Assembly: GCA_963803145.1 (NCBI GenBank)
Contig: CAWDLW010000017.1
Coordinates: 64,001 to 128,000, forward strand
Source: Methanotrichaceae archaeon
Lineage (GTDB): Archaea; Halobacteriota; Methanosarcinia; Methanotrichales; Methanotrichaceae
DNA: 64,000 nucleotides
Reading direction: 5' to 3'
In this document: piece after piece, positions 1 through 64,000 of the stretch
Layout: every line of letters starts with the position of its first letter
Numbering within the stretch: position 1 is the stretch's first letter
The notes under the pieces: generated by a model
Told to the model about the DNA's origin: nothing
Database searches by the model: none
What the model saw: only the letters and a program-made list of their open reading frames with translations
Made by a program: the position numbers and the translations under genes

Positions 1-2
1 CA

Positions 3-866
3 CAGGCAATTCGTCTCTTCGGAAGCGTGCCTACAGCAGACTCCTCTACATTTAAATCGAATGTATATCCAGAGGTATCTGTTGACACATCAACATATGA
101 CAGAACACCATATCACATGGCCACTCCCTATTCTGGAACGGTTACCATTCAGCCGGGCCAGAGATGTTTCCTGGCCGGAGATTCTGCAGGCAAGTCGGGC
201 TGGAGTGTTGATAACTTCCTCCTCTTCGAGATCCAGACGGGTATGGGGACAAAATATCTATTCTGCGGCGATGCTGATCCTGTCTCTTACAACGGTCAGA
301 AAGTTCAGCAAGTAGGGCCGAGTTCGTTCAGCTTTGATGCTGGTGAGGTTGATTTAACTTCGTACTTCCCGAAAGGTGTGCCTGTCCAACTCAAAGTTTC
401 AGCCTTAGACTATGGTGGCATCGGACATGTGAGCGATGTGTACCTGATTATCCAATCTGGCAATACACAAGGAACAAGTTCTGATGATAACGTTGGATCA
501 TCGACCATCCCATCAGCTGTCACGAATGGGAATGGGGGAATTCAGCTTGCGGGCAGCTGGAATATGGACGGACACCAGGAAGGGTTTAACGACTGGAAGG
601 CGGATTTAGTTCTCAATAGCGATTCCACTCTAAGATGGACAGAGACTGAAGGGGCAAATGTCGGAGCTACTAGATCTGGAACCTGGCAGTTCGATGGAAC
701 AACCATCACTATGAGCTGGGTATCGCCTAGCGGAGGAAAGACCGCATGGATTTCTAGAGAGGTAACTAAAGACACCATAAATAGTGGGACTTACACCGTC
801 GAGAATGCACCAGGCGGGACGTGGGTTGCCACCAGGTCTTATACAGTGGCAAACGAAGAACTTTAA
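3..866 (+). CDS. Hypothetical protein, probably secreted/surface; 5'-partial
   Basis: Frame is open to the window edge. Ser/Thr/Gly-rich linker between two beta-rich domains. Followed by a hairpin. Confidence 0.7.
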   Translation, partial: QAIRLFGSVPTADSSTFKSNVYPEVSVDTSTYDRTPYHMATPYSGTVTIQPGQRCFLAGDSAGKSGWSVDNFLLFEIQTGMGTKYLFCGDADPVSYNGQKVQQVGPSSFSFDAGEVDLTSYFPKGVPVQLKVSALDYGGIGHVSDVYLIIQSGNTQGTSSDDNVGSSTIPSAVTNGNGGIQLAGSWNMDGHQEGFNDWKADLVLNSDSTLRWTETEGANVGATRSGTWQFDGTTITMSWVSPSGGKTAWISREVTKDTINSGTYTVENAPGGTWVATRSYTVANEEL

Positions 867-868
867 TT

Positions 869-900
869 AGGAGGCCTATCGGGTCTCCTACTTTCCAATA
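869..900. terminator. Hairpin between convergent genes
   Basis: TAGGAGGCC...GGTCTCCTA imperfect inverted repeat followed by a T-rich tract. Confidence 0.45.
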
Positions 901-924
901 TATCTTTTTGCGAGAGCTTTACGA

Positions 925-1905
925 TTACATCAACGCTAGCTTCAGCCCCTTGCCCAGCTCCAAAGCACGCTTATAAACAATAGTTCCTGTAGATACATCC
1001 TGGATCGCAAGGCCGGTAGAGTCAAAGATAGTAATCTCCTCATTGCTGGTTCTGCCAGGCTTGGCTCCTGTCAGTATCTCTCCTATCTGGGCATAGATCT
1101 CCTCCGGCTTCAGCACGCCCTCTGATATCGGCACATTTACCTCGCCTGAGTGGACAGCCTGGGCCATATCATCGACGACAACTTTTGTGCGCTTTGTGAG
1201 CGCACTTTCGAGCTCTTGCTTGCCTTTCGCATCTGCGCCTATTGCATTTATGTGCGTTCCCGGCTTCACCCATGAGCTTTTTACGACAGGAGCGCGTGCT
1301 GGTGTAGTAGTAATAAGAATATCACAATCACACGCGTCCTTTGGGTCTGTTGTGAGCTTGTATTCGCAATCTAGGAATCCTCTGGCATCTTGCTCAAAGG
1401 CCCTGCCGTGCTCCAGGGATCTATCCGACACAATCACCCTTTCGATCTTGAAGAAGCGGCTCACACCGAGGAGCTGTGTCCTGGCCTGCACACCAGCGCC
1501 AATCATTCCAACAATCTTTGATTCTGTCCTGGCTAGATATTTTGCGGCTATTGCGCCTGCAGCGCCAGTCCTCATATTTGTGAGGAATGTTCCCCCCATG
1601 ACTGCAATGGGCGCTCCTGTCTCAGGTGAGTTCAGAACCAGCAGAGCCATAACTGTTGGAAGCCCCTTGCTGGGGTTCTTCGGATGAACGTTGACAATCT
1701 TCACACCTGCTGCACTTAGGTTCTCCAGGCAGGCGGGCATAGTCCTCAGATCGCCGTCATATTTCGTAAAGTAAAGATACGATTTTGGAGGCATCTGCGT
1801 CTTTCCAAAGCCGTGATCCCTGAATGCGCTTTCCACCGCAACAATGGCATCATCCATCTTCAGAATAGATTTAACATCATCCTCGGACAGCCAGAGTAAA
1901 TCCAT
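925..1905 (-). CDS. ala: Archaeal alanine dehydrogenase (ornithine cyclodeaminase/mu-crystallin family)
   Basis: Motifs GVKIVNVHP, LTNMRTGAAG, IGAGVQA, HINAIGADA, FDSTGLAIQD. Start reassigned to MDLLWL at 1905. Confidence 0.88.
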   Translation of the reverse strand: MDLLWLSEDDVKSILKMDDAIVAVESAFRDHGFGKTQMPPKSYLYFTKYDGDLRTMPACLENLSAAGVKIVNVHPKNPSKGLPTVMALLVLNSPETGAPIAVMGGTFLTNMRTGAAGAIAAKYLARTESKIVGMIGAGVQARTQLLGVSRFFKIERVIVSDRSLEHGRAFEQDARGFLDCEYKLTTDPKDACDCDILITTTPARAPVVKSSWVKPGTHINAIGADAKGKQELESALTKRTKVVVDDMAQAVHSGEVNVPISEGVLKPEEIYAQIGEILTGAKPGRTSNEEITIFDSTGLAIQDVSTGTIVYKRALELGKGLKLALM

Positions 1906-2090
1906 AGTAAACCTCGTATATATTAATGATATTAATTGTAATAGCAGCCATGGTAAAATAGCCTTTGGCCTAGCGTCTCCTGCTGCTCTAAACCATTTGC
2001 GCTGTTTCAAGAACATCTGAACTATCAATGTAACACCTATACCTTACACCTCGGAAAATCAGATATATTCCCAACAACTCTTATTCGCTC

Positions 2091-2546
2091 ATGCTACAGG
2101 ATATCAAGGTGGTTGAGGTCAAAGAGCAGCCAGTGCTCTCCATAAGAGAAACTGCATCCATGCCGTCCATGCCCGAGAAAATGGGCGAGATATTTTCGGA
2201 GATCTATGCGTTTATGCAGAAAAAGGAAATAGTTCCAGTCGGCCCGCCTTTTGCTTACTGGCACGACATGACCGGCGGTATAGTCGATATGGAATGCGGT
2301 TTTCCCGTCTATGGATCTGCAAAGGGCGAAGGAAGGATAAAGAGCAGCAAGCTGCCCGGAGGCAAAGCTGCAACAGCCTTGCATATCGGACCCTATGATA
2401 AGCTTTCGGAGGCATACAAGGTAGTTGAATCATGGATAAGAGACAATGGATATCAGATCGCAGGGAATCCTTGGGAGTCTTATCTGACCATGCCTGATGT
2501 GGAGCCTTCCAAGATCAGGACTCAGATCTTCTGGCTGGTGAAGTAA
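2091..2546 (+). CDS. GyrI-like small-molecule binding domain protein
   Basis: GPPFAYWH, HIGPYDKLSEAY, PWESYL pattern. Confidence 0.85.
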   Translation: MLQDIKVVEVKEQPVLSIRETASMPSMPEKMGEIFSEIYAFMQKKEIVPVGPPFAYWHDMTGGIVDMECGFPVYGSAKGEGRIKSSKLPGGKAATALHIGPYDKLSEAYKVVESWIRDNGYQIAGNPWESYLTMPDVEPSKIRTQIFWLVK

Positions 2547-2606
2547 TTTAGGCTGATGCCTCTCTTTTTTGCCATTTCGACGATGGAACTATAAATACAT
2601 TAATAT

Positions 2607-3203
2607 GTGAATCAATTCATCTATGACAAAGGTGTGAGAAAAACGAAAAGCCTAATCGCCTACTCTACCCGCTATGGTGCCACTGCCGGAACCGCCGAAG
2701 AGATCGCCAGGATCCTCCGCCAAGATAACTTCGATGTCAGAGTAGTCGATCTTAAAGCAGAGAAGGTTAAAGACATCTCGGAGTTCGATCTTATCGTCAT
2801 CGGTGGGGGCTTAAAGATGGGCAGGTGGACCGGCGAGAGCGATGCTTTTCTAAAGAGCTTCCAGAAAGATCTGACCCAAAAGAAGGTTGCCATCTTCGTT
2901 TCTTCAGCCGTAAAATCGCTACATGAGCGCAAAGGCAAAGCGGAGGATCTGCAGAAGTTCAAGAAACAATATCTGGAAGACAGGGCATTGAAGTACAATC
3001 TGCATCCTATTGCTCTGGGCCTATTCGGCGGAGTCATGGATAAAAACAAGATGGGTTTTATTTTCCGGCGAACTCTAGCTCCCCTTATCAAGCAGTTTGA
3101 GGAAGCGGGTTTTAAGGAGACAAGCCCCGGATTGATCGATACCAGGAACTGGGAAGAGATCCGCCGATGGACAGAAGATCTCGCACAGAGGGCACGGCAA
3201 TAG
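2607..3203 (+). CDS. Flavodoxin-domain protein (HemG-like)
   Basis: IAYSTRYGATAGTAEEIA FMN loop; C-terminal DTRNWEEIRRW. Confidence 0.85.
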   Translation: MNQFIYDKGVRKTKSLIAYSTRYGATAGTAEEIARILRQDNFDVRVVDLKAEKVKDISEFDLIVIGGGLKMGRWTGESDAFLKSFQKDLTQKKVAIFVSSAVKSLHERKGKAEDLQKFKKQYLEDRALKYNLHPIALGLFGGVMDKNKMGFIFRRTLAPLIKQFEEAGFKETSPGLIDTRNWEEIRRWTEDLAQRARQ

Positions 3204-3445
3204 CTGTATAACAAACCTTTCGAATAACTCTCTTTCTAACGCCCAAGATAATGGGATAGCTTTAGCGATTAAAGAGTTATTGATATGTGTGGCGAAGCAT
3301 AAAAGAATAAAAAGGCCATAAAACTGTTCCTAAAATAGTTATTCTCCAGTCTACGTATAGTACATGCTCCAAAGGATTTGACTATTTTTTCACTGCACTT
3401 GTACCATGATAGACATATATTATGAGTTTAAATAGACATTATAAA

Positions 3446-4627
3446 ATGGATCAATATGATGTAGCAGTCGTTGGCGCTGGCCCTGCCGGCTCAATGGCTG
3501 CGAAGTATGCGGCCAAGGCCGTAGCCAGTGTGGTTCTCCTGGAGGAGCATGCGAGCATAGGCTGGCCTGTGCAGTGTGCAGGGCTGCTGGGCACGAATGC
3601 CCTTGAGGTCTCGGAACTTTCACCTGGCGACTTTGTCAAAGGCGGCCTTAAAGGCGCAACAATTTATTCTCCAGGAGGCACGAAGGTTTCCTTCAAGGCA
3701 GATTCATTCAAAGCATGGATCGTTGATAGAAGGCTTTTTGACAGATCCCTGGCAATGGAAGCCGCGAAGAAAGGCGCCGAGCTGAGGCTCAGCTCTCAAG
3801 TGAGAGATGTACTAAAAGTGAAGGATAGCCATGGCAAAGGCAACATCCTGATCCTCGGCAGTGGAGAACGAATAGCAGCAAAAGCCGTCATTTTGGCCGA
3901 AGGCGTCAGAGCCCTTCTATCTCGTAAGGCCGGCATCAGGCCAGTCGAGAAGATCCTGTCAGGCGCTCAGGTAGAGCTGCCTTTCGTTGTGGATGATCCT
4001 GAGAAGGTTGAGGTTCATCTGGGTATACCCGGACTCTTCGCCTGGGTTATTCCAATAGGGCCTGAATCTGCCAGGGTCGGGCTCTGCACTGTAGAAAATG
4101 GATGTGATATTCTTAAGGCATTTCTGCGGAGAGATGTGATAAAGAAGAGAATTTTAGGCTCGCCCACAGCTCTAAATGTGGGCGGCCTTCCCATGGGTCC
4201 GCCGCCGTCCACAGTAGCAGATGGTTTTCTGGCTGTGGGAGATGCTGCTGGTCATGTAAAGCCGACCTCAGGAGGCGGGATTTATCCTGGCCTTGTCTGC
4301 GCCAAGATTGCTGGGAGCGTGGCAGCCGCGGCCGTCTCTGAGGGTGATTGTTCAGCGGATAGGTTAAAGGAGTACGATAGACGATGGCGGGCGTCGATAG
4401 GCAGAGAGCTTGATGTGGGAATGAGGGTGAACCGGCTCCTGAATAGAATGAGCGATCAAGAGCTGGACGAAGTTCTGGGCTATCTTGCAGGAAAGCCCGG
4501 CCTGATTAAGACAATAGAGGAACACGGAGATATCGATAGGCCAAGCGTGCTTATGGCCAAGATGCTGCCCAAATTGGGACTTGATGGGATTAAGTTAGCG
4601 GGATTGTTGAAACATATGTTGAGTTAG
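3446..4627 (+). CDS. Geranylgeranyl reductase family (digeranylgeranylglycerophospholipid reductase-like)
   Basis: VVGAGPAGS FAD motif, PVQCAG, VGDAAGHVKPTSGGGI. Confidence 0.88.
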   Translation: MDQYDVAVVGAGPAGSMAAKYAAKAVASVVLLEEHASIGWPVQCAGLLGTNALEVSELSPGDFVKGGLKGATIYSPGGTKVSFKADSFKAWIVDRRLFDRSLAMEAAKKGAELRLSSQVRDVLKVKDSHGKGNILILGSGERIAAKAVILAEGVRALLSRKAGIRPVEKILSGAQVELPFVVDDPEKVEVHLGIPGLFAWVIPIGPESARVGLCTVENGCDILKAFLRRDVIKKRILGSPTALNVGGLPMGPPPSTVADGFLAVGDAAGHVKPTSGGGIYPGLVCAKIAGSVAAAAVSEGDCSADRLKEYDRRWRASIGRELDVGMRVNRLLNRMSDQELDEVLGYLAGKPGLIKTIEEHGDIDRPSVLMAKMLPKLGLDGIKLAGLLKHMLS

Positions 4628-4746
4628 TCTTTTTGTCTAGTCTACCTAATTATGTTGATGGATAATGGCTATAACACTCCTTAGTAATTCCTTTTCCACA
4701 GCCGCAGTTTGGCCGTCTTCCAATATTAAATTTAATGCTAAAGACA

Positions 4747-7107
4747 CTAAGATTTGTTTCCAAGCGATTTCAGACTATCTCGTACAAATTTCGTATCAGG
4801 ATGATCCTCAGGCAATATTTTCTCATCAATCTTCAGAACTCTCTCAAGATAATCCCTAGCTCGCTCGAGATCACCCATATCTTTCAGAACTAAACCGAGG
4901 TTGCTAACTATCGTGGCAATCATAGGATGATCCTCAGGCAATATTTTCTCATCAATCTTCAGAGCTCTCTCAAGATAATCCCTAGCTTGCTCGAGATCAC
5001 CCATATCTTTCAGAACTAAACCGAGGTTGCTAACTATCGTGGCAATCATAGGATGATCCTCAGGCAATATTTTCTCATCAATCTTCAGAGCCCTCTCAAG
5101 ATAATTCTTAGCTTGATCAAGGTCGCCCAGACCTCCAAGAACCATTCCGAGGTTGCTAGCTATCAAGGCAACATCAGGATGATTCTCAGGCAATATTTTC
5201 TCATCAATCTTCAGAGCTCTCTCAAGATAATCCCTAGCTCGCTCGAGATCACCCATATCTTTCAGAACTAAACCGAGGTTGCTAACTATCGTGGCAATCA
5301 TAGGATGATCCTCAGGCAATATTTTCTCATCAATCTTCAGAGCTCTCTCAAGATAATCCCTAGCTTGCTCGAGATCACCCATATCTTTCAGAACTAAACC
5401 GAGGTTGCTAACTATCGTGGCAATCATAGGATGATCCTCAGGCAATATTTTCTCATCAATCTTCAGAGCTCTCTCAAGATAATCCCTAGCTTGCTTAAGA
5501 TCGCCCAGATCTCTAAAAACCATTCCAAGATTATTAGTTACCGTGGCAACATCAGAATGATCTTCGGGTAAGATTTTCTCATCAATCTTCAGAGCTCTCT
5601 CTAACAAAAATTTAGCATGGGTAAGTTCCCCCCGCCCTCTTAGAAATAATCCTATACGGTTCAAAAGACTGCCTATAACCTCTGGAGATACTTCGAAAAC
5701 CTCGCCATATTCCACTGTGGTCAGAGCATGTGGGAATAATATTGAACATATAGTCCAAGTTCGCACATCCATTGAGTAGTAGGGAAAAGCGTCATGAATT
5801 AATCGTAAGGCGGCTTCAGCCCATTTCTTTCCATCATCGCCCAGCCTTTCTCTCGTTACCATCTGAACCAATCTGTGGATTGACAGATAATCTTCAAAAG
5901 AACTGACTAGAGAGTAGCATCTCAGGACTGCCACGGCATCATCAAACTCTAGTTCATCGGCTAGAGAAGGTAATGGATCAGGCAACTTATTGGCTAGCTC
6001 CGTCAATAAAAGTCTAGGAATATTTTCAGGAGCAAGAAATGAGCAGAGATTGAGCAGATTAGCGCCTATAAGCGAAACTTCTTGAACCTCCTGGAAAGCG
6101 AGCTTCCAGGTAGTGGCGATAGTTGCAGGATAATCTTTAGGCTTGCCCCTCTCGAGAACTTCGATCTGATATTTCTGGAATCGTTTTAAGTAGTCTCTAA
6201 ATGTTATACCCTTCTCCTCAATATAGGCTCCAGCCTGCTCCAGGGCCAGTGGTAAATTTTCCAAATCCTTTGCCAAATTGCTTATGGTGCCATCATCCTT
6301 TTGTCCTGTGCGCTTTTCTAAAAATTCTATAGATTCTTCATCGCTGAAAACCTGAATTTGTAATGGTTTTGCCGTACTACCCCAGTTTGGATTACGGGAA
6401 GTTATTATCACATGGCCTTCGCCGAATCTGGGTAGATAATCTCCAAGATCGTCCGGTTTAATAGCGCTATCAAAGATCATCAGCCAACGTGGGTTCTTTT
6501 CCAACCATCTTCTTACGGCTCTAACGATTTCGATCTGATCCTTGAGGTCTTTTTCAGGTAAGTGTAGCTCAACAGCGAGAAGAGCATAATCTGACGCGAG
6601 CGTAGCAGGTTCTGATCGCACCCACCATATGACCTTATAATCGGCCATATGGCGGTAAGCGTACTCTACTGCAATCTGTGTTTTACCTACGCCACCCATG
6701 CCCCAGAGGGCCTGCTTCCATGCCTCAGGTTGAGCGGAAGTCAGGCATGATCTGAGTTCTGCCATGATTTGCTCACGGCCTGTGAAGTTGCGATTGCGGA
6801 ATTGAGCTATATTCCAGATCTCTGGAAGCATTTTCTGCAAATTGGCAAGTCCACTCTCTTTCTCCTTCAAAAGGCCAGTAAGATGTTCCCTATCCGCTGT
6901 GCTGATTTTTGCCTTCAACTCATCGTATTCCTGTTGGTAATTTGCCGCGGATTCCTTTTGGCGTTCGATCTCCTGGTGAAATCTGGCTAGATCTCTTGGA
7001 TCGTTCGAATATCGCAGTTCATCCTCATACTTCTTGAGGAGGTCTAGATCCTTCTTAATATTATCTTCGAGATCTTGAAGTCGTTTGTTAATCAGATTCG
7101 CTTCCAT
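4747..7107 (-). CDS. STAND NB-ARC ATPase with C-terminal TPR array (NLR-like) and N-terminal helical domain
   Basis: Walker A GMGGVGKT, Walker B LMIFD, LPLALEQAGAYI, IHRLVQ, then seven 42-aa TPRs. Confidence 0.92.
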   Translation of the reverse strand: MEANLINKRLQDLEDNIKKDLDLLKKYEDELRYSNDPRDLARFHQEIERQKESAANYQQEYDELKAKISTADREHLTGLLKEKESGLANLQKMLPEIWNIAQFRNRNFTGREQIMAELRSCLTSAQPEAWKQALWGMGGVGKTQIAVEYAYRHMADYKVIWWVRSEPATLASDYALLAVELHLPEKDLKDQIEIVRAVRRWLEKNPRWLMIFDSAIKPDDLGDYLPRFGEGHVIITSRNPNWGSTAKPLQIQVFSDEESIEFLEKRTGQKDDGTISNLAKDLENLPLALEQAGAYIEEKGITFRDYLKRFQKYQIEVLERGKPKDYPATIATTWKLAFQEVQEVSLIGANLLNLCSFLAPENIPRLLLTELANKLPDPLPSLADELEFDDAVAVLRCYSLVSSFEDYLSIHRLVQMVTRERLGDDGKKWAEAALRLIHDAFPYYSMDVRTWTICSILFPHALTTVEYGEVFEVSPEVIGSLLNRIGLFLRGRGELTHAKFLLERALKIDEKILPEDHSDVATVTNNLGMVFRDLGDLKQARDYLERALKIDEKILPEDHPMIATIVSNLGLVLKDMGDLEQARDYLERALKIDEKILPEDHPMIATIVSNLGLVLKDMGDLERARDYLERALKIDEKILPENHPDVALIASNLGMVLGGLGDLDQAKNYLERALKIDEKILPEDHPMIATIVSNLGLVLKDMGDLEQARDYLERALKIDEKILPEDHPMIATIVSNLGLVLKDMGDLERARDYLERVLKIDEKILPEDHPDTKFVRDSLKSLGNKS
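4795..5670 (-). repeat. 126-bp tandem repeats encoding TPRs
   Basis: GGATGATCCTCAGGCAATATTTTCTCATCAATCTTCAG, or close variants, recurs every 126 bp. Confidence 0.95.
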
Positions 7108-7825
7108 GGCCCCGTCCGAATTTTGCCTTCAAGGCTTCCCAAGCTGACTGGAGATTCATGCCTACTTTAAGCTCGATTTCACCTTCGTATGACAGGATCA
7201 GGGGTATGATGGGGATAGTAAGTTTTAGCTTGTGGCTCGAACCTACTGCGGGATCATCCAGAATTTTTGAGATTTTTTCGGTTTGTTCAAGTATCTTAGG
7301 ATCAACTGCTTTATTTTTCATTATGTCTGCGACGACTTTCTGGAGGGCCTCCAGAGTATCTCTCATGTCTTGTTCTGAAATACAGTTAGCTTCAAGCGCA
7401 TCCCAGATGCATTTTACAGTCTCCAATTGGTTCTGATTCAACTCATTGATAAGGGAGGAAATTATCCTTTGTTCACTTGCATTGAAGCTCTGTAACATGG
7501 TTTGGCGCAAATCGACTAGTTGATCCGCCATAGCTCTTTGGCCTGATTGAAGCTCTGTCAACATATCCTCGATATGCTCCAAGCGATCAGCAAACCCAGT
7601 TACCTTTTCTGGAGGTTCGCTGGCTACTTGCTTTCGTAGATCGTCGTATTCTTTATTGTAGCGTTTTGCTGAATCTCTCTGACGCACAATTTCCCGGCGA
7701 ATCCTAGCCAGCTCTCTAGGATCGTGCGCATACCGTTCCTCATCTTCGTAAGCCTTAAGCAGCTCCAAATCTTGGAGGACATTCTCCTCCAGATCCTTGA
7801 GCCGAGTTTGTATCGCAGTATCCAC
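7088..7825 (-). CDS. Helical protein sharing its N-terminal domain with the downstream NB-ARC protein
   Basis: N-terminal 60 aa are 35/60 identical to the NB-ARC N-terminus. 20-nt overlap with that gene. GGGAG RBS before the GTG start. Confidence 0.85.
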   Translation of the reverse strand: MDTAIQTRLKDLEENVLQDLELLKAYEDEERYAHDPRELARIRREIVRQRDSAKRYNKEYDDLRKQVASEPPEKVTGFADRLEHIEDMLTELQSGQRAMADQLVDLRQTMLQSFNASEQRIISSLINELNQNQLETVKCIWDALEANCISEQDMRDTLEALQKVVADIMKNKAVDPKILEQTEKISKILDDPAVGSSHKLKLTIPIIPLILSYEGEIELKVGMNLQSAWEALKAKFGRGHGSESD

Positions 7826-8332
7826 TCAATCTCCCTCCCAAACTAGGCCGTTGTTAGTATAGAACTTATCATTATACTTATAAATGCCGCTATTGTAAAA
7901 TATGCAAGTAATTGCTGTTATAGTGATTTTGAGTATATCAACTCAATCACGGTAGACTACCAAGGATTTATTATAGTGTTTCCTAGAACTTTTTGCCCAA
8001 TAGAATAAGCGTTATGTAAGCCGATCGCTGAAAAGATTTAGGCAAGAAGTCAGGAGAATCACTATAATTAAGAACTGTGAACCAAAGCTATCTTTGAGAA
8101 TTAGAATCATTATGAGCTGTTCATAACTTAACCTTTATTTAGTGGGAAAATATTCAGCCAATCCCGCACACAATTTCATCCAACTTGATCTTGCATCCTT
8201 AAGTTATCTCACTGCTGGATATTATCGTATTTTGCTAATTTATAATATTGAGAATGTTCTTGTCGTAAGTTCATTTTGTATAGCGGCAGGCAAATATATA
8301 TCATTGCCAACACTAAAAGCTGAAATCTATCT

Positions 8333-11300
8333 CTAATTTACTTCAACTCTGCTGTTCCCAAGATCGTCCTCAATAACGTTTATGGTGTTATCAAACTGCC
8401 CCTGGACATCGCTTATGTGGCTGATGGCAATTATCTGCGGGAATCTCTCTTGCAGGGAGCGAAGCATATTGATCATCTTCTCCCTGTGCTCCAAATCCTG
8501 GCTTCCGAATATCTCATCCAAGATCAGGAAGGAATAGCTTTCGCCATCTGGGGAGAAGCGCATCAGATACTCACTTATGGCCACACGCACAGAGACTGCT
8601 ATCATATCAATCTCTCCACCGGAGTAGCGTGAGATCGTGTAGTATTCTCCGCCATCCTCTACAAGGATATTAAAATCATCATCAATTTTTAGCAGGCTAT
8701 ATTTGCCGCTTACTTCCTCCAGGATCAGACCTGCAGTATAGGCTATATCATCTCTAATCCTGATTAAAATATGGTCCATGAATCTATTGACTACGCTTCT
8801 TGTAACATCGACCACTTGCAGCTTTCTGTTAGTTTCCGCCAGCTCTTTCTCATACTCCTTCTTCCGTTCGGCATCTCCCTCTAGCCTCTGCAAATCACTC
8901 TCTAGTACCCTGAGACGGACTTCGCTGCTCGATGTCTCCTTTCTAGCGGCCTCAAGACTTGCTTCTGCATCCTCTAAGGCCGTTCTTATAGCTCTGTGTA
9001 ATTCGTTGCTATAGCCCAGCAAGAAAATTTGCTTTTTTGCCTCGTTTAGCTCATATTCCAGCTCGCTTAGGTCTTCTGCAGCATCAGCCAGCCTCTCCCT
9101 GAGTTCCTTCTCGGAAGCGATCTTGAGCCTGATCTTCTGGGCCATCTCGTCGGCCTTTGCCAGGGTTCTGCTCTCTTGCGAGAGATTATCGTATTCAGCA
9201 GGATCGAAGCCCAGATCTTCAATTGACCCTTGGATGCTTTTGATCGTGCTCTCAAGCTTTTTGAGCTCTATTTTCATGCCACTGATCTTTTCTTCAATTC
9301 GAGGAATCTCTTGCACACTTCTTGTAAGGATTTCAAACTTGTTATGGGCTGGCGCGAGATCTACAAGACGCTTCTTTTGAGACGCGTAATCAGCCTCTAC
9401 ATATCCAAGTGCCTTGATAATTTGGCCGATCTCTTCGAGCTTCTTGAGAGCAGCTTTTTTCTCATTTCTGATACCCTCAAGCTCCGTCTCTCTCTTCGGC
9501 AGCTCCTCAAGCCTAAATGCGAGGCTTCTATGTTCCTCAACGAGGGGGATAATGTCTTCAATCGATTTTTGTAGCTCACCGAATTGCTTGGGATCAAAGC
9601 TTACATCGCCGAGTTTAGTAATTGCCTTTGTAATCTCTTTCAGCTCAGATCTTGCTTCGTAAATCTGTGATTCAAGGCTTCGCGTGCTGGCAAAAAGCTC
9701 TGCACGCCTGCTCCTTTTTGCATTCAGATCATCAAAAGCTATCTTAAGTTTGCTTCTGGCCGAGGATACGCCGTTAATTTTCTCGGTTTGTAATTGCATT
9801 CTCTTTTTCAGCTCAGTGGCACGCTCATTGGCACTATTGCAGGCAAGCTCGTACTTTTGGACAAGCTTGACATATTGCTCTCCAAGCGGCCTCTCGCAGG
9901 TCGGGCAGTTGCTGTCTTTTCCAAGGGATTTCATCCTTGCAAGGTTCTGCAAGGCGTCAATTCTCTGGGACTCCTCGATTGCCAGTTTGCCCTTCAGATC
10001 TGCAAGGCCATTGTTCAGGTCCATCCCCAGTCTATCGAGGTCAACGTCCTGTCTTTTAAGCTCAGCATCCCTTAGAGTAAGATCTCCCAAGAATGCAAGA
10101 TCCTTTTTTATAGAGGCAATTTGGTCCTCCAGCTTTTGAATGCGAGCCTCCAGGTTTGACCTCTGGGCATTCAGGGAATCGAGCTCCTTCTGCAGCTCCT
10201 TCTGGCGCGACGCGTGGATAAACTCCTTTTGCAGTTGCTCGCATTTCTCCTTTAAGGGCTGGATCTCAGAAAGGCGGTCTTTCGCCAGCAAGATCTTCCT
10301 GACAGCCTTCTCGGCGCGAGTGGCATTTGCCTGGATGGATTCAAGCCTTATCTTTTCTCCATTTAGGTGCGTTTGGAGCTCCATGTGCCTGTCCCTTAAT
10401 GCTTCAAGCCGTTGGTAGCTTGCTGTAGTTTCCTGATATTCCGTCTCCATAGGCCTGATTTTATCTAAGGCGGATCTGTCCTGTTTAAGGGCCTCAAGCT
10501 TCTTCTCCTGCTCTGCAAGGGACCTTCCGGCCAGATCCAGCTCAGCTCGGGCTTTGATCATCATCTGTTGCAGGCCGTCATGCTCCTTCCGCTTTGGCTC
10601 GATCTCCTCCAGTCTCACTTTCACGAAATCAAGCCTCTTCAAGTCCGGCTCGAGCTCTGAAAGAGTTCTCTTCGAGCTCTCAATTTCATCGATCCTAGCT
10701 CTATCGGCATTGATTGCCCTTTTCTTTTCTAATGCCTTCGATTCTATACCCAATATCTTCTGTGCCAATAGGTCATTGTACCGCTGTTTCTCTATTTGTT
10801 CATCAAGCTCGCGTTTTCTTTTCTCGGCCTCTGCAGCAAGTTTCGTTTCGATCTCTCTGAAGCTGGATAGCTCGGTCCTGGCAGAGGCGATGCTTTTCGA
10901 TATATTCTCTATCTTAGCATCGATGTCACCAAGCTCTGCAAGGGCGCCTCCAAGCCTGTTCGACTGATCTTCAAGCTTACGCAGGTCGGACTTTATCAGC
11001 TCCATTGATCTCTCTCTCACTTCATCCAGACCTAGAAGCTTCAGCAGGTATTCCCTCTTGCCAGTTCCCCCTTCCTTCAGAAGGTTGTCGAGATCCTTTT
11101 GTCGGGCATAAAATGTCCTCATGAAATCCTGGTAGCTGATCTTTAAAATCTCCTCCAATTTTAGATCAACATCTCTTGATCCCATGGCTACCCTATGTCC
11201 ATCTAGATCGATCGCAGCCTCAGCCGATAGGCTCTTTCCCTTCATTGCCCGAAGGATGGTGATCTCCTGTTTTCCGTGGTTAAGGCTGAGGGAGACCTCG

Positions 11301-11512
11301 ACTGATTCGGTATCCTTAGCACTGGAATTTTTTATGAGATCTCTCTTGATTGCAGATGCTTTGCTGCCGTAAAGAGCCCATGCTATGGCCTCGACGATGG
11401 TACTCTTTCCAGAGCCGTTCATGCCAACAATTCCCGTGAGACCGTCCTGAAAATTTATCTCAGCGCGCCGGTATTTTTTAAAATTGCGCAAAACTAGTCT
11501 ATTAAGGTGCAT
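8333..11512 (-). CDS. rad50: Rad50 double-strand break repair ATPase
   Basis: Walker A GMNGSGKS, long coiled coil with CPTC zinc hook, YSGGE signature, ILDE Walker B. Confidence 0.95.
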   Translation of the reverse strand: MHLNRLVLRNFKKYRRAEINFQDGLTGIVGMNGSGKSTIVEAIAWALYGSKASAIKRDLIKNSSAKDTESVEVSLSLNHGKQEITILRAMKGKSLSAEAAIDLDGHRVAMGSRDVDLKLEEILKISYQDFMRTFYARQKDLDNLLKEGGTGKREYLLKLLGLDEVRERSMELIKSDLRKLEDQSNRLGGALAELGDIDAKIENISKSIASARTELSSFREIETKLAAEAEKRKRELDEQIEKQRYNDLLAQKILGIESKALEKKRAINADRARIDEIESSKRTLSELEPDLKRLDFVKVRLEEIEPKRKEHDGLQQMMIKARAELDLAGRSLAEQEKKLEALKQDRSALDKIRPMETEYQETTASYQRLEALRDRHMELQTHLNGEKIRLESIQANATRAEKAVRKILLAKDRLSEIQPLKEKCEQLQKEFIHASRQKELQKELDSLNAQRSNLEARIQKLEDQIASIKKDLAFLGDLTLRDAELKRQDVDLDRLGMDLNNGLADLKGKLAIEESQRIDALQNLARMKSLGKDSNCPTCERPLGEQYVKLVQKYELACNSANERATELKKRMQLQTEKINGVSSARSKLKIAFDDLNAKRSRRAELFASTRSLESQIYEARSELKEITKAITKLGDVSFDPKQFGELQKSIEDIIPLVEEHRSLAFRLEELPKRETELEGIRNEKKAALKKLEEIGQIIKALGYVEADYASQKKRLVDLAPAHNKFEILTRSVQEIPRIEEKISGMKIELKKLESTIKSIQGSIEDLGFDPAEYDNLSQESRTLAKADEMAQKIRLKIASEKELRERLADAAEDLSELEYELNEAKKQIFLLGYSNELHRAIRTALEDAEASLEAARKETSSSEVRLRVLESDLQRLEGDAERKKEYEKELAETNRKLQVVDVTRSVVNRFMDHILIRIRDDIAYTAGLILEEVSGKYSLLKIDDDFNILVEDGGEYYTISRYSGGEIDMIAVSVRVAISEYLMRFSPDGESYSFLILDEIFGSQDLEHREKMINMLRSLQERFPQIIAISHISDVQGQFDNTINVIEDDLGNSRVEVN

Positions 11513-12644
11513 CCAGCGCCTCTGTGTTGTGTGCAGCCACGACCTTCTTTATTAGCCCCGTTCCATAGGCCGTGACATCATCCTTTATCGCTTTGGGTAT
11601 TGCATTTCGCACAGCCTCTTCCTCCAGAAACTTTATGAACTCCTTATGCAGATTGAGTGAATCCACAGGCTCACTATGGCACTCGTTTTCATCAGCATAC
11701 TCAACCTTTATCTTGAGGTAAATGGCAGGTGCGCTAAGCCTATTGAGCCTGATTTGGCTGATATTCCTGTAAGCGGCCTTGTTCACGTTTTTGAGGTTGA
11801 TGCGTGCTATCTTTCCCTCAATTGCTCCATCGCCGCAGATGCTCATCAGCTCCTCAGCGATCTCCTCGGAGGATAATCCCACGCAATCAACAGCCGGATA
11901 ATCGATCATATACTTCGGCCTTACGCACACTGGCTCGGCCTCGCCCTTTTCAAGATCGACCAGAAGCATGCCCTTGCTATCGGCAGCTTCACCGAAGTTG
12001 AAGTACTCTATTGAGCCGCTATACCAGGCATTCTCGGCGATCTTTGCTTGGGCATGGTAGTGGCCTAGAGCAATGTAATCAAAGTCTCTCTTGAGCAGGC
12101 TATCCTTAAGCTCGTGCTCTCCTACAGTTCTTAATTTCTTGTTGCTTAAGGATTCTATCATGCCGTGCATGACGAGTACATCCCGCCCTGATATTTCGAT
12201 CTTGCCGAACTCCTCCATGTACTCTTGAGGATCTAAACAAAAAGGGATACAATGAAAGAAGTGATCTCCGATCTCAAAGCGCTCATATTGATATTTGCGA
12301 GCGATATTGACGCCTCTCGACCCTTCATAAATAACGAATGGACTTGTCCCTGCGAAGCCTTTGGGAGCATCGTGATTGCCGCTGATGATTACGATCGGAA
12401 TGCCTGCATCTTTAAGCTTTTCCAAGCCCTGTTTGAAGATATAGAGGGGCCTGATTCTTGGCCTGACATAGTGGAAGACGTCTCCTGCATGAACCACTGC
12501 ATCTGGCTTCAGTTCTATTATCTTGTCCACTGCCTGCTCGAAGCCAGTATAGAACATCTCTTCCACCAGGTTTCTTCCGTTTCTATCAACCCTATTGTAG
12601 CTGGAGAAGCCTAAGTGGGAATCAGCCATGTGGATTATCTTCAA
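11502..12644 (-). CDS. mre11: Mre11 nuclease
   Basis: DSHLG, AGDVF, SGNHD, LGHYH phosphoesterase motifs; overlaps rad50. Confidence 0.95.
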   Translation of the reverse strand: MKIIHMADSHLGFSSYNRVDRNGRNLVEEMFYTGFEQAVDKIIELKPDAVVHAGDVFHYVRPRIRPLYIFKQGLEKLKDAGIPIVIISGNHDAPKGFAGTSPFVIYEGSRGVNIARKYQYERFEIGDHFFHCIPFCLDPQEYMEEFGKIEISGRDVLVMHGMIESLSNKKLRTVGEHELKDSLLKRDFDYIALGHYHAQAKIAENAWYSGSIEYFNFGEAADSKGMLLVDLEKGEAEPVCVRPKYMIDYPAVDCVGLSSEEIAEELMSICGDGAIEGKIARINLKNVNKAAYRNISQIRLNRLSAPAIYLKIKVEYADENECHSEPVDSLNLHKEFIKFLEEEAVRNAIPKAIKDDVTAYGTGLIKKVVAAHNTEALDAP

Positions 12645-12691
12645 GGGGCACCTCTACTCTAATATTGGTTTTCTATTCTGATACCGGCTTT

Positions 12692-14302
12692 TTATTCTAA
12701 TACCGGTTTGAATCTTCCTCTGCTTATAAGGCTCTCGTCGGACCTGTCCTCATTCTCCAATCTATGCATATAGTCCTCATACCTGTGGATTCTGGCGGGA
12801 ATAGGAAAAGGTATTTTCAGTGTGCTGATGACTGCTTCTCCAGGCTCAAGTGTCTGGATCTCAATATCCAGCGAGCTCAGATCCTGCTTGGCGGACTCTT
12901 CCAGTTGCGAACGATCATTCCTATCTCCGAGTCCCATGACCACAAGAGTGTTGAACTGCGAAAGAAGTTGCTTGTCTATAAGCTTGGGCTGCTGAGTTAT
13001 GGCGCATAAGCCCACTCCGAACTTCCTGCCTTCGCGGGCGATAGTCTCGAAGCGAGATGTATTGCTGCCCGATCCCAAAACCCTTTGTGCCTCCTCAATT
13101 GTGATGAGGCAGTTTTTCCTATCCGGCTTTCCATCCTCTTTGTATGCATCCAAAATGTAACGAGATAGGACTGAGAGCAAAAACAGCTCGGCACGATCGC
13201 TCATCCTTGGTATGTCCACCAGGACGACCTTGCCGTCCTGCAGATTGGCAAGGATATTTGGCAGGCTGGACCTCTTCTGGATATACTTATTTCTCTCAAG
13301 GACATTCTTTATCCTTCGAACAAGGACTTTAACGGTGGTGTCTCTGAAGCCTTCTTGCACCATTCTATCTAGTCCATCTGCCTTCTGGATATCATCCAGC
13401 CAGCTGTTCGAATCAAATACCCTGGAGATGGCATCCAAGGCATCCCTTTGGGGCGCTGACCACTCATAGAGCAATGCTACATCATCTGGCCGCACTTCTT
13501 CAGTGGAGATGGCTAGGCCCTCAACTCCCGGATCTGATGCATTCTCTTTATCTGTTGAGTAGCAGACGAGGCCATCAGCATATTTCTTGAGATGCGTAAG
13601 CCCCTTCACCAGGCCTTTGCCCTTCAGATATTCGCCATGAGGATCTACTATTAATAAACCGAATTTAGACTCGCCCATAGCTCCCAGCTTCATACATGAG
13701 GCAGCAAAGACCTTCATAAAATTTGATTTCCCCATGCCTGTAGTGGCGAATATTCCCATATGGTGGTCCATTGCTTCGCTATGAATAGCTACTGGAATCT
13801 CTTCCACCACTCGTGAGCCGTTTCTAAGATAGCCGATCTGAATGTCTCCCATGATCTGTTTCAAAAATTTAAACTCATCCTTTTCGGCTCTTGAGACTTT
13901 GGAGAACTTTGTTGGGATGGTACGCGATTTTCTAAATGCTCCGTTCTGAACGCAGCCCAGGGGCTCTGCGATGACGCGGTTGAAGATCTGATCCTGGTCG
14001 AAGAATTGTGTGCCCTTCACTGTTGTATCCCAATTGCCATCATAGTTTGAAGCATGCTGGATATCTAGGACGCGAGCAAGGAAGATCAGCCGTCTATTAT
14101 TCGCATCGTCATAATCCTTAATTGAAAAAATCTGCCCCACCTCGACTCGTTCTGTATCCGGCAAGTCAAAGGGTACGATGAAGTGGTATTCGGTAACGCT
14201 CTTAGAGATGATCCTGTACGCCGTATCTCCTCTCTCTATGATCTTCCTTTTAGGCAAATTGTCTATGCTTTCTGACAGATTTATTTCCCTCACCACAGCC
14301 AC
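12692..14302 (-). CDS. herA: HerA helicase/ATPase
   Basis: ATTGMGKS Walker A, VDPHGEY, IEEAQ, IAREGRKFG, ITQQP; operon context. Confidence 0.92.
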   Translation of the reverse strand: MAVVREINLSESIDNLPKRKIIERGDTAYRIISKSVTEYHFIVPFDLPDTERVEVGQIFSIKDYDDANNRRLIFLARVLDIQHASNYDGNWDTTVKGTQFFDQDQIFNRVIAEPLGCVQNGAFRKSRTIPTKFSKVSRAEKDEFKFLKQIMGDIQIGYLRNGSRVVEEIPVAIHSEAMDHHMGIFATTGMGKSNFMKVFAASCMKLGAMGESKFGLLIVDPHGEYLKGKGLVKGLTHLKKYADGLVCYSTDKENASDPGVEGLAISTEEVRPDDVALLYEWSAPQRDALDAISRVFDSNSWLDDIQKADGLDRMVQEGFRDTTVKVLVRRIKNVLERNKYIQKRSSLPNILANLQDGKVVLVDIPRMSDRAELFLLSVLSRYILDAYKEDGKPDRKNCLITIEEAQRVLGSGSNTSRFETIAREGRKFGVGLCAITQQPKLIDKQLLSQFNTLVVMGLGDRNDRSQLEESAKQDLSSLDIEIQTLEPGEAVISTLKIPFPIPARIHRYEDYMHRLENEDRSDESLISRGRFKPVLE

Positions 14303-14365
14303 CCTTTCATGATTTTCATGACAGCTATCTAGATTTTCAGCTATATTTCAGCTACATTTTCGAAC

Positions 14366-15373
14366 TCACATTTCCATGACCTCATGATAGTCCTGCATCA
14401 GTATTCTGATCTGTGAATCACTTAGGCCCATCCCGCTGAGCATATCCATCAGTTCTAGCTTCAAGAGCGATCCTTCCTGATGTTTTATCCTTATATCCCT
14501 ATGAGCTCTGAAGAGAGAATGTGGGTATCCAAGGCACTCTGCTGAACAGGAGTGTGCGATCAGAGCTCCTAATGTTGAGCCTATATGGTCCGTTAGATAT
14601 GCAGGCGCATCCACCCTAAAGGCGCGTCCAGAACAGCCATCGAACCTTACAATGAAAGTCGTTCCATCCCATTTTGGCAAAGGCTTCACGTTTTTATCTT
14701 TCAGGGAGATGTACCAGGGCAAGCCGGATAAGAAAATGCTACCTGCGTGGCTGGTGTGCTGAACAAATGGCCGTGAGACCCCTTCGCCCCATGATATGGC
14801 GCTGGACTTGCTTACCCCCAGGAGATCGATGCCTTTCTCATTTGCTTCTCTGATGATCCCTTCCAGGATGCTTCTTAGTGGCTCGTAAATATCAAAGCCG
14901 CCATCGTAGAGTATCAGATCTCCAGCGTGGGCGGAAGAGATTGCATCTTTCAGGGCAATGTACTCTTGAAGCTCTCGGAAATAAGTGGTAAGTCTATCCA
15001 GATCCGTTTCCTTCAGAGTGATATCCTTTAGTCCGAAATAACTTTTCAGCTCTCGCTCAAACTGGCTCGCATAATTCTCTCTATCGGCCAGGAAAATATC
15101 GTCGTAGGTAATTACAGTCCTCAGCCATTCTCTGCCTCTGTAAACAGCATAACCTGCGCAGATCTTATTCAGGCTTGCAACAGACCAGTCGCAGACGCGT
15201 ATATTCGATCCGTCTACTGCGAAGATCTGGCCCTCAAAATCGTGCGGCTTTATCTCTATAAAATCATCCTTACGGATGCCGGTCGCTGTACAATACCGAT
15301 CTAAATCACTGATGGAGATATGATCCCTGATTAATTCTGCAATGTCTGCCAGCCTGCCCTTTTCCTCCGACAT
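14366..15373 (-). CDS. nurA: NurA nuclease
   Basis: AVDGS, LYDGG, GVSKSS, GYPHSLFRAH. Start reassigned to MSEEKG because the longer ORF runs into the IS. Confidence 0.9.
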   Translation of the reverse strand: MSEEKGRLADIAELIRDHISISDLDRYCTATGIRKDDFIEIKPHDFEGQIFAVDGSNIRVCDWSVASLNKICAGYAVYRGREWLRTVITYDDIFLADRENYASQFERELKSYFGLKDITLKETDLDRLTTYFRELQEYIALKDAISSAHAGDLILYDGGFDIYEPLRSILEGIIREANEKGIDLLGVSKSSAISWGEGVSRPFVQHTSHAGSIFLSGLPWYISLKDKNVKPLPKWDGTTFIVRFDGCSGRAFRVDAPAYLTDHIGSTLGALIAHSCSAECLGYPHSLFRAHRDIRIKHQEGSLLKLELMDMLSGMGLSDSQIRILMQDYHEVMEM

Positions 15374-16404
15374 CTGTGTAAGGGAGATACGGCAAAGTAT
15401 ATACTGATTCTGGCAGTTATGTACTGTACTCTCCAAGTTTCTCACCAATTTATAATCTCCATTCTATATCAAGTCATATCTTATATCCCTGTTCTCTGAT
15501 TAGATAGAGTAAACCACTATCAGGAACTGGCAAATTAAAGTATTGTAATACATATATAAAGGCATCAATGAATGCTTGAGCCTTTATACTATCTATCATA
15601 TCTCCAATCGTTCTATTTTGTTGATTTCTTTCCACTGGTGGGTTTTTGAGTTCATATAAAACGATAGCTGTCCAGACTGAGAAAACCATCTGAATAAATC
15701 TTTCAATTGATCGTTTTCCTCTTAATTGATAATCCTTGAATCCCAATTTTTGATTTGACTCTCTATGAGCAGTCTCAATATCCCACCTATCCTCATAAAT
15801 AGAAAGGATTTCTACCAAAGATAGTGAACAATTGGTGCTAATAAAGTAGTTGGCGTCACCATTTTTCTTTTTCTTTGAGATGACTAGCTTTACTTTGCCA
15901 ATCTTATCTAAGATGACTTCTTTTTCGATTGCATAATATACCTTCTTCTTGCCGCGAACTTGGACTGTAGTTCTTCTATAATAAATTTCGTCAATCTGAT
16001 TTGCCAAGTCCCTGACCTGAAAGGACATATCCTTATTTATCCATACCTTTTTATCAGACTTAATTTCACAAACGACTTGATGACCTAAGTTCAGGCATTT
16101 AGTTATAAAATCAGCAGAAAACCACCAGCTGTCGAAAACAACATAAAGACTCAAGCCTTTTGGTATTTTTAAGGGCTCGATGATATCTTTATAAGCGATT
16201 TCTATTTTAGTCATGAAATCTTCACTGCTGTCTATCTCTTTAGTATACATTTTTGCTTTATGTGGTATAAATATATCTCTAGATTGGAGGACTGAGGTAA
16301 CAAAGTTGTTACCCATGATATAGTCATCTTTGCAATGATCGTAAAACTTGCCCACGCCATCAGTACATTTCCCTTCCTTTTCATTATATGTATCGTCTAT
16401 AATT

Positions 16405-17492
16405 ATAGGACTTACGCATTTGCCGGAACTTTCTTATAATATGGAGTTTATATTAAATGAGAAATGAGCTGGAGAAAGAGGCATTGAATCCGGCTAAATG
16501 CGATGATCTAGATTACATTCACTTTCTAATTGCATCGATGGATGTTTTTTCCTGCACCGAAGCAGCTAGATGTCAGTTACCACGGGAAAATAATCCATCA
16601 CATGATGCATTTACCCGTCTATTACAAAGACAGCCTCCTGATACGGAAGCGTTATGGGATGAGGTTAAGAAATTCATCGGCACCCAAGACTGTTTCTTAA
16701 TTCTTGACGATACAACATTGGACAAACCCTATGCCAAAAAGATGGATTTAGTCTATCCCCTTTGGAGCGGAAAGCATCATAAAGTAGTAGAAGGAATCAA
16801 TATTACTACATTGCTTTGGACGGATGGGACTCCAATAATTCCAGTTGATTTTCGAGTCTATGATAAAGATACTGATGGCAAATCAAAGAACAATCATTTT
16901 CGCGATATGTTGAGTAAAGCAAACGAACGTGGATTCAAGCCTGATTTTGTTCTTTTTGATAGCTGGTACTCTGGAATAGATAATCTCAAAGCATTAAGGA
17001 AATTCGGTTGGCATTGGTTTACTAGGTTGAAGAAAAATAGATTAGTAAATCCTGATGATACTAAGAATATACCAATTGAGGAAATAGAGATCCCACCACA
17101 AGGCAGAATTGTGCATTTGAAGGCTTACGGTTTTATAAAAGTATTCAAGATTGTCTCCGATGATGGTGACATCGAATACTGGGCGACTGATTCATTGAAA
17201 ATGAAAGAAACGAGGCGAAAAGTATTAAGTAAGCATTCTTGGAAAATCGAAGAATATCACAGAGGGATTAAACAATTCTGCGGAGTTGAGCGCTGTCAAG
17301 CAAGAAAAAGTCAGTCTCAGAGAGCACATATCTCTTTCTCTATTAGAGCATTTCTCAGATTGGAGCTAAATCGACTTATCAAGGGCATAAGTTGGTTTGA
17401 AAGTAAGCGTAGAATTATTAGAAACGCTATTAGCACATACAGAGAATATCCCGATTTCTTATGGTTTATGGGCTCAACTGCGTAAGTCCTAT
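16405..17492 (+). mobile_element. IS701-family insertion sequence (inner, intact)
   Basis: Perfect 14-bp TIR ATAGGACTTACGCA/TGCGTAAGTCCTAT; 4-bp AATT target duplication at 16401-16404 and 17493-17496. Confidence 0.93.
16457..17485 (+). CDS. IS701-family DDE transposase
   Basis: ILDDTTLDK, LFDSWYS, WKIEEYHRGIKQ. Confidence 0.92.
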   Translation: MRNELEKEALNPAKCDDLDYIHFLIASMDVFSCTEAARCQLPRENNPSHDAFTRLLQRQPPDTEALWDEVKKFIGTQDCFLILDDTTLDKPYAKKMDLVYPLWSGKHHKVVEGINITTLLWTDGTPIIPVDFRVYDKDTDGKSKNNHFRDMLSKANERGFKPDFVLFDSWYSGIDNLKALRKFGWHWFTRLKKNRLVNPDDTKNIPIEEIEIPPQGRIVHLKAYGFIKVFKIVSDDGDIEYWATDSLKMKETRRKVLSKHSWKIEEYHRGIKQFCGVERCQARKSQSQRAHISFSIRAFLRLELNRLIKGISWFESKRRIIRNAISTYREYPDFLWFMGSTA

Positions 17493-18050
17493 AATTAATA
17501 ATATTTTGTCGCTTGCACTTAACTGAAGAGCTTCTATAAATAGATCCGCACTGCGCTGAGCTACTTCGTTCTCATCCCAGATTGCATCACTAAAGAACCA
17601 ATTATAGGAAGAGCGTGATTTCGTACCTTCTCGATCCTTTGCCATAGCATCACTAAGGTGTGCGATGGTCTTAGATTTATCACATACGCTCAATGCTGAA
17701 ATCATATCACAGAAAGAATTATAGCTCGGTATGGTGAATAAATCTTTAAATTCTTTTAGAAATGGCTCTAACTGTAATGGAATCTTAACTAATTTGATCA
17801 TGACATAGTAAAATACTTTTATAAATAAATCTATTTTGTATCAAGAATTAATTTTAATGGTAAAAGAAAATATAGCTATAAATATAAAGCTATGAAAAAG
17901 TTGGAGAGTACAGTTATGTATTAGTGCGCTATATTTAAGAAAATATATTGGATTGGACCTGACGCATCAATGCAATGTTGCAGAAATGGACAAGCCCCAA
18001 AGATTTCTAAAATTGAATATTGGCGGCACAAGGCAGCCTTACCAGCCATT

Positions 18051-18503
18051 CTACCAATAGTAAGGATAAGTGCCGCCGTAAATTGGAGATCCCTGATAGG
18101 GATAAGTATAGACCGGTTTTCCAGTGTTGGGATCTACGTAAAAATAGAGTATCCATCCTGTATAGGGATTTCTATAAGCATAGATTGGATACCCCGTATA
18201 GGGATCTACGTAAGCCAGTCCCATCCAGCCGCTGTTATAGTTGAGCGACTTCCAAACATAGTATGGATCAGGAACTAGCTTTCCATTCACTACTATGCTC
18301 CCCTTGGGCGCGTGTCCCCACGACCAGAGGCGGCTCTCAGGATTCTGCCCTGACGGCTGAGGATTCTGAGCATGGAAGTTGCTTAGCCAGCTCCTGCCGA
18401 AATCACCGCCTACGTACTGAGAAGAAAATGGAAACTGGGCATAACAGTCCGCCATTAAAAGGCATACTACCAGTAACACAACTGATGCGAGTGCAATTCT
18501 CAT
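18051..18503 (-). CDS. Secreted Tyr/Pro/Gly-rich hypothetical protein
   Basis: Signal peptide MRIALASVVLL after GGAGGG; three Y-x-(D/N)-P-x-T-G repeats. Confidence 0.75.
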   Translation of the reverse strand: MRIALASVVLLVVCLLMADCYAQFPFSSQYVGGDFGRSWLSNFHAQNPQPSGQNPESRLWSWGHAPKGSIVVNGKLVPDPYYVWKSLNYNSGWMGLAYVDPYTGYPIYAYRNPYTGWILYFYVDPNTGKPVYTYPYQGSPIYGGTYPYYW

Positions 18504-18822
18504 ATTCCAACCCCTCCAAAAAATGATTGGATATGAAGCGATAAAATGTTTTTGTATCGGCAGGAGCATCCCCGATATTACATAAGAGCTATTCTCATAA
18601 TCCATTTCCAAAGTTTAAGGCTAAATATGGTGTTGGAGGGCTCACCGTGGATTTAGCCTGGCCTGAGTGTAAAGAATGATCTCTCCAAATTATACGTTTG
18701 AGTACAGATGATCCATCATGTTCTTAAATTGCCCAAGCTTCTCTCGCAGTTCTCGCCCCTTAGATGTTGTTTTGTATATGAACCTGGAGCCGTCAGGTAT
18801 GGCTTCAATTATAGTTAATCTC

Positions 18823-19350
18823 CTAGCTTTTTGCACTAAGAAATCGCTCCACCCAGGACTTTGAATATCCATCCTTTTTGGAATAAAATATTTCTAAAGC
18901 GCAATCTTGGCTAGCTATAATAGCTTCATCGAAATCAGTGTATTTGGCGATCTCTCTTTTGAAATCCTTCCAACCGAATTCTATAGGATTCAAATCTGGT
19001 GAATAGGGGATATTATAAATTAAGTGAATATCGATTTCCTCAGCTAGTTTTCTAAATTTCTTGGCCAAATGAATTCTAGCATTATCTAAAAGTATACAAA
19101 TTGGCCTCATAATATTATTATTTCTTATATTTTGAGCAAATGCCATCAACGCTTCCTTCTTAGAGGAGTTGGAAACCATAACCTCATCATTGCCATTTAA
19201 TGCTATAAATCCAAAAATAGTTCTTGATCTAACCTTTCCAGGTTTATAATTTATTAAATGAGTGTTTAAGACTCTACGTGTATTAGGGCGCTGTTGTAAA
19301 GAGCTTTCATCAAGAAATCCTATAACAGGATCAGTAACTGTGGTCAGCAC
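18823..19350 (-). CDS. IS630 transposase ORF B (DDE part)
   Basis: FLDESS, LDNARIH, PYSPDLNPIE. Confidence 0.85.
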   Translation of the reverse strand: MLTTVTDPVIGFLDESSLQQRPNTRRVLNTHLINYKPGKVRSRTIFGFIALNGNDEVMVSNSSKKEALMAFAQNIRNNNIMRPICILLDNARIHLAKKFRKLAEEIDIHLIYNIPYSPDLNPIEFGWKDFKREIAKYTDFDEAIIASQDCALEIFYSKKDGYSKSWVERFLSAKS

Positions 19351-19828
19351 TGATTTTATCCTTTTTTAAAAAACTTTCTGCATCTGCAGGCCTCTTTTCA
19401 TTTCTGATGTATGGTTTCCCATACTTAACTTTTTTCACTACTCTTAAAATTCGCCAGCCATATTTATATGAAAAATCTATACCTCTTGTATCCCTTACAT
19501 ATTTTAATACATCTTTTATCGTCATTCCTTTGTCTTCAATTTCTTTAATAACTCTATCCCATTCATCAAGAGACATCTTTGGCTTTTTGCCATTTCTATT
19601 CTTTGGTGTCAATCCATTATAGCCTTGATTATTCCATCTGCTTAACCAATATTTTATTGTCCTCTCGCCCCTTTTTAAAATATCAGCTACCTCATATACG
19701 TTTTTCCCTTCATATAAATGTATTATTGCCAATAACCGTTCCTTAATCCTTAGATCAGTCTCTTTTTTATATAATTTATCAAGGTCTATCTTTGATATAT
19801 GCCTAATTATTATAGGTTTTCTACCCAT
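19331..19828 (-). CDS. IS630 transposase ORF A (HTH part)
   Basis: ERLLAIIHLYEG, WLSRWN, YGKPY; ends at a T6A6G run. Confidence 0.85.
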   Translation of the reverse strand: MGRKPIIIRHISKIDLDKLYKKETDLRIKERLLAIIHLYEGKNVYEVADILKRGERTIKYWLSRWNNQGYNGLTPKNRNGKKPKMSLDEWDRVIKEIEDKGMTIKDVLKYVRDTRGIDFSYKYGWRILRVVKKVKYGKPYIRNEKRPADAESFLKKDKISADHSY

Positions 19829-20236
19829 GCCTATGTATTTTCACGCATTAATTATTAAATGTATCTATAGGGCAATAAGCTCAATGATTAACTATAATCC
19901 ATTTTTCGTCAGATTATCCAAGTATTGAGTTCCTGTTGCGGAGTTCAGATTAGCTTGGTATATTATCCTGGTCTTGCCTGCGCCATTTGCGCATATCTCT
20001 AAGATCTGGGCTGTAACCACATTTGGATTCCTTTTGCTTGGCATATTATCCTACTTCCCCAAGGATTGTAATTCCATGTCACAAATCTGGTCTTATTGAA
20101 CCATATAGACGATTATTCCTATTTTTAATCCAGATATTAGACGGAAGGATAAGGGGAACCTGTTCTAATTTTCGATCCGTACTGATAATAGGTAGTAGAT
20201 GCAGAAGGGATTCCTGATTTTAGCTGTGTTTTATGA

Positions 20237-20497
20237 TTAAATAATCTTCCGTTTAGATATACGCATATGATATGCCTTCTTGTCTAGCTGTTTTATCATC
20301 TCCACCAGTACTGAAAACACCGCCGCCTCCAGAGGATCATCCAGCGCATAGAACGCCTCGCTCGAATGCTTCTTGGCCATCTCGGCAATCATCTGCCCAT
20401 AGATCTGGTCCTCCTTCTTGAGCGCCTTTGAAGCCTTCAGCCATCTGGCCGCGACATCTTTCACGCCCATCCTCACGCTCTCGAAGCTCCTGCCCAT
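20237..20497 (-). CDS. Small helical protein resembling the PolB2-operon accessory protein (arCOG07300-like)
   Basis: MGRSF..R...W...KALKKED...AKKH......DPLEA..FSVLVE pattern, recalled for that family. Confidence 0.7.
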   Translation of the reverse strand: MGRSFESVRMGVKDVAARWLKASKALKKEDQIYGQMIAEMAKKHSSEAFYALDDPLEAAVFSVLVEMIKQLDKKAYHMRISKRKII

Positions 20498-20499
20498 AA

Positions 20500-20730
20500 T
20501 TATTCGCCCAGGCAGAAAGCTTCAGGCCACAATTCGCCGGATATGGGCGTCTGCTCTATAGCCCAACTCCTTCCCTCAAGCCTGCTCTTAATCATGTCCT
20601 CAATATCCTCAGGCCTCGCGTGGAAAATCTCTGCAAGAATCTCTTTTGCTGCCTGAAGCTCTAGCAGTCTCGTGTTGACTTTCTTCCTGGGTTCCATGGG
20701 CCTTGACTCGCGCCTATGCCACAAGATCAT
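20500..20730 (-). CDS. Small hypothetical protein (LELQAAxEILAE...WPxxFCLxE family)
   Basis: Tightly coupled to both neighbours; paralog at 21686-21904. Confidence 0.7.
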   Translation of the reverse strand: MILWHRRESRPMEPRKKVNTRLLELQAAKEILAEIFHARPEDIEDMIKSRLEGRSWAIEQTPISGELWPEAFCLGE

Positions 20731-21239
20731 GAGAATACCTCCAGTGTGGTCTGGCTTTCTCTCGTCCTCGGACTGGCCTTTGCAACAATTCTTGCCTCAG
20801 CTCTCGGCCCTTCATCAAAGTAGAATACTCTATCAGCGTTCGCAATAAGATTCTCTAGGTAGGGATCGGGCTCCGGCACATAGAGCAGTACTGTAGCATT
20901 ATTCGAGGCTTCTCTCATGGAATGAGAGACGTACTCTGTTATCTCTCGAGCATCCTCGTAAAGTAGGGGATCGTGCTCTATTATCATAATCGTATGACGA
21001 TTCTCCTCAAGTATAGTCATTAGCTGGAAGACCGTGAAGGCTCGGCGAATCTCCAGCGCTTCAAACCTGCGGTCTAGGCTGCTAAGGATTGCAGAATAGT
21101 TCCCGCAGACATAGAGCACCTTGAACCTCTGGATGTTGAGATGACTATTAAGGGCCTGGATGAACATCTCCCTAGAGGCGATGAGGGCATTAAAGGATCT
21201 TGGTCTGAGGGTGATGGTGGGGTGTAGCTCAAAGTCCAT
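20727..21239 (-). CDS. Degenerate RecA/RadA-like protein of PolB2-type cassettes
   Basis: IRRAFTVFQLMTIL motif; no Walker A. Confidence 0.65.
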   Translation of the reverse strand: MDFELHPTITLRPRSFNALIASREMFIQALNSHLNIQRFKVLYVCGNYSAILSSLDRRFEALEIRRAFTVFQLMTILEENRHTIMIIEHDPLLYEDAREITEYVSHSMREASNNATVLLYVPEPDPYLENLIANADRVFYFDEGPRAEARIVAKASPRTRESQTTLEVFS

Positions 21240-21685
21240 GCTAAAAGAAAGATAACTTCAGGGATTAAAGACAGATGCATGAGTGTGGCGTGAAAGTAAA
21301 ATGGATTTGATTCGCTATGGACGCCTTAGGTTTAAGTATTTATCACTTACAGCAAATAGCGATAACTCTTTGGAGCAACGAAGAGACGATCTGGAAAAGG
21401 CAGTCTTGAACGGAACCACTGATATCAAGCTGTAGAACCAGTTCACGTTCGGGGAGTTCTAATCTCCTCAAAGGAAGCTATTTGGTTGTTAAAGATTCCT
21501 AAGTATCCCAACCAAATGATTCAGCTCGCGTTATCTACCATTTGATTGAAGGTTAGTTTCCTCCTCACAGCGTGAAGAAGTATGGGCCATTTGTATGTTA
21601 TTTATACTTTCTTTTATGTTAATATGGCATTTTTTCATATTTTTACCCCAAAACTACTTATTCTCATACGAAGAATAAGCATACT

Positions 21686-21904
21686 ATGGCAGGAGTTCTT
21701 GAGCAGATGAGGAGGTCTAAGAGAAAACTGGTGAGAGATAGTGTATCCACAGCCAAAATCGACCAGAATGTTCTGGAGCTCCAGGCAGCTATGGAAATCC
21801 TGGCTGAGGTCTTTGGCACCAATGTATCGGAGATAGATGAGCTGCTCAAGCATCGGTGTGATGAAATGGGGGAATGGCCACTCGAGTTCTGTCTAGCAGA
21901 GTGA
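21686..21904 (+). CDS. Small hypothetical protein, paralog of 20500-20730
   Basis: VLELQAAMEILAEVF...EWPLEFCLAE. Confidence 0.7.
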   Translation: MAGVLEQMRRSKRKLVRDSVSTAKIDQNVLELQAAMEILAEVFGTNVSEIDELLKHRCDEMGEWPLEFCLAE

Positions 21905-22171
21905 TCTCAAATTTTTTCTGGCAAACTGATTAATGGTCTTTTAATTTCCTTCCGGCTCTTATTAACCGTCTGGAATCTACATACTCGATTGATATCTATA
22001 TGAAGCACGAATAGCTCTATGTGTTCTCTCATTATTGATCATTCTACCAAACAGGGACAAAGTCTGCAATGGATGATCTCTAATATAAAGATGTATTTTG
22101 TTCGTTCCTTTATTTAGGGGGGCCTCTTTTTCTCGATCGAAATCTATATATCCGTCTATTGTCGTATATAG

Positions 22172-22250
22172 TATTAGGCAAAAGTCGAATAACATTTCGT
22201 TCCCATTTTTAAAGGCTTTTGCCTCCCTCCTATTCATCGTGCTATGTTGC
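22172..22250 (+). ncRNA. Candidate small RNA 1 (5' hairpin followed by CCUCCCUCCU)
   Basis: TATATATC at 22145; stem AGGCAAAAGTC 22176-22186 / GGCTTTTGCCT 22214-22224; homolog at about 23320. Ends are approximate. Confidence 0.45.
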
Positions 22251-22624
22251 GATTGATTCATTTCTAGTCTTTAATTAGGCCGCTGCACAATTAATTAAAT
22301 TTAAATAGTTTAAAATCGTATTAGCCTATAGTGGGCCTCGATGTATTCTTCCCCCTGAAGCCATCGCGCCATAAGATCATCCAATAGCAAAGATCTTGGA
22401 AACATTCGTCATTATCTTTTCTTCCTCTATCTACTAGATATTCCGATCCTTAAGCACTCATTATTAGTGATTGCATTGTGCAGACTCGTTACTCAATAGT
22501 CTTTAATTATGAGCAATGACCCATAATTTATAGTGTCTTTATATCACCCTATCGCCTATTTCTGGATTAAATTAATATTACATGAGCTCTCTAAGACACC
22601 TATCTTTGTTCAGGAGGAACCATC

Positions 22625-22906
22625 ATCGTAGAGAAAGAAGAGAAGAAATCAAGAAATTTTGCCCTTAGGGACAAAAAGGGCAATGAGAGTGGAGTCTTCA
22701 CTGGATCATCGCCCAGGCAAGCAGCCCTAAAAGCAGCCAATCGGGGCGTTACTGATATCAGGCTCCGAGAGCGAGGCACAAAGAAGGTGCATGTGTTCCA
22801 GGGAGAGCGCGTGCAGGTGAAAAAGCCGGCCAATGCCCCGGCCTGGATGCCAGATAAGATCTGGAAGCCGAAGGTCAAGAAGATAGGTGTCGAGAAGCTG
22901 GAATAA
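22625..22906 (+). CDS. Non-histone chromosomal protein MC1 (missed by the ORF track; apparent ATC start)
   Basis: Translation RNFALRDKKGNESGVFTGSSPRQAALKAANRG...IRLRERGTKKVHVF...PAWMPDKIWKP is a clear MC1. AGGAGG RBS at 22612-22617. Confidence 0.92.
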   Translation: MVEKEEKKSRNFALRDKKGNESGVFTGSSPRQAALKAANRGVTDIRLRERGTKKVHVFQGERVQVKKPANAPAWMPDKIWKPKVKKIGVEKLE

Positions 22907-23320
22907 TTAAATCTCGCGATTTTTCGCAGGTCGCGCAGCCCCATATGCAGCTTCGAGATGAGATCAAATGTCGGGATGCGCCGAAGCTTTTCGTTTTTAC
23001 GTTTTCTTTGATATAGTCATTCAAGTAAATATTTTATTTTCCTAAGCCCTAACGCAGATCTGCGGAGGAATATACGAAGCCTTTGAGGTGCTCCGCTTGC
23101 GATGGCGTTAGCATTTCGGTGAAATATCTGGGAAGCTGAGGCAAGGGCAAGCGCAGATTCAGCATCTCTAAGGTGCTGGATTCCCGTGAAAGGATGCTGT
23201 GGATCAGCGTTGGTCCGCCCTTGCTCGATTATCCTATTCTCTGATATTACTTATCATCCCCACCAGCTATCGATCTTCTGATAATCGCTAACTTTATATA
23301 TCGGCGATTCGCGTATATGT

Positions 23321-23405
23321 TATATGGCAAAAGTCGATACACCTCTTTAGTCTGACTCCTACATCTGGACTTTTGCCTCCCTCCTTTTCGTGATACAACG
23401 TTGTA
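23321..23405 (+). ncRNA. Candidate small RNA 2 (homolog of candidate 1)
   Basis: TATATATC at 23295; perfect stem GGCAAAAGTC 23326-23335 / GACTTTTGCC 23368-23377, then TCCCTCCTTTT. Confidence 0.45.
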
Positions 23406-23524
23406 GTATGCTGTGGTTTATACTATCCCGCTATGGGTAGTAAAATAGTGTATTCGTTAGCGATTTTGATGGACCTTCAAAAACAAGAAATAGGGGGGGA
23501 ATTACCCCTTAGACCTTTATGCTA

Positions 23525-23725
23525 TTAGAGATGCGTTCAGGTATAGCTGGTATTGGCGGTTAGGGCATAGGTGCCACTAGCTGTTACGGCTGGCTTGCCG
23601 AGTGCGATCGGTACTGCAACATCGTTGAAGTAGTGAATGTGACCTTGACCGCTCACGTTGGATATTCAGAAATTATTCGCCAAAGTGAAATCATTGACGT
23701 GAACTGTGATAGTTCGTTGCCTGCT
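23525..23725 (-). pseudogene. Decayed fragment of a secreted beta-sandwich protein
   Basis: ITVHVNDFTLANNF*ISNVSGQGHIHYFNDVAVP..GKPAVTASGTYA..ANTSYT* with in-frame stops. Confidence 0.5.
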
Positions 23726-23804
23726 GGTACAAACATTATAAATAAGTTTGACTACTTTAGAAGGAGAACAAAGCATTGCATAGCCATATTCTCTAAGAGG
23801 ATTT

Positions 23805-24761
23805 ATGATAATAAAGGACGAAAGAATCGATGAGAAAATGACAAACATTGCACATAAAGATCTTTATAGTTTTGAGCCCACTAATTTAGATAAAGTTCTT
23901 TTTCCTGATGCTGGTATAACTAAAGGCGATTTGATCGATTATTACAGAAAAATATCTGGATTTATGCTTCCTCATATGAAGGATAGGCCAGTCACTATGC
24001 ACCGGTTCCCTAACGGCATAGGGAAAAGCGGTTTCTTCCAGCAGAATATACAAGATTATTTTCCGGATTGGATAGATAGGATTACCATAAACAAGAAAGA
24101 TGAAGGAAGCGTAACTCACCTGTTATGCAATAATGAAGCTACGCTGGTCTACATGGCCAATCTCGCTTGTATAGCGCCGCATATATGGCTGAGCAGAGCG
24201 GATAAGTTATTCTACCCAGATAAGATTATAATCGATTTGGACCCTTCGGATGACTTTGAACAGGTCAGATCCGCAGCATTTTATATCAAGGAAGTTGCAG
24301 AGAAGCTTGAACTTAGATCTTTTATTATGCTAACGGGCTCACGAGGGTTACATGTGGCTTTTCCCCTAATTAGGAATGAGAGCTTTGATGAAGCTCGCTT
24401 CTTTTCACAAGAATTGGCAAAATACTTAGTCAATCAAAATCCTGATCTGTTTACTTTAGAGGAGCACAAAGAAAAACGCAGTGGTCGGGTTTTCTTGGAT
24501 ACATTACGAAACTCATATGGTCAGACCTCCATAGCTCCATATGCCATCAGGGCCAGATCAGATGCTCCTGTGGCTGCGCCCATTGAATGGATCGAGCTTA
24601 GCAACGAGGAGATAGATTCTAGATATTATGATATGGAGAACATGCTCGTTAGGATAAAACAAAAGGAAGATCCCTGGAAGGGATTTTACAACGAGGCACA
24701 ATCATTGAAAAGACCTAGACTGCTGTTGAAGGATATGCTCAAAAATAATTTAGATAAATAA
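23805..24761 (+). CDS. ligD: LigD-type primase-polymerase domain (stand-alone)
   Basis: TNLDKVLFP, ITKGDLIDYY, RFPNGI, IDLDP, GSRGLH, FLDTLRN, APYAIR. Start may be 23838. Confidence 0.9.
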   Translation: MIIKDERIDEKMTNIAHKDLYSFEPTNLDKVLFPDAGITKGDLIDYYRKISGFMLPHMKDRPVTMHRFPNGIGKSGFFQQNIQDYFPDWIDRITINKKDEGSVTHLLCNNEATLVYMANLACIAPHIWLSRADKLFYPDKIIIDLDPSDDFEQVRSAAFYIKEVAEKLELRSFIMLTGSRGLHVAFPLIRNESFDEARFFSQELAKYLVNQNPDLFTLEEHKEKRSGRVFLDTLRNSYGQTSIAPYAIRARSDAPVAAPIEWIELSNEEIDSRYYDMENMLVRIKQKEDPWKGFYNEAQSLKRPRLLLKDMLKNNLDK

Positions 24762-25325
24762 ACTTTAGGCCGTATAGGCTTATCAGAACATAGCACCATT
24801 TTTGCCACTGCATAACCTACACGGCACCAACTTTTATCATACTGCCCATCGGCAGGTTTCGAGTTTACATCAGTCCCGTTGCTATCAAAGCTACGACAAA
24901 TATTACCAGTAGCGCTATCCAATAGGGAAATACATTTGCACGCGCTGATTTGACCATATCTTTTCCTACCTTCAATATTTTTGGTTATTTTCCTCTTGGG
25001 GTATAGAGTATTTATCCTTTATGGTGAAAAAGGGTAAAAAGCCAAAAAGGGGAATCGTTAAAAGTAATCCTAAGGGAACCATGTTCCCGCGATCTGTATA
25101 GGTCTATTTTCTCGCTTAGGGCACCATTTGAACGATTTATAGTCTAAAAAACGGATAATGGCCAGTAATGATATCACCACTGCTGAATTCTCCACTTAAT
25201 ACTTTGTTCCCTTAATGGATAACTTCAAGCAGGCATAAGAGATGCTATGATCGCATACGTAGTCTTTTAATACACATAAATATCTATAGGTTTTACTAAG
25301 TGACGAGAAGAGGCGCAGCAGTCCA

Positions 25326-25772
25326 ATGCCCAGCAATAGATATACAAGGATAGAGATTACGCCTGATGCCTACAGAGCACTCGAAGCTGAAGCCATCCTC
25401 CAGAGAAAGACACTAAAGAAGCTTGCATCTGAGCTGATAATGAGCAGTGTCTCCAAGAAGGCATTGGATTTCATCCAAGAAGTCAGCACTCCCCACGTGG
25501 AAAACGTGGATTTCAGCGATCCAAAGATTGCAAAGGTAATCGATAAAATTGGCGCAACAGATATGCATATCGATGAGCATCTCTTGGAGACCATTCAGGA
25601 GATACTGCTGAACGAGGGCTATCAAGGAGCAATGTTATATGCTGCTCAGCACACAGCCTCTGCTGAGAGGGATGAACTTCATAGAGTGCTGACTATCTGC
25701 GAGCGCTATAAGGTTTCTCCTACGGTAGCTGCAGAGATTATCAGCGATCTAAACACGATCAAACATCGGTGA
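25326..25772 (+). CDS. Hypothetical protein with ribbon-helix-helix-like N-terminus
   Basis: TRIEITPDAYRALEAEAILQRKTLKKLASELI; GAGG RBS. Confidence 0.7.
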   Translation: MPSNRYTRIEITPDAYRALEAEAILQRKTLKKLASELIMSSVSKKALDFIQEVSTPHVENVDFSDPKIAKVIDKIGATDMHIDEHLLETIQEILLNEGYQGAMLYAAQHTASAERDELHRVLTICERYKVSPTVAAEIISDLNTIKHR

Positions 25773-25813
25773 GCATATTCTAAGGATACTCAAAAGATCG
25801 GAAAAAATGATAG

Positions 25814-25887
25814 CGGACCCGCCGGGATTCGAACCCGGGTCCGAGGCTCCGGAGGCCTCTATTCTATCCAGACTATACTACGAGTCC
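25814..25887 (-). tRNA. tRNA-Arg(CCG)
   Basis: Acceptor GGACTCG/CGGGTCC, anticodon arm GAGGC-CTCCGGA-GCCTC, T-loop GGTTCGAATCCC; CCA not encoded. Confidence 0.95.
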
Positions 25888-25979
25888 AAAAGTGTAGAAC
25901 CAAAAATTCACTGAATATAACAGATATAAAACTATGGGATATAGGCAACGGGATTAGCCCCGTGTACCTAGCTCTCCTT

Positions 25980-26288
25980 TCAGCTTTCGAGCACAATCTC
26001 TATGTTTACGTTCTTTGGGACCTGGATTCTCATGAGCTGCCTTAACGCACGCTCATCTGCATCTAGATCTATCAAACGCTTATGTACCCGCATTTCCCAG
26101 TGGTCCCATGTGGAAGATCCCTCACCATCGGGGCTCTTTCTGCAGGGAACCTGCATCCTCTTCGTAGGCAGGGGAATTGGCCCCGCCATGTGTACGCCCG
26201 TTCTCTGGGCGATCCCCTTGACCTGGTTGCATATATCATCCAGCATCAAGGGATTCGTCCCCGAGAGTCTTATCCTTGCTTTCTGCAT
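25980..26288 (-). CDS. rpsJ: 30S ribosomal protein S10 (uS10)
   Basis: [27 protein letters not shown]. Confidence 0.98.
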
Positions 26289-26308
26289 GCTTTAACACCA
26301 AAAAAGGT

Positions 26309-27583
26309 TTAGCGAGGAGTTACAGTCATACACATTCCAGCGGCGACTGTAGTTCCCATGTCTCGGATGGCAAACCTTCCCATCTGCGGGATCTCCTTCA
26401 CTGGCTCTATAACCATTGGTTTTGAAGGCGTGACCATAATAATGGCTGCATCGCCGGCTTTGATGAATGCCGGGTTCTCCTCCTTAACAGCGCCTGTCCT
26501 CGGGTCGAGCTTGGCCAAGATTTGAGATATAGTGCATGCAATCTGCGCTGTGTGGCAGTGGAAGACTGGCGTGTATCCCGCGGATATTGCGCTTGGGTGC
26601 TGCAACACAACGATCTGGGCCTTGAACTCTTTGGCTACGGTCGGAGGCTTCTCTGGATGTCCGCAGACGTCTCCACGTCGAATATCCTTCTTGCTTAGTC
26701 CACGCACGTTCCATCCGATATTATCGCCAGGGAGTGCCTCGGGGACCTCTTCGTGATGCATCTCTATTGACTTGACCTCGCCAGCTACATTTGCAGGCTC
26801 GAAGATGATCTTATCGTTCTTCTTCATGATGCCCGTTTCCACACGACCTACAGGCACTGTGCCTACACCTGAGATTGTGTAGACATCCTGCACGGGTACA
26901 CGCAGTGGCAGATTCGTTGGCTTTTGGGGTACCTTGAGGTTGTTCAGGGCTTGCAGAAGTGTCGGGCCCTTCCACCACTTCATATTATCGCTTGGCTTAG
27001 CAAGGTTATCTCCCATCAATCCCGACATTGGAATGAAGGGTATCTCATCTACCTTATATCCGACCATCTTCAGTAGCTTGCTTATCTCTTCCTTTGCCTC
27101 AAGGAATTTCTTCTCATCAAATGGCGGGGTAGTGGCATCGACCTTGTTCATGCCTATGATTAGCTGGCTTACTCCTAGAGTCCTTGCAAGGAATACGTGC
27201 TCTCTGGTCTGGGCCTGGACACCATCTATAATAGATACCACTAGAACTGCGGCATCTGCTTGGCTCGCTCCAGTGATCATGTTCTTGACGAAGTCCCTAT
27301 GTCCTGGGCAGTCCACGACGGTGAAGTAGTACTTGTCGGTATCGAAGCGTTGATGGGCGATATCAATGGTAACGCCTCTCTCGCGCTCTTCCTTCAGGCT
27401 GTCCATAACCCAGGCGAACTCGAAGGTAGATTTGCCCTTCGATGCCGCCTCCTTCCTGTACTCATCTATGACGTGCGCATCCACTGCGCCAGTCTCAAAC
27501 ATCAGTCTTCCTACTGTGGTTGACTTACCGTGATCAACGTGGCCAATGAATGCTAAATTGAGGTGTGGCTTGGCTTCTGCCAT
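26309..27583 (-). CDS. tuf: Elongation factor 1-alpha
   Basis: [37 protein letters not shown]. Confidence 0.98.
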
Positions 27584-27673
27584 TATTTATTCCTCCAAAC
27601 ATTCTTCATATTTTCCTGTATTTCCGCTTTTCCGGTTTAAATCTTTTCGAAGGCGTCTGCTGGTCTTACGCCT

Positions 27674-29878
27674 TCAAATAACCTTCAGATAATCGCTAGG
27701 TTTCGGCATCTCAGGCTTGAGTCCCTTTCTTGTTCTGATCTGACTGACTGTCTCAAGCAAAAGGCTCGCAGGCAAAGGCTCGAAGCCTGCAAACTCTGTG
27801 GACCAGAGTGCACGGCCTTCTGTGGCAGAACGTATAGCTCCTGCAAACCCGAACATCGAAGCAACAGGCATCTTGGATTTAATGACGTAACTATCGCCCT
27901 GTTCCTCCGTGTCCAATATAACGCCTCTGCGTCCCTGTATCTCAGACATGGCTCCGCCATATTGTTCCGTTGGCACTTGTATAAAGACGTTCTGGAAGGG
28001 TTCAAGCAGCACTGGCTCTGCCATGAGAATCCCTGCCTGGACTGCCTGCCGCACAGCCGGTATGACCTGTGCAGGGCCGCGATGGACTGCATCTTCGTGC
28101 AGCTTCACATCAACGAGCTTAGCCTTGATTCCCTGGACAGGCTCACGGGAGATGGGGCCATTCTTAAGCGCCTCTTCGAAGCCTTCCAGTATTAGCTCCA
28201 TGGTCTCTTTGAGATACTGGATGCCCTTTGTCATGTTGAGCAGGAGATTGGTCCCATAGTAGCCGGCGATGCTTTTGGCCTCTTCCTTATTCATACCCTT
28301 CTCGATAAGGAGATTTCTTCTTTCCAGCTCATCCATCTTCATGCTGATTTTACCCTCTTTTAGAGCTTCGGCCACGCCGGGCTCTAGAGGCTCGAACTCA
28401 ATATAGAAACGGTTATGGTGGTTGGGTGACTTCCCTTCTACAGGCCCGGCCCTTCCTGCGATGGACTCGCGGTATACTACTATTGGCGGCGATGTCTTCA
28501 GCTCCACTCCTCTGTCGCGCTGGAGTCTTGTAACTGTGACATCCAAATGTAATTCGCCCATGCCGGCCAGGAGGTGCTCGCCAGTCTCCTCGTTGATTGT
28601 GACCTGCAGAGTTGGGTCCTCTTTGGCCACCTGCCTTAGAACCTCTACAACCTTAGGCAGGTCGCGCATGTTCTTAGCCTCAACAGCGACGGTCATTACA
28701 GGCTCAGAGACGTGCTTTATTGCCTCGAAGGCAGTCATGCCTTCTATTGAAGATACCGTTGAGCCGACAATGGCATCGCGTAAGCCCGTTACCGCAGCGA
28801 TGTTTCCTGCGGGGATTGACTCCACTTCGACGCGCCTTGGCCCCATGAAAACTCCCGTCTGCATAACGCGGTTTGTATCGGCTACGCCAGAGACGTAAAG
28901 CTCAAGGCCTCGCTTCAGGGTTCCAGAGAAGAGTCTGCCTGTGGCAACCTCGCCAGCGTGGGGATCGACCTTGATCCTTGTGATCATTAAGGCCACAGGT
29001 CCGCTCGGATCACAAGCGGCCATGGACTTCCCTACGGGGCTGTCCCAATCCCCATGCCATATGGTCTTTATTCTATCCTTTTGGGCAACAATTGGGCTTG
29101 GCAGGAAGTGGACAACCATATCATTGACCGTTTTATACAGTGGGACCTTTTCAGCCAGCTCCTTCATATTGCCTGCCTTGCAGTAATCGTAGACCTTTTC
29201 GATATTGATGCCTGTTTTTTGCATTATGGGCGTGCTGACTGCCCAGTTATAACGGGCAGAGCCGATAGCTACCGTTCCTTTGACAGCATCAATCTTCCAA
29301 CCGGCATCGAACTTTTCCTTGTCCATTCCTTCAATTAATTTGTTGATATTTGCTATGAGCTTGCTTATGCGGGCAGCCATCTCTTTCTTCTCTACCTTGA
29401 GCTCATTGATCAGGCGATCTGTTTTGTTGATGAATAGAACCGGCCGAACGCCCTCACGGATAGCCTGCCTAAGCACCGTCTCCGTCTGGGGCATAGCGCC
29501 CTCTACGGCATCCACAACTACAACTGCGCCATCGACGGCACGCATAGCCCTGGTGACGTCGCCTCCGAAATCTACGTGGCCTGGAGTATCTATCATATTG
29601 ATGAGGTATTCCTTGCCATCCACTTCGTGGACCATGGATACGTTTGCTGCATCGATGGTGATTCCTCTGGCCTGCTCCAGAGGATCGAAATCCATGAAGA
29701 GATCGTGATCGAAGTGGCCCGCCTTATCTAGGGATATCATGCCCGCGCCTGCGACCATGTTATCTGAAAGAGTTGTTTTGCCATGATCGATATGTGCTAC
29801 TATTCCAATATTCCTGATCATCTCAGGCTTATCCATCAGAGCCTTTCCCTGCTCGACTATTTTCTCCGCCCTAGTCAT
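27674..29878 (-). CDS. fusA: Elongation factor 2
   Basis: [22 protein letters not shown], diphthamide loop HEDAVHRG. Start MTRAEK. Confidence 0.97.
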
Positions 29879-30209
29879 GATATGCCTCGCGAATTTTAAG
29901 ATAAAGGTTACAATCTTAAGACTCAGAATCCTCGAGTTCAATCTATATAAGCCTTCGGCCATCTCTGTGCGATTATCAATATTTCATGATCGTTCTACCA
30001 AGGCAGATCTCAATGGTAAGATAGAGATCATATTGGCAAGATCGGCAGAGCTTTGGAATAGAAGTCTTAAGTAATACTTCAACTAAAATGCAATTGCGTT
30101 ATATAAAGCCTTCTGCTGTGCATGAGCGATGGACTATAATAAATGCCGGATCATGACATTGTAGGTAAAGCTTAAATCGATGAGGCCCTAGCTTGCATGG
30201 GTTTTCATA

Positions 30210-31604
30210 ATGGCGCGCTTGGTAATGAAGTTTGGCGGAGTCTCAGTCGCGGATGGCAGCAGGCTAAGGCACGTTGGGGAGCTTGTAAAGAGCTTCAACC
30301 GTGACAATGAGATTGTTCTTGTAACTTCTGCCCTTCAAGGAGTCACTGATTCTCTCCTTGAATGCGCTAAGAAGGCAGCAAATGATGGGAACGTGGCTGA
30401 AGTGCTGGAGTTTATTGAAAAGCTGACAGACAGGCACGCTAAGGCCATAAAAGATGCTATAAAAGATCCAGAGATTGCAAAAGAAGTCCAAAAGATAATT
30501 ACGCAAAGGCTTAATGAGCTGGAGAAGGCATATATCGGCATCTGTTACCTAGGCGAGCTTACGCCCAGATCTTTGGATTACATCTCAAGTTATGGAGAGC
30601 AACTCGCAGCACCCATACTCTCTGGAGTTCTGAGGGATATGGAGATAGACTCCATGGCCTATACAGGATCTGAAGTAGGTATAGTCACGGATAGCAATTA
30701 CGGAGATTCAAGGCCCCTTGACAGGACTTACAACTTGATTCCTCAGAAGCTGCTGCCTCTCAAAGGGATTCCCGTGGTTACAGGTTTCATAGCCAAGGAC
30801 GAGAAGGGCATTACCACCACCCTTGGTCGTGGGGGCTCGGATCTTTCGGCTTCGCTAATAGGTGCAGCGATAGATGCCGATGAAATCTGGTTTTGGAAGG
30901 AGACCTCTGGAGTGATGACCACTGATCCGAAGATAGTTCCTGAGGCCAAGCCTATACCGACGATCTCCTATCGTGAGGCTATGGAGATGTCTTATTTTGG
31001 GGCCAAAGTTCTTCACCCAAGAGCTATCGAGCCTGCGATTAAGAAGGGGATTCCTGTGCGTGTGAAGTGCACATTTGATCCGAGCAGCCCTGGAACCCAA
31101 ATAGTTCATGATGATATCCCGAAGGCGGATGTTATCAAGTCTATAACGCTGAATAAGAACATCGCCCTTCTGAATATTGCAGGAGCTGGGATGATAGGGA
31201 CTCCAGGCATAGCTGCACGCGCCTTTACAGCTCTGGCGACGGCAGGAGCAAACATCGTCATGATCAGCCAGGCATCATCCGAGGCAAATATATCCATGGT
31301 AATTGAGGAGAAGCAGCTTGAGAAGGCAGAGAGTGCTCTTCGATCGGAGTTCCCTAAGGATCTCGTCAAAGAGATCTCAAATAACCGCGATGCATGTGTT
31401 GTAGCAGTCGTGGGCGCTGGAATGGCAGGTACGCCAGGCGTAGCTGGACGCGTCTTCAAGGCAATGGGTAAGGCTGGAATAAACGTGATGATGATCAGCC
31501 AGGGCTCAAGTGAGCACAACATATCCTTCGTTGTCGCAAGCAAAGATGCAGAGAAGGCCGTGCAGGAGCTTCACAGCGAGTTCTGCCTAGGAGGTGCGTC
31601 ATGA
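30210..31604 (+). CDS. lysC: Aspartate kinase with ACT domains
   Basis: MKFGG, TTLGRGGSD, FGAKVLHP, two ACT repeats. Confidence 0.93.
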   Translation: MARLVMKFGGVSVADGSRLRHVGELVKSFNRDNEIVLVTSALQGVTDSLLECAKKAANDGNVAEVLEFIEKLTDRHAKAIKDAIKDPEIAKEVQKIITQRLNELEKAYIGICYLGELTPRSLDYISSYGEQLAAPILSGVLRDMEIDSMAYTGSEVGIVTDSNYGDSRPLDRTYNLIPQKLLPLKGIPVVTGFIAKDEKGITTTLGRGGSDLSASLIGAAIDADEIWFWKETSGVMTTDPKIVPEAKPIPTISYREAMEMSYFGAKVLHPRAIEPAIKKGIPVRVKCTFDPSSPGTQIVHDDIPKADVIKSITLNKNIALLNIAGAGMIGTPGIAARAFTALATAGANIVMISQASSEANISMVIEEKQLEKAESALRSEFPKDLVKEISNNRDACVVAVVGAGMAGTPGVAGRVFKAMGKAGINVMMISQGSSEHNISFVVASKDAEKAVQELHSEFCLGGAS

Positions 31605-32596
31605 AGCGGCTCACATATGCCGAGTCCGGCGTGGATATCCATGCAGAAAATAGATCCATTGATGCCATGAAAGCGGTACTTACGACTAAGCGCAAAGGGT
31701 TTGGGGCGCCGCTTACGGATATAGGCCATTATGCAGGCCTCTTGGATATGGGAAGCTTTGCCCTGGCGATGACAACAGATGGCGTAGGCTCGAAGGTTCT
31801 CATAGCAAATGCCATGAAGAAATGGGATACTATCGGGATAGATTGTATCGCAATGAACGTAAACGACCTTTATGCCATTGGCGCCGAGCCGATAGCTTTT
31901 GTCGACTACCTGGCAGTGGAGAAGGTCGATCCTGAGAGATCAGGGCAGATAGCCATTGGCCTTCAGAAAGGTGCCCAGCTCTCCAACATGACGATCGTAG
32001 GAGGCGAGACTGCATCACTGCCTGAAATAATACGTGGATTAGATCTGGCAGGAACAGCCATAGGTGTTGTCGACAAGGATAAGATCGTAACCGGAGAAAA
32101 GATAAAAGTCGGCGATGTCCTGGTGGGCGTTCCAAGCGATGGCCTTCACAGCAACGGCTATACCCTGGCTAGAAGAATCATCGCAGAATCGAAGTACACC
32201 TATTTCGATAAAATGCCCGGCTCAGACAGGACGATAGGCGAGGAACTCCTTACACCCACGCGGATCTACTACGAGATCATTGGGCTTGTCAAGAAGTGTG
32301 ACGTTCACGGTTTGGCGCATATAACTGGGTCTGGTTTACTCAAGCTACATAGAATAACAAACTTAGGGTTTGAGATAACAGATCCTCTTACGCCTCAGCC
32401 CATTTTCAGGTTCCTTCAGGAGCTTGGAAACGTGGATGATGCTGAGATGTACAGGACTTTCAATATGGGGATGGGGTTCGTAGTAGTAGTACCCGAAAAG
32501 GATGCCAAAAACGCTTGTGAGATAATGGGATCAGGCTCTAAAGTCATAGGCTCAATAGTAAAAGAGGGTTTGAAGGCCGGAAAGCTGAATCTTTAA
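31601..32596 (+). CDS. purM: Phosphoribosylformylglycinamidine cyclo-ligase (AIR synthase)
   Basis: TYAESGVD, DGVGSK, GGETA, GLHSNGY, HITG, TFNMGMG. Confidence 0.96.
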   Translation: MKRLTYAESGVDIHAENRSIDAMKAVLTTKRKGFGAPLTDIGHYAGLLDMGSFALAMTTDGVGSKVLIANAMKKWDTIGIDCIAMNVNDLYAIGAEPIAFVDYLAVEKVDPERSGQIAIGLQKGAQLSNMTIVGGETASLPEIIRGLDLAGTAIGVVDKDKIVTGEKIKVGDVLVGVPSDGLHSNGYTLARRIIAESKYTYFDKMPGSDRTIGEELLTPTRIYYEIIGLVKKCDVHGLAHITGSGLLKLHRITNLGFEITDPLTPQPIFRFLQELGNVDDAEMYRTFNMGMGFVVVVPEKDAKNACEIMGSGSKVIGSIVKEGLKAGKLNL

Positions 32597-32606
32597 GGGC
32601 AACTGT

Positions 32607-33407
32607 CTATTGCCCTTTGGCCTCAGCGCTTTTCGTGGCCTCCTCCTTTGCTACCTCGCCGAACATCTCCTCTAATTTGCTCTTTATTTTCTTTATCTCT
32701 TCTACTGCAGGGCCGCCGACATCTATGGGTGCACGGCCGCTGAGGTCAGCCTCGATGAGGTTCCTATCATAAGGTATTGTGCCTATTATCGGAATGCCCA
32801 TCTGCTTGAGCTTTTCCTCAACTATTCCCGGCTCACTGGCTTTGTTTATAACTGCAAGATACCTCATGATACCTATTTCCTTTCCCAGCTGCATTATCCT
32901 CTCCACGGTCTCTATGGACCTCATGCCTGGCTCGACAACTGCTATCATCGCATCGACACCGCGGGCTGTGGCTCTGCCAAGATGCTCTATGCCGGCCTCC
33001 ATATCCAGTATCACTAGATCCTTTTCGCGGGTAATCACGTGTCGTATGAGGGCTTTTACGAAGGAGTTGGCAGGGCACATGCACCCCGAGCCTCCGGTAT
33101 CGACAGTTCCCATGACCACGAGCTTTACATTATCAGGACCTGTGCAGCCGCACATCTGCACTACATCGTCCACTTTGGGGTTGAGCTTGAACATACCCAT
33201 CGGCATGCCGGCACGCTCCTGGACAAGATCTTTATGCTCAGTGACTGGCCTTGGTAGCTTCTTTATTCCTATGGCGGAGCCAAGGTTCATGCTGGGATCT
33301 GCGTCAATTGCGAGTACGTTGTAGCCGTCGCGTGCAAAGAGCCTGGCAAGTGTTCCTGCCAGGGTGGTCTTGCCAACGCCGCCCTTTCCTGAGATTGCTA
33401 TCTTCAT
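32607..33407 (-). CDS. cooC: CooC/AcsF-type nickel-insertion ATPase
   Basis: GKGGVGKT, DADP, GCMC, DMEAGIEHLGR. Confidence 0.85.
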   Translation of the reverse strand: MKIAISGKGGVGKTTLAGTLARLFARDGYNVLAIDADPSMNLGSAIGIKKLPRPVTEHKDLVQERAGMPMGMFKLNPKVDDVVQMCGCTGPDNVKLVVMGTVDTGGSGCMCPANSFVKALIRHVITREKDLVILDMEAGIEHLGRATARGVDAMIAVVEPGMRSIETVERIMQLGKEIGIMRYLAVINKASEPGIVEEKLKQMGIPIIGTIPYDRNLIEADLSGRAPIDVGGPAVEEIKKIKSKLEEMFGEVAKEEATKSAEAKGQ

Positions 33408-33489
33408 CTAGAGTCCTCGTGAAAACGAATTCATATTTTTGGTATGTGTTTATATCGGTTCTGTGTGAATATAGTTTATTGGTATCAGG

Positions 33490-35520
33490 ATGATTGGACG
33501 CATAAGAAAGCGAGATGGAAGAATTGAGAACTTCCAGCCAGCCAAGATCACTGTCGCAATTGGCAAGGCTTTCAAGGCAGTCGGCATAGATGATTCTAAG
33601 GCCCCTTCTGAGCTGGCGGGGCGCGTTATCGGAATAGCAGAAGAAAAGTTTCCCGATACTGTGCCGGGTGTTGAGGATATCCAGGATATAGTTGAGAAAG
33701 TTCTGATCGATGCAGGTTATGCAGATGTCGCCAAGGCCTACATCCTCTACAGGCAGAGGCGGAGTGAGATACGCGATGCAAAGCGCTATCTGGGCGTGGC
33801 CGATGATCTGAAGCTCAGCGTGAATGCAATAGAGGTTTTGAAGAAAAGGTATTTGCAGCGCGATGAAAAGGGGAATGTTGTTGAGATGCCCGGAGAGCTG
33901 TTCAATCGCGTAGCAACGTATGTCTCCAGGGCGGAGGCGAAGTACGGTGGAGATGCCGACTCATGCCGACAAGGTTTCCTGAAGGCGATGTCGAACCTGC
34001 TGTTTATGCCGAACTCCCCCACGCTGATGAATGCTGGCCTTGAGCTTGGCCAGCTCTCGGCCTGCTTTGTCCTTCCTGTCGAGGATTCTCTTGAAGGCAT
34101 CTTTGATACTCTGAAGCATATGGCGCTCATCCATCAGAGCGGAGGCGGAACAGGATTCTCTTTTTCAAAAATCAGGCCGAAGAACGATGTTGTCAGAAGC
34201 ACTGGCGGTGTGGCAAGTGGGCCTGTCTCCTTCATGAGCATCTACGATGCTGCGACAAATGTTATCAAGCAGGGCGGCCGCAGGCGGGGCGCAAACATGG
34301 GCGTACTCCGCATAGATCATCCCGATATCCTTGAGTTTATTGAGGCCAAGCAGCAGCCGGGCTTCCTCGAGAACTTCAATATCTCTGTTGCTGCGACCGA
34401 TAATTTTATGCGACTGGCGCGTTCGGGCGGAGCTCTCGACCTTATCAACCCGAGAAATGGCGCTGTCACTGGAAGCCTGGATGCCCCGGAGATGATGAAT
34501 CTCATCGCAAACTCTGCATGGCGCGGCGGAGATCCCGGTATGATATTCATCGATAGGATTAACGAGCTTCATCCAATTCCTGGTATCATAGAGGCTACAA
34601 ACCCCTGTGGGGAGCAGCCGCTTTTGCCATATGAGTCATGTAATCTCGGCTCCATAAACCTCTCGAAGCTGGTCGAGAATAACGAGATCAAATGGGATCA
34701 GCTAGGGGATCTTGTGCGCCTGGGAGTGCACTTCCTGGATGATGTAATCGAGGTGAACAAGCTTCCATTGAGACAGATCGAGGAGGCGACATTGAGAACG
34801 CGCAAGATCGGCCTTGGGGTCATGGGATTTGCAGAGATGCTGATTGAGATGAACATCTCCTATGATTCCGAGGATGCAATACGCACTGCAGAGAAGACCA
34901 TGAAATATATCTCAGATCTCGGAAGGGAGGTGTCTGAGAAATTAGGGGAGGAACGCGGATCATTTCCGCTTTTTGAAGAGTCCAAGCTCAAGAGCTGGAG
35001 TGCGATGCGAAATTCGACAGTTACGACAGTCGCACCTACCGGCACTATCAGCATCATCGCAGGAACGAGCAGCGGCATTGAGCCGCTGTTCGCAGTTTCA
35101 TTCGTTCGCCATGTGCTTGAAGGTGCAAAGCTGTTCGAGGTGTCGCCGCTCTTTGAAAGGGCTGCACGACAGCGTGGAATCTATAGCCAGAGCCTGATGA
35201 CTGAGGTTGCGAAGAAGGGATCTGTTCAGGATATTGCCGAGGTGCCCAAAGACATGAAAGAGATATTCGTAACTGCGCTTGACATACCGCCTGAGCAGCA
35301 TGTGAGAATACAGGCAGCCTTCCAGAAGTACACAGATAATGGCGTATCCAAGACTGTGAATTTGCCGCAGAGCGCCAATGTTAGCGATGTACTGAAGGTT
35401 TACAATTTGGCATATGATCTGGGATGCAAGGGCGTGACCGTGTTCAGATATGGAAGCCGAGGCCAGGTGCTTTATTTGGGTGATGAGGAGACCGTGCCTG
35501 GGTGCAAGTATTGCGGATAA
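33490..35520 (+). CDS. nrdJ: Class II (adenosylcobalamin) ribonucleotide reductase with ATP-cone
   Basis: IRKRDG ATP-cone, PNSPTLMN, SACF, TNPCGEQ, APTGTIS, C-terminal CKYC. Confidence 0.93.
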   Translation: MIGRIRKRDGRIENFQPAKITVAIGKAFKAVGIDDSKAPSELAGRVIGIAEEKFPDTVPGVEDIQDIVEKVLIDAGYADVAKAYILYRQRRSEIRDAKRYLGVADDLKLSVNAIEVLKKRYLQRDEKGNVVEMPGELFNRVATYVSRAEAKYGGDADSCRQGFLKAMSNLLFMPNSPTLMNAGLELGQLSACFVLPVEDSLEGIFDTLKHMALIHQSGGGTGFSFSKIRPKNDVVRSTGGVASGPVSFMSIYDAATNVIKQGGRRRGANMGVLRIDHPDILEFIEAKQQPGFLENFNISVAATDNFMRLARSGGALDLINPRNGAVTGSLDAPEMMNLIANSAWRGGDPGMIFIDRINELHPIPGIIEATNPCGEQPLLPYESCNLGSINLSKLVENNEIKWDQLGDLVRLGVHFLDDVIEVNKLPLRQIEEATLRTRKIGLGVMGFAEMLIEMNISYDSEDAIRTAEKTMKYISDLGREVSEKLGEERGSFPLFEESKLKSWSAMRNSTVTTVAPTGTISIIAGTSSGIEPLFAVSFVRHVLEGAKLFEVSPLFERAARQRGIYSQSLMTEVAKKGSVQDIAEVPKDMKEIFVTALDIPPEQHVRIQAAFQKYTDNGVSKTVNLPQSANVSDVLKVYNLAYDLGCKGVTVFRYGSRGQVLYLGDEETVPGCKYCG

Positions 35521-35913
35521 GTCGATATGCTATCTCTATATAAATCATCTTAATGATTCGTTGAACTGTGCACTAAGTATGAAAAACCGATAAGCTATGG
35601 GACTTATCTCATAGGAAGGAAAAGTCAATTCGGCATTTGGGCCTGCTATCCTAATTCAAGAGCCTTTGCCTTCCTTCTGGGGCTAACACTAACTACACTC
35701 TAGCGCGCTCAGTCGCCGTGCGGGCTGCCCCTAACCCCTCTCTGGGGGAAGGTTATGGAAAACGCATGCTATATGGTTGAAGGGAATAAGATGAAGAATC
35801 CCTCTATCTATCGTGCCTAATCACTAGAGGAGTTCTTTAATATTCGGGAGAATCCCTAATCGGAAGAGGATATTTGGCTAATTTCACTTCAAAGCCGGAG
35901 GATCGCTATAGCT

Positions 35914-36915
35914 ATGGTTTCTTCTATTGATGTCAAGGGCTGGATTGAGCTCGATGGAAAGCGAATCTCAGAGAGCGATCTTAAGAACATCCTTGCTGGA
36001 AATCCCGACGCCATCTCAAGATTCGGCGGCGAGTTCCTCCTCAAATGGAACGGATGCAAGGCGCGTGATCACTTTGGGATCATGCCAGGAGACTGCCCTG
36101 CAGGGTCGGTTGTCTGCGGCGACAAAGAGATCGGAAAATTAAATCCAGCATACCTGCTCATGGATCTGGGCGAGGCCATAGAGATCGCTGTCCGGCTCAG
36201 AAGTGATGAGGGTGTTGTTGCACTCTCAGGTGGCGTGGATTCTGCCCTCGTTGCCAGGCTGGCAGGGCGAGAATGCATTGCTGTAGGGATCGAAGGCTCT
36301 CATGATCTGAGGCACGCAAAGGAGGTGGCGAGCGAGCTGGCGTTGCCATTAACGGCGGTAGTTATCGATCCGAAAACAGTAGAAGATGCATTGGCTCAGG
36401 TGCTGCGTGTCATACCGATGACTGATCCTGTGAATGCATCTATTGCGGCCACTCTACATTATGTTGCCGAGTGGGCAGGACACAATGGTTACAGGCGCAT
36501 ACTTGCAGGTCAGGGAGCGGATGAGCTCTTTGGGGGATATGCACGTTACCTCCAAACGGATACTCTCGCAATGGATCTCGAGAGGGATTTTCATGGCCTA
36601 AGCGTACAGCTTGCCAGAGACCAGGCAGTAGCCGCGCTCCATGGCACATACTTTTCACTGCCATATATGGATGTGAGAGTTGTGCAGGCTGCACGAGCCA
36701 TTCCCCCTGACGAAAAGGTGCGAGATGGGATCCGGAAGCGACCTCTGAGAGCGGTGGCCGAGCGTTACCTTCCGCCGTCTATTGCCCAATATGAGAAAAA
36801 AGCTATGCAATACGGCAGCGGCATAATGAAAGTGATACAAAGGCTTGCAAGCCAAAGCGGCTATAAGAACTCTATACAGGATTATCTGGCACAGATATCC
36901 GCCCCAAAAGATTGA
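35914..36915 (+). CDS. Asparagine synthase-like ATP pyrophosphatase with reduced N-terminal domain
   Basis: ALSGGVDS, GQGADELFGGY, KKAMQYGSG. Confidence 0.85.
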   Translation: MVSSIDVKGWIELDGKRISESDLKNILAGNPDAISRFGGEFLLKWNGCKARDHFGIMPGDCPAGSVVCGDKEIGKLNPAYLLMDLGEAIEIAVRLRSDEGVVALSGGVDSALVARLAGRECIAVGIEGSHDLRHAKEVASELALPLTAVVIDPKTVEDALAQVLRVIPMTDPVNASIAATLHYVAEWAGHNGYRRILAGQGADELFGGYARYLQTDTLAMDLERDFHGLSVQLARDQAVAALHGTYFSLPYMDVRVVQAARAIPPDEKVRDGIRKRPLRAVAERYLPPSIAQYEKKAMQYGSGIMKVIQRLASQSGYKNSIQDYLAQISAPKD

Positions 36916-36993
36916 GGCATAAGCCGATGCAGGGATGGGGACGTAGCTGCCTCTTTGATATCTACGGATATGGTAATTGATTATATAGACATA

Positions 36994-37431
36994 TTATGTT
37001 GATAATTCTGAAGCTATAAGCTGAGGTCCCGATAGTGTATCCTGCGGTTGAGACATATTACGTTCAATCGCCGCCTTTAGTTCCTCTTTTTTTAATGGCT
37101 TTGCGAGCAGATCATCGGCGCCCACGTCATAACATAGATCGCGACATGTATCCAATTCAAATGCAGTAGCCACTATAATCTTCGGGCCAGGAGACCAGCA
37201 TTTTCTTATTATCCTGATGGCCTCGATGCCGTCCATCTCCGGCATCTGAATATCCATAAGAATAAGATCATAGATTTGGCTCTCGAGCGCATGCAGAACC
37301 TCTGCACCATTGGACGCCACATCTGCATGGTACCCAAGTTTTTCGAGCATTTTTATGGCGATTTTTTGATTTAAAGGATCATCTTCTGCTATAATGATAT
37401 TTACTGTGTTATAGCTATTTACAGATCTCAT
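36994..37431 (-). CDS. Single-domain response regulator
   Basis: AEDD, LMDIQMPEMDG, ATA, KP. Confidence 0.9.
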   Translation of the reverse strand: MRSVNSYNTVNIIIAEDDPLNQKIAIKMLEKLGYHADVASNGAEVLHALESQIYDLILMDIQMPEMDGIEAIRIIRKCWSPGPKIIVATAFELDTCRDLCYDVGADDLLAKPLKKEELKAAIERNMSQPQDTLSGPQLIASELST

Positions 37432-37688
37432 CCATCCCCGCCCCTTATTTAGCTTGGTACTTTATAGCACTCCGAATAATACTATTTTCGATAAGCTTAG
37501 CCTATCTTCAGTCTCCAATTATTTTTAAACCTTATAAATGTTTCGGATAATCGTTAAGTAACATTATAATCATAGTATAGAAAATATTATTATGGATTCA
37601 TAATCTATTTCATATTCCGACAAAACATGTGTACAGCATGAATTAGCCCGTTTTGAGGTATCTTAAGCCGGCAGTCCACCCGTATTGA

Positions 37689-38267
<579 letters not shown>

Positions 38268-38387
38268 ACCATTTGAAGCTACATCTAAGTGAAGGCATAT
38301 CCTTTTTGATTTTCTTAAGCTGTTCGATATAGTCTCAGGGCAGCTCTCGCAAATCTAAAGACCAATGCAAGCAGGATATTTGCCCTA

Positions 38388-39320
38388 ATGGATTTCTTCA
38401 CCCATCTTATGGTAGGCTTCATCGTCTCATCGCTCGCAAGCGGCTCATTTCATAATAACTATGTGATATTTGGAACTCTAATGGCTGGGCTTCCGGATTT
38501 CGATGTTTTCCTTTATCCTTTATGGAAGAGTCTTCCGATAACCCGCCATCATGGGATAACACATATGATAATATTCATTGTGATAGTATCTGGGCTTGTT
38601 AATATTCTGCTCACTATTTTTACAGGCAGTGCAGATGTGAAGCTATTCCTTTTGATGTGTCTGACTGGCATGTCTCACATCTTCGGTGATTTCATAACAA
38701 CCTGGGGAGTGAGCCCATTCTATCCTCTAACAAAGAAGTATACAAAGCTGAACCTTGACACAGCCGTAAATCCATATCTTATTCTATACTTCTTTGTAGG
38801 CGTGCTTTTTCTGACAGCGGTTATGTCTGGCCGTATTCCATTGAGCGATATCCGGGCATCTGCACTGCTTGGGATGACTTATGTTGCCTATTTCGTAACC
38901 AGGGCGATCATGAAGCTTTATTTCACGAGCATACCTGAAAACAAAGGGTTTACTGCGCTTCCTACATTTTCGCCTACTCGATGGAAGTTCGTAAAAAAAA
39001 TAGATGCGGATGATATGATAAAAATCATTATAAAAAATAATCGCTTGAAGGAGTATACGATACCTAAAGAAGGATTAAAAGAGATAAAAACATGCGATGA
39101 TCTTGTCAGCACCTATTGGCACCCGCGCGTTCAGGAATATATGCGCGTTTTCAGCTATCCATACTATACAATCGATTGCAAAGACGGAAAATTTGAGATA
39201 ATCTGGCACTCGGCTGAGATGGGGGATAATATGCAAATAAATGTAAGGTATGATGGCGATTTTAAAGTGAACTCCGAATTTATAAGAGTGCTAAAAAGGC
39301 TACGATCAAATAAAGAGTGA
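38388..39320 (+). CDS. YdjM-like membrane metal-dependent hydrolase
   Basis: MDFFTH, LPDFD, HHGITH, SHIFGD. Confidence 0.85.
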   Translation: MDFFTHLMVGFIVSSLASGSFHNNYVIFGTLMAGLPDFDVFLYPLWKSLPITRHHGITHMIIFIVIVSGLVNILLTIFTGSADVKLFLLMCLTGMSHIFGDFITTWGVSPFYPLTKKYTKLNLDTAVNPYLILYFFVGVLFLTAVMSGRIPLSDIRASALLGMTYVAYFVTRAIMKLYFTSIPENKGFTALPTFSPTRWKFVKKIDADDMIKIIIKNNRLKEYTIPKEGLKEIKTCDDLVSTYWHPRVQEYMRVFSYPYYTIDCKDGKFEIIWHSAEMGDNMQINVRYDGDFKVNSEFIRVLKRLRSNKE

Positions 39321-39413
39321 TCTGTCGCATCTTAAGCAAGGGCGGATGCGGCAGACCAAACACCTGTGCTTATGCTCTCAATTTCGTTTGATATCACCAG
39401 GTGTCAGAGTTTA

Positions 39414-40379
39414 TTACACTTGCGTCGTGTTGTTGCTAGTGGAATTCATTGAACTTGAGTTGCCCAGGATCAATATGGATGATGGGAAGGCAGCAGCATT
39501 TTTAGCATCATCGGGCAGAGTGATACTGATGCTCCTATTAAAGCCGCTGAACATGATTATCTCAGATGTATCAATTGCCATCTTAAGATTTTCTGCCTTT
39601 TTCGCTGGCAATCCAAGCTCTTCTGGAGATAGCGTCATATTCATCGATATATCGACCTTCACTGGAAGAAGCGTTTCCTTTGAGATCCACATGATCTCTG
39701 AAATATTGGTATTGTTGAACAGGCTGCTAAGGTTCAGATGAGAAGTCGTCGAGGGACCAGTCTCGCTCCCTTGGATGCCGATATTATTGGCTTCTTCAAT
39801 GGCTGAATATGCCTTCAGGTTGGGGATGACCTTGATCTTATAGCAATCGATACCATTTACACTCTCATTGCCAAGAAGTGTGACCGTGGAGTTGTTTAGC
39901 TCCTCTTTTTGCCGCTCTATCTCGTTCTCCTGCTTCCAAAGAGTATCAAGAGATGGCCCCACAAGTATTATCTTAGTCCAATTGCTGTCAACCTTCATAT
40001 ACATAGTATCGTTCAGAAGGTATATCTCTGTGGCTAAAGCACTCGCACTCTCCTCCTGGCCCTCTGGCACCGATAGAACTGCCATTGCCATCTTCATTGC
40101 CTTGGCTGTTAGATTCAATGCAGCCACACCGAATGTTCTGGTTGATATCGTCTGAGACTCGGTTTTATTGATCCCTGTGATATTTGCTATCTCTATCCTC
40201 TGGTTCACATCAAGCGTGAAACTATATGTCTCAGGCTTGACAGTTGAACTCAGAATTATGTCTTTCAAGGCGGAACTGTTCGATTCAGATGTATTCGCAA
40301 TGGAGAGATTCTCCCGGGCCGTAGCTGTGATTGCGATCGTCATTAGGATCGCGGCTAACAGGATTATTCCTAACCTCAT
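39414..40379 (-). CDS. Secreted protein, LolA/LppX-like fold
   Basis: Signal peptide; YMKVDSNWTK, ESVNGIDCYKI, WISKETLLP. Confidence 0.7.
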   Translation of the reverse strand: MRLGIILLAAILMTIAITATARENLSIANTSESNSSALKDIILSSTVKPETYSFTLDVNQRIEIANITGINKTESQTISTRTFGVAALNLTAKAMKMAMAVLSVPEGQEESASALATEIYLLNDTMYMKVDSNWTKIILVGPSLDTLWKQENEIERQKEELNNSTVTLLGNESVNGIDCYKIKVIPNLKAYSAIEEANNIGIQGSETGPSTTSHLNLSSLFNNTNISEIMWISKETLLPVKVDISMNMTLSPEELGLPAKKAENLKMAIDTSEIIMFSGFNRSISITLPDDAKNAAAFPSSILILGNSSSMNSTSNNTTQV

Positions 40380-40504
40380 GAATATCCGTCTCCATCATGC
40401 GAAGATATCCTTTTCGGTCATTCCAATCTGCCAGGTTCTAGCTATGGAATATAGCAGTGAATGAAGTATTCAAATGCATTGGATATCATCCAAAAGATAA
40501 CGTC

Positions 40505-41005
40505 TTATTCTATCTTCTTGAATAAATCTCCTCTAGCGCCGCAGACTGGGCAAATTTCAGGAGGCTCCCTCTCAGCAGTCAGACCGCAGACCGGGCAGAC
40601 ATAGTACGGATATGATTCTTTGGACGATTCCTCCAAGTTATCAAGTAAATCGTGATAGAGCCTGGCATGGACCTTCTCGACCTCATTTGCATAGGTGAAT
40701 GTCCTCTCGGCGATCTTATTGCCCTCCGCCTTTGAAGCATCTATCATCTCAGGATACATCTCCTTGAACTCATGCGTTTCACCTGCTAGTGCCTCTCGCA
40801 GGTTTTCTTTGGTGGACTTGACGCCCTTAGAAGCCCTCAGGTGGTTGGCGGCATGAACCGCCTCAGCCTCTGCAGCAGCACGAAAGAGCCTGGCCGCCTG
40901 AGGGTAGCCGTCCTGATCAGCCTTTACAGCAAAGGTCGCGTACCTTCTGTTCGCCTGCGACTCTCCTGCAAATGCCTCCTTTAGGAAATCATCTGTCTTA
41001 GTCAT
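40505..41005 (-). CDS. rbr: Rubrerythrin
   Basis: AFAGESQANRRY, EAVHA, EKVH, CPVCG...CPVCG. Confidence 0.92.
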   Translation of the reverse strand: MTKTDDFLKEAFAGESQANRRYATFAVKADQDGYPQAARLFRAAAEAEAVHAANHLRASKGVKSTKENLREALAGETHEFKEMYPEMIDASKAEGNKIAERTFTYANEVEKVHARLYHDLLDNLEESSKESYPYYVCPVCGLTAEREPPEICPVCGARGDLFKKIE

Positions 41006-41118
41006 TATCAACACACCTCCAGACAATAAGGAGTTATATCCAGAATGATGCTCAAGCCCGATAAATTCTTTGGATGCTTTGATCACCTATAAATTCTCAT
41101 AAACCAAATGAAACAAGG

Positions 41119-42102
41119 ATGCCAGAGAACATAATCGAGGTCAGTAATCTAGAATATAGCTACGGTGACTTCAAGGCCGTGGACGATGTCAGCTTCGAGG
41201 TTAAAGAGGGTGAGATCTTCTCATTCCTGGGGCCGAACGGGGCTGGGAAAAGCACTGTAATAAATATGCTGATAACGCTTTTGCCTGTGCGGCAAGGCTG
41301 TGCGAGCATAGCGGGCTACGATCTCTCAACTCAGCCAGAAGCTGTACGGCGATCGATAGGTATAGTCTTTCAGGACGAGACGCTTGACCGAGACCTGACA
41401 GTTTGGGAAACACTTGAATTTCACGGCAGGCTCTACTCCATTCCCAAAAAAGAACGGCGTGAGAGAATCGAGGAGATGATCAGGCTCGTTGAACTCGAAG
41501 AGAAGAGAGATGTCAGGACCAGGAACCTCAGCGGCGGCATGAAGCGCCGCCTAGAGATCGCACGCGGACTTATGACTCGTCCAAAGGTGCTCTTCCTTGA
41601 TGAGCCGACAATTGGGCTCGACACGCAGACGCGCATCAGGCTCTGGGATTATATAAAGAGTGTGAACCAATCGGGCACTACCATATTTCTTACAACTCAT
41701 TACATGGATGAGGCTGACCAGGTCAGCGATTGGATCAACATCGTAGACCATGGAAAGATAATAGCCTCCGGCACACCCCTTAACCTTAAGAACGATTTGG
41801 GCCGGGATATGATCTACCTTGAGACGAGCGATGATGAGTCGGCTTCGAGAATATTGAAGGATGTTGATTCAGTATTGAATGCAAAGAAATCCTCAAAGGG
41901 TGTTGTTATCACTATTACTACTGACGGAAGCCATTGCCTGCCTACCATTATGAGCAAGCTCAAGGACAATGGGATTGAGATAAAAAGCGTGAATCTAAAG
42001 AAGCCTACTCTTGATGATGTCTTCGTACATTACACGGGCCGTGAGCTGAGGGAGGGCGGAGCTGAGAAGTTCCGAAGGATAATGCCCAAAGGGGGGAGAT
42101 GA
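41119..42102 (+). CDS. ABC-2/DrrA-type transporter ATP-binding protein
   Basis: GPNGAGKS, LSGGM, LFLDEPT, TTHYM. Confidence 0.93.
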   Translation: MPENIIEVSNLEYSYGDFKAVDDVSFEVKEGEIFSFLGPNGAGKSTVINMLITLLPVRQGCASIAGYDLSTQPEAVRRSIGIVFQDETLDRDLTVWETLEFHGRLYSIPKKERRERIEEMIRLVELEEKRDVRTRNLSGGMKRRLEIARGLMTRPKVLFLDEPTIGLDTQTRIRLWDYIKSVNQSGTTIFLTTHYMDEADQVSDWINIVDHGKIIASGTPLNLKNDLGRDMIYLETSDDESASRILKDVDSVLNAKKSSKGVVITITTDGSHCLPTIMSKLKDNGIEIKSVNLKKPTLDDVFVHYTGRELREGGAEKFRRIMPKGGR

Positions 42103-42103
42103 A

Positions 42104-42940
42104 TTGGCCCTGGAGTTCACCACAGTTTATTGGCGCGATATGCTCAGGTTCTTCAGATTCCGGGCTTTATTAGTATCATCGCTGCTCCAGCCAGCCCTTT
42201 GGCTCGCTCTCTACGGAGCTGCCATGTCAACAAACTTCAGCAGGTTCAGCGCAGCCATACCAACACCTGCAGGCGCATTCGTCGTATCTTATCTCACATT
42301 TCTCGGAGCAGGCGTGATAGCTTTGACCACGCTCTTTACGAGCCTTTTTGGAGGAATCTCCCTTTTATTCGATAAAAACTGGGGACTCATGCGCGAGCTG
42401 TTTGCGAGCCCCATGCCCAGAGAGCACATCATCATAGGCATTGGCCTTAGCGGAGTCACCAAATCCATCATCCAGGTGCTGGTGATTATGGGCTTCGGCC
42501 TTCTCATTGGTGTCAAGTTTTTCTCAGGATATACGCTTCTACAGACGGTTGTCTCTATCGCAGGAATACTTCTTTTTGTAGGAGTTTTCTCAATAGGCTT
42601 TCTATTCCTGTCATCGGCCATATCTATGAGCATGGAGACGCCCGAAAGCCTACAAGGCGTGATCACACTACTAACTCTGCCCCTTTTCTTTGCGAGCAAC
42701 GCACTGTATCCAGTAGATGCATTTCCAGAAGTAGTAAGATATCTGACTCGCTTCAATCCTCTCACGTATCTCATCAACGGTGTACGGTATTTTGCCATAG
42801 GCAGGGACTTTTATGCTGTAGGAACTCACTACACATACACAACAATGGATATGGCATTCTCCCTGCTGGCGCTTGTGGTTTTTGCAGTGTTTATGTTCAT
42901 AGTTGCATGGCGGGTCTTCAAGAAGACAGTGGTCACTTAA
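42104..42940 (+). CDS. ABC-2 type permease
   Basis: About six TM segments, FASNALYP, NPLTY; adjacent to the ATPase. Confidence 0.9.
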   Translation: MALEFTTVYWRDMLRFFRFRALLVSSLLQPALWLALYGAAMSTNFSRFSAAIPTPAGAFVVSYLTFLGAGVIALTTLFTSLFGGISLLFDKNWGLMRELFASPMPREHIIIGIGLSGVTKSIIQVLVIMGFGLLIGVKFFSGYTLLQTVVSIAGILLFVGVFSIGFLFLSSAISMSMETPESLQGVITLLTLPLFFASNALYPVDAFPEVVRYLTRFNPLTYLINGVRYFAIGRDFYAVGTHYTYTTMDMAFSLLALVVFAVFMFIVAWRVFKKTVVT

Positions 42941-42981
42941 GGAATGGCCCTGTTGGCTGAGCATATTCTAGGAGCAGTAAA

Positions 42982-44388
42982 TTGAATGGAATAAGACCAA
43001 ACGATAACGTAAGCAAGAACGTTGCTCTCTTCATCACCACTTTAGGCGCTTTCCTCACACCCTACATGAGCTCTGCCGTAAATCTGGCGCTCCCAGAAAT
43101 CGGCACAGAGTTCAAGATGAGCGCTGTCTCGCTGACATGGATCGCCACAGCATATCTTTTGGCTGCAGCGATATTTCTAGTACCATTCGGAAAGCTGGGG
43201 GATATCTACGGAAGAAAGCGGATTTATACATACGGAGTGGCCGTTTATACCCTAGCAGCGGTTTTGCTGGCCATCTCTAACACCGAGATTGAGCTCATAG
43301 CGTTCAGGCTCGTTGAGGGCCTTGGTGCAGCGATGCTTTTTGGAACAGGCGCAGCCATCCTGACGTCCGTATTTCCTCCTGGCGAGAGGGGCAGGGCACT
43401 CGGGATAAACATAGCTGCAACCTATTTCGGCTTATCGATGGGTCCCTTTTTGGGAGGCCTTCTAACTCAGCATTTCGGCTGGAGAAGCGTCTTTCTAATA
43501 AACGTACCATTAGGCGTACTGATAATAATATTGGTGCTCTGGACGCTGAAAGGCGAGTGGGCCGAGGCAAAAGGGGAAAAATTCGACATCTTGGGATCTG
43601 TAATCTACGGCATTGGGCTTACTTTGGCCATCTACGGGATCTCACTATTGCCTTCGAACTCTGGCGTGCTGTTTCTTCTCGCAGGCATAATAGTGCTCAT
43701 TGCATTTGCAGTGCTCGAGTGGAAGGCAGAAAGCCCTGTACTTGATATCCGTCTTTTTAGGAATAACAGAGTCTTTACGTTTTCAAGTCTGGCTGCCTTC
43801 CTAAACTACAGCTCAACCTATGCAATAGCATTTTTTTTAAGCCTTTATCTGCAGTATATCAAGGGCTTCAGCCCTCAGGACGCTGGGCTGATTCTTCTTG
43901 CCCAGCCGGCTGTTCAGGCTATTTTCTCTCCATTTGCAGGTCGCCTCTCAGATAGGATGGAACCCCGAATAGTTGCATCTGCCGGGATGACACTAACCGT
44001 TCTAGGTATATTCAGCCTGGTTTTTCTGGGCGAATCAACGAGCATTAGCGTAGTGATTGCCAGCCTCATGATATTAGGCTTGGGCTTCGCATTGTTCTCC
44101 TCTCCGAATACCAATGCTATCATGAGCGCAGTACCTCGAAGATTTTATGGCGTAGCCTCGGGAACAGTTGGTACTATGAGGCTGACTGGTCAGATGTTCA
44201 GCCAGGGAATAGCCCTGCTTGTCTCGGCTCTATATGTTGGCAATGCTCAGATCGTTCCCTCCAACTATCCCCTTTTCCTGATGGCGATGCATGCGGCTTT
44301 TATTATCCTCACAATGCTTTGTTCTGCAGGCATCCTATTCTCACTCGCACGCGGAAGGGCAAACTCTGCTCCGCAACCCAAAGGCTGA
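42982..44388 (+). CDS. MFS efflux transporter (DHA2/EmrB-like)
   Basis: GKLGDIYGRKR motif A; many TM segments. Confidence 0.9.
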   Translation: MNGIRPNDNVSKNVALFITTLGAFLTPYMSSAVNLALPEIGTEFKMSAVSLTWIATAYLLAAAIFLVPFGKLGDIYGRKRIYTYGVAVYTLAAVLLAISNTEIELIAFRLVEGLGAAMLFGTGAAILTSVFPPGERGRALGINIAATYFGLSMGPFLGGLLTQHFGWRSVFLINVPLGVLIIILVLWTLKGEWAEAKGEKFDILGSVIYGIGLTLAIYGISLLPSNSGVLFLLAGIIVLIAFAVLEWKAESPVLDIRLFRNNRVFTFSSLAAFLNYSSTYAIAFFLSLYLQYIKGFSPQDAGLILLAQPAVQAIFSPFAGRLSDRMEPRIVASAGMTLTVLGIFSLVFLGESTSISVVIASLMILGLGFALFSSPNTNAIMSAVPRRFYGVASGTVGTMRLTGQMFSQGIALLVSALYVGNAQIVPSNYPLFLMAMHAAFIILTMLCSAGILFSLARGRANSAPQPKG

Positions 44389-44425
44389 AATTGTTATCGG
44401 ATGCTATAAGACTCAGGGATAATAA

Positions 44426-45088
44426 ATGAAGATACTTGGAATAAATGCAAGCCCGCGGGGCTCCCAAAGCCAGACGCTGAGGCTAGTCAAGGCTGTTCTT
44501 GATGGGGCTAAGTCCGCAGGTGCTGATGTTGAGCTGGTGGATGCATGCAAGCTTGATATAGCGTATTGTAATGCATGCGGGGTCTGCTATAAGACAGGCG
44601 AATGCACCAAGAAGGATGATTTTAAAGAGCTTTATGAGAAGATGCTCGCGAGCGATGGAATGGTCTGGGGCGCTCCCAACTACTTCAGAAGCGTTACATC
44701 ACAGATGAAGACAATAATAGATCGCATGTCTGATGCAATCCATTGTCAGCTATTTACTGGAAAGTATAGTTGCTCAGTAGCAACAGGCGGCAGCGATTAC
44801 GAGCAGGTCACAAGCTATCTCGATGCACTGCTTTTGAACTTTGGATCGTTTGTAACCGGCAGCATCGGAGCAGCGATGAACAAGGGACCAAAGGCGATGG
44901 AAGACGCTGAGAAGAGGGCATTTGAACTCGGAAAGACTCTTGCAGAGGATATAAAGACAAAGCGCGATTATATTAGCCAGAGAGAGATGCAGGAGGAGAA
45001 CAAAAAATATTTCCAGGGGCTTGTTAAGATGCATGGAAAGGATTGGGAACATGAGTATGAGCACTGGAATAGGTTGAATTGGAAGTGA
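44426..45088 (+). CDS. Iron-sulfur flavoprotein / flavodoxin family
   Basis: NASPR, CxxCxxC-x5-C, APNYF. Confidence 0.88.
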   Translation: MKILGINASPRGSQSQTLRLVKAVLDGAKSAGADVELVDACKLDIAYCNACGVCYKTGECTKKDDFKELYEKMLASDGMVWGAPNYFRSVTSQMKTIIDRMSDAIHCQLFTGKYSCSVATGGSDYEQVTSYLDALLLNFGSFVTGSIGAAMNKGPKAMEDAEKRAFELGKTLAEDIKTKRDYISQREMQEENKKYFQGLVKMHGKDWEHEYEHWNRLNWK

Positions 45089-45422
45089 AATGGGACGGCC
45101 GGAATGCTTGGAAGGCTATGCCTTCCTACCCTATGCATTCTGGTTTGTTGTCCGTATTAATCACTATTACTGCTATGCATTTATCCTGAAAACCTTCCCA
45201 ATGCTTCATGCCTTTCTTATGTTCTCGCCAATGCAGCCCTCTTGTTTACCAATGATGTAGCTATGACCGACAAACATATTTATTGAAGGACGAGCGGTGA
45301 TGTTGCTAGATATCTGGCAGCTACAAAAATATTGCAACTTGAAGATGCTGCCCAGTGGCGGACCCACTTTGTTGCATAGAAGGCTCGATGCGTGGAAAAA
45401 TGGTTCATAAAGGGATTATAGC

Positions 45423-46892
45423 ATGGCATCACATTCATCAGAGGATAAGCGGCTGCAAAAGATAGTGAACTTTGAAATTGCGCTCGGCACATTCATCGGA
45501 ACCCTGGCCACCAATATTGTAAATATATCACTACCAGCCATGTCCAGATATTTCGGGGTAGATACCGGATTCGTTTCCTGGGTGGCTCTCAGCTACTTAC
45601 TGTTTCTATGCAGCACTATTGTTGTATTCGGCAGGCTTGCCGATATCAAAGGCTTTAAGAGGATCTTCCTCGCGGGCTTTGCGGTTTTTGCTGTTGCTTC
45701 CCTGCTTTGCGGGCTTTCAAGTGATATCTATATGCTGATTGCTTCAAGAGCGCTGCAGGCAATTGGAGCTGCCATGTTTATAGCCGTGGGACCTGCTATG
45801 ATCACGGCAATACTTCCCCAGGAAATTCGTGGGCGCAGTATGGGCTACTTGAGTATAGCAGCTGCGGCAGGAATCGCCCTGGGGCCGGGCATTGGCGGCT
45901 ATCTGACAACTTACCTGAGCTGGAGATCGATCTTCCTTGTCAATATTCCAGTGTGCATACTTGCCATAATTTTGGGTCAGCGAATAGTTCCGGACAGTCC
46001 TGGCTCGAGACCAGGAGACAGGATAGACATAAATGGCGCACTCCTGCTCATGGCCGCTTTGGTCTTTGCAACCTTAGCACTGAACAAGAGCCGCATTCTG
46101 GGCTTGAAGTCGCCCATGATCATCACATCCATTCTCCTGTTCCTGGTTTGCGGTTGCATATTCTATCTAAGGGAGCGGCGAATTTCAGAGCCTTTAGTGG
46201 ATCTGGATCTTCTTCGGATGAAGTGCTTTCTCTATGCGAATCTGGCATCAATGATGTCTATGCTGGTATTTGCAGGAGCGACGTTCATTCTTCCATTCTA
46301 TTTTCAGGTGTTGAGAGGTTATCCGGCCGATGTTGCCGGATTGATCATGATGGCGCCTCCGCTGGTCATGATGCTCATTGCATCACCTACCGGCAGCTTT
46401 GCTGATCGACACGGCACAAGGGGGATCTGCGCTGCAGCATCGATACTGGCAGCATTATCATTTGTCCTGCTGAGCACCATCGACCAATCAACTCCACTGC
46501 AATTTGTGATCATCTATATGGTGCTGATGGGAATGTCCATCACCATGTTCATTGCCCCGAACATGAGCTTAATCATGAGCAAATGTCCTGAACAGAGAAA
46601 AGGAATAGGCTCCAGCCTGACCATGGGAGTGAGATATCTGGGAACAATGATAGGCGTGGCCTCCTTCAGCGCGGTGTACTCTGCATATCTTCCGGAAGCT
46701 TCACAAGGGCCTTCTCATCTCGGCGCCGCAGCATCCGTTGACATGGTCCTCGCTTTCCATAGCGCCTTTTTCCTGGGAATCATCTTCAGCCTCTTGATGC
46801 TCATATTCTCTGTCATGGCCCAGTGGAGGAGCTGCTACATATGTCCGGCATCAGAGATCATTAACGATCAATTTCGCGCATCTGAGATATGA
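45423..46892 (+). CDS. MFS efflux transporter (DHA2-like)
   Basis: GRLADIKG, WRSIFLVNIP; many TM segments. Confidence 0.88.
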   Translation: MASHSSEDKRLQKIVNFEIALGTFIGTLATNIVNISLPAMSRYFGVDTGFVSWVALSYLLFLCSTIVVFGRLADIKGFKRIFLAGFAVFAVASLLCGLSSDIYMLIASRALQAIGAAMFIAVGPAMITAILPQEIRGRSMGYLSIAAAAGIALGPGIGGYLTTYLSWRSIFLVNIPVCILAIILGQRIVPDSPGSRPGDRIDINGALLLMAALVFATLALNKSRILGLKSPMIITSILLFLVCGCIFYLRERRISEPLVDLDLLRMKCFLYANLASMMSMLVFAGATFILPFYFQVLRGYPADVAGLIMMAPPLVMMLIASPTGSFADRHGTRGICAAASILAALSFVLLSTIDQSTPLQFVIIYMVLMGMSITMFIAPNMSLIMSKCPEQRKGIGSSLTMGVRYLGTMIGVASFSAVYSAYLPEASQGPSHLGAAASVDMVLAFHSAFFLGIIFSLLMLIFSVMAQWRSCYICPASEIINDQFRASEI

Positions 46893-47070
46893 GGAATGTG
46901 AAGGGAACCCTCAGTTATGATGTGATGAAGTTTTATTCCTTATTCCTAGAGAAGACTATGATAGAATTGTTCTGAATGGATCTATTATAGTCTAAAAGTA
47001 GTATATCACATATTCCATATTCGACACAAAAATGATAATCTTTAAGTAGTTCTGTTAAGATTGAGTAGCA

Positions 47071-48432
47071 ATGTCTACCAGAGCCCAATTAGTGATATCG
47101 ATGGCTATTTTAGCGGTTTTTCTCGCTATCTCCACAGCCTATGCGGAGAATGCCGTCGATTCGGTGAATGGTGCGGCACGGTTAGCAAACCCGGCCATTG
47201 TGAAGGATGAGATCATAATCCCCATGGAGAACGGGACAATGATGGAGTGGCGGCATATTGTCCTCAAGGGAAACAACACTCAGATAGGCATGGCCCTTGG
47301 AGAGATCGCCCAGAAGGATTACGGAGCAACATCTCTAAAGAAATATGCCGATCCCATATATGGTAAAGCTCGCCAGGAGTATATGGCCAGGAACTATCCC
47401 ATCATGAGGGATAGGATGAAGGGTATTGCCATGTCATATGGCTTATCTCAGGACAATGCCACCTTCGATACCACCACATTACTTTACGATACCGGATCTT
47501 TAGGCTGCTCCATGGTATACTTCCCTCCGGAGACGATACTGAATGGCCATGCCATAGCCTCAAGAAATATGGAATGGTACTTGGTTCCCATGGATGTCTT
47601 CCTCGACAAGGCTGAGAAGGGGACAGGCAATGGTATGTTTACCAGGAACTTCTTAATAGAGATCTATCCCGACCATGGATATTCAACTATGGCTATTGCG
47701 GGCATGGAACTCAACTCGGTGATAGATGGGTTGAACTCCGAAGGTTTGGGTATATCCGCATTAGAAGACGAAGGGATGGAACCTGTCTTAGAGATGCCCA
47801 TGGCAGGGGATAGAAACAGCGGTATTATGAGCAGCCAGATAACCCGGCTTGTCCTTGAGACTTGTAGGACGGTGGAGGAGGCAAAGGTAGCTTTTCTGGC
47901 CAACAAGGAGTTCCTACCCATTTGTGGAATCCATTACATGGTCTACGATAGTCAGGGGAATTCGGCGATAGTAGAATGGAATAAATCTGATGGAAACCTG
48001 TACTTCACTGACGGCAACGGCAATAAGCCGAATATTATGACCAATCACCCAATGTACATATACTCCAAGTATGGTTTGGAGGACCTATCCGAAGAGAAGA
48101 ACCTGATCATGTATGATGATCCATACGATACCTTCAACCGCTACATAACACTGTATAACATCATCAGCAGCCACGAGGGCAAGTTTTCCGATGAGGATGC
48201 AGCCAATATCCTTAGTTCAGTCGAAGGCAACACAGTTATTCAGGCCGAAGGTGCCATGAAACCTCTTCCAATCAATACGATCTGGAATACCATCCTGGAT
48301 TTGACTGATAGAAGCATGAAAGTGAAATTCTTCCTTAAGAAAGGTCCTGTGGACAGAGCAACCAACAAGAGCACGTTGATCTTCACGCCGTACTTGACCT
48401 TCAAGATGAACAACTCAAGCATGCAACAGTGA
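47071..48432 (+). CDS. Secreted C45-family/Ntn hydrolase
   Basis: Signal peptide; GCS nucleophile, SRNME, DGLNSEGL, TNH. Confidence 0.8.
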   Translation: MSTRAQLVISMAILAVFLAISTAYAENAVDSVNGAARLANPAIVKDEIIIPMENGTMMEWRHIVLKGNNTQIGMALGEIAQKDYGATSLKKYADPIYGKARQEYMARNYPIMRDRMKGIAMSYGLSQDNATFDTTTLLYDTGSLGCSMVYFPPETILNGHAIASRNMEWYLVPMDVFLDKAEKGTGNGMFTRNFLIEIYPDHGYSTMAIAGMELNSVIDGLNSEGLGISALEDEGMEPVLEMPMAGDRNSGIMSSQITRLVLETCRTVEEAKVAFLANKEFLPICGIHYMVYDSQGNSAIVEWNKSDGNLYFTDGNGNKPNIMTNHPMYIYSKYGLEDLSEEKNLIMYDDPYDTFNRYITLYNIISSHEGKFSDEDAANILSSVEGNTVIQAEGAMKPLPINTIWNTILDLTDRSMKVKFFLKKGPVDRATNKSTLIFTPYLTFKMNNSSMQQ

Positions 48433-48667
48433 GGAGCCTATCCGGCTCTTCCCTCTTTGACCGGCTTGCAGCGCTCTGAGGTACGACAGCTCCCATTATA
48501 AAAAGGAAGAACGGAATGGGAAGGTCTGTGAAGGTGCAACCGAGCCATCCGGTATGGGCTAATTGAGCAAAGACATGGCTCTCGTCACCTTGGTTGTTTG
48601 CCAGCAGCATCAAGATGATGGCCAGGCCGCGGAATGCATCCAGAGACAGTACCCGGTCAGCCTTCAT
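48401..48667 (-). pseudogene. Truncated heparan-alpha-glucosaminide N-acetyltransferase-like membrane protein
   Basis: RVLSLDAFRG..MLLAN..H..W.GCT.TD..PFFLFIMG; only 88 aa, running into the convergent gene. Confidence 0.75.
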
Positions 48668-48788
48668 AGATTGCCTCTGGAGATATTGTATTTGATCAAT
48701 TATATTCTCCTAGATCTAAACTTGTGGATAAAGATCCCAAAATATCAGAATTAGACTTAAATAGATCTGAAGGAACTCTTCCACTCCC

Positions 48789-50012
48789 CTAATTGAGATG
48801 ATTCTGGAAGAGGGGATCCAGGTCCACCTCCGTCCAGTTCTGCACTCCTGGAATTCTGACCCAGATCTTCAGATCCTTCGGCACAGCCACCACCTGGTAG
48901 CTTGTGGGAAGCTCTTCCGTCTGGAGAGGTCCACCCTTGGATAGTGGACGGCTCATGATATCCATTACAACATTTGGCGTCAGGTTACCCTTGTGCATCT
49001 CAGCCAGGTATAGGAGACTCCTTCGCCGTACCTCGGTATGAATGGGATCGTTTATGCCGGGTACAGGCATCTCGAAGCCCCATTCGGGATTCTGGAAGTG
49101 ATTGGTTGAGACAAGAAGGCCGTCTTCATCAAGAGATCTCCTCTTCAGGTCAAAGGGAGTCCATTCGTAGGATCTGGCCGCACTTTTATCTGCCACATTC
49201 ACAATGCATCCATCCGATGGCCTGGTTGAGCGAATCCGCCCTTCGATCTCCTCCAGGTTGGCGGAGTCCTCAAGGAATGTGAGAAGGAGAACAGGAGTGG
49301 TCACAGTATTTATTGTGTAGATGCTTTCAGAAGTATCGCCGTTGGTCTCCAGGAAGATACCCCTCTGGTTCATGCCGGTATTCAAATAGATCGATCCTGC
49401 ATAATGGATGCTTGCTACAGGGATGCTCCCATCATCGGGATTCAATACCGTTACTACTATGTACTGGCGCATCTTATCGCTCCAGTCGTAGTTCCTCCCA
49501 AAGACCAGCGGCCCATAGGATGTGTAATTGCCCCAGGCCGCCAGTGCTGAACAGCCCTGAGCATGGATAAGGTAGATCTGCAGACAATTTATGATGAGGA
49601 GATCATCAAGTCCAAGACCTGAAGTCTCTGCCATTCCAAGAATTAATTCCTTATACCTCTGAGGATAAAGCTGGAAGGATCTGTTGCCATAAGCGAGGAG
49701 TCGGTCGCGGCTGATTGCCTCAGATTTTCCAAAGTCATGGCTCATGTTATCGTAGATCCTGAACAGATCATCTCTGAGAAGGTAGCCGTATTGCCTGCCC
49801 ATCTCTCTGTAGCTTCCGTGAAGCTCCAGCACCTTAAGGGAGCCAATCTGATGAAGAAGGCCGCCTTCAAAGGTTGTCACTGGGTGCGAAGAGATTGAGC
49901 TGTTTTCCTGATTTTCGGCCAGAGCTGGTGAGCAAAGCAGCAGAAGGGCAATGACCACTGCCGTCATCAGGCATGAAGATAGACATGTAAATATGGATCT
50001 CCTTAAGGTCAT
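48789..50012 (-). CDS. Secreted C45-family peptidase/acyltransferase
   Basis: Signal peptide; LHGSYREMGRQYG, GCS, GRNYDW, TGMN, STNHF. Confidence 0.85.
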   Translation of the reverse strand: MTLRRSIFTCLSSCLMTAVVIALLLLCSPALAENQENSSISSHPVTTFEGGLLHQIGSLKVLELHGSYREMGRQYGYLLRDDLFRIYDNMSHDFGKSEAISRDRLLAYGNRSFQLYPQRYKELILGMAETSGLGLDDLLIINCLQIYLIHAQGCSALAAWGNYTSYGPLVFGRNYDWSDKMRQYIVVTVLNPDDGSIPVASIHYAGSIYLNTGMNQRGIFLETNGDTSESIYTINTVTTPVLLLTFLEDSANLEEIEGRIRSTRPSDGCIVNVADKSAARSYEWTPFDLKRRSLDEDGLLVSTNHFQNPEWGFEMPVPGINDPIHTEVRRRSLLYLAEMHKGNLTPNVVMDIMSRPLSKGGPLQTEELPTSYQVVAVPKDLKIWVRIPGVQNWTEVDLDPLFQNHLN

Positions 50013-50130
50013 CTTATTCTATCATCCTAATATTCCTTATATCCTGAAAACCAATTGAATCGAACAAAATGGATCAGCAGGCCCGGTTGGGCTGCCGATC
50101 TCTCACTCAATTTTATCCATTTAACGGCAC

Positions 50131-51150
50131 CTAGGAAGACTGCTGAGTACTACCAGCCATGTCATTTCCCGAATCGTCTGGGGTTGGATTGGGTATTGGC
50201 CCCGGCATGGGTCCTGGGGTCGGGTTAGGTACAGGTCCCGGCATGGGCCCCGGCACTCCTCGGCAGAGGCATTGGCCGTTTACATAATTACAGTTGGGGT
50301 TCGACTCGCATGCAGCTGCGGGATTAGGTACAGGTCCTGGTGGACATTGACATTGTCCATCTGCCCAAAAGCATCCTGGCTTCTTTTCGCATTCGGCTAC
50401 TGGATTGGGGGCAGTGCAAACGCATTCGCCCTTAGTGTCATCCCAGAAGCAGTTGGATTTTTTCTGACATTCCGCCTTTGGATCAGGGTTAGGCGGCGTT
50501 GGTTTAGATGTTGCTGAATATACATCTATAGTAACTGTGTTGCTGTTACCGCTGTTTGTAGTAAATACGTTGTAATGTCTTCCCTGCATATCGGCATAGT
50601 ACCACATTAGGTAGTAGCCAGGATTGAAAACTCCCAGATTATACTTAATAACAAATCGACCCGAGTAGACCTCATACATTGTCACGGGTGTCTTGACAGG
50701 CACGTATAAAAGCTCTCGAGCCCAGCTTCCCAAAGGCATAGTGGCATACCAGGTCCAGCCAGTGGCTCTTTCAATCCACATGCCTGCCGTATTGCTGGGG
50801 AATGTGGAAAGGAATCCATTCCACTGAATGGTGTTGCCCCTGTAGAAGATGGACGTCGGCGGGCTGGCCATGATATTGAATGCCGTCAATGTTCTTTGGC
50901 TTGATGCAGGTGGAGCTAAACTCGTGTAGCTGGCCGCATTCACCGGCTCGGTGGTCGCCATTTGCGGCGCGTCATCCGCAACAGGAGCATTTGTTATATC
51001 CTCTTGCAAACCCAAAGCAGCAAGATTATTTATACTCAAGTTATCGGCGCTATTAGCGCCAGTAGTTCCTGATTGGTCCAATCCCCCAAGAACAGGGATG
51101 GACAGGAGGAATATGCTCAATGCTATCCAAAATATGTATTTATTTTTCAT
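50131..51150 (-). CDS. Secreted protein with three C-terminal 4-Cys repeats and a PGPMPGPVPNPT tail
   Basis: Signal peptide; C-x5-C-x-(W/Y)-x2/4-G-x-C-x-C three times. Confidence 0.85.
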   Translation of the reverse strand: MKNKYIFWIALSIFLLSIPVLGGLDQSGTTGANSADNLSINNLAALGLQEDITNAPVADDAPQMATTEPVNAASYTSLAPPASSQRTLTAFNIMASPPTSIFYRGNTIQWNGFLSTFPSNTAGMWIERATGWTWYATMPLGSWARELLYVPVKTPVTMYEVYSGRFVIKYNLGVFNPGYYLMWYYADMQGRHYNVFTTNSGNSNTVTIDVYSATSKPTPPNPDPKAECQKKSNCFWDDTKGECVCTAPNPVAECEKKPGCFWADGQCQCPPGPVPNPAAACESNPNCNYVNGQCLCRGVPGPMPGPVPNPTPGPMPGPIPNPTPDDSGNDMAGSTQQSS

Positions 51151-51252
51151 TAGGTTCCCCTCGCTACGCAGAGTGGTCTCTTGAAATATTTATTCTTTTC
51201 CATTTGGAGTAAAAAAATTAAACATTCTAATTTTGAGATAGGTTCATTATTA

Positions 51253-52335
51253 TAGTTAATCCACGTAATTTTTACCTCATAGATACCCTTAAATAATTAA
51301 TATACGATATAGCCGTTCATGGGCAGGAAACCTGTAATTGTAAGACATATCTCGAAGGTAGAATTAGATCAATTGTATAAAGATGAGAGAAACATAAGAA
51401 TTAAAGAACGGCTACTAGCGATAATACATTTATACGAAGGAAAGAATGTATATATAGTAGCTGATATTCTTAAACGAAGTGAAAAGACAATAAAGAATTG
51501 GCTAAGCGATTGGAACAAACAAGGATATGATGGATTGATACCACAGAATAGAAACGGCAAAGAACCAATGATATCTTTTGATGAATGGGATAAAATTATC
51601 GAAGAGATTGAGGACAAAGGAATGACTATAAAAGAGGTAATAAAATATGCAAAAGACACAAGAGGCGTAGAATATTCGTATAAAGGTGGTTGGAAGATTT
51701 TAAGATCAATAAAGAAAGTCAAATATGGTAAACCATATATTAGAAATAATAAGAGGCCTGTTAATGCAGAAAGTTTTCTAAAAAAAGGATAGATTCAGTA
51801 ATAACAACAGTCAAAGAACCTATTATTGGATTCCTTGATGAAAGCTCTTTGCAACAGCGACCTAATACACGCAGGGTTTTAAACACCCATATGCTAAATT
51901 ATCAACCTGGAAAAGTTAGGTCTAGAACTGTTTTTGGGTTCATTGCATTGAATGGAAATGATGAAGTTATGGTCTCTCACTCATCCAAGAAAGAAGATTT
52001 AATGATCTTCGCCCAAAAATTGAGAAGTAACAATATTATGAGACCAATATGTATTGTCCTAGATAATGCTAGAATACATCTAGCTAAGAAGTTTAGGGCA
52101 TTAGCCCACGAACTTGATATCCATTTAATATATAACGTGCCATATTCCCCTGATTTAAATCCTATAGAGTTCGGTTGGAAGGATTTTAAAAGAGAGATAT
52201 CAAAATATACTGATTTTGATGAAGCTATTGAGGATGCCCAAGATTGCGCTTTACAAATATTTTATTCCAATAAAGATGGATACTCTAAGTCTTGGATAAA
52301 GCAGTTTATAAGGTAAAAAGTTGGGAGAATGACTA
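51253..52335 (+). mobile_element. IS630-family insertion sequence, copy 2 (1083 bp)
   Basis: Ends TAGTTAATC / GAATGACTA with TA duplication; same length as and homologous to 18812-19894. Confidence 0.9.
51319..52316 (+). CDS. IS630 transposase (ORF A 51319-51792 plus ORF B in the -1 frame)
   Basis: A7G run at 51780-51787; FLDESS, LDNARIH, PYSPDLNPIE. Confidence 0.88.
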
Positions 52336-52374
52336 TAATAACGGGCGTAACTATAATTAGATCGAATATGCTCT

Positions 52375-52426
52375 CAGCACTGATGAAGAGCACCAGCAGC
52401 AATCCAATAGATACTTTTGATGTCAT
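52375..52426 (-). pseudogene. Leader-only relic of the Cys-scaffold family
   Basis: MTSKVSIGLLLVLFI; ATGAAGAGCAC(C/T)AGCAGCAATCCAATAG is 27/28 identical to 58983-59010. Confidence 0.65.
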
Positions 52427-52635
52427 AATTTGTATAGTCCCGGAACAGAGCCCATCATTTTTTTAGTAACGAACGTTTCATCAGGTGGTAATGCTTCATA
52501 GAACGAACACGCAGTATTGCGCATGAGGTAGTCCTAGACATCTTACCCCTCTTCCGATTTTACCAAATTTATATTGTAAAAATTACATCAGGCCGGGGAT
52601 GGCAGATATCAGTGCTCATCCTCATGGCCCGATTT

Positions 52636-53742
52636 TCACTTGCCTTGACTCTGCGGGCAGGCGTTTATTATAAAGATATTGATTGTAGCACCTGAAGTGC
52701 GATTCATCTGTGTGTAGTTTAGTATTCTATCCAGATATTTTAGGGCAGTATCTCCCTCAGGCATCGTTTCATTTACAACGACTGCAGTTCCTGCATTGGA
52801 TGGAGCTATGGCAGGCTTTGATGGCGCCGATGGAGCCGCGGCAGGCTCGGGTGTTGCAGTGATATTGACATTGCTAATATCCAGACCCGGCTCAGCCTTT
52901 TTAAGGGCTTCTACGAATGCTGGTTTTTCAGTATATCCTGACAGCGTCTGATTTAGGCTTCCATTCTTGAAGATAAAGAACACCGGGAAGAATGTGATAT
53001 TGTATTTTGTGGCAGTCTCGTTGTTCTTCAAAGCATTTATAAGACCGAAGGCAACCTGGCCTTTAAGCTCATTTGATAGCTCGAGAATAGTTGCGTTATT
53101 CGCCTTGCAGTAGCCGCACCAATCGGCAAAACCCATCAGTACGAACAGGGGATACTTCTTCACTGCGAACGTGAGAGTGCTGTCATTTACTTTCATAGGC
53201 ATAGCAGGTTTATCCGCCCCGAGGTCGATCAGAGGTATATCTCCCTGATTTGCAGCGGGCGCTGGAGGAGTAATCCCCAGCTGGGCGACTATCTCAACGC
53301 GGCTCGTGTTCAGCCCTGGCCTAAATGTCTTGAGCGTATCTACAAGATCTGACTCATTGCTGTATCCTAACCGAGTATCGATGAGAGTACCATTTTTGAA
53401 TATCAGAAGCGTTGGTAAGTCAGTGATGTTATATCTCTTGACAATCTTGCTGTTATTTCCGACATCGATCACCCCGAAGGCCATCTGGCCGTTTAGCTCG
53501 CTTGAGAGCAGATTGAATGCAGCGTTCATTTCTTTGCATGGCGGGCACCAAGGAGCGTAGCAATCAAGAGCAAAAAATTGGTATTTGCTTATTGTGCTGT
53601 TGACAAGGCTGTCATTTAGTTCAAGGGCCAATCCCTGAGAGCTATTTGAACTTGATTGCTGACCCGCCGCTGAGGTGATGATTGGGCTAAATGCCGCTAG
53701 TAAAACTAACAGAAGGTATAAGATTATTCGTCTGTTATGCAT
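52636..53742 (-). CDS. Secreted tandem thioredoxin-domain protein (PDI-like architecture)
   Basis: Signal peptide; two Trx domains with WCPPC and WCGYC. Confidence 0.88.
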   Translation of the reverse strand: MHNRRIILYLLLVLLAAFSPIITSAAGQQSSSNSSQGLALELNDSLVNSTISKYQFFALDCYAPWCPPCKEMNAAFNLLSSELNGQMAFGVIDVGNNSKIVKRYNITDLPTLLIFKNGTLIDTRLGYSNESDLVDTLKTFRPGLNTSRVEIVAQLGITPPAPAANQGDIPLIDLGADKPAMPMKVNDSTLTFAVKKYPLFVLMGFADWCGYCKANNATILELSNELKGQVAFGLINALKNNETATKYNITFFPVFFIFKNGSLNQTLSGYTEKPAFVEALKKAEPGLDISNVNITATPEPAAAPSAPSKPAIAPSNAGTAVVVNETMPEGDTALKYLDRILNYTQMNRTSGATINIFIINACPQSQGK

Positions 53743-53899
53743 ATTGTCCCTCCATCTGAATCCAATTTCTCAGGGTCAGTGACCTCGAGGATATTAAAGC
53801 TTACGATAAATAATTAACAAAAAGATAATATTATTTATTATGATATTTATTTTGAAATTTAAGAACTATTAAGTTTACATTCATTGTCCTTATTGCCTA

Positions 53900-54808
53900 T
53901 CATATCCCAATAGGAAGAGTGCCTGGGCAGCAGGACAACCAACCCTCATCGTCATCAGATATGTTTGTAGGATTGATTGCCTTTAATGGACTTACCAAAG
54001 TCATATCAAGTTTCTCAGAGGTGTTAAAGTCACCGTAGTATCTTCTATAACCCTCGTTGACAGCAATCGTTCCTCTGCTAGTGTTGGCCGGCAAGCTCTG
54101 TCTATATTCTAGGTCTGCTATTCCAGTGGAATGGGCGGCAACACTGTAGGTGAGTTCCTTATTGGATTCTTCCCTGGCAGTCTTGGTGGAGTCGTTCAGA
54201 TTTATCATGATCACCCTTATATTCAAAGCGCGAATTCCTATGGCTCTCTCTTTGCTGTAGTTGGTATTATAGAGGAAGTTGGTGAATACATCAGCCTGAT
54301 TATTGCCCATGAACTCATTATCGTTGATACCCTTCCCGGAGTACTCAATGCGATCGATCATGTTCACATTGCTGGACGGAGTATTTCTGGCGTAATATTC
54401 ATTTGATCCCGGAATCCTTACCAGCTCAAGATCTGATGGATTGATGTATTTTAATTTCCCTGTTATGGCCTCCTGCGAGCTGTAGTTCCCCTGGCGGGCT
54501 GAAGTGCTCTCCTTTAACTTGAAGTTCTTAACTGCCGCATTAAAGTAGCATGACTGGAGTGGCGCTATTGTCCTGCCATTGTAGGCCTTTATGGGCTTTA
54601 TAGTGCCGCTAACGAGGCTATCCATCTCAAGGTTCAGGCTGACGCTTTGATGTGAAATATCTGTTGGCGAACTGCTGCCAGCGGCGCCTGGATAGAGATT
54701 ATCTTGATTGAGGCCCCCATTCTCGTTCAAAAATTCGTCATTTAGGCTGGCATTGGCCTGAGAGATTAGAATTAATATAAGTATGAGAACAAATATTTCA
54801 AGCCTCAT
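53900..54808 (-). CDS. Secreted hypothetical protein
   Basis: GAGGTGG RBS, signal peptide MRLEIFVLILILILISQANA; C-terminal WLSCC. Confidence 0.75.
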   Translation of the reverse strand: MRLEIFVLILILILISQANASLNDEFLNENGGLNQDNLYPGAAGSSSPTDISHQSVSLNLEMDSLVSGTIKPIKAYNGRTIAPLQSCYFNAAVKNFKLKESTSARQGNYSSQEAITGKLKYINPSDLELVRIPGSNEYYARNTPSSNVNMIDRIEYSGKGINDNEFMGNNQADVFTNFLYNTNYSKERAIGIRALNIRVIMINLNDSTKTAREESNKELTYSVAAHSTGIADLEYRQSLPANTSRGTIAVNEGYRRYYGDFNTSEKLDMTLVSPLKAINPTNISDDDEGWLSCCPGTLPIGI

Positions 54809-54902
54809 CCGGCCACCTCGCATGATTCGATGTCGACATAGCAGATTATGGGCATCAGGAGCCACATTTCCTTCAAGTGACAGCCATCTCCCTACGGATC
54901 TC

Positions 54903-54956
54903 CTAAGGTTTGATGGAGAGCATCAACAGAAATCCATTAACTGCTTTAATTATCAT
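54903..54956 (-). pseudogene. Leader-only relic of the Cys-scaffold family
   Basis: MIIKAVNGFLLMLSIKP* versus MIVKAAIGFLLLMLFIVP; preceded by the family promoter. Confidence 0.65.
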
Positions 54957-54998
54957 GATTCTTTGTTCCCTCCAAAGACTGGCTTGTAAATGTTAGCA

Positions 54999-55019
54999 TA
55001 AATAGTTATTCATTATGGT
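54999..55019 (-). promoter_or_regulatory. Family BRE/TATA-like promoter motif, copy 1
   Basis: TAAATAGTTATTCATTAT(G/A)GT, conserved in four copies. Confidence 0.65.
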
Positions 55020-55183
55020 CTAAAATCTTACTAATACACTTTTGCCCGGGGATCTACCTCTCCCAATATATCAAAATCCAATGCATCTAGAATAGGATGG
55101 AAAAGGGAGTTTAGGTACAAGGCCACAGCGACAAAGAATTTAAATATTCCTGATACCTTCTGCAACAAACTAGGAGGTATATC

Positions 55184-55582
55184 ATGGAGAATGAGAAGAG
55201 AATTGCAGCGGTTTTTACTGCTCTTCTGGCGCTGACATGCCTTGTATTGCCTGCTATGGGATATTCAATATCCGGACTAGTTTACAGTGACATAAATAAA
55301 AATGGAGTCATGGATCGAAATGAGAACGGTCTTGCCAATATAACCGTAAGTCTGGGAGGGCCTGTGCTCTGCCTCAACGACAAAGGATTGTTTGTGGAGC
55401 CGAATGTCTACAGTCTGAACATGACAACCAACAAAACAGGCATCTTCAATTTCACGGTTGATAAATTTGGGCGGTACTTCCTTAAGGCGATCGACGGAGA
55501 TACGATTCTAGTTAAGCCGTCAGCTATAGATATCGCACATCCTAATGATATAATAAACCTTAACCTCACAGAAATAAAATAA
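55184..55582 (+). CDS. Secreted SdrD-B/Cna-B-like domain protein
   Basis: Signal peptide; SISGLVYSDINKNGVMDRNENGLANITV, TTNKTGIFNF. Confidence 0.8.
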   Translation: MENEKRIAAVFTALLALTCLVLPAMGYSISGLVYSDINKNGVMDRNENGLANITVSLGGPVLCLNDKGLFVEPNVYSLNMTTNKTGIFNFTVDKFGRYFLKAIDGDTILVKPSAIDIAHPNDIINLNLTEIK

Positions 55583-55679
55583 AGAGGGTATCCGGCCCGA
55601 AAATCTTTTTTTGACTCTAAACCGAATCCGTTTAAAACAGCCAAGCTAATAAAATTATAATTGGAGGCAATACTGCCCA

Positions 55680-56114
55680 TCAACTGGCAATGTAGAATGC
55701 ATTAGGTTGTTGCTGCGAATCGTCTAGATTGTATACGACTCCGGAGTTGTAATTGTATGCTTCGCCTAGATCAAATTCAGAAGTATACCATCCTAACGGC
55801 GCATTTATAGGTACATCCCAGATTGAGCATACCCAGTCAGATGTTTCCCCAGGTTGAAGGTATACCGGCCTTGCATCGCCATAATACCAGTTGCCGTATG
55901 GGTCTTCTACGGATAGCTGAACCCAGAAAGTACATGGCACATATCCTGTATTAGTGATCTTGGCGCAATTGCCGCCAATGCCGTTTTGTCTATACCAATC
56001 GCCGCTAGCGAACTGGTAATCAGTGATCTTTGCATCTGTCGTATCTGATGCGGCCAGAGCTATTGGAACCCCAACAAAGGAGATCAACAATAACCCGCAT
56101 ATTATCTGTTTCAT
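55680..56114 (-). CDS. Secreted Ig-like hypothetical protein
   Basis: GGAGGGTG RBS, signal peptide MKQIICG; ITNTG...LQPGET..W.VP.NAP.GWY. Confidence 0.75.
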   Translation of the reverse strand: MKQIICGLLLISFVGVPIALAASDTTDAKITDYQFASGDWYRQNGIGGNCAKITNTGYVPCTFWVQLSVEDPYGNWYYGDARPVYLQPGETSDWVCSIWDVPINAPLGWYTSEFDLGEAYNYNSGVVYNLDDSQQQPNAFYIAS

Positions 56115-56502
56115 CAAATTCACACCCTCCATGCGATATTTATTTGGGCTGTTATTGCAGACCTTTCTATTAAGTTCTTTCGGAACTATTGAAAAATTAT
56201 AGCGAACTTATAAAAAACGAGGGATGCTATGGGCCTAAAATACAAATGGCGAAATTATCATTGGAATACTACGATCCCTCTTCATTTAAGCCCTAAATCG
56301 CGTCCGGCATTGCAATTCTCAAAACTAACTGGTTATTCGCTTATCAGTTTTCTATAAATTTTATTAACCTTGAAAAAATATCATAGGACTATTAGGGGAA
56401 GAGGAGGCCAGGGCAGAGCCTCCCTAGCCATTCCTGGCCACTCTCATCGTCCCAGTTAGCAGGCACTCGCCATCGGCCCAGCGTTAGTCAGGGTTCTTCT
56501 CG

Positions 56503-57135
56503 CTATCCATTTGGTGTTGGATTGGGTACTGGCCCTGGCATGGGTTCAGTTGGATTCGGCACCGGTTCCGGCATAATCTCTTCAGGCTCAGGCATAACGC
56601 ATATGCACCGACCATCTCTCCATGCACAGTTGGGATCTTTCTCGCACTCTATCTGCTCAGGGTTCGTCATAGCGCATAGGCATTCACCATTGACCCAGTG
56701 GCATTTAGGGTTGGCCTCGCAGTCAGCCGTGAGGTTTTGAACAGGTGCAGCTCCGGAGTTGGAGGATTTCACATCGCAATGATAGCCAGGAAGAAATATA
56801 AATCGGCATGTCGGACCCTTATGCTCATCCCATGGGCATGATTCTGGAAGATAAGCATCGCATATAAATTCTTCATACGGATCAGACACGCAACTGTTAG
56901 GAATATTTATCACTGGATAACAAGGCCCGTGTAAAAGTTTTGGTAATTTTTCCCCGGTTGATATTCTATAGCAATATCCGTTCCAAGTAGCACAACTCAT
57001 ATCCTGATTCGCAGATAGGTTATCGCTCCCAGTCGCCACATTATTCTGATTTATTTCCGGCTGTGCCAGTGTCGGCACGATGAAGAGCATCAGCAACAGA
57101 AATCCAATAGCCGCTTTCACTATCATATTTTTCAT
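56503..57135 (-). CDS. Secreted Cys-scaffold protein A
   Basis: Signal peptide, 8-Cys variable core, constant two 4-Cys repeats and Pro tail. Start may be 57126. Confidence 0.88.
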   Translation of the reverse strand: MKNMIVKAAIGFLLLMLFIVPTLAQPEINQNNVATGSDNLSANQDMSCATWNGYCYRISTGEKLPKLLHGPCYPVINIPNSCVSDPYEEFICDAYLPESCPWDEHKGPTCRFIFLPGYHCDVKSSNSGAAPVQNLTADCEANPKCHWVNGECLCAMTNPEQIECEKDPNCAWRDGRCICVMPEPEEIMPEPVPNPTEPMPGPVPNPTPNG

Positions 57136-57184
57136 CCCTCCAAAGCCTTGGAAATATTTGCTTAAAACTGGTTCATAACCTACT

Positions 57185-57205
57185 TAAATAGTTATTCATT
57201 ATGGT
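57185..57205 (-). promoter_or_regulatory. Family promoter motif, copy 2
   Basis: TAAATAGTTATTCATTATGGT; reads GAATAACTATTTAAG on the minus strand. Confidence 0.65.
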
Positions 57206-57520
57206 ATAAAATTTCGCCAATACACTTTTATCCCGACATATATATCTCCCAATATAGCAAAATCCAATGATGCAAATGTTGCATCCTTAATGCTCACCCT
57301 CGATGCCTCCGATGCCATCTTCGGGAGCCCGAACTTGATGGGGATATATGCTTAGACTGTTATTTCCAGGAGGCCAGGGCGGAGCCTTCGGAGATTTCTC
57401 GAAACTAACGACTCATGGCCGAAGGATGAAGAGAAGCGAGCTTAGGCGGCGCATTAGAATAAGGCTTCATGAGCTTAATTCTATCAAAAAATGAGATGAA
57501 ATGTGCAGCCTGATCTCTTG

Positions 57521-58135
57521 CTATCCATTTGGTGTTGGATTGGGTACAGGCCCTGGCATAGGTTCAGGTGTTGGATTGGGTACAGGTCCCGGCATTGGCT
57601 CCACAGGCTCAGGCATAACGCAGATGCACCGGCCATCTCTCCATGCACAATTGGGATCTTTCTCGCACTCTATCTGCTCAGGACTTTGCATGATACATAG
57701 GCATTCACCATTAACCCAGTGGCAATTAGGGTTGGCCTCGCAGTCAGCCGTGAGATTTTGAACCGGTGCAGCTTCAGGACCGGGTTCATGCCATTTGCAC
57801 GGTTTCGTGAATTGTAATTTGCATTCGCAGCGCAATCCACCCTCGTGGCAAGGGCATGGCCTAGGGAAATCCTCGTTACAAGTAGTGCCCCCATTGCCAA
57901 ATTGGATAGGCAAGCATTCTCCAGCCCAAATTTTCAACTCACAATGCCCTTGTGTAGTACCGGACCAACCAGTATACCAGTTATGGCACACACCAGTCCA
58001 AGTGCCTTCACAGCCTGTTGGTGGGTTCACGTTATTGCTTCCAGTCGCCGTAATATTCTGATCTACATTCTGTGCCAGTGCTGGCATAATGAAGATCGCC
58101 AGCAGCAGCAATCCAATAGCCGCTCTCACTATCAT
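57521..58135 (-). CDS. Secreted Cys-scaffold protein B
   Basis: Same architecture; 10-Cys core. Confidence 0.88.
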   Translation of the reverse strand: MIVRAAIGLLLLAIFIMPALAQNVDQNITATGSNNVNPPTGCEGTWTGVCHNWYTGWSGTTQGHCELKIWAGECLPIQFGNGGTTCNEDFPRPCPCHEGGLRCECKLQFTKPCKWHEPGPEAAPVQNLTADCEANPNCHWVNGECLCIMQSPEQIECEKDPNCAWRDGRCICVMPEPVEPMPGPVPNPTPEPMPGPVPNPTPNG

Positions 58136-58192
58136 GTTTTTTCATCCCTCTCACGCCTTGAAATATTTGCTTAAAGACGGTAAACGCCTATA

Positions 58193-58213
58193 TAAATAGT
58201 TATTCATTATAGT
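58193..58213 (-). promoter_or_regulatory. Family promoter motif, copy 3
   Basis: TAAATAGTTATTCATTATAGT; reads GAATAACTATTTATATA on the minus strand. Confidence 0.65.
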
Positions 58214-58456
58214 TTAAAATCTTGCCAATACATTTTTATCCCGACGTATATATCCAAATATAGCAAAATCTAATGATGCAAATGTATCCTAAATGCTCAC
58301 CCTCTCCGCCTCCGATGCCATCTCCGGGAGCTCGAACTGGATGGAGATATATGCTTAGACTGTTATTTCGAGGTGGCCAGGGCCTTCCTGGCCGCTCTCA
58401 TCGTCCCAGTTCGTAGGCACTCGCCATCAGCCCAATGGCAGTCAGGGTTCTTCTCG

Positions 58457-59026
58457 CTATCCATTTGGAGTTGGATTCGGTACAGGCCCAGGCATGGGTT
58501 CAGTTGGATTGGGCACCGGCCCAGACATGATCTCTTCAGGTTCTGGCATAACGCAGATACACCGGCCATCTCTCCAGGCACAGAGAGGATCTTTCTCGCA
58601 CTCTATCTGCTCGGGACTTTGCATGACACATAGGCATTTACCATTGACCCAGTGGCAGTTAGGGTTAGCCTCGCAGTCAGCCGTGAGATTTTCAACCGGC
58701 TCGGCCTCGGAATTCCAGATCCAGTGGCAATAACCGTACGGTTTATATTTGAAAGTACATTTTTGACCATTATCGCATTTCAAGCTAGTATAACGGGCAC
58801 ATACTTGGCTCATATCTTCTTTGGGCTCACATGTCCCCCAAGACAACCCACAAGATCCACCTAATGTTTGGCTCGCTCCATATTGATCATAGCAGATTCC
58901 ACTCCAACCTGAACACTCCATTGGCGCGGAAATACTGCTTCCAGCCGCCGCATTATTCGTTATTTGTGCCAGTGCCGGCGCTATGAAGAGCACTAGCAGC
59001 AATCCAATAGCCGCTTTACATATCAT
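58457..59026 (-). CDS. Secreted Cys-scaffold protein C
   Basis: Same architecture; 8-Cys core. Confidence 0.88.
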   Translation of the reverse strand: MICKAAIGLLLVLFIAPALAQITNNAAAGSSISAPMECSGWSGICYDQYGASQTLGGSCGLSWGTCEPKEDMSQVCARYTSLKCDNGQKCTFKYKPYGYCHWIWNSEAEPVENLTADCEANPNCHWVNGKCLCVMQSPEQIECEKDPLCAWRDGRCICVMPEPEEIMSGPVPNPTEPMPGPVPNPTPNG

Positions 59027-59083
59027 AGTTCTGTCATTCCTCCGACTCGGAAATATTTACAATGTGACGATTCAGTATCGACA

Positions 59084-59104
59084 TAAATAGTTATTCATTA
59101 TAGT
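59084..59104 (-). promoter_or_regulatory. Family promoter motif, copy 4
   Basis: TAAATAGTTATTCATTATAGT upstream of gene C. Confidence 0.65.
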
Positions 59105-59274
59105 TTAATATTTTTCAGTTTCAAAAAAAAGAGCTTGAAGGTGCAGCTTCATACCTTCCAGACCAATTTGTATTTTAGTGTTTCGATCAAAATGATTTTG
59201 AAGTTATCCAAGTCGCTACAGATGGCTCTAAATATCAAGAATTGATAATGTAGATTTCAAGAAAAGGAGGCCAG

Positions 59275-59673
59275 ATGATGAATGGATATTTGATTCTGTT
59301 GTTGGTCGCAGCCCTCTCCTCAATAGGGTTAGTTTCAGCAAATAGCATATGCGATAATGCTCCGTGCGAAAAACCAATAAATGCCAGCATCGGAGAGGAT
59401 TTTAGTATAACTATAGGATCCAATCCAGGATCGACAGGCTCTGACTGGTGGACAAATTTTGATACCCAATACATAAGCCTGGCAAATTCGACCTTCGTTC
59501 CCGGAAATGCGCCTTCTGGAATGGAGGGTGTACCCGGAAAGAGAATTTTCACCTTCAATGCCAAAAGAGCTGGCAATACTGAAGTGATCATGCTCCTGCT
59601 TCAGCCCTGGGTTAACGGCACTATCGCAGAGGAAAAAATCTTTCCTGTAAGCATCAAAGCTGCTGTAAAATAG
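59275..59673 (+). CDS. Chagasin-like cysteine protease inhibitor (I42)
   Basis: Signal peptide; SNPGSTG..W, G.PGKRIFTF, QPW loop. Confidence 0.85.
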   Translation: MMNGYLILLLVAALSSIGLVSANSICDNAPCEKPINASIGEDFSITIGSNPGSTGSDWWTNFDTQYISLANSTFVPGNAPSGMEGVPGKRIFTFNAKRAGNTEVIMLLLQPWVNGTIAEEKIFPVSIKAAVK

Positions 59674-59809
59674 ATCTCCTGGCGATTTCCTCCATCCTTC
59701 ATTAGGGTGGGTGCATTGCTCTCAAATTTTATCTATATAGAAGAGATTCAAGGAGCTTGATGGAAAGTTTTAAGTATTAACATATTTTTAAAGTATTATT
59801 TAATGTTGG

Positions 59810-62077
59810 TTGGAGTTGCTAATCATGTTGAGCTGTATGCCTAGAAGAGCCTTTATCATCCTGCTTTGGGCTATGTTAATTGTATCGATAATTCCTGTCT
59901 TGGCCGAACTTAATCTTACCAATTCGACTCAAAATAGTCCTATTTCGCAATTGGCAATCGATAATGAATCCGTCCAAGTATCAATGCTAAAGCTGCCATT
60001 AAGCTTCATAGAGAACCTTGGTCAGTCCTCTAACGATGTAAAATTCATGATCAAGACCTCCGGGAAGACTATATTCTTTACTCCTTCCGACATTGTATTT
60101 GCGTTATCCGGCGGCAACAATTCGTCTGTGGTCCATATGGAATTTGAGGGCTCTAAATCATGTCAGATAATAGGCGAAGGGCAGCTTCCTGGCACAGCCA
60201 ACTTCTTCATCGGAAATGATTCGTCCAAGTGGGTAACCGAGATACCTACCTATAGCGCAGTCAGATACAAAGATTTCTATCCTGGAGTCGATCTGGTCTT
60301 CAAAGGCACGGAAGGAAGCCTGAAGCATGAGCTGCTGCTGAAGCCCGGCGCGGACCCGGCCAAAATCGTTATGGCTTACAGCGGCCAGGATAACCTGAGC
60401 CTCGACAAGAATGGATCGATCCTGATCAAGACTATTGCAGGCAACCTCACAGACTCTGCGCCCTTCTGCTACCAGGACATCGATGGGAGCAGGGTGATTG
60501 TCGAGGGGAAATATCGAAGAATTGATACCAATAAGATAGGGTTTGAGATCAAAGAATATAATCAGAGCCTTCCTCTTGTGATAGATCCCTTGCTGAGATA
60601 TTCTACCTATCTAGGTGGTAAGGGTTATGATGAAGGCAATGGCATAGCTGTAGACTGCAGCGGCAACGCCTATGTTACAGGACGGACGAAGTCGACTGAC
60701 TTCCCGACAAAAAATGCATACCAGGCCGCGAACGCAGGGTTTGAAGACGCTTTTGTCATCAAGCTGAGCCCCGCGGGGAATAAACTTGTCTACTCCACTT
60801 ATCTGGGAGGTAGCGGTCCCGACAGCGGCAATGGCATAGCCATAGATAGCAGAGGTAACGCCTATGTTACAGGAAGGACCGATTCGACTGACTTTCCGAC
60901 AAAAAATGCATACCAGGCTGCGAACGCAGGGTTCGCCGACGCTTTTGTCATCAAGTTGAGCCCTGCGGGGAATAAACTTGTCTACTCCACTTATCTGGGA
61001 GGTAGCCGAAATGATTTTGCAAATGGCATAGCTATAGGCCCGGGCTCCAGCGGTAACGCTTATGTTACAGGGCGGACGAAGTCGACTGACTTCCCGACAC
61101 AGAACCCATACCAGGTCGCGAATGCAGGAAACAACGACACTTTTGTCACAAAGTTAAGTCCCGCAGGGAATAGACTCATATATTCCACTTATATGGGAGG
61201 CAGCAAAAACGAGAGCGGCAGTGGCGTAGCTGTAGATCGCATCGGTAACGCTTATGTTACAGGATTCACGGATTCGGATAACTTTCCGACCAAAAACCCA
61301 TACCAGGCCACGAAGGCAAAATGCTCCGACGCTTTTATCACAAAGCTGAACCCTGCAGGGAATAAACTGGTCTATTCCACTTACCTAGGCGGCAACAGCT
61401 GCGATATTGGCTATGGCATAGCCGTAGACAGCAGCGGTGACGTATATATTGCAGGGATCACACCTTCGACCGACTTTCCGACCAAAAACCCATATCAGGC
61501 TGTAAACGCGGGAGGTGGCGACGTTTTTGCAGCCAAGCTTAATCCTGCAGGGAATAAACTTGTCTACTCAACTTATCTGGGTGGTAGCGGTGAAGACTGG
61601 GGCAAAGGCATATCTGTAGACAGCAGAGGTAACGCTTATGTTACAGGATGGACGTATTCGACCAATTTCCCAACCAAGAATGCATACCAGGCCGCAAATG
61701 CAGGAGTACATGACGCTTTCATAGCCGTCTTTACAAAAGCGCCTCCAAATACGCCATCCATGCCTTCAGGACCTGTTTCAGGTAAGATAAGAACACTCTA
61801 CAGGTATACGACATCAGCCATAGATCCCGAGGGAGGCCAAATTAAATATACCTTCAACTGGGGAGACGGAACAACATCGACAACACGTCTGGTCGACTCT
61901 GGAACAGAGGCATTTGCATATCATAGATGGACAAAAGAGGGAACATTCCAGGTTAAGGCCATGGCTACAGATAGCAAAGGTGCGACCTCGGAATATTCAA
62001 GTGCATTGGGTGTTAGAATAGGTTATGTCCGATTGTGCGTACGCCTCTTGAAGGAAGCCAGCCATAGCATCATTTGA
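59810..62077 (+). CDS. Secreted SBBP beta-propeller repeat protein with PKD-like C-terminus
   Basis: FIENLGQ N-terminal domain, six YSTY(L/M)GG repeats of about 62 aa, YTFNWGDGT. Start may be 59825 or 59837. Confidence 0.9.
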   Translation: MELLIMLSCMPRRAFIILLWAMLIVSIIPVLAELNLTNSTQNSPISQLAIDNESVQVSMLKLPLSFIENLGQSSNDVKFMIKTSGKTIFFTPSDIVFALSGGNNSSVVHMEFEGSKSCQIIGEGQLPGTANFFIGNDSSKWVTEIPTYSAVRYKDFYPGVDLVFKGTEGSLKHELLLKPGADPAKIVMAYSGQDNLSLDKNGSILIKTIAGNLTDSAPFCYQDIDGSRVIVEGKYRRIDTNKIGFEIKEYNQSLPLVIDPLLRYSTYLGGKGYDEGNGIAVDCSGNAYVTGRTKSTDFPTKNAYQAANAGFEDAFVIKLSPAGNKLVYSTYLGGSGPDSGNGIAIDSRGNAYVTGRTDSTDFPTKNAYQAANAGFADAFVIKLSPAGNKLVYSTYLGGSRNDFANGIAIGPGSSGNAYVTGRTKSTDFPTQNPYQVANAGNNDTFVTKLSPAGNRLIYSTYMGGSKNESGSGVAVDRIGNAYVTGFTDSDNFPTKNPYQATKAKCSDAFITKLNPAGNKLVYSTYLGGNSCDIGYGIAVDSSGDVYIAGITPSTDFPTKNPYQAVNAGGGDVFAAKLNPAGNKLVYSTYLGGSGEDWGKGISVDSRGNAYVTGWTYSTNFPTKNAYQAANAGVHDAFIAVFTKAPPNTPSMPSGPVSGKIRTLYRYTTSAIDPEGGQIKYTFNWGDGTTSTTRLVDSGTEAFAYHRWTKEGTFQVKAMATDSKGATSEYSSALGVRIGYVRLCVRLLKEASHSII
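60598..61730 (+). repeat. About 186-bp tandem repeats encoding SBBP units
   Basis: AACGC(C/T)TATGTTACAGG and GGGAATAAACT(T/G)GTCTA recur at about 186-bp spacing. Confidence 0.85.
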
Positions 62078-62115
62078 CAAAAGTCTTAAGAGCTTAAAAA
62101 ACAAAACAAAAGCTT

Positions 62116-63294
62116 GTGATCACAGCGCTCGCTATTAAGCGGTCGACTTTATCAATTATCATTTGTCTATTAGCTGTCTGCTATAGCGTTCATGCAGAAG
62201 AGGTCAATTCTTCGATGATATTATTATCGCAATTTGAGGAAAGTAAGCTTTATAGGATTGACGGCCTCCCAATTATTCAGTTGTCAGGAAGCTATAGGGA
62301 GATGGGCAGACAAGAAGGAAGTCTTCTCAAAGATCAGCTTCACGAATTCTACAATGAAAGTGTAGTAAATTATTTCATCAGAGAGAAAAATTTTTCATAT
62401 AAGCGGATGGTCATAAAGTCGACGGACGTATTCGGCCGCTATCCCAAGAGATTTAGGGACATACTCGCAGGCATGGCTGAGACTTCAGGAATGTCTCTTG
62501 AGAACTTGACAATTCTCAGCAGGGTTCCTTTCGTTTCGCCGAGCTGCTCGGCACTCTTCGCATGGGGAAATTATTCGCTGGACGAATCAATGGTAGTTGG
62601 CAGAAATGCTGATTTTTATTCGGTTACCAATGATTTCTTGAACTATACGATCATAGTGGTCTACAATCCAACCGACGGCAGTCACTCTGTAGCAACCGTA
62701 TGCCGTCCAGCTCAGCTTCAGATTCATACCGGAATGAACGATCAAGGTCTTTTCCTTGAAGCCAATGACGGATCATCATCAGGAGGCAGCATCTTTTATC
62801 CTGATAGATCCACCTACATTGGATCTTTCCTCTTTGATTGCTCAAATCTCAGGCAGCTCGATGCAGCTGTATTTTCTTCGAGAATCGATTGGGCCACAAT
62901 CTTGAATGTGGCCGATGAAAATACTTCTGTCTCCTACGAGTGGGCAACATTCGATGTCAAGAGGCGTGGACCGAACAGGGACGGCCTGTTGGCCTCAACC
63001 AACCACTTTATGAATCCCGATTGGGGATTTTCTCTGCCATTGGGCGACCCCAATCACACTGTACTTAGATATAGCAATCTCCTTTCGCTGGGAGAGATGT
63101 ACAAAGGCAGATTTGACCCAAAAACCATGATGAAGGTGCTTGATACGCCCCTGGAGAGCGGCGGAGCCACGGGTCCCTACACCCGCCTTCAGGTTGTGGC
63201 AGTTCCATCGACTAGAGAGATGTGGATAAAGGTTCCAAAATACCGGAATTGGACAAAAGTAGATCTGAAGGAGCTCTTCCGATCCCCAAATTGA
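62116..63294 (+). CDS. Secreted C45-family peptidase/acyltransferase
   Basis: LSGSYREMGRQ, SCS, GRNADF, TGMN, STNHF; paralog of 48789-50012. Confidence 0.85.
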   Translation: MITALAIKRSTLSIIICLLAVCYSVHAEEVNSSMILLSQFEESKLYRIDGLPIIQLSGSYREMGRQEGSLLKDQLHEFYNESVVNYFIREKNFSYKRMVIKSTDVFGRYPKRFRDILAGMAETSGMSLENLTILSRVPFVSPSCSALFAWGNYSLDESMVVGRNADFYSVTNDFLNYTIIVVYNPTDGSHSVATVCRPAQLQIHTGMNDQGLFLEANDGSSSGGSIFYPDRSTYIGSFLFDCSNLRQLDAAVFSSRIDWATILNVADENTSVSYEWATFDVKRRGPNRDGLLASTNHFMNPDWGFSLPLGDPNHTVLRYSNLLSLGEMYKGRFDPKTMMKVLDTPLESGGATGPYTRLQVVAVPSTREMWIKVPKYRNWTKVDLKELFRSPN

Positions 63295-63470
63295 GATGAT
63301 TCTAGATGACATGATCCAGGTCCACTCCGTCCAGTTCTGCGCCCCTGGAATTCTGACCCAGATCCTCAAATCCTTCTGCACCGCCGCCACCTGGTAGCTT
63401 GTGGGAAGATCCACCGTCTGGAGAGGTCCACCCTTAGACAATTGGGGTAACGGCGATTGCATGGATCTCC
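63289..63470 (-). pseudogene. Fragment duplicating the 3' end of the 48789-50012 gene
   Basis: About 150 bp aligns to 48791-48941 (LSKGGPLQT..LPTSYQV...RIPG.QNWTE) with a 1-nt deletion. Confidence 0.85.
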
Positions 63471-63497
63471 TCCATCTCAAGACCCACAAAGCGTAGA

Positions 63498-64000
63498 GGT
63501 TACATCCCAACAACATAACCCCCAAATTACACGCCCTACAAATCTCCCATCCATTTTAAAGCAAGCTCCCTACCAATGGTTATCACCTCCCTTCAGGTTG
63601 GCTTGCACGCTATCGATCCCTGCCACCGTAACCGTGTTATTCGTTACCATAGTCCATAATCAGCTCTCTCATTGGGCAGAGCCACCAATAATTTTGAACT
63701 AACTGATCAATAACATGAACGCCGTTCTCAGTATTGATGATTGGAAACTCGCATCCTGCAAAGATTTTTCTGGAGGCATCATCGAGTATCACTCACACTT
63801 TTAGACCAGTACGATCATCTTCATGCCAATCGATATGTCCTGCGGTCTTACTGTGCTCGGCCCGCGCTCATATCTCACTCACTTTCGACGCTTCTGTTTA
63901 TTGGGGCCCTGGACCGATAGCCCCTGAGACATGAGATACATGTGGATTCTATTATAATCTTGAGCTTATACGTCTTCTTGATAACTACTTCGAGCATTCC
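63498..64000 (-). mobile_element. Degraded IS481-family transposase remnant
   Basis: PNKQKRRK*VRYER, GHIDWHE, V*VILDDASRK, RELIMDYG across stops and frameshifts; GTTACATCCC end-like sequence at about 63499. Confidence 0.7.

Follow-up and report, generated by a model that had tools for sequence, protein, structure and literature searches.

Which process leaves neighbouring genes with almost identical ends and with middles that are no more alike than shuffled sequence? The question is raised by three tandem genes, here called g1, g2 and g3, in a 64,000-nucleotide stretch of DNA from a Methanotrichaceae archaeon (positions 64,001 to 128,000 of contig CAWDLW010000017.1, assembly GCA_963803145.1), hereafter the window. 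Methanothrix-type archaea are major methane producers that grow as sheathed filaments in aggregates, and to our knowledge their surface-contact proteins are largely unknown. A sequence-only reading had taken the three genes for a secreted family under diversifying selection, with hypervariable, disulfide-stabilised cores. We lean towards regarding them as a tandem family of head-on-stalk proteins that is young and restricted to one lineage, with members that are exported, acidic and rich in disulfides; its paralogs would have diversified with no hypervariation mechanism running, and surface binding is its most likely role.

Gene layout and identity along the array

The three genes, their parts, the promoter blocks and the relics described below lie on the minus strand; the genes and their parts were delimited by ORF calling and protein alignment. 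g1 (56503..57135) encodes a 210-aa precursor consisting of a signal peptide (57061-57135), an N-linker, an 8-Cys core (56752-57000) and a constant end (56506-56751). In g2 (57521..58135, 204-aa precursor) the signal peptide (58070-58135) and N-linker are followed by a 10-Cys core (57773-58018) and the constant end (57524-57772), and g3 (58457..59026, 189-aa precursor) has the same order of parts, i.e. signal peptide (58964-59026), N-linker, 8-Cys core (58706-58921) and constant end (58460-58705). Protein alignment bears out that the tandem genes have a common signal peptide, a near-identical C-terminus and a divergent middle, as had been claimed, and this pattern of constant ends and divergent cores is far beyond chance. 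The signal peptides, assigned by eye, have A-L/x-A-Q cleavage-type ends, and the proteins look exported, with a Sec-type signal peptide predicted for each. The mature proteins (168-185 aa) have a pI of 4.4-4.65 and a net charge of -10 to -15, the cores alone having a pI of 5.4-5.7. No transmembrane or sortase-type C-terminus and no localisation signal was found in g1-g3, so that their attachment to the envelope can only be guessed at. The array sits at a break in synteny with both same-genus genomes, i.e. in a variable region.

DNA identity is 0.83-0.87 upstream of g1 and g2, 0.81-0.85 in the signal-peptide segment and 0.85-0.88 in the constant end (about 82 aa), as against 0.54-0.58 in the N-linker and core, which is the level of shuffled sequence (0.55). 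The borders are abrupt: near 56750, 57770 and 58705 identity jumps from some 40% to some 90%. Behind the genes, the 3' flanks of g1 and g3 are 0.73 identical, and the one behind g2 bears no relation to them. Conservation is therefore higher in the flanks than in the cores, in agreement with the earlier claim, the upstream likeness of g3 being confined to about 110 nt that include an invariant block of about 30 nt. Divergence of the 5' part of g1 and g2 is about 0.15-0.2 compared to a constant-end dS of 0.46, which implies that the copies do not have one simple history.

A TATA-like element lies within the invariant block, with a GGAGG-type ribosome-binding site downstream of it; the promoter block stands upstream of g1 (57172..57214), g2 (58180..58222) and g3 (59071..59113). 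Across the 4.13-Mb genome it is present four times, each time at this locus. A fourth-copy relic (54903..55017) comprises the promoter block (54999-55017) and a 17-codon signal-peptide remnant ending in a stop (54903-54956), and stands upstream of an unrelated 321-aa secreted-protein gene. Two further near-matches to the block were discarded as unrelated, one being upstream of a transposase-like ORF and the other beside no gene.

The stalk, the heads and their neighbourhood

The constant end, or stalk, is made of two copies of an uncatalogued 16-residue 4-Cys mini-module with Pro-rich linkers. The consensus is C-E-x-N-P-x-C-x-W/Y-x-N/D-G-x-C-x-C, with W rather than Y in g1-g3. A repeat HMM built from 56 unique repeats of proteins other than g1-g3 recognises both copies in g1 (56674-56721 and 56599-56646, span 56599..56721; 36.1 and 33.9 bits), in g2 (57695-57742 and 57620-57667, span 57620..57742; 40.7 and 34.0 bits) and in g3 (58628-58675 and 58553-58600, span 58553..58675; 42.5 and 34.9 bits). 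A conserved N-L-T sequon precedes the pair, and proline linkers of the PMPGPVPNP type join and tail the modules. The whole module set comprises 80 repeats in 31 proteins; the spacing C-x5-C-x6-C-x-C recurs in 74 of the 80 repeats listed, across which the His beside the second Cys is not conserved. In an AF2 model of g2 each module folds as a helix and a beta-hairpin (pLDDT 65-88), and helix and hairpin were likewise obtained for the module in a modelled relative with an Ig-like head (pLDDT 72-82). Just beyond the stop of g3 lies a decayed, out-of-frame third 4-Cys module (58411..58470) that has lost its first and last Cys; a homologous decayed third module with its 3' flank, with a stop inside, is found behind g1 (56431..56505) and is absent behind g2.

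The module occurs in 15 of 24 same-family genomes versus none of 16 genomes from other families of the class, and in a sample of the phylum in 8 of 12 same-family genomes versus 1 of 388 others. Where module proteins have a named source, it is Methanothrix or Methanotrichaceae. Among the genomes searched, the module is thus found almost only in Methanotrichaceae, its usual partner being an Ig-like beta-sandwich head in proteins of 300-450 aa.

The heads (cores) of g1-g3 are 72-83 aa long and keep only a frame of Cys, Gly and Trp positions. They contain 8, 10 and 8 Cys, respectively, and each constant end contains 8; g3 has one further Cys, within its signal peptide. The even Cys number noted earlier holds throughout the cores, the two additional Cys of g2 arriving as a pair. 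Single-comparison BLASTP of core against core gave E = 0.019, 4e-4 and 0.004 at 25-43% identity, a weak but detectable likeness. When the cores were catalogued, a profile of four cores matched 2 of 1,835,955,588 representatives, P0004 and the cluster of the window itself, which brings the cores in public data to four in all (g1, g2, g3 and P0004); pattern scans with the core alignment matched 24 stretches in genome contigs and 234 in metagenome contigs, with no relative among them. Pfam and NCBIfam scans of g1-g3 yielded nothing above chance at E <=1, and the ESM Atlas gave no usable match. With no known family or enzyme domain matched by g1-g3 in Pfam, NCBIfam or the core-profile search, the earlier statement that this is not a recognised archaeal system stands. 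Full-text searches, assessed at the level of listings and abstract openings, and passages of PMC11576556 and PMC11224092 yielded no account of the module or of the family. Judged by these searches, the Cys-rich head has no relatives beyond this locus and one metagenomic protein, and is an orphan. In the single-sequence AF2 model of g2 the head has a pLDDT <40, and a fold search with this model gave no match at Z >=5, its rows being meaningless because they aligned mainly to the low-confidence head.

Two candidate relationships of the head were rejected. Derivation from degenerate stalk modules was not detectable, as 114, 209, 19 and 74 of 300 shuffled cores reached the observed repeat-HMM score, and a partial match over part of a core (G002:C2) is an isolated decayed stalk module amid stop codons, not a core relative.

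A secreted two-domain PDI-like thioredoxin with CPPC and CGYC motifs is encoded 3 kb from the array (52636-53742), and in these archaea the sheath hoops are linked by disulfide bonds, according to passages of PMC11576556. We infer that disulfides form in both the heads and the stalks of g1-g3. A general link between thioredoxin and module was rejected, since their adjacency or co-occurrence was observed for this window and G012 alone; the full-length thioredoxin was found in no more than 6 further same-family genomes (G001, G002, G005, G011, G015 and G019) versus 15 with the module. No immunity, processing-protease or dedicated exporter gene was found among the 15 neighbouring ORFs scanned.

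The reducing habitat of the organism is a point against extracellular disulfides in g1-g3.

Selection and variation between strains

In pairwise comparisons of g1-g3 the constant end has a dS of 0.46-0.72 and a dN of 0.054-0.065 (dN/dS about 0.1), i.e. it is under purifying selection. Core dN is 0.68-0.84, which is 0.9-1.7 times the constant-region dS on an uncertain alignment; with core pS at 0.72-0.84 on the same uncertain alignment, the synonymous sites are saturated and core dN/dS is not measurable. Among conserved residues, g1, g2 and g3 agree in their codon at 3 of 12 core columns versus 41 of 63 constant-end columns. When neutral drift to this depth of divergence was simulated, an open ORF with every Cys retained had a probability of <=0.001 in each of 9 settings, therefore the cores diversified on a fixed scaffold. 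Of the earlier claim of diversifying selection on a disulfide-stabilised domain, the part that stands is thus that the loops of the paralogs diversified on a constrained scaffold, as core dN and the drift simulation indicate; the part that finds no support is a polymorphic or hypervariable system, given the stable g3 core in a related strain.

Variation between strains was read from short assembly contigs that belong to a single sample and may derive from different genomes. Sequencing run X2 also contains near-identical pieces of 151 nt; it may be the source sample and is not independent. One contig carries the g3 core with 2 differences in 328 bases (99.4% identity), which approaches in part the conservation of orthologous cores across strains that would speak against hypervariability. 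A second contig differs by 38 bases and 15 gap letters over 670 bases of g3 core, signal peptide and upstream DNA, and the constant region of the related-strain contigs has 15 differences in 234 and 20 in 226 bases. The g3 core of the related strain is thus no more divergent than the constant region, contrary to the core polymorphism that had been proposed. No cover of the g1 and g2 cores at >=85% likeness was found in this sample.

The related-strain contigs contain the joints 56465>58427, 57381>56416, 58371>56403 and 58958>58073. The last of these joins the g3 core (2/328 differences) to a signal-peptide region closer to that of g2, with 14 other letters between them, and the remaining joints fall within constant segments. 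From these joints we infer recombination between array copies, the copies being joined differently in the related strain. Among the differences listed, the related-strain variant base equals a paralog base at 15 of 26 sites; this test of gene conversion is not discriminating, since plain divergence along the reference branch leads to a comparable count.

A reverse transcriptase (PF00078) had no match in the 99.3%-complete genome and was detected in control genomes. Neither a template repeat nor a second DNA copy of any core was found in the whole genome, where blastn and tblastn searches with the three cores, which would find silent donor cassettes, returned the expressed copies only. The PADLOC anti-phage models assigned none of seven proteins to a family. 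Nothing indicates ongoing hypervariation at this array.

Discussion

We propose that an ancestor with three or more stalk modules gained a Cys-rich head, that its last module was lost through frameshift and decay, and that tandem duplication of this ancestor (synonymous distance 0.5-0.7) would have given rise to the array. Signal peptide and stalk would then have been kept by purifying selection (dN/dS about 0.1), and the head loops would have changed at about or above the neutral rate, with selection keeping the reading frame and every Cys pair. Homologous recombination between alike segments may reshuffle the copies between strains. The paralogs would in this way have diverged into different specificities, rather than by means of a hypervariation mechanism. 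The weakest step is the function: the products may be extracellular, disulfide-stabilised binding proteins with three heads for different ligands, and the stalk a rigid, protease-resistant spacer or an attachment piece at the sheath or envelope. A role as surface binding proteins seems most likely.

If diversifying selection were ongoing, the heads would be hypervariable between strains, as in an adhesin, a kin- or partner-recognition protein or a virus decoy, and the constant ends would be handles for head swapping. Core dN at 0.9-1.7 times the constant-region dS in cores that retained their Cys frame, the pairing of a g3 core with a g2-like signal-peptide region at 58958>58073 (the other joints being in constant segments), the relic promoter and signal-peptide module at the fourth place and the lack of the g1 and g2 cores at >=85% identity in the related-strain sample are all in line with this. 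We nevertheless consider it unlikely, since one contig has the g3 core at 99.4% identity and in another this core diverges no further than the constant end does, 1.84 billion representatives contain just four cores, with no relatives from the genome and metagenome pattern scans, and the search of the genome for silent cassettes found none. A bolder form of the idea, to which we give somewhat less credence, is that the heads are exchangeable recognition cassettes, with the promoter-plus-signal-peptide module and the stalk as recombination handles. Were it true, strains could swap, lose or re-pair heads and thereby change what the filament binds (a syntrophic partner, a mineral or a virus). In that case, traces of exchange would be seen in the contig with the g3 head and g2-like signal peptide, in the rearranged arrays and in the fourth-site relic, and the locus would represent the first surface-variation system of archaea to be based on a lineage-specific extracellular disulfide module. 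Concerted evolution alone, in which the heads are very old, with an age unconnected to that of the ends, and the ends and flanks are overwritten again and again by gene conversion and unequal crossing-over, appears less likely still. It would account for the patchy identity (0.13-0.2 in the g1/g2 upstream and signal-peptide DNA versus a constant-end dS of 0.46), the alike 3' flanks of g1 and g3 beside the unrelated one of g2, the identical codons in 3/12 core versus 41/63 constant-end columns, and the rearranged arrays of the related strain. A constant-end dS of 0.46-0.72 with a dN/dS of about 0.1, however, denotes long purifying selection and not recent homogenisation, and about-neutral evolution at the same dS already yields random-level core identity, so that an older age of the heads is not needed.

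Other chemistry and other targets have also been weighed. The Cys of stalk and head might be thiolate ligands instead of disulfide partners, serving capture of Zn, Fe, Ni, Co or Cu or surface electron transfer, and four invariant Cys per 16 residues, a strictly anaerobic, reducing habitat that includes sediment metagenomes, and the acidity of the proteins would suit such a role. Cys4 zinc sites are built from paired CxxC knuckles; the C-x5-C-x6-C-x-C spacing (74/80 repeats listed) has none. The unconserved His beside the second Cys, the always even Cys number, with two gained together in g2, the secreted PDI-like thioredoxin nearby and the disulfide-linked sheath hoops described in passages of PMC11576556 add to making metal binding very unlikely. 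Secreted antimicrobial or antagonistic peptides of the defensin or conotoxin type are the least credible reading, in spite of the constant signal region next to a variable Cys-framework region, the small size and the tandem array. Their acidity speaks against it (pI 4.4-4.65 and net charge -10 to -15 for the mature proteins; core pI 5.4-5.7), the scan of 15 neighbouring ORFs showed no immunity, processing-protease or dedicated exporter gene, and 7/7 proteins are without a PADLOC match. The variable part of g1-g3 is moreover N-terminal and followed by a conserved 82-aa stalk, a layout from which toxin precursors differ.

We return to the tandem family of head-on-stalk proteins as the reading that we prefer. 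g1-g3 are a real, very small family with no earlier description, which looks like ordinary gene duplication and divergence and not like active hypervariation. The locus reveals a 4-Cys mini-module of extracellular proteins that is uncatalogued, an orphan head of Cys-knot type, diversified since the tandem duplication, and a secreted PDI-like double thioredoxin nearby; taken together, module, head and thioredoxin point to a strict anaerobe that makes surface proteins stabilised by disulfides. The genes also offer a clean, small case of scaffold-constrained divergence between constant ends. As the family is tiny and its function putative, we regard the finding as a lead and not as a discovery.

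Comparison with known systems

Conotoxin- and defensin-type families have a conserved signal region, a Cys framework and fast-changing loops. g1-g3 resemble them in the conserved 5' region and signal peptide, the even Cys frame, loops that change at or above the neutral rate and the tandem paralogs. The defensin-type likeness that had been drawn earlier fails on charge, the mature proteins being acidic (pI 4.4-4.65) and not cationic; in addition, a large conserved stalk follows the variable part, no sequence or fold relationship and no sign of proteolytic maturation was found in g1-g3, there are only three or four members, and one head is stable between strains.

The sheath (SH) proteins of Methanothrix and Methanospirillum, as described in passages of PMC11576556, have an amyloid-like core of two six-stranded sheets and diverse 'cap' domains. 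They resemble g1-g3 in being secreted by the same organisms, and the hoops of their envelope are reported there to be disulfide-linked. Their amyloid-like core is not evident in g1-g3 by a comparison made via Pfam/NCBIfam only and with the g2 head modelled at a pLDDT <40.

In the use of tiny Cys-knotted units in series as extracellular stalks, the modules resemble PSI/EGF-like modules and those of an eggshell membrane protein (9pgb). PDB sequence matches were not significant (9pgb, E = 0.66; PSI region of semaphorin-7A, E = 1.9), nor was an integrin PSI/I-EGF segment at Foldseek rank 9 (probability 0.33) in searches that were dominated by other parts of the model. Pfam PSI and EGF gave no match at E <=1, and their Cys spacing and number differ from those of the g1-g3 modules.

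The closest likeness is to Methanotrichaceae proteins with an Ig-like head (e.g. P0032 at 50131-51150, in the same window 5 kb from the array; P0005-P0079), which are secreted, 300-450 aa long and carry 3-7 copies of the module. They have in common with g1-g3 the signal peptide, the identical 4-Cys module, linkers of the PMPGPVPNP type and the taxonomic range. Their conserved N-terminal beta-sandwich region of about 200 aa (W-I-E-R ... Y-Y-x-W-Y-Y-A-D-x-x-G-R-H) is absent from g1-g3 and P0004; g1-g3 instead have a Cys-rich head of 72-83 aa, only two modules and no acidic Gly-rich tail. The Ig-head family is absent from Pfam and NCBIfam, P0032 having no Pfam family, and fold searches with an Ig-head relative, which barely probed the stalk modules, yielded no more than generic matches of the Ig/PKD/PapD-like type (Foldseek E 1.3e-3 and Z 5.8 at best). 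P0004, a metagenomic protein of 254 aa on a 1453-nt contig, has the sole other Cys-rich head, with 8 Cys at similar spacing and 29-33% identity, followed by the same module. It differs from g1-g3 in having five modules (one degenerate) and in retaining the terminal module that has decayed behind g1 and g3. g1-g3 and P0004 are a separate architecture that has only the stalk in common with the Ig-head proteins.

Gene organization of the array

The tandem minus-strand genes g1 (56503-57135, 210 aa), g2 (57521-58135, 204 aa) and g3 (58457-59026, 189 aa), carried by contig C17 of a 4.13-Mb genome assembled in 51 contigs (window G000:C17:64001-128000), are best read as a small lineage-restricted family of predicted exported head-on-stalk proteins. 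Protein alignment reveals a common hydrophobic signal peptide ending in A-L/x-A-Q (with one extra Cys in g3), a brief linker rich in Asn, Ser and Thr, a middle part or core (the head) whose only invariant residues are the Cys, one Trp and some Gly and Pro, and a C-terminal stretch of ~82 residues (the constant end or stalk) that is almost identical in the three. The cores of g1, g2 and g3 have 8, 10 and 8 Cys residues, respectively, and each constant end has 8.

At the DNA level g1 and g2 are 0.87 identical between -250 and -111 upstream and 0.83 between -110 and -1, while the upstream pairs with g3 reach 0.65. Identity is 0.81-0.85 in the signal peptide, 0.54-0.58 in the linker and core (shuffled controls: 0.55) and 0.85-0.88 in the constant end; the 3' flanks of g1 and g3 are 0.73 identical and that of g2 is unrelated. 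At the border of core and constant end the identity rises from ~0.4 to ~0.93 (30-column windows), and the cores compared on their own show only marginal similarity (E = 0.019, 4e-4 and 0.004 in single BLASTP comparisons). The mosaic of constant ends and divergent cores is real and sharp; the alignment and the segment identities confirm what the sequence-only reading had observed, shared ends around divergent Cys-frame cores.

An invariant ~30-nt block with a TATA-like element lies upstream of each gene, and a GGAGG-type ribosome-binding site precedes each. The 19-nt core of this block (≤2 mismatches) occurs at six sites genome-wide, four of them at the array locus; the remaining two are unrelated. 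A relic of a fourth copy (54903-55017, minus strand) retains the promoter block and 17 codons of the family signal peptide followed by a stop, and is now found upstream of an unrelated gene for a 321-aa secreted protein.

The stalk consists of a 4-Cys module

In the constant end a 16-residue module, C-E-x-N-P-x-C-x-W-x-N/D-G-x-C-x-C, occurs twice, with a conserved N-L-T sequon ahead of the modules and PMPGPVPNP-type proline linkers between and after them. Among the proteins collected in the analysis we counted 80 copies in 31 proteins, and an HMM built from the repeats of the other proteins only assigns 34-42 bits to each of the two modules in g1-g3. For the module AlphaFold predicts a short helix leading into a beta-hairpin (pLDDT 65-88 from the single sequence, 72-82 with an alignment). 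Scans of the Pfam and NCBIfam libraries returned no matching model. The module was detected in 15/24 same-family genomes versus 0/16 from other families in the class and, in a phylum-wide sample, in 8/12 same-family genomes versus 1/388 others; where source names are given for module proteins, they are Methanothrix or Methanotrichaceae. Judged from these searches, we found the module to be undescribed and confined almost wholly to Methanotrichaceae among the genomes searched. Matches outside this family, such as P0066, were rejected as module relatives, having the proline linker alone in common. P0066 (source name Dehalococcoidia bacterium), P0071, P0075, P0077 and P0078 are long surface proteins; the C-terminus of P0066 carries tandem proline linkers of the stalk type without the 4-Cys module.

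The usual setting of the module is the C-terminal part of secreted proteins of 300-450 aa with a conserved N-terminal region, which is modelled as an Ig-like beta-sandwich with generic fold matches only (best Foldseek E 1.3e-3, best Z 5.8). Two such proteins are encoded in this genome, P0032 (339 aa; 50131-51150, minus strand) and one on another contig (G000:C27:58406-59071); they combine the Ig-like head with 3-5 module copies and belong to a family without a Pfam or NCBIfam model. Relatives in this family differ in repeat number (2 to 7), and recent repeat duplications are evident in the member P0033. At locus L031 of genome G002 (G002:C2, about 1990-2110) a lone intact-looking module has upstream stop codons that break the frame, and is probably a gene remnant.

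Divergence of heads and conservation of stalks

The constant end has dS of 0.46-0.72 and dN of 0.054-0.065 (dN/dS ~0.1), therefore the stalk has been under long purifying selection rather than very recently copied. In the core, pS is saturated (0.72-0.84) and dN, at 0.68-0.84, is 0.9-1.7 times the constant-end dS. Near-neutral change at that depth gives random-level core DNA identity; the heads therefore need not predate the ends. In neutral simulations at a depth per lineage of d = 0.23-0.36, taken from the constant end, the frame was open in 3-9% of the runs, and open with all Cys kept in ≤0.1% of the runs in each of the nine settings. As the core length differences are also all in frame, the cores are not decaying but selected for the Cys scaffold, the loops being either free or positively selected, two options inseparable with three sequences and an uncertain loop alignment. 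The upstream region and signal peptide of g1 and g2 diverge by 0.13-0.2 versus a constant-end dS of 0.46, and conserved residues have identical codons in all three genes in 41/63 constant-end versus 3/12 core columns, both of which make some gene conversion or recombination among the copies likely.

Whether the heads also vary at present was judged from assembly contigs of four sequencing runs. X2, possibly the source sample, contributes near-identical pieces of 151 nt; X1, X3 and X4 represent one sediment sample with a relative (about 90-95% identity), whose contigs may come from different genomes and leave the g1 and g2 cores uncovered. One contig of the relative has a g3 core that departs from the window at 2/328 bases; 14 further letters link it to a signal-peptide region closer to that of g2 (9 differences over 62). 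A second contig, which runs from the g3 core through the signal peptide into the upstream DNA, carries 38 differences and a further 15 gap letters over 670 bases; among the differences listed, the insertions in its coding sequence add up to multiples of three and fall outside the Cys core. The constant ends of this sample differ at 15/234 and 20/226 bases. By these contigs of one sample, the orthologous g3 head shows no less conservation than the stalk, which speaks against current hypervariability. The order of the array in the relative differs from that of the window: the g1 downstream flank directly adjoins a g3-like constant end (joint 56465>58427; one contig, two runs), and a g1-type 3' flank follows an intergenic region in two contigs (57381>56416 and 58371>56403), joints that show recombination between alike segments.

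The interpretation of the sequence-only reading is thus partly supported: it stands as scaffold-constrained divergence of paralogous heads, for which the dN values and the simulation argue, while a recognition system that is hypervariable or polymorphic is unsupported, and the g3 core partly contradicts it. No reverse transcriptase family was matched in the genome (control genomes were detected) and neither DNA nor protein searches of it returned a further copy of any core, so retroelement variation and silent-cassette switching are unsupported. Defence-system models gave no match for the family proteins. We propose that orphan Cys-knot heads diverged after duplication, and that homologous recombination between the constant parts reshuffles copies between strains.

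Genomic neighbourhood

Genes for secreted or surface proteins are plentiful around the array. In this island of secreted proteins a peptidase inhibitor of the chagasin family (I42), which has a signal peptide (59275-59673, plus strand), adjoins a 755-aa SBBP beta-propeller/DUF7948/PKD surface protein (59810-62077, plus strand); an SdrD-B-like protein (55184-55582) and unassigned secreted proteins of 321 aa and 150 aa are also near, the latter directly downstream of g1 (55680-56132, minus strand). The 150-aa protein is 88-96% identical in both same-genus genomes, but their homology to the window ends near 56130-56190; the syntenic place in both therefore lacks the array. A 41%-identical paralog of the 150-aa protein in G002 (L050, G002:C1:1053136-1056552) is directly downstream of the ortholog of the Ig-head module protein, and the two may form a recurrent gene pair. 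Two AAT/choloylglycine-hydrolase-like (Ntn-hydrolase) proteins (47071-48432, plus strand; 48789-50012, minus strand) adjoin the module protein in the window, and the 407-aa one of the two also neighbours its ortholog in G002 (L050).

A secreted two-domain thioredoxin of 368 aa with CPPC and CGYC motifs (52636-53742, minus strand) has a signal peptide and many N-x-S/T sequons, and resembles a PDI-like oxidoreductase exported by a methanogen. Its full-length relatives are a second copy in the same genome (contig C20, 68% identity) and, elsewhere, proteins of some Methanotrichaceae genomes only (G001, G002, G005, G011, G015 and G019); in G012 a thioredoxin fragment adjoins a 4-Cys-module gene. 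An IS630-like element with two ORFs (HTH_23 and related domains, then DDE_3; 51319-52316, plus strand) sits between the thioredoxin gene and the Ig-head module gene.

Comparison with known systems

No description of the module or the family was found in full-text literature searches or in passages of PMC11576556 and PMC11224092. The acidic nature of the mature g1-g3 proteins (pI 4.4-4.65) makes a cationic defensin-like peptide unlikely. According to PMC11576556, the sheath hoops of these archaea are disulfide-linked and thiol-exchange proteins are present in sheathed lineages, so that disulfides outside the cell are plausible for this anaerobe. With modest confidence, we regard g1-g3 as putative binding proteins that would act outside the cell, at the sheath or envelope.

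By sequence, the Cys-rich core is an orphan. Cores as degenerate stalk modules were not detectable by the repeat HMM, and the fold-search rows for the core are meaningless, the single-sequence core model having pLDDT < 40. A head profile made from the three window cores and P0004, a metagenomic protein of 254 aa, matched two proteins among 1,835,955,588 representatives, P0004 itself and the one that stands for the window's own cluster. Directly past the stop codons of g1 and g3 there is a decayed, out-of-frame third 4-Cys module; the ancestor was therefore presumably longer, like P0004, which shares with g1-g3 the same 8-Cys frame followed by 4-Cys modules, but has five modules versus their two.
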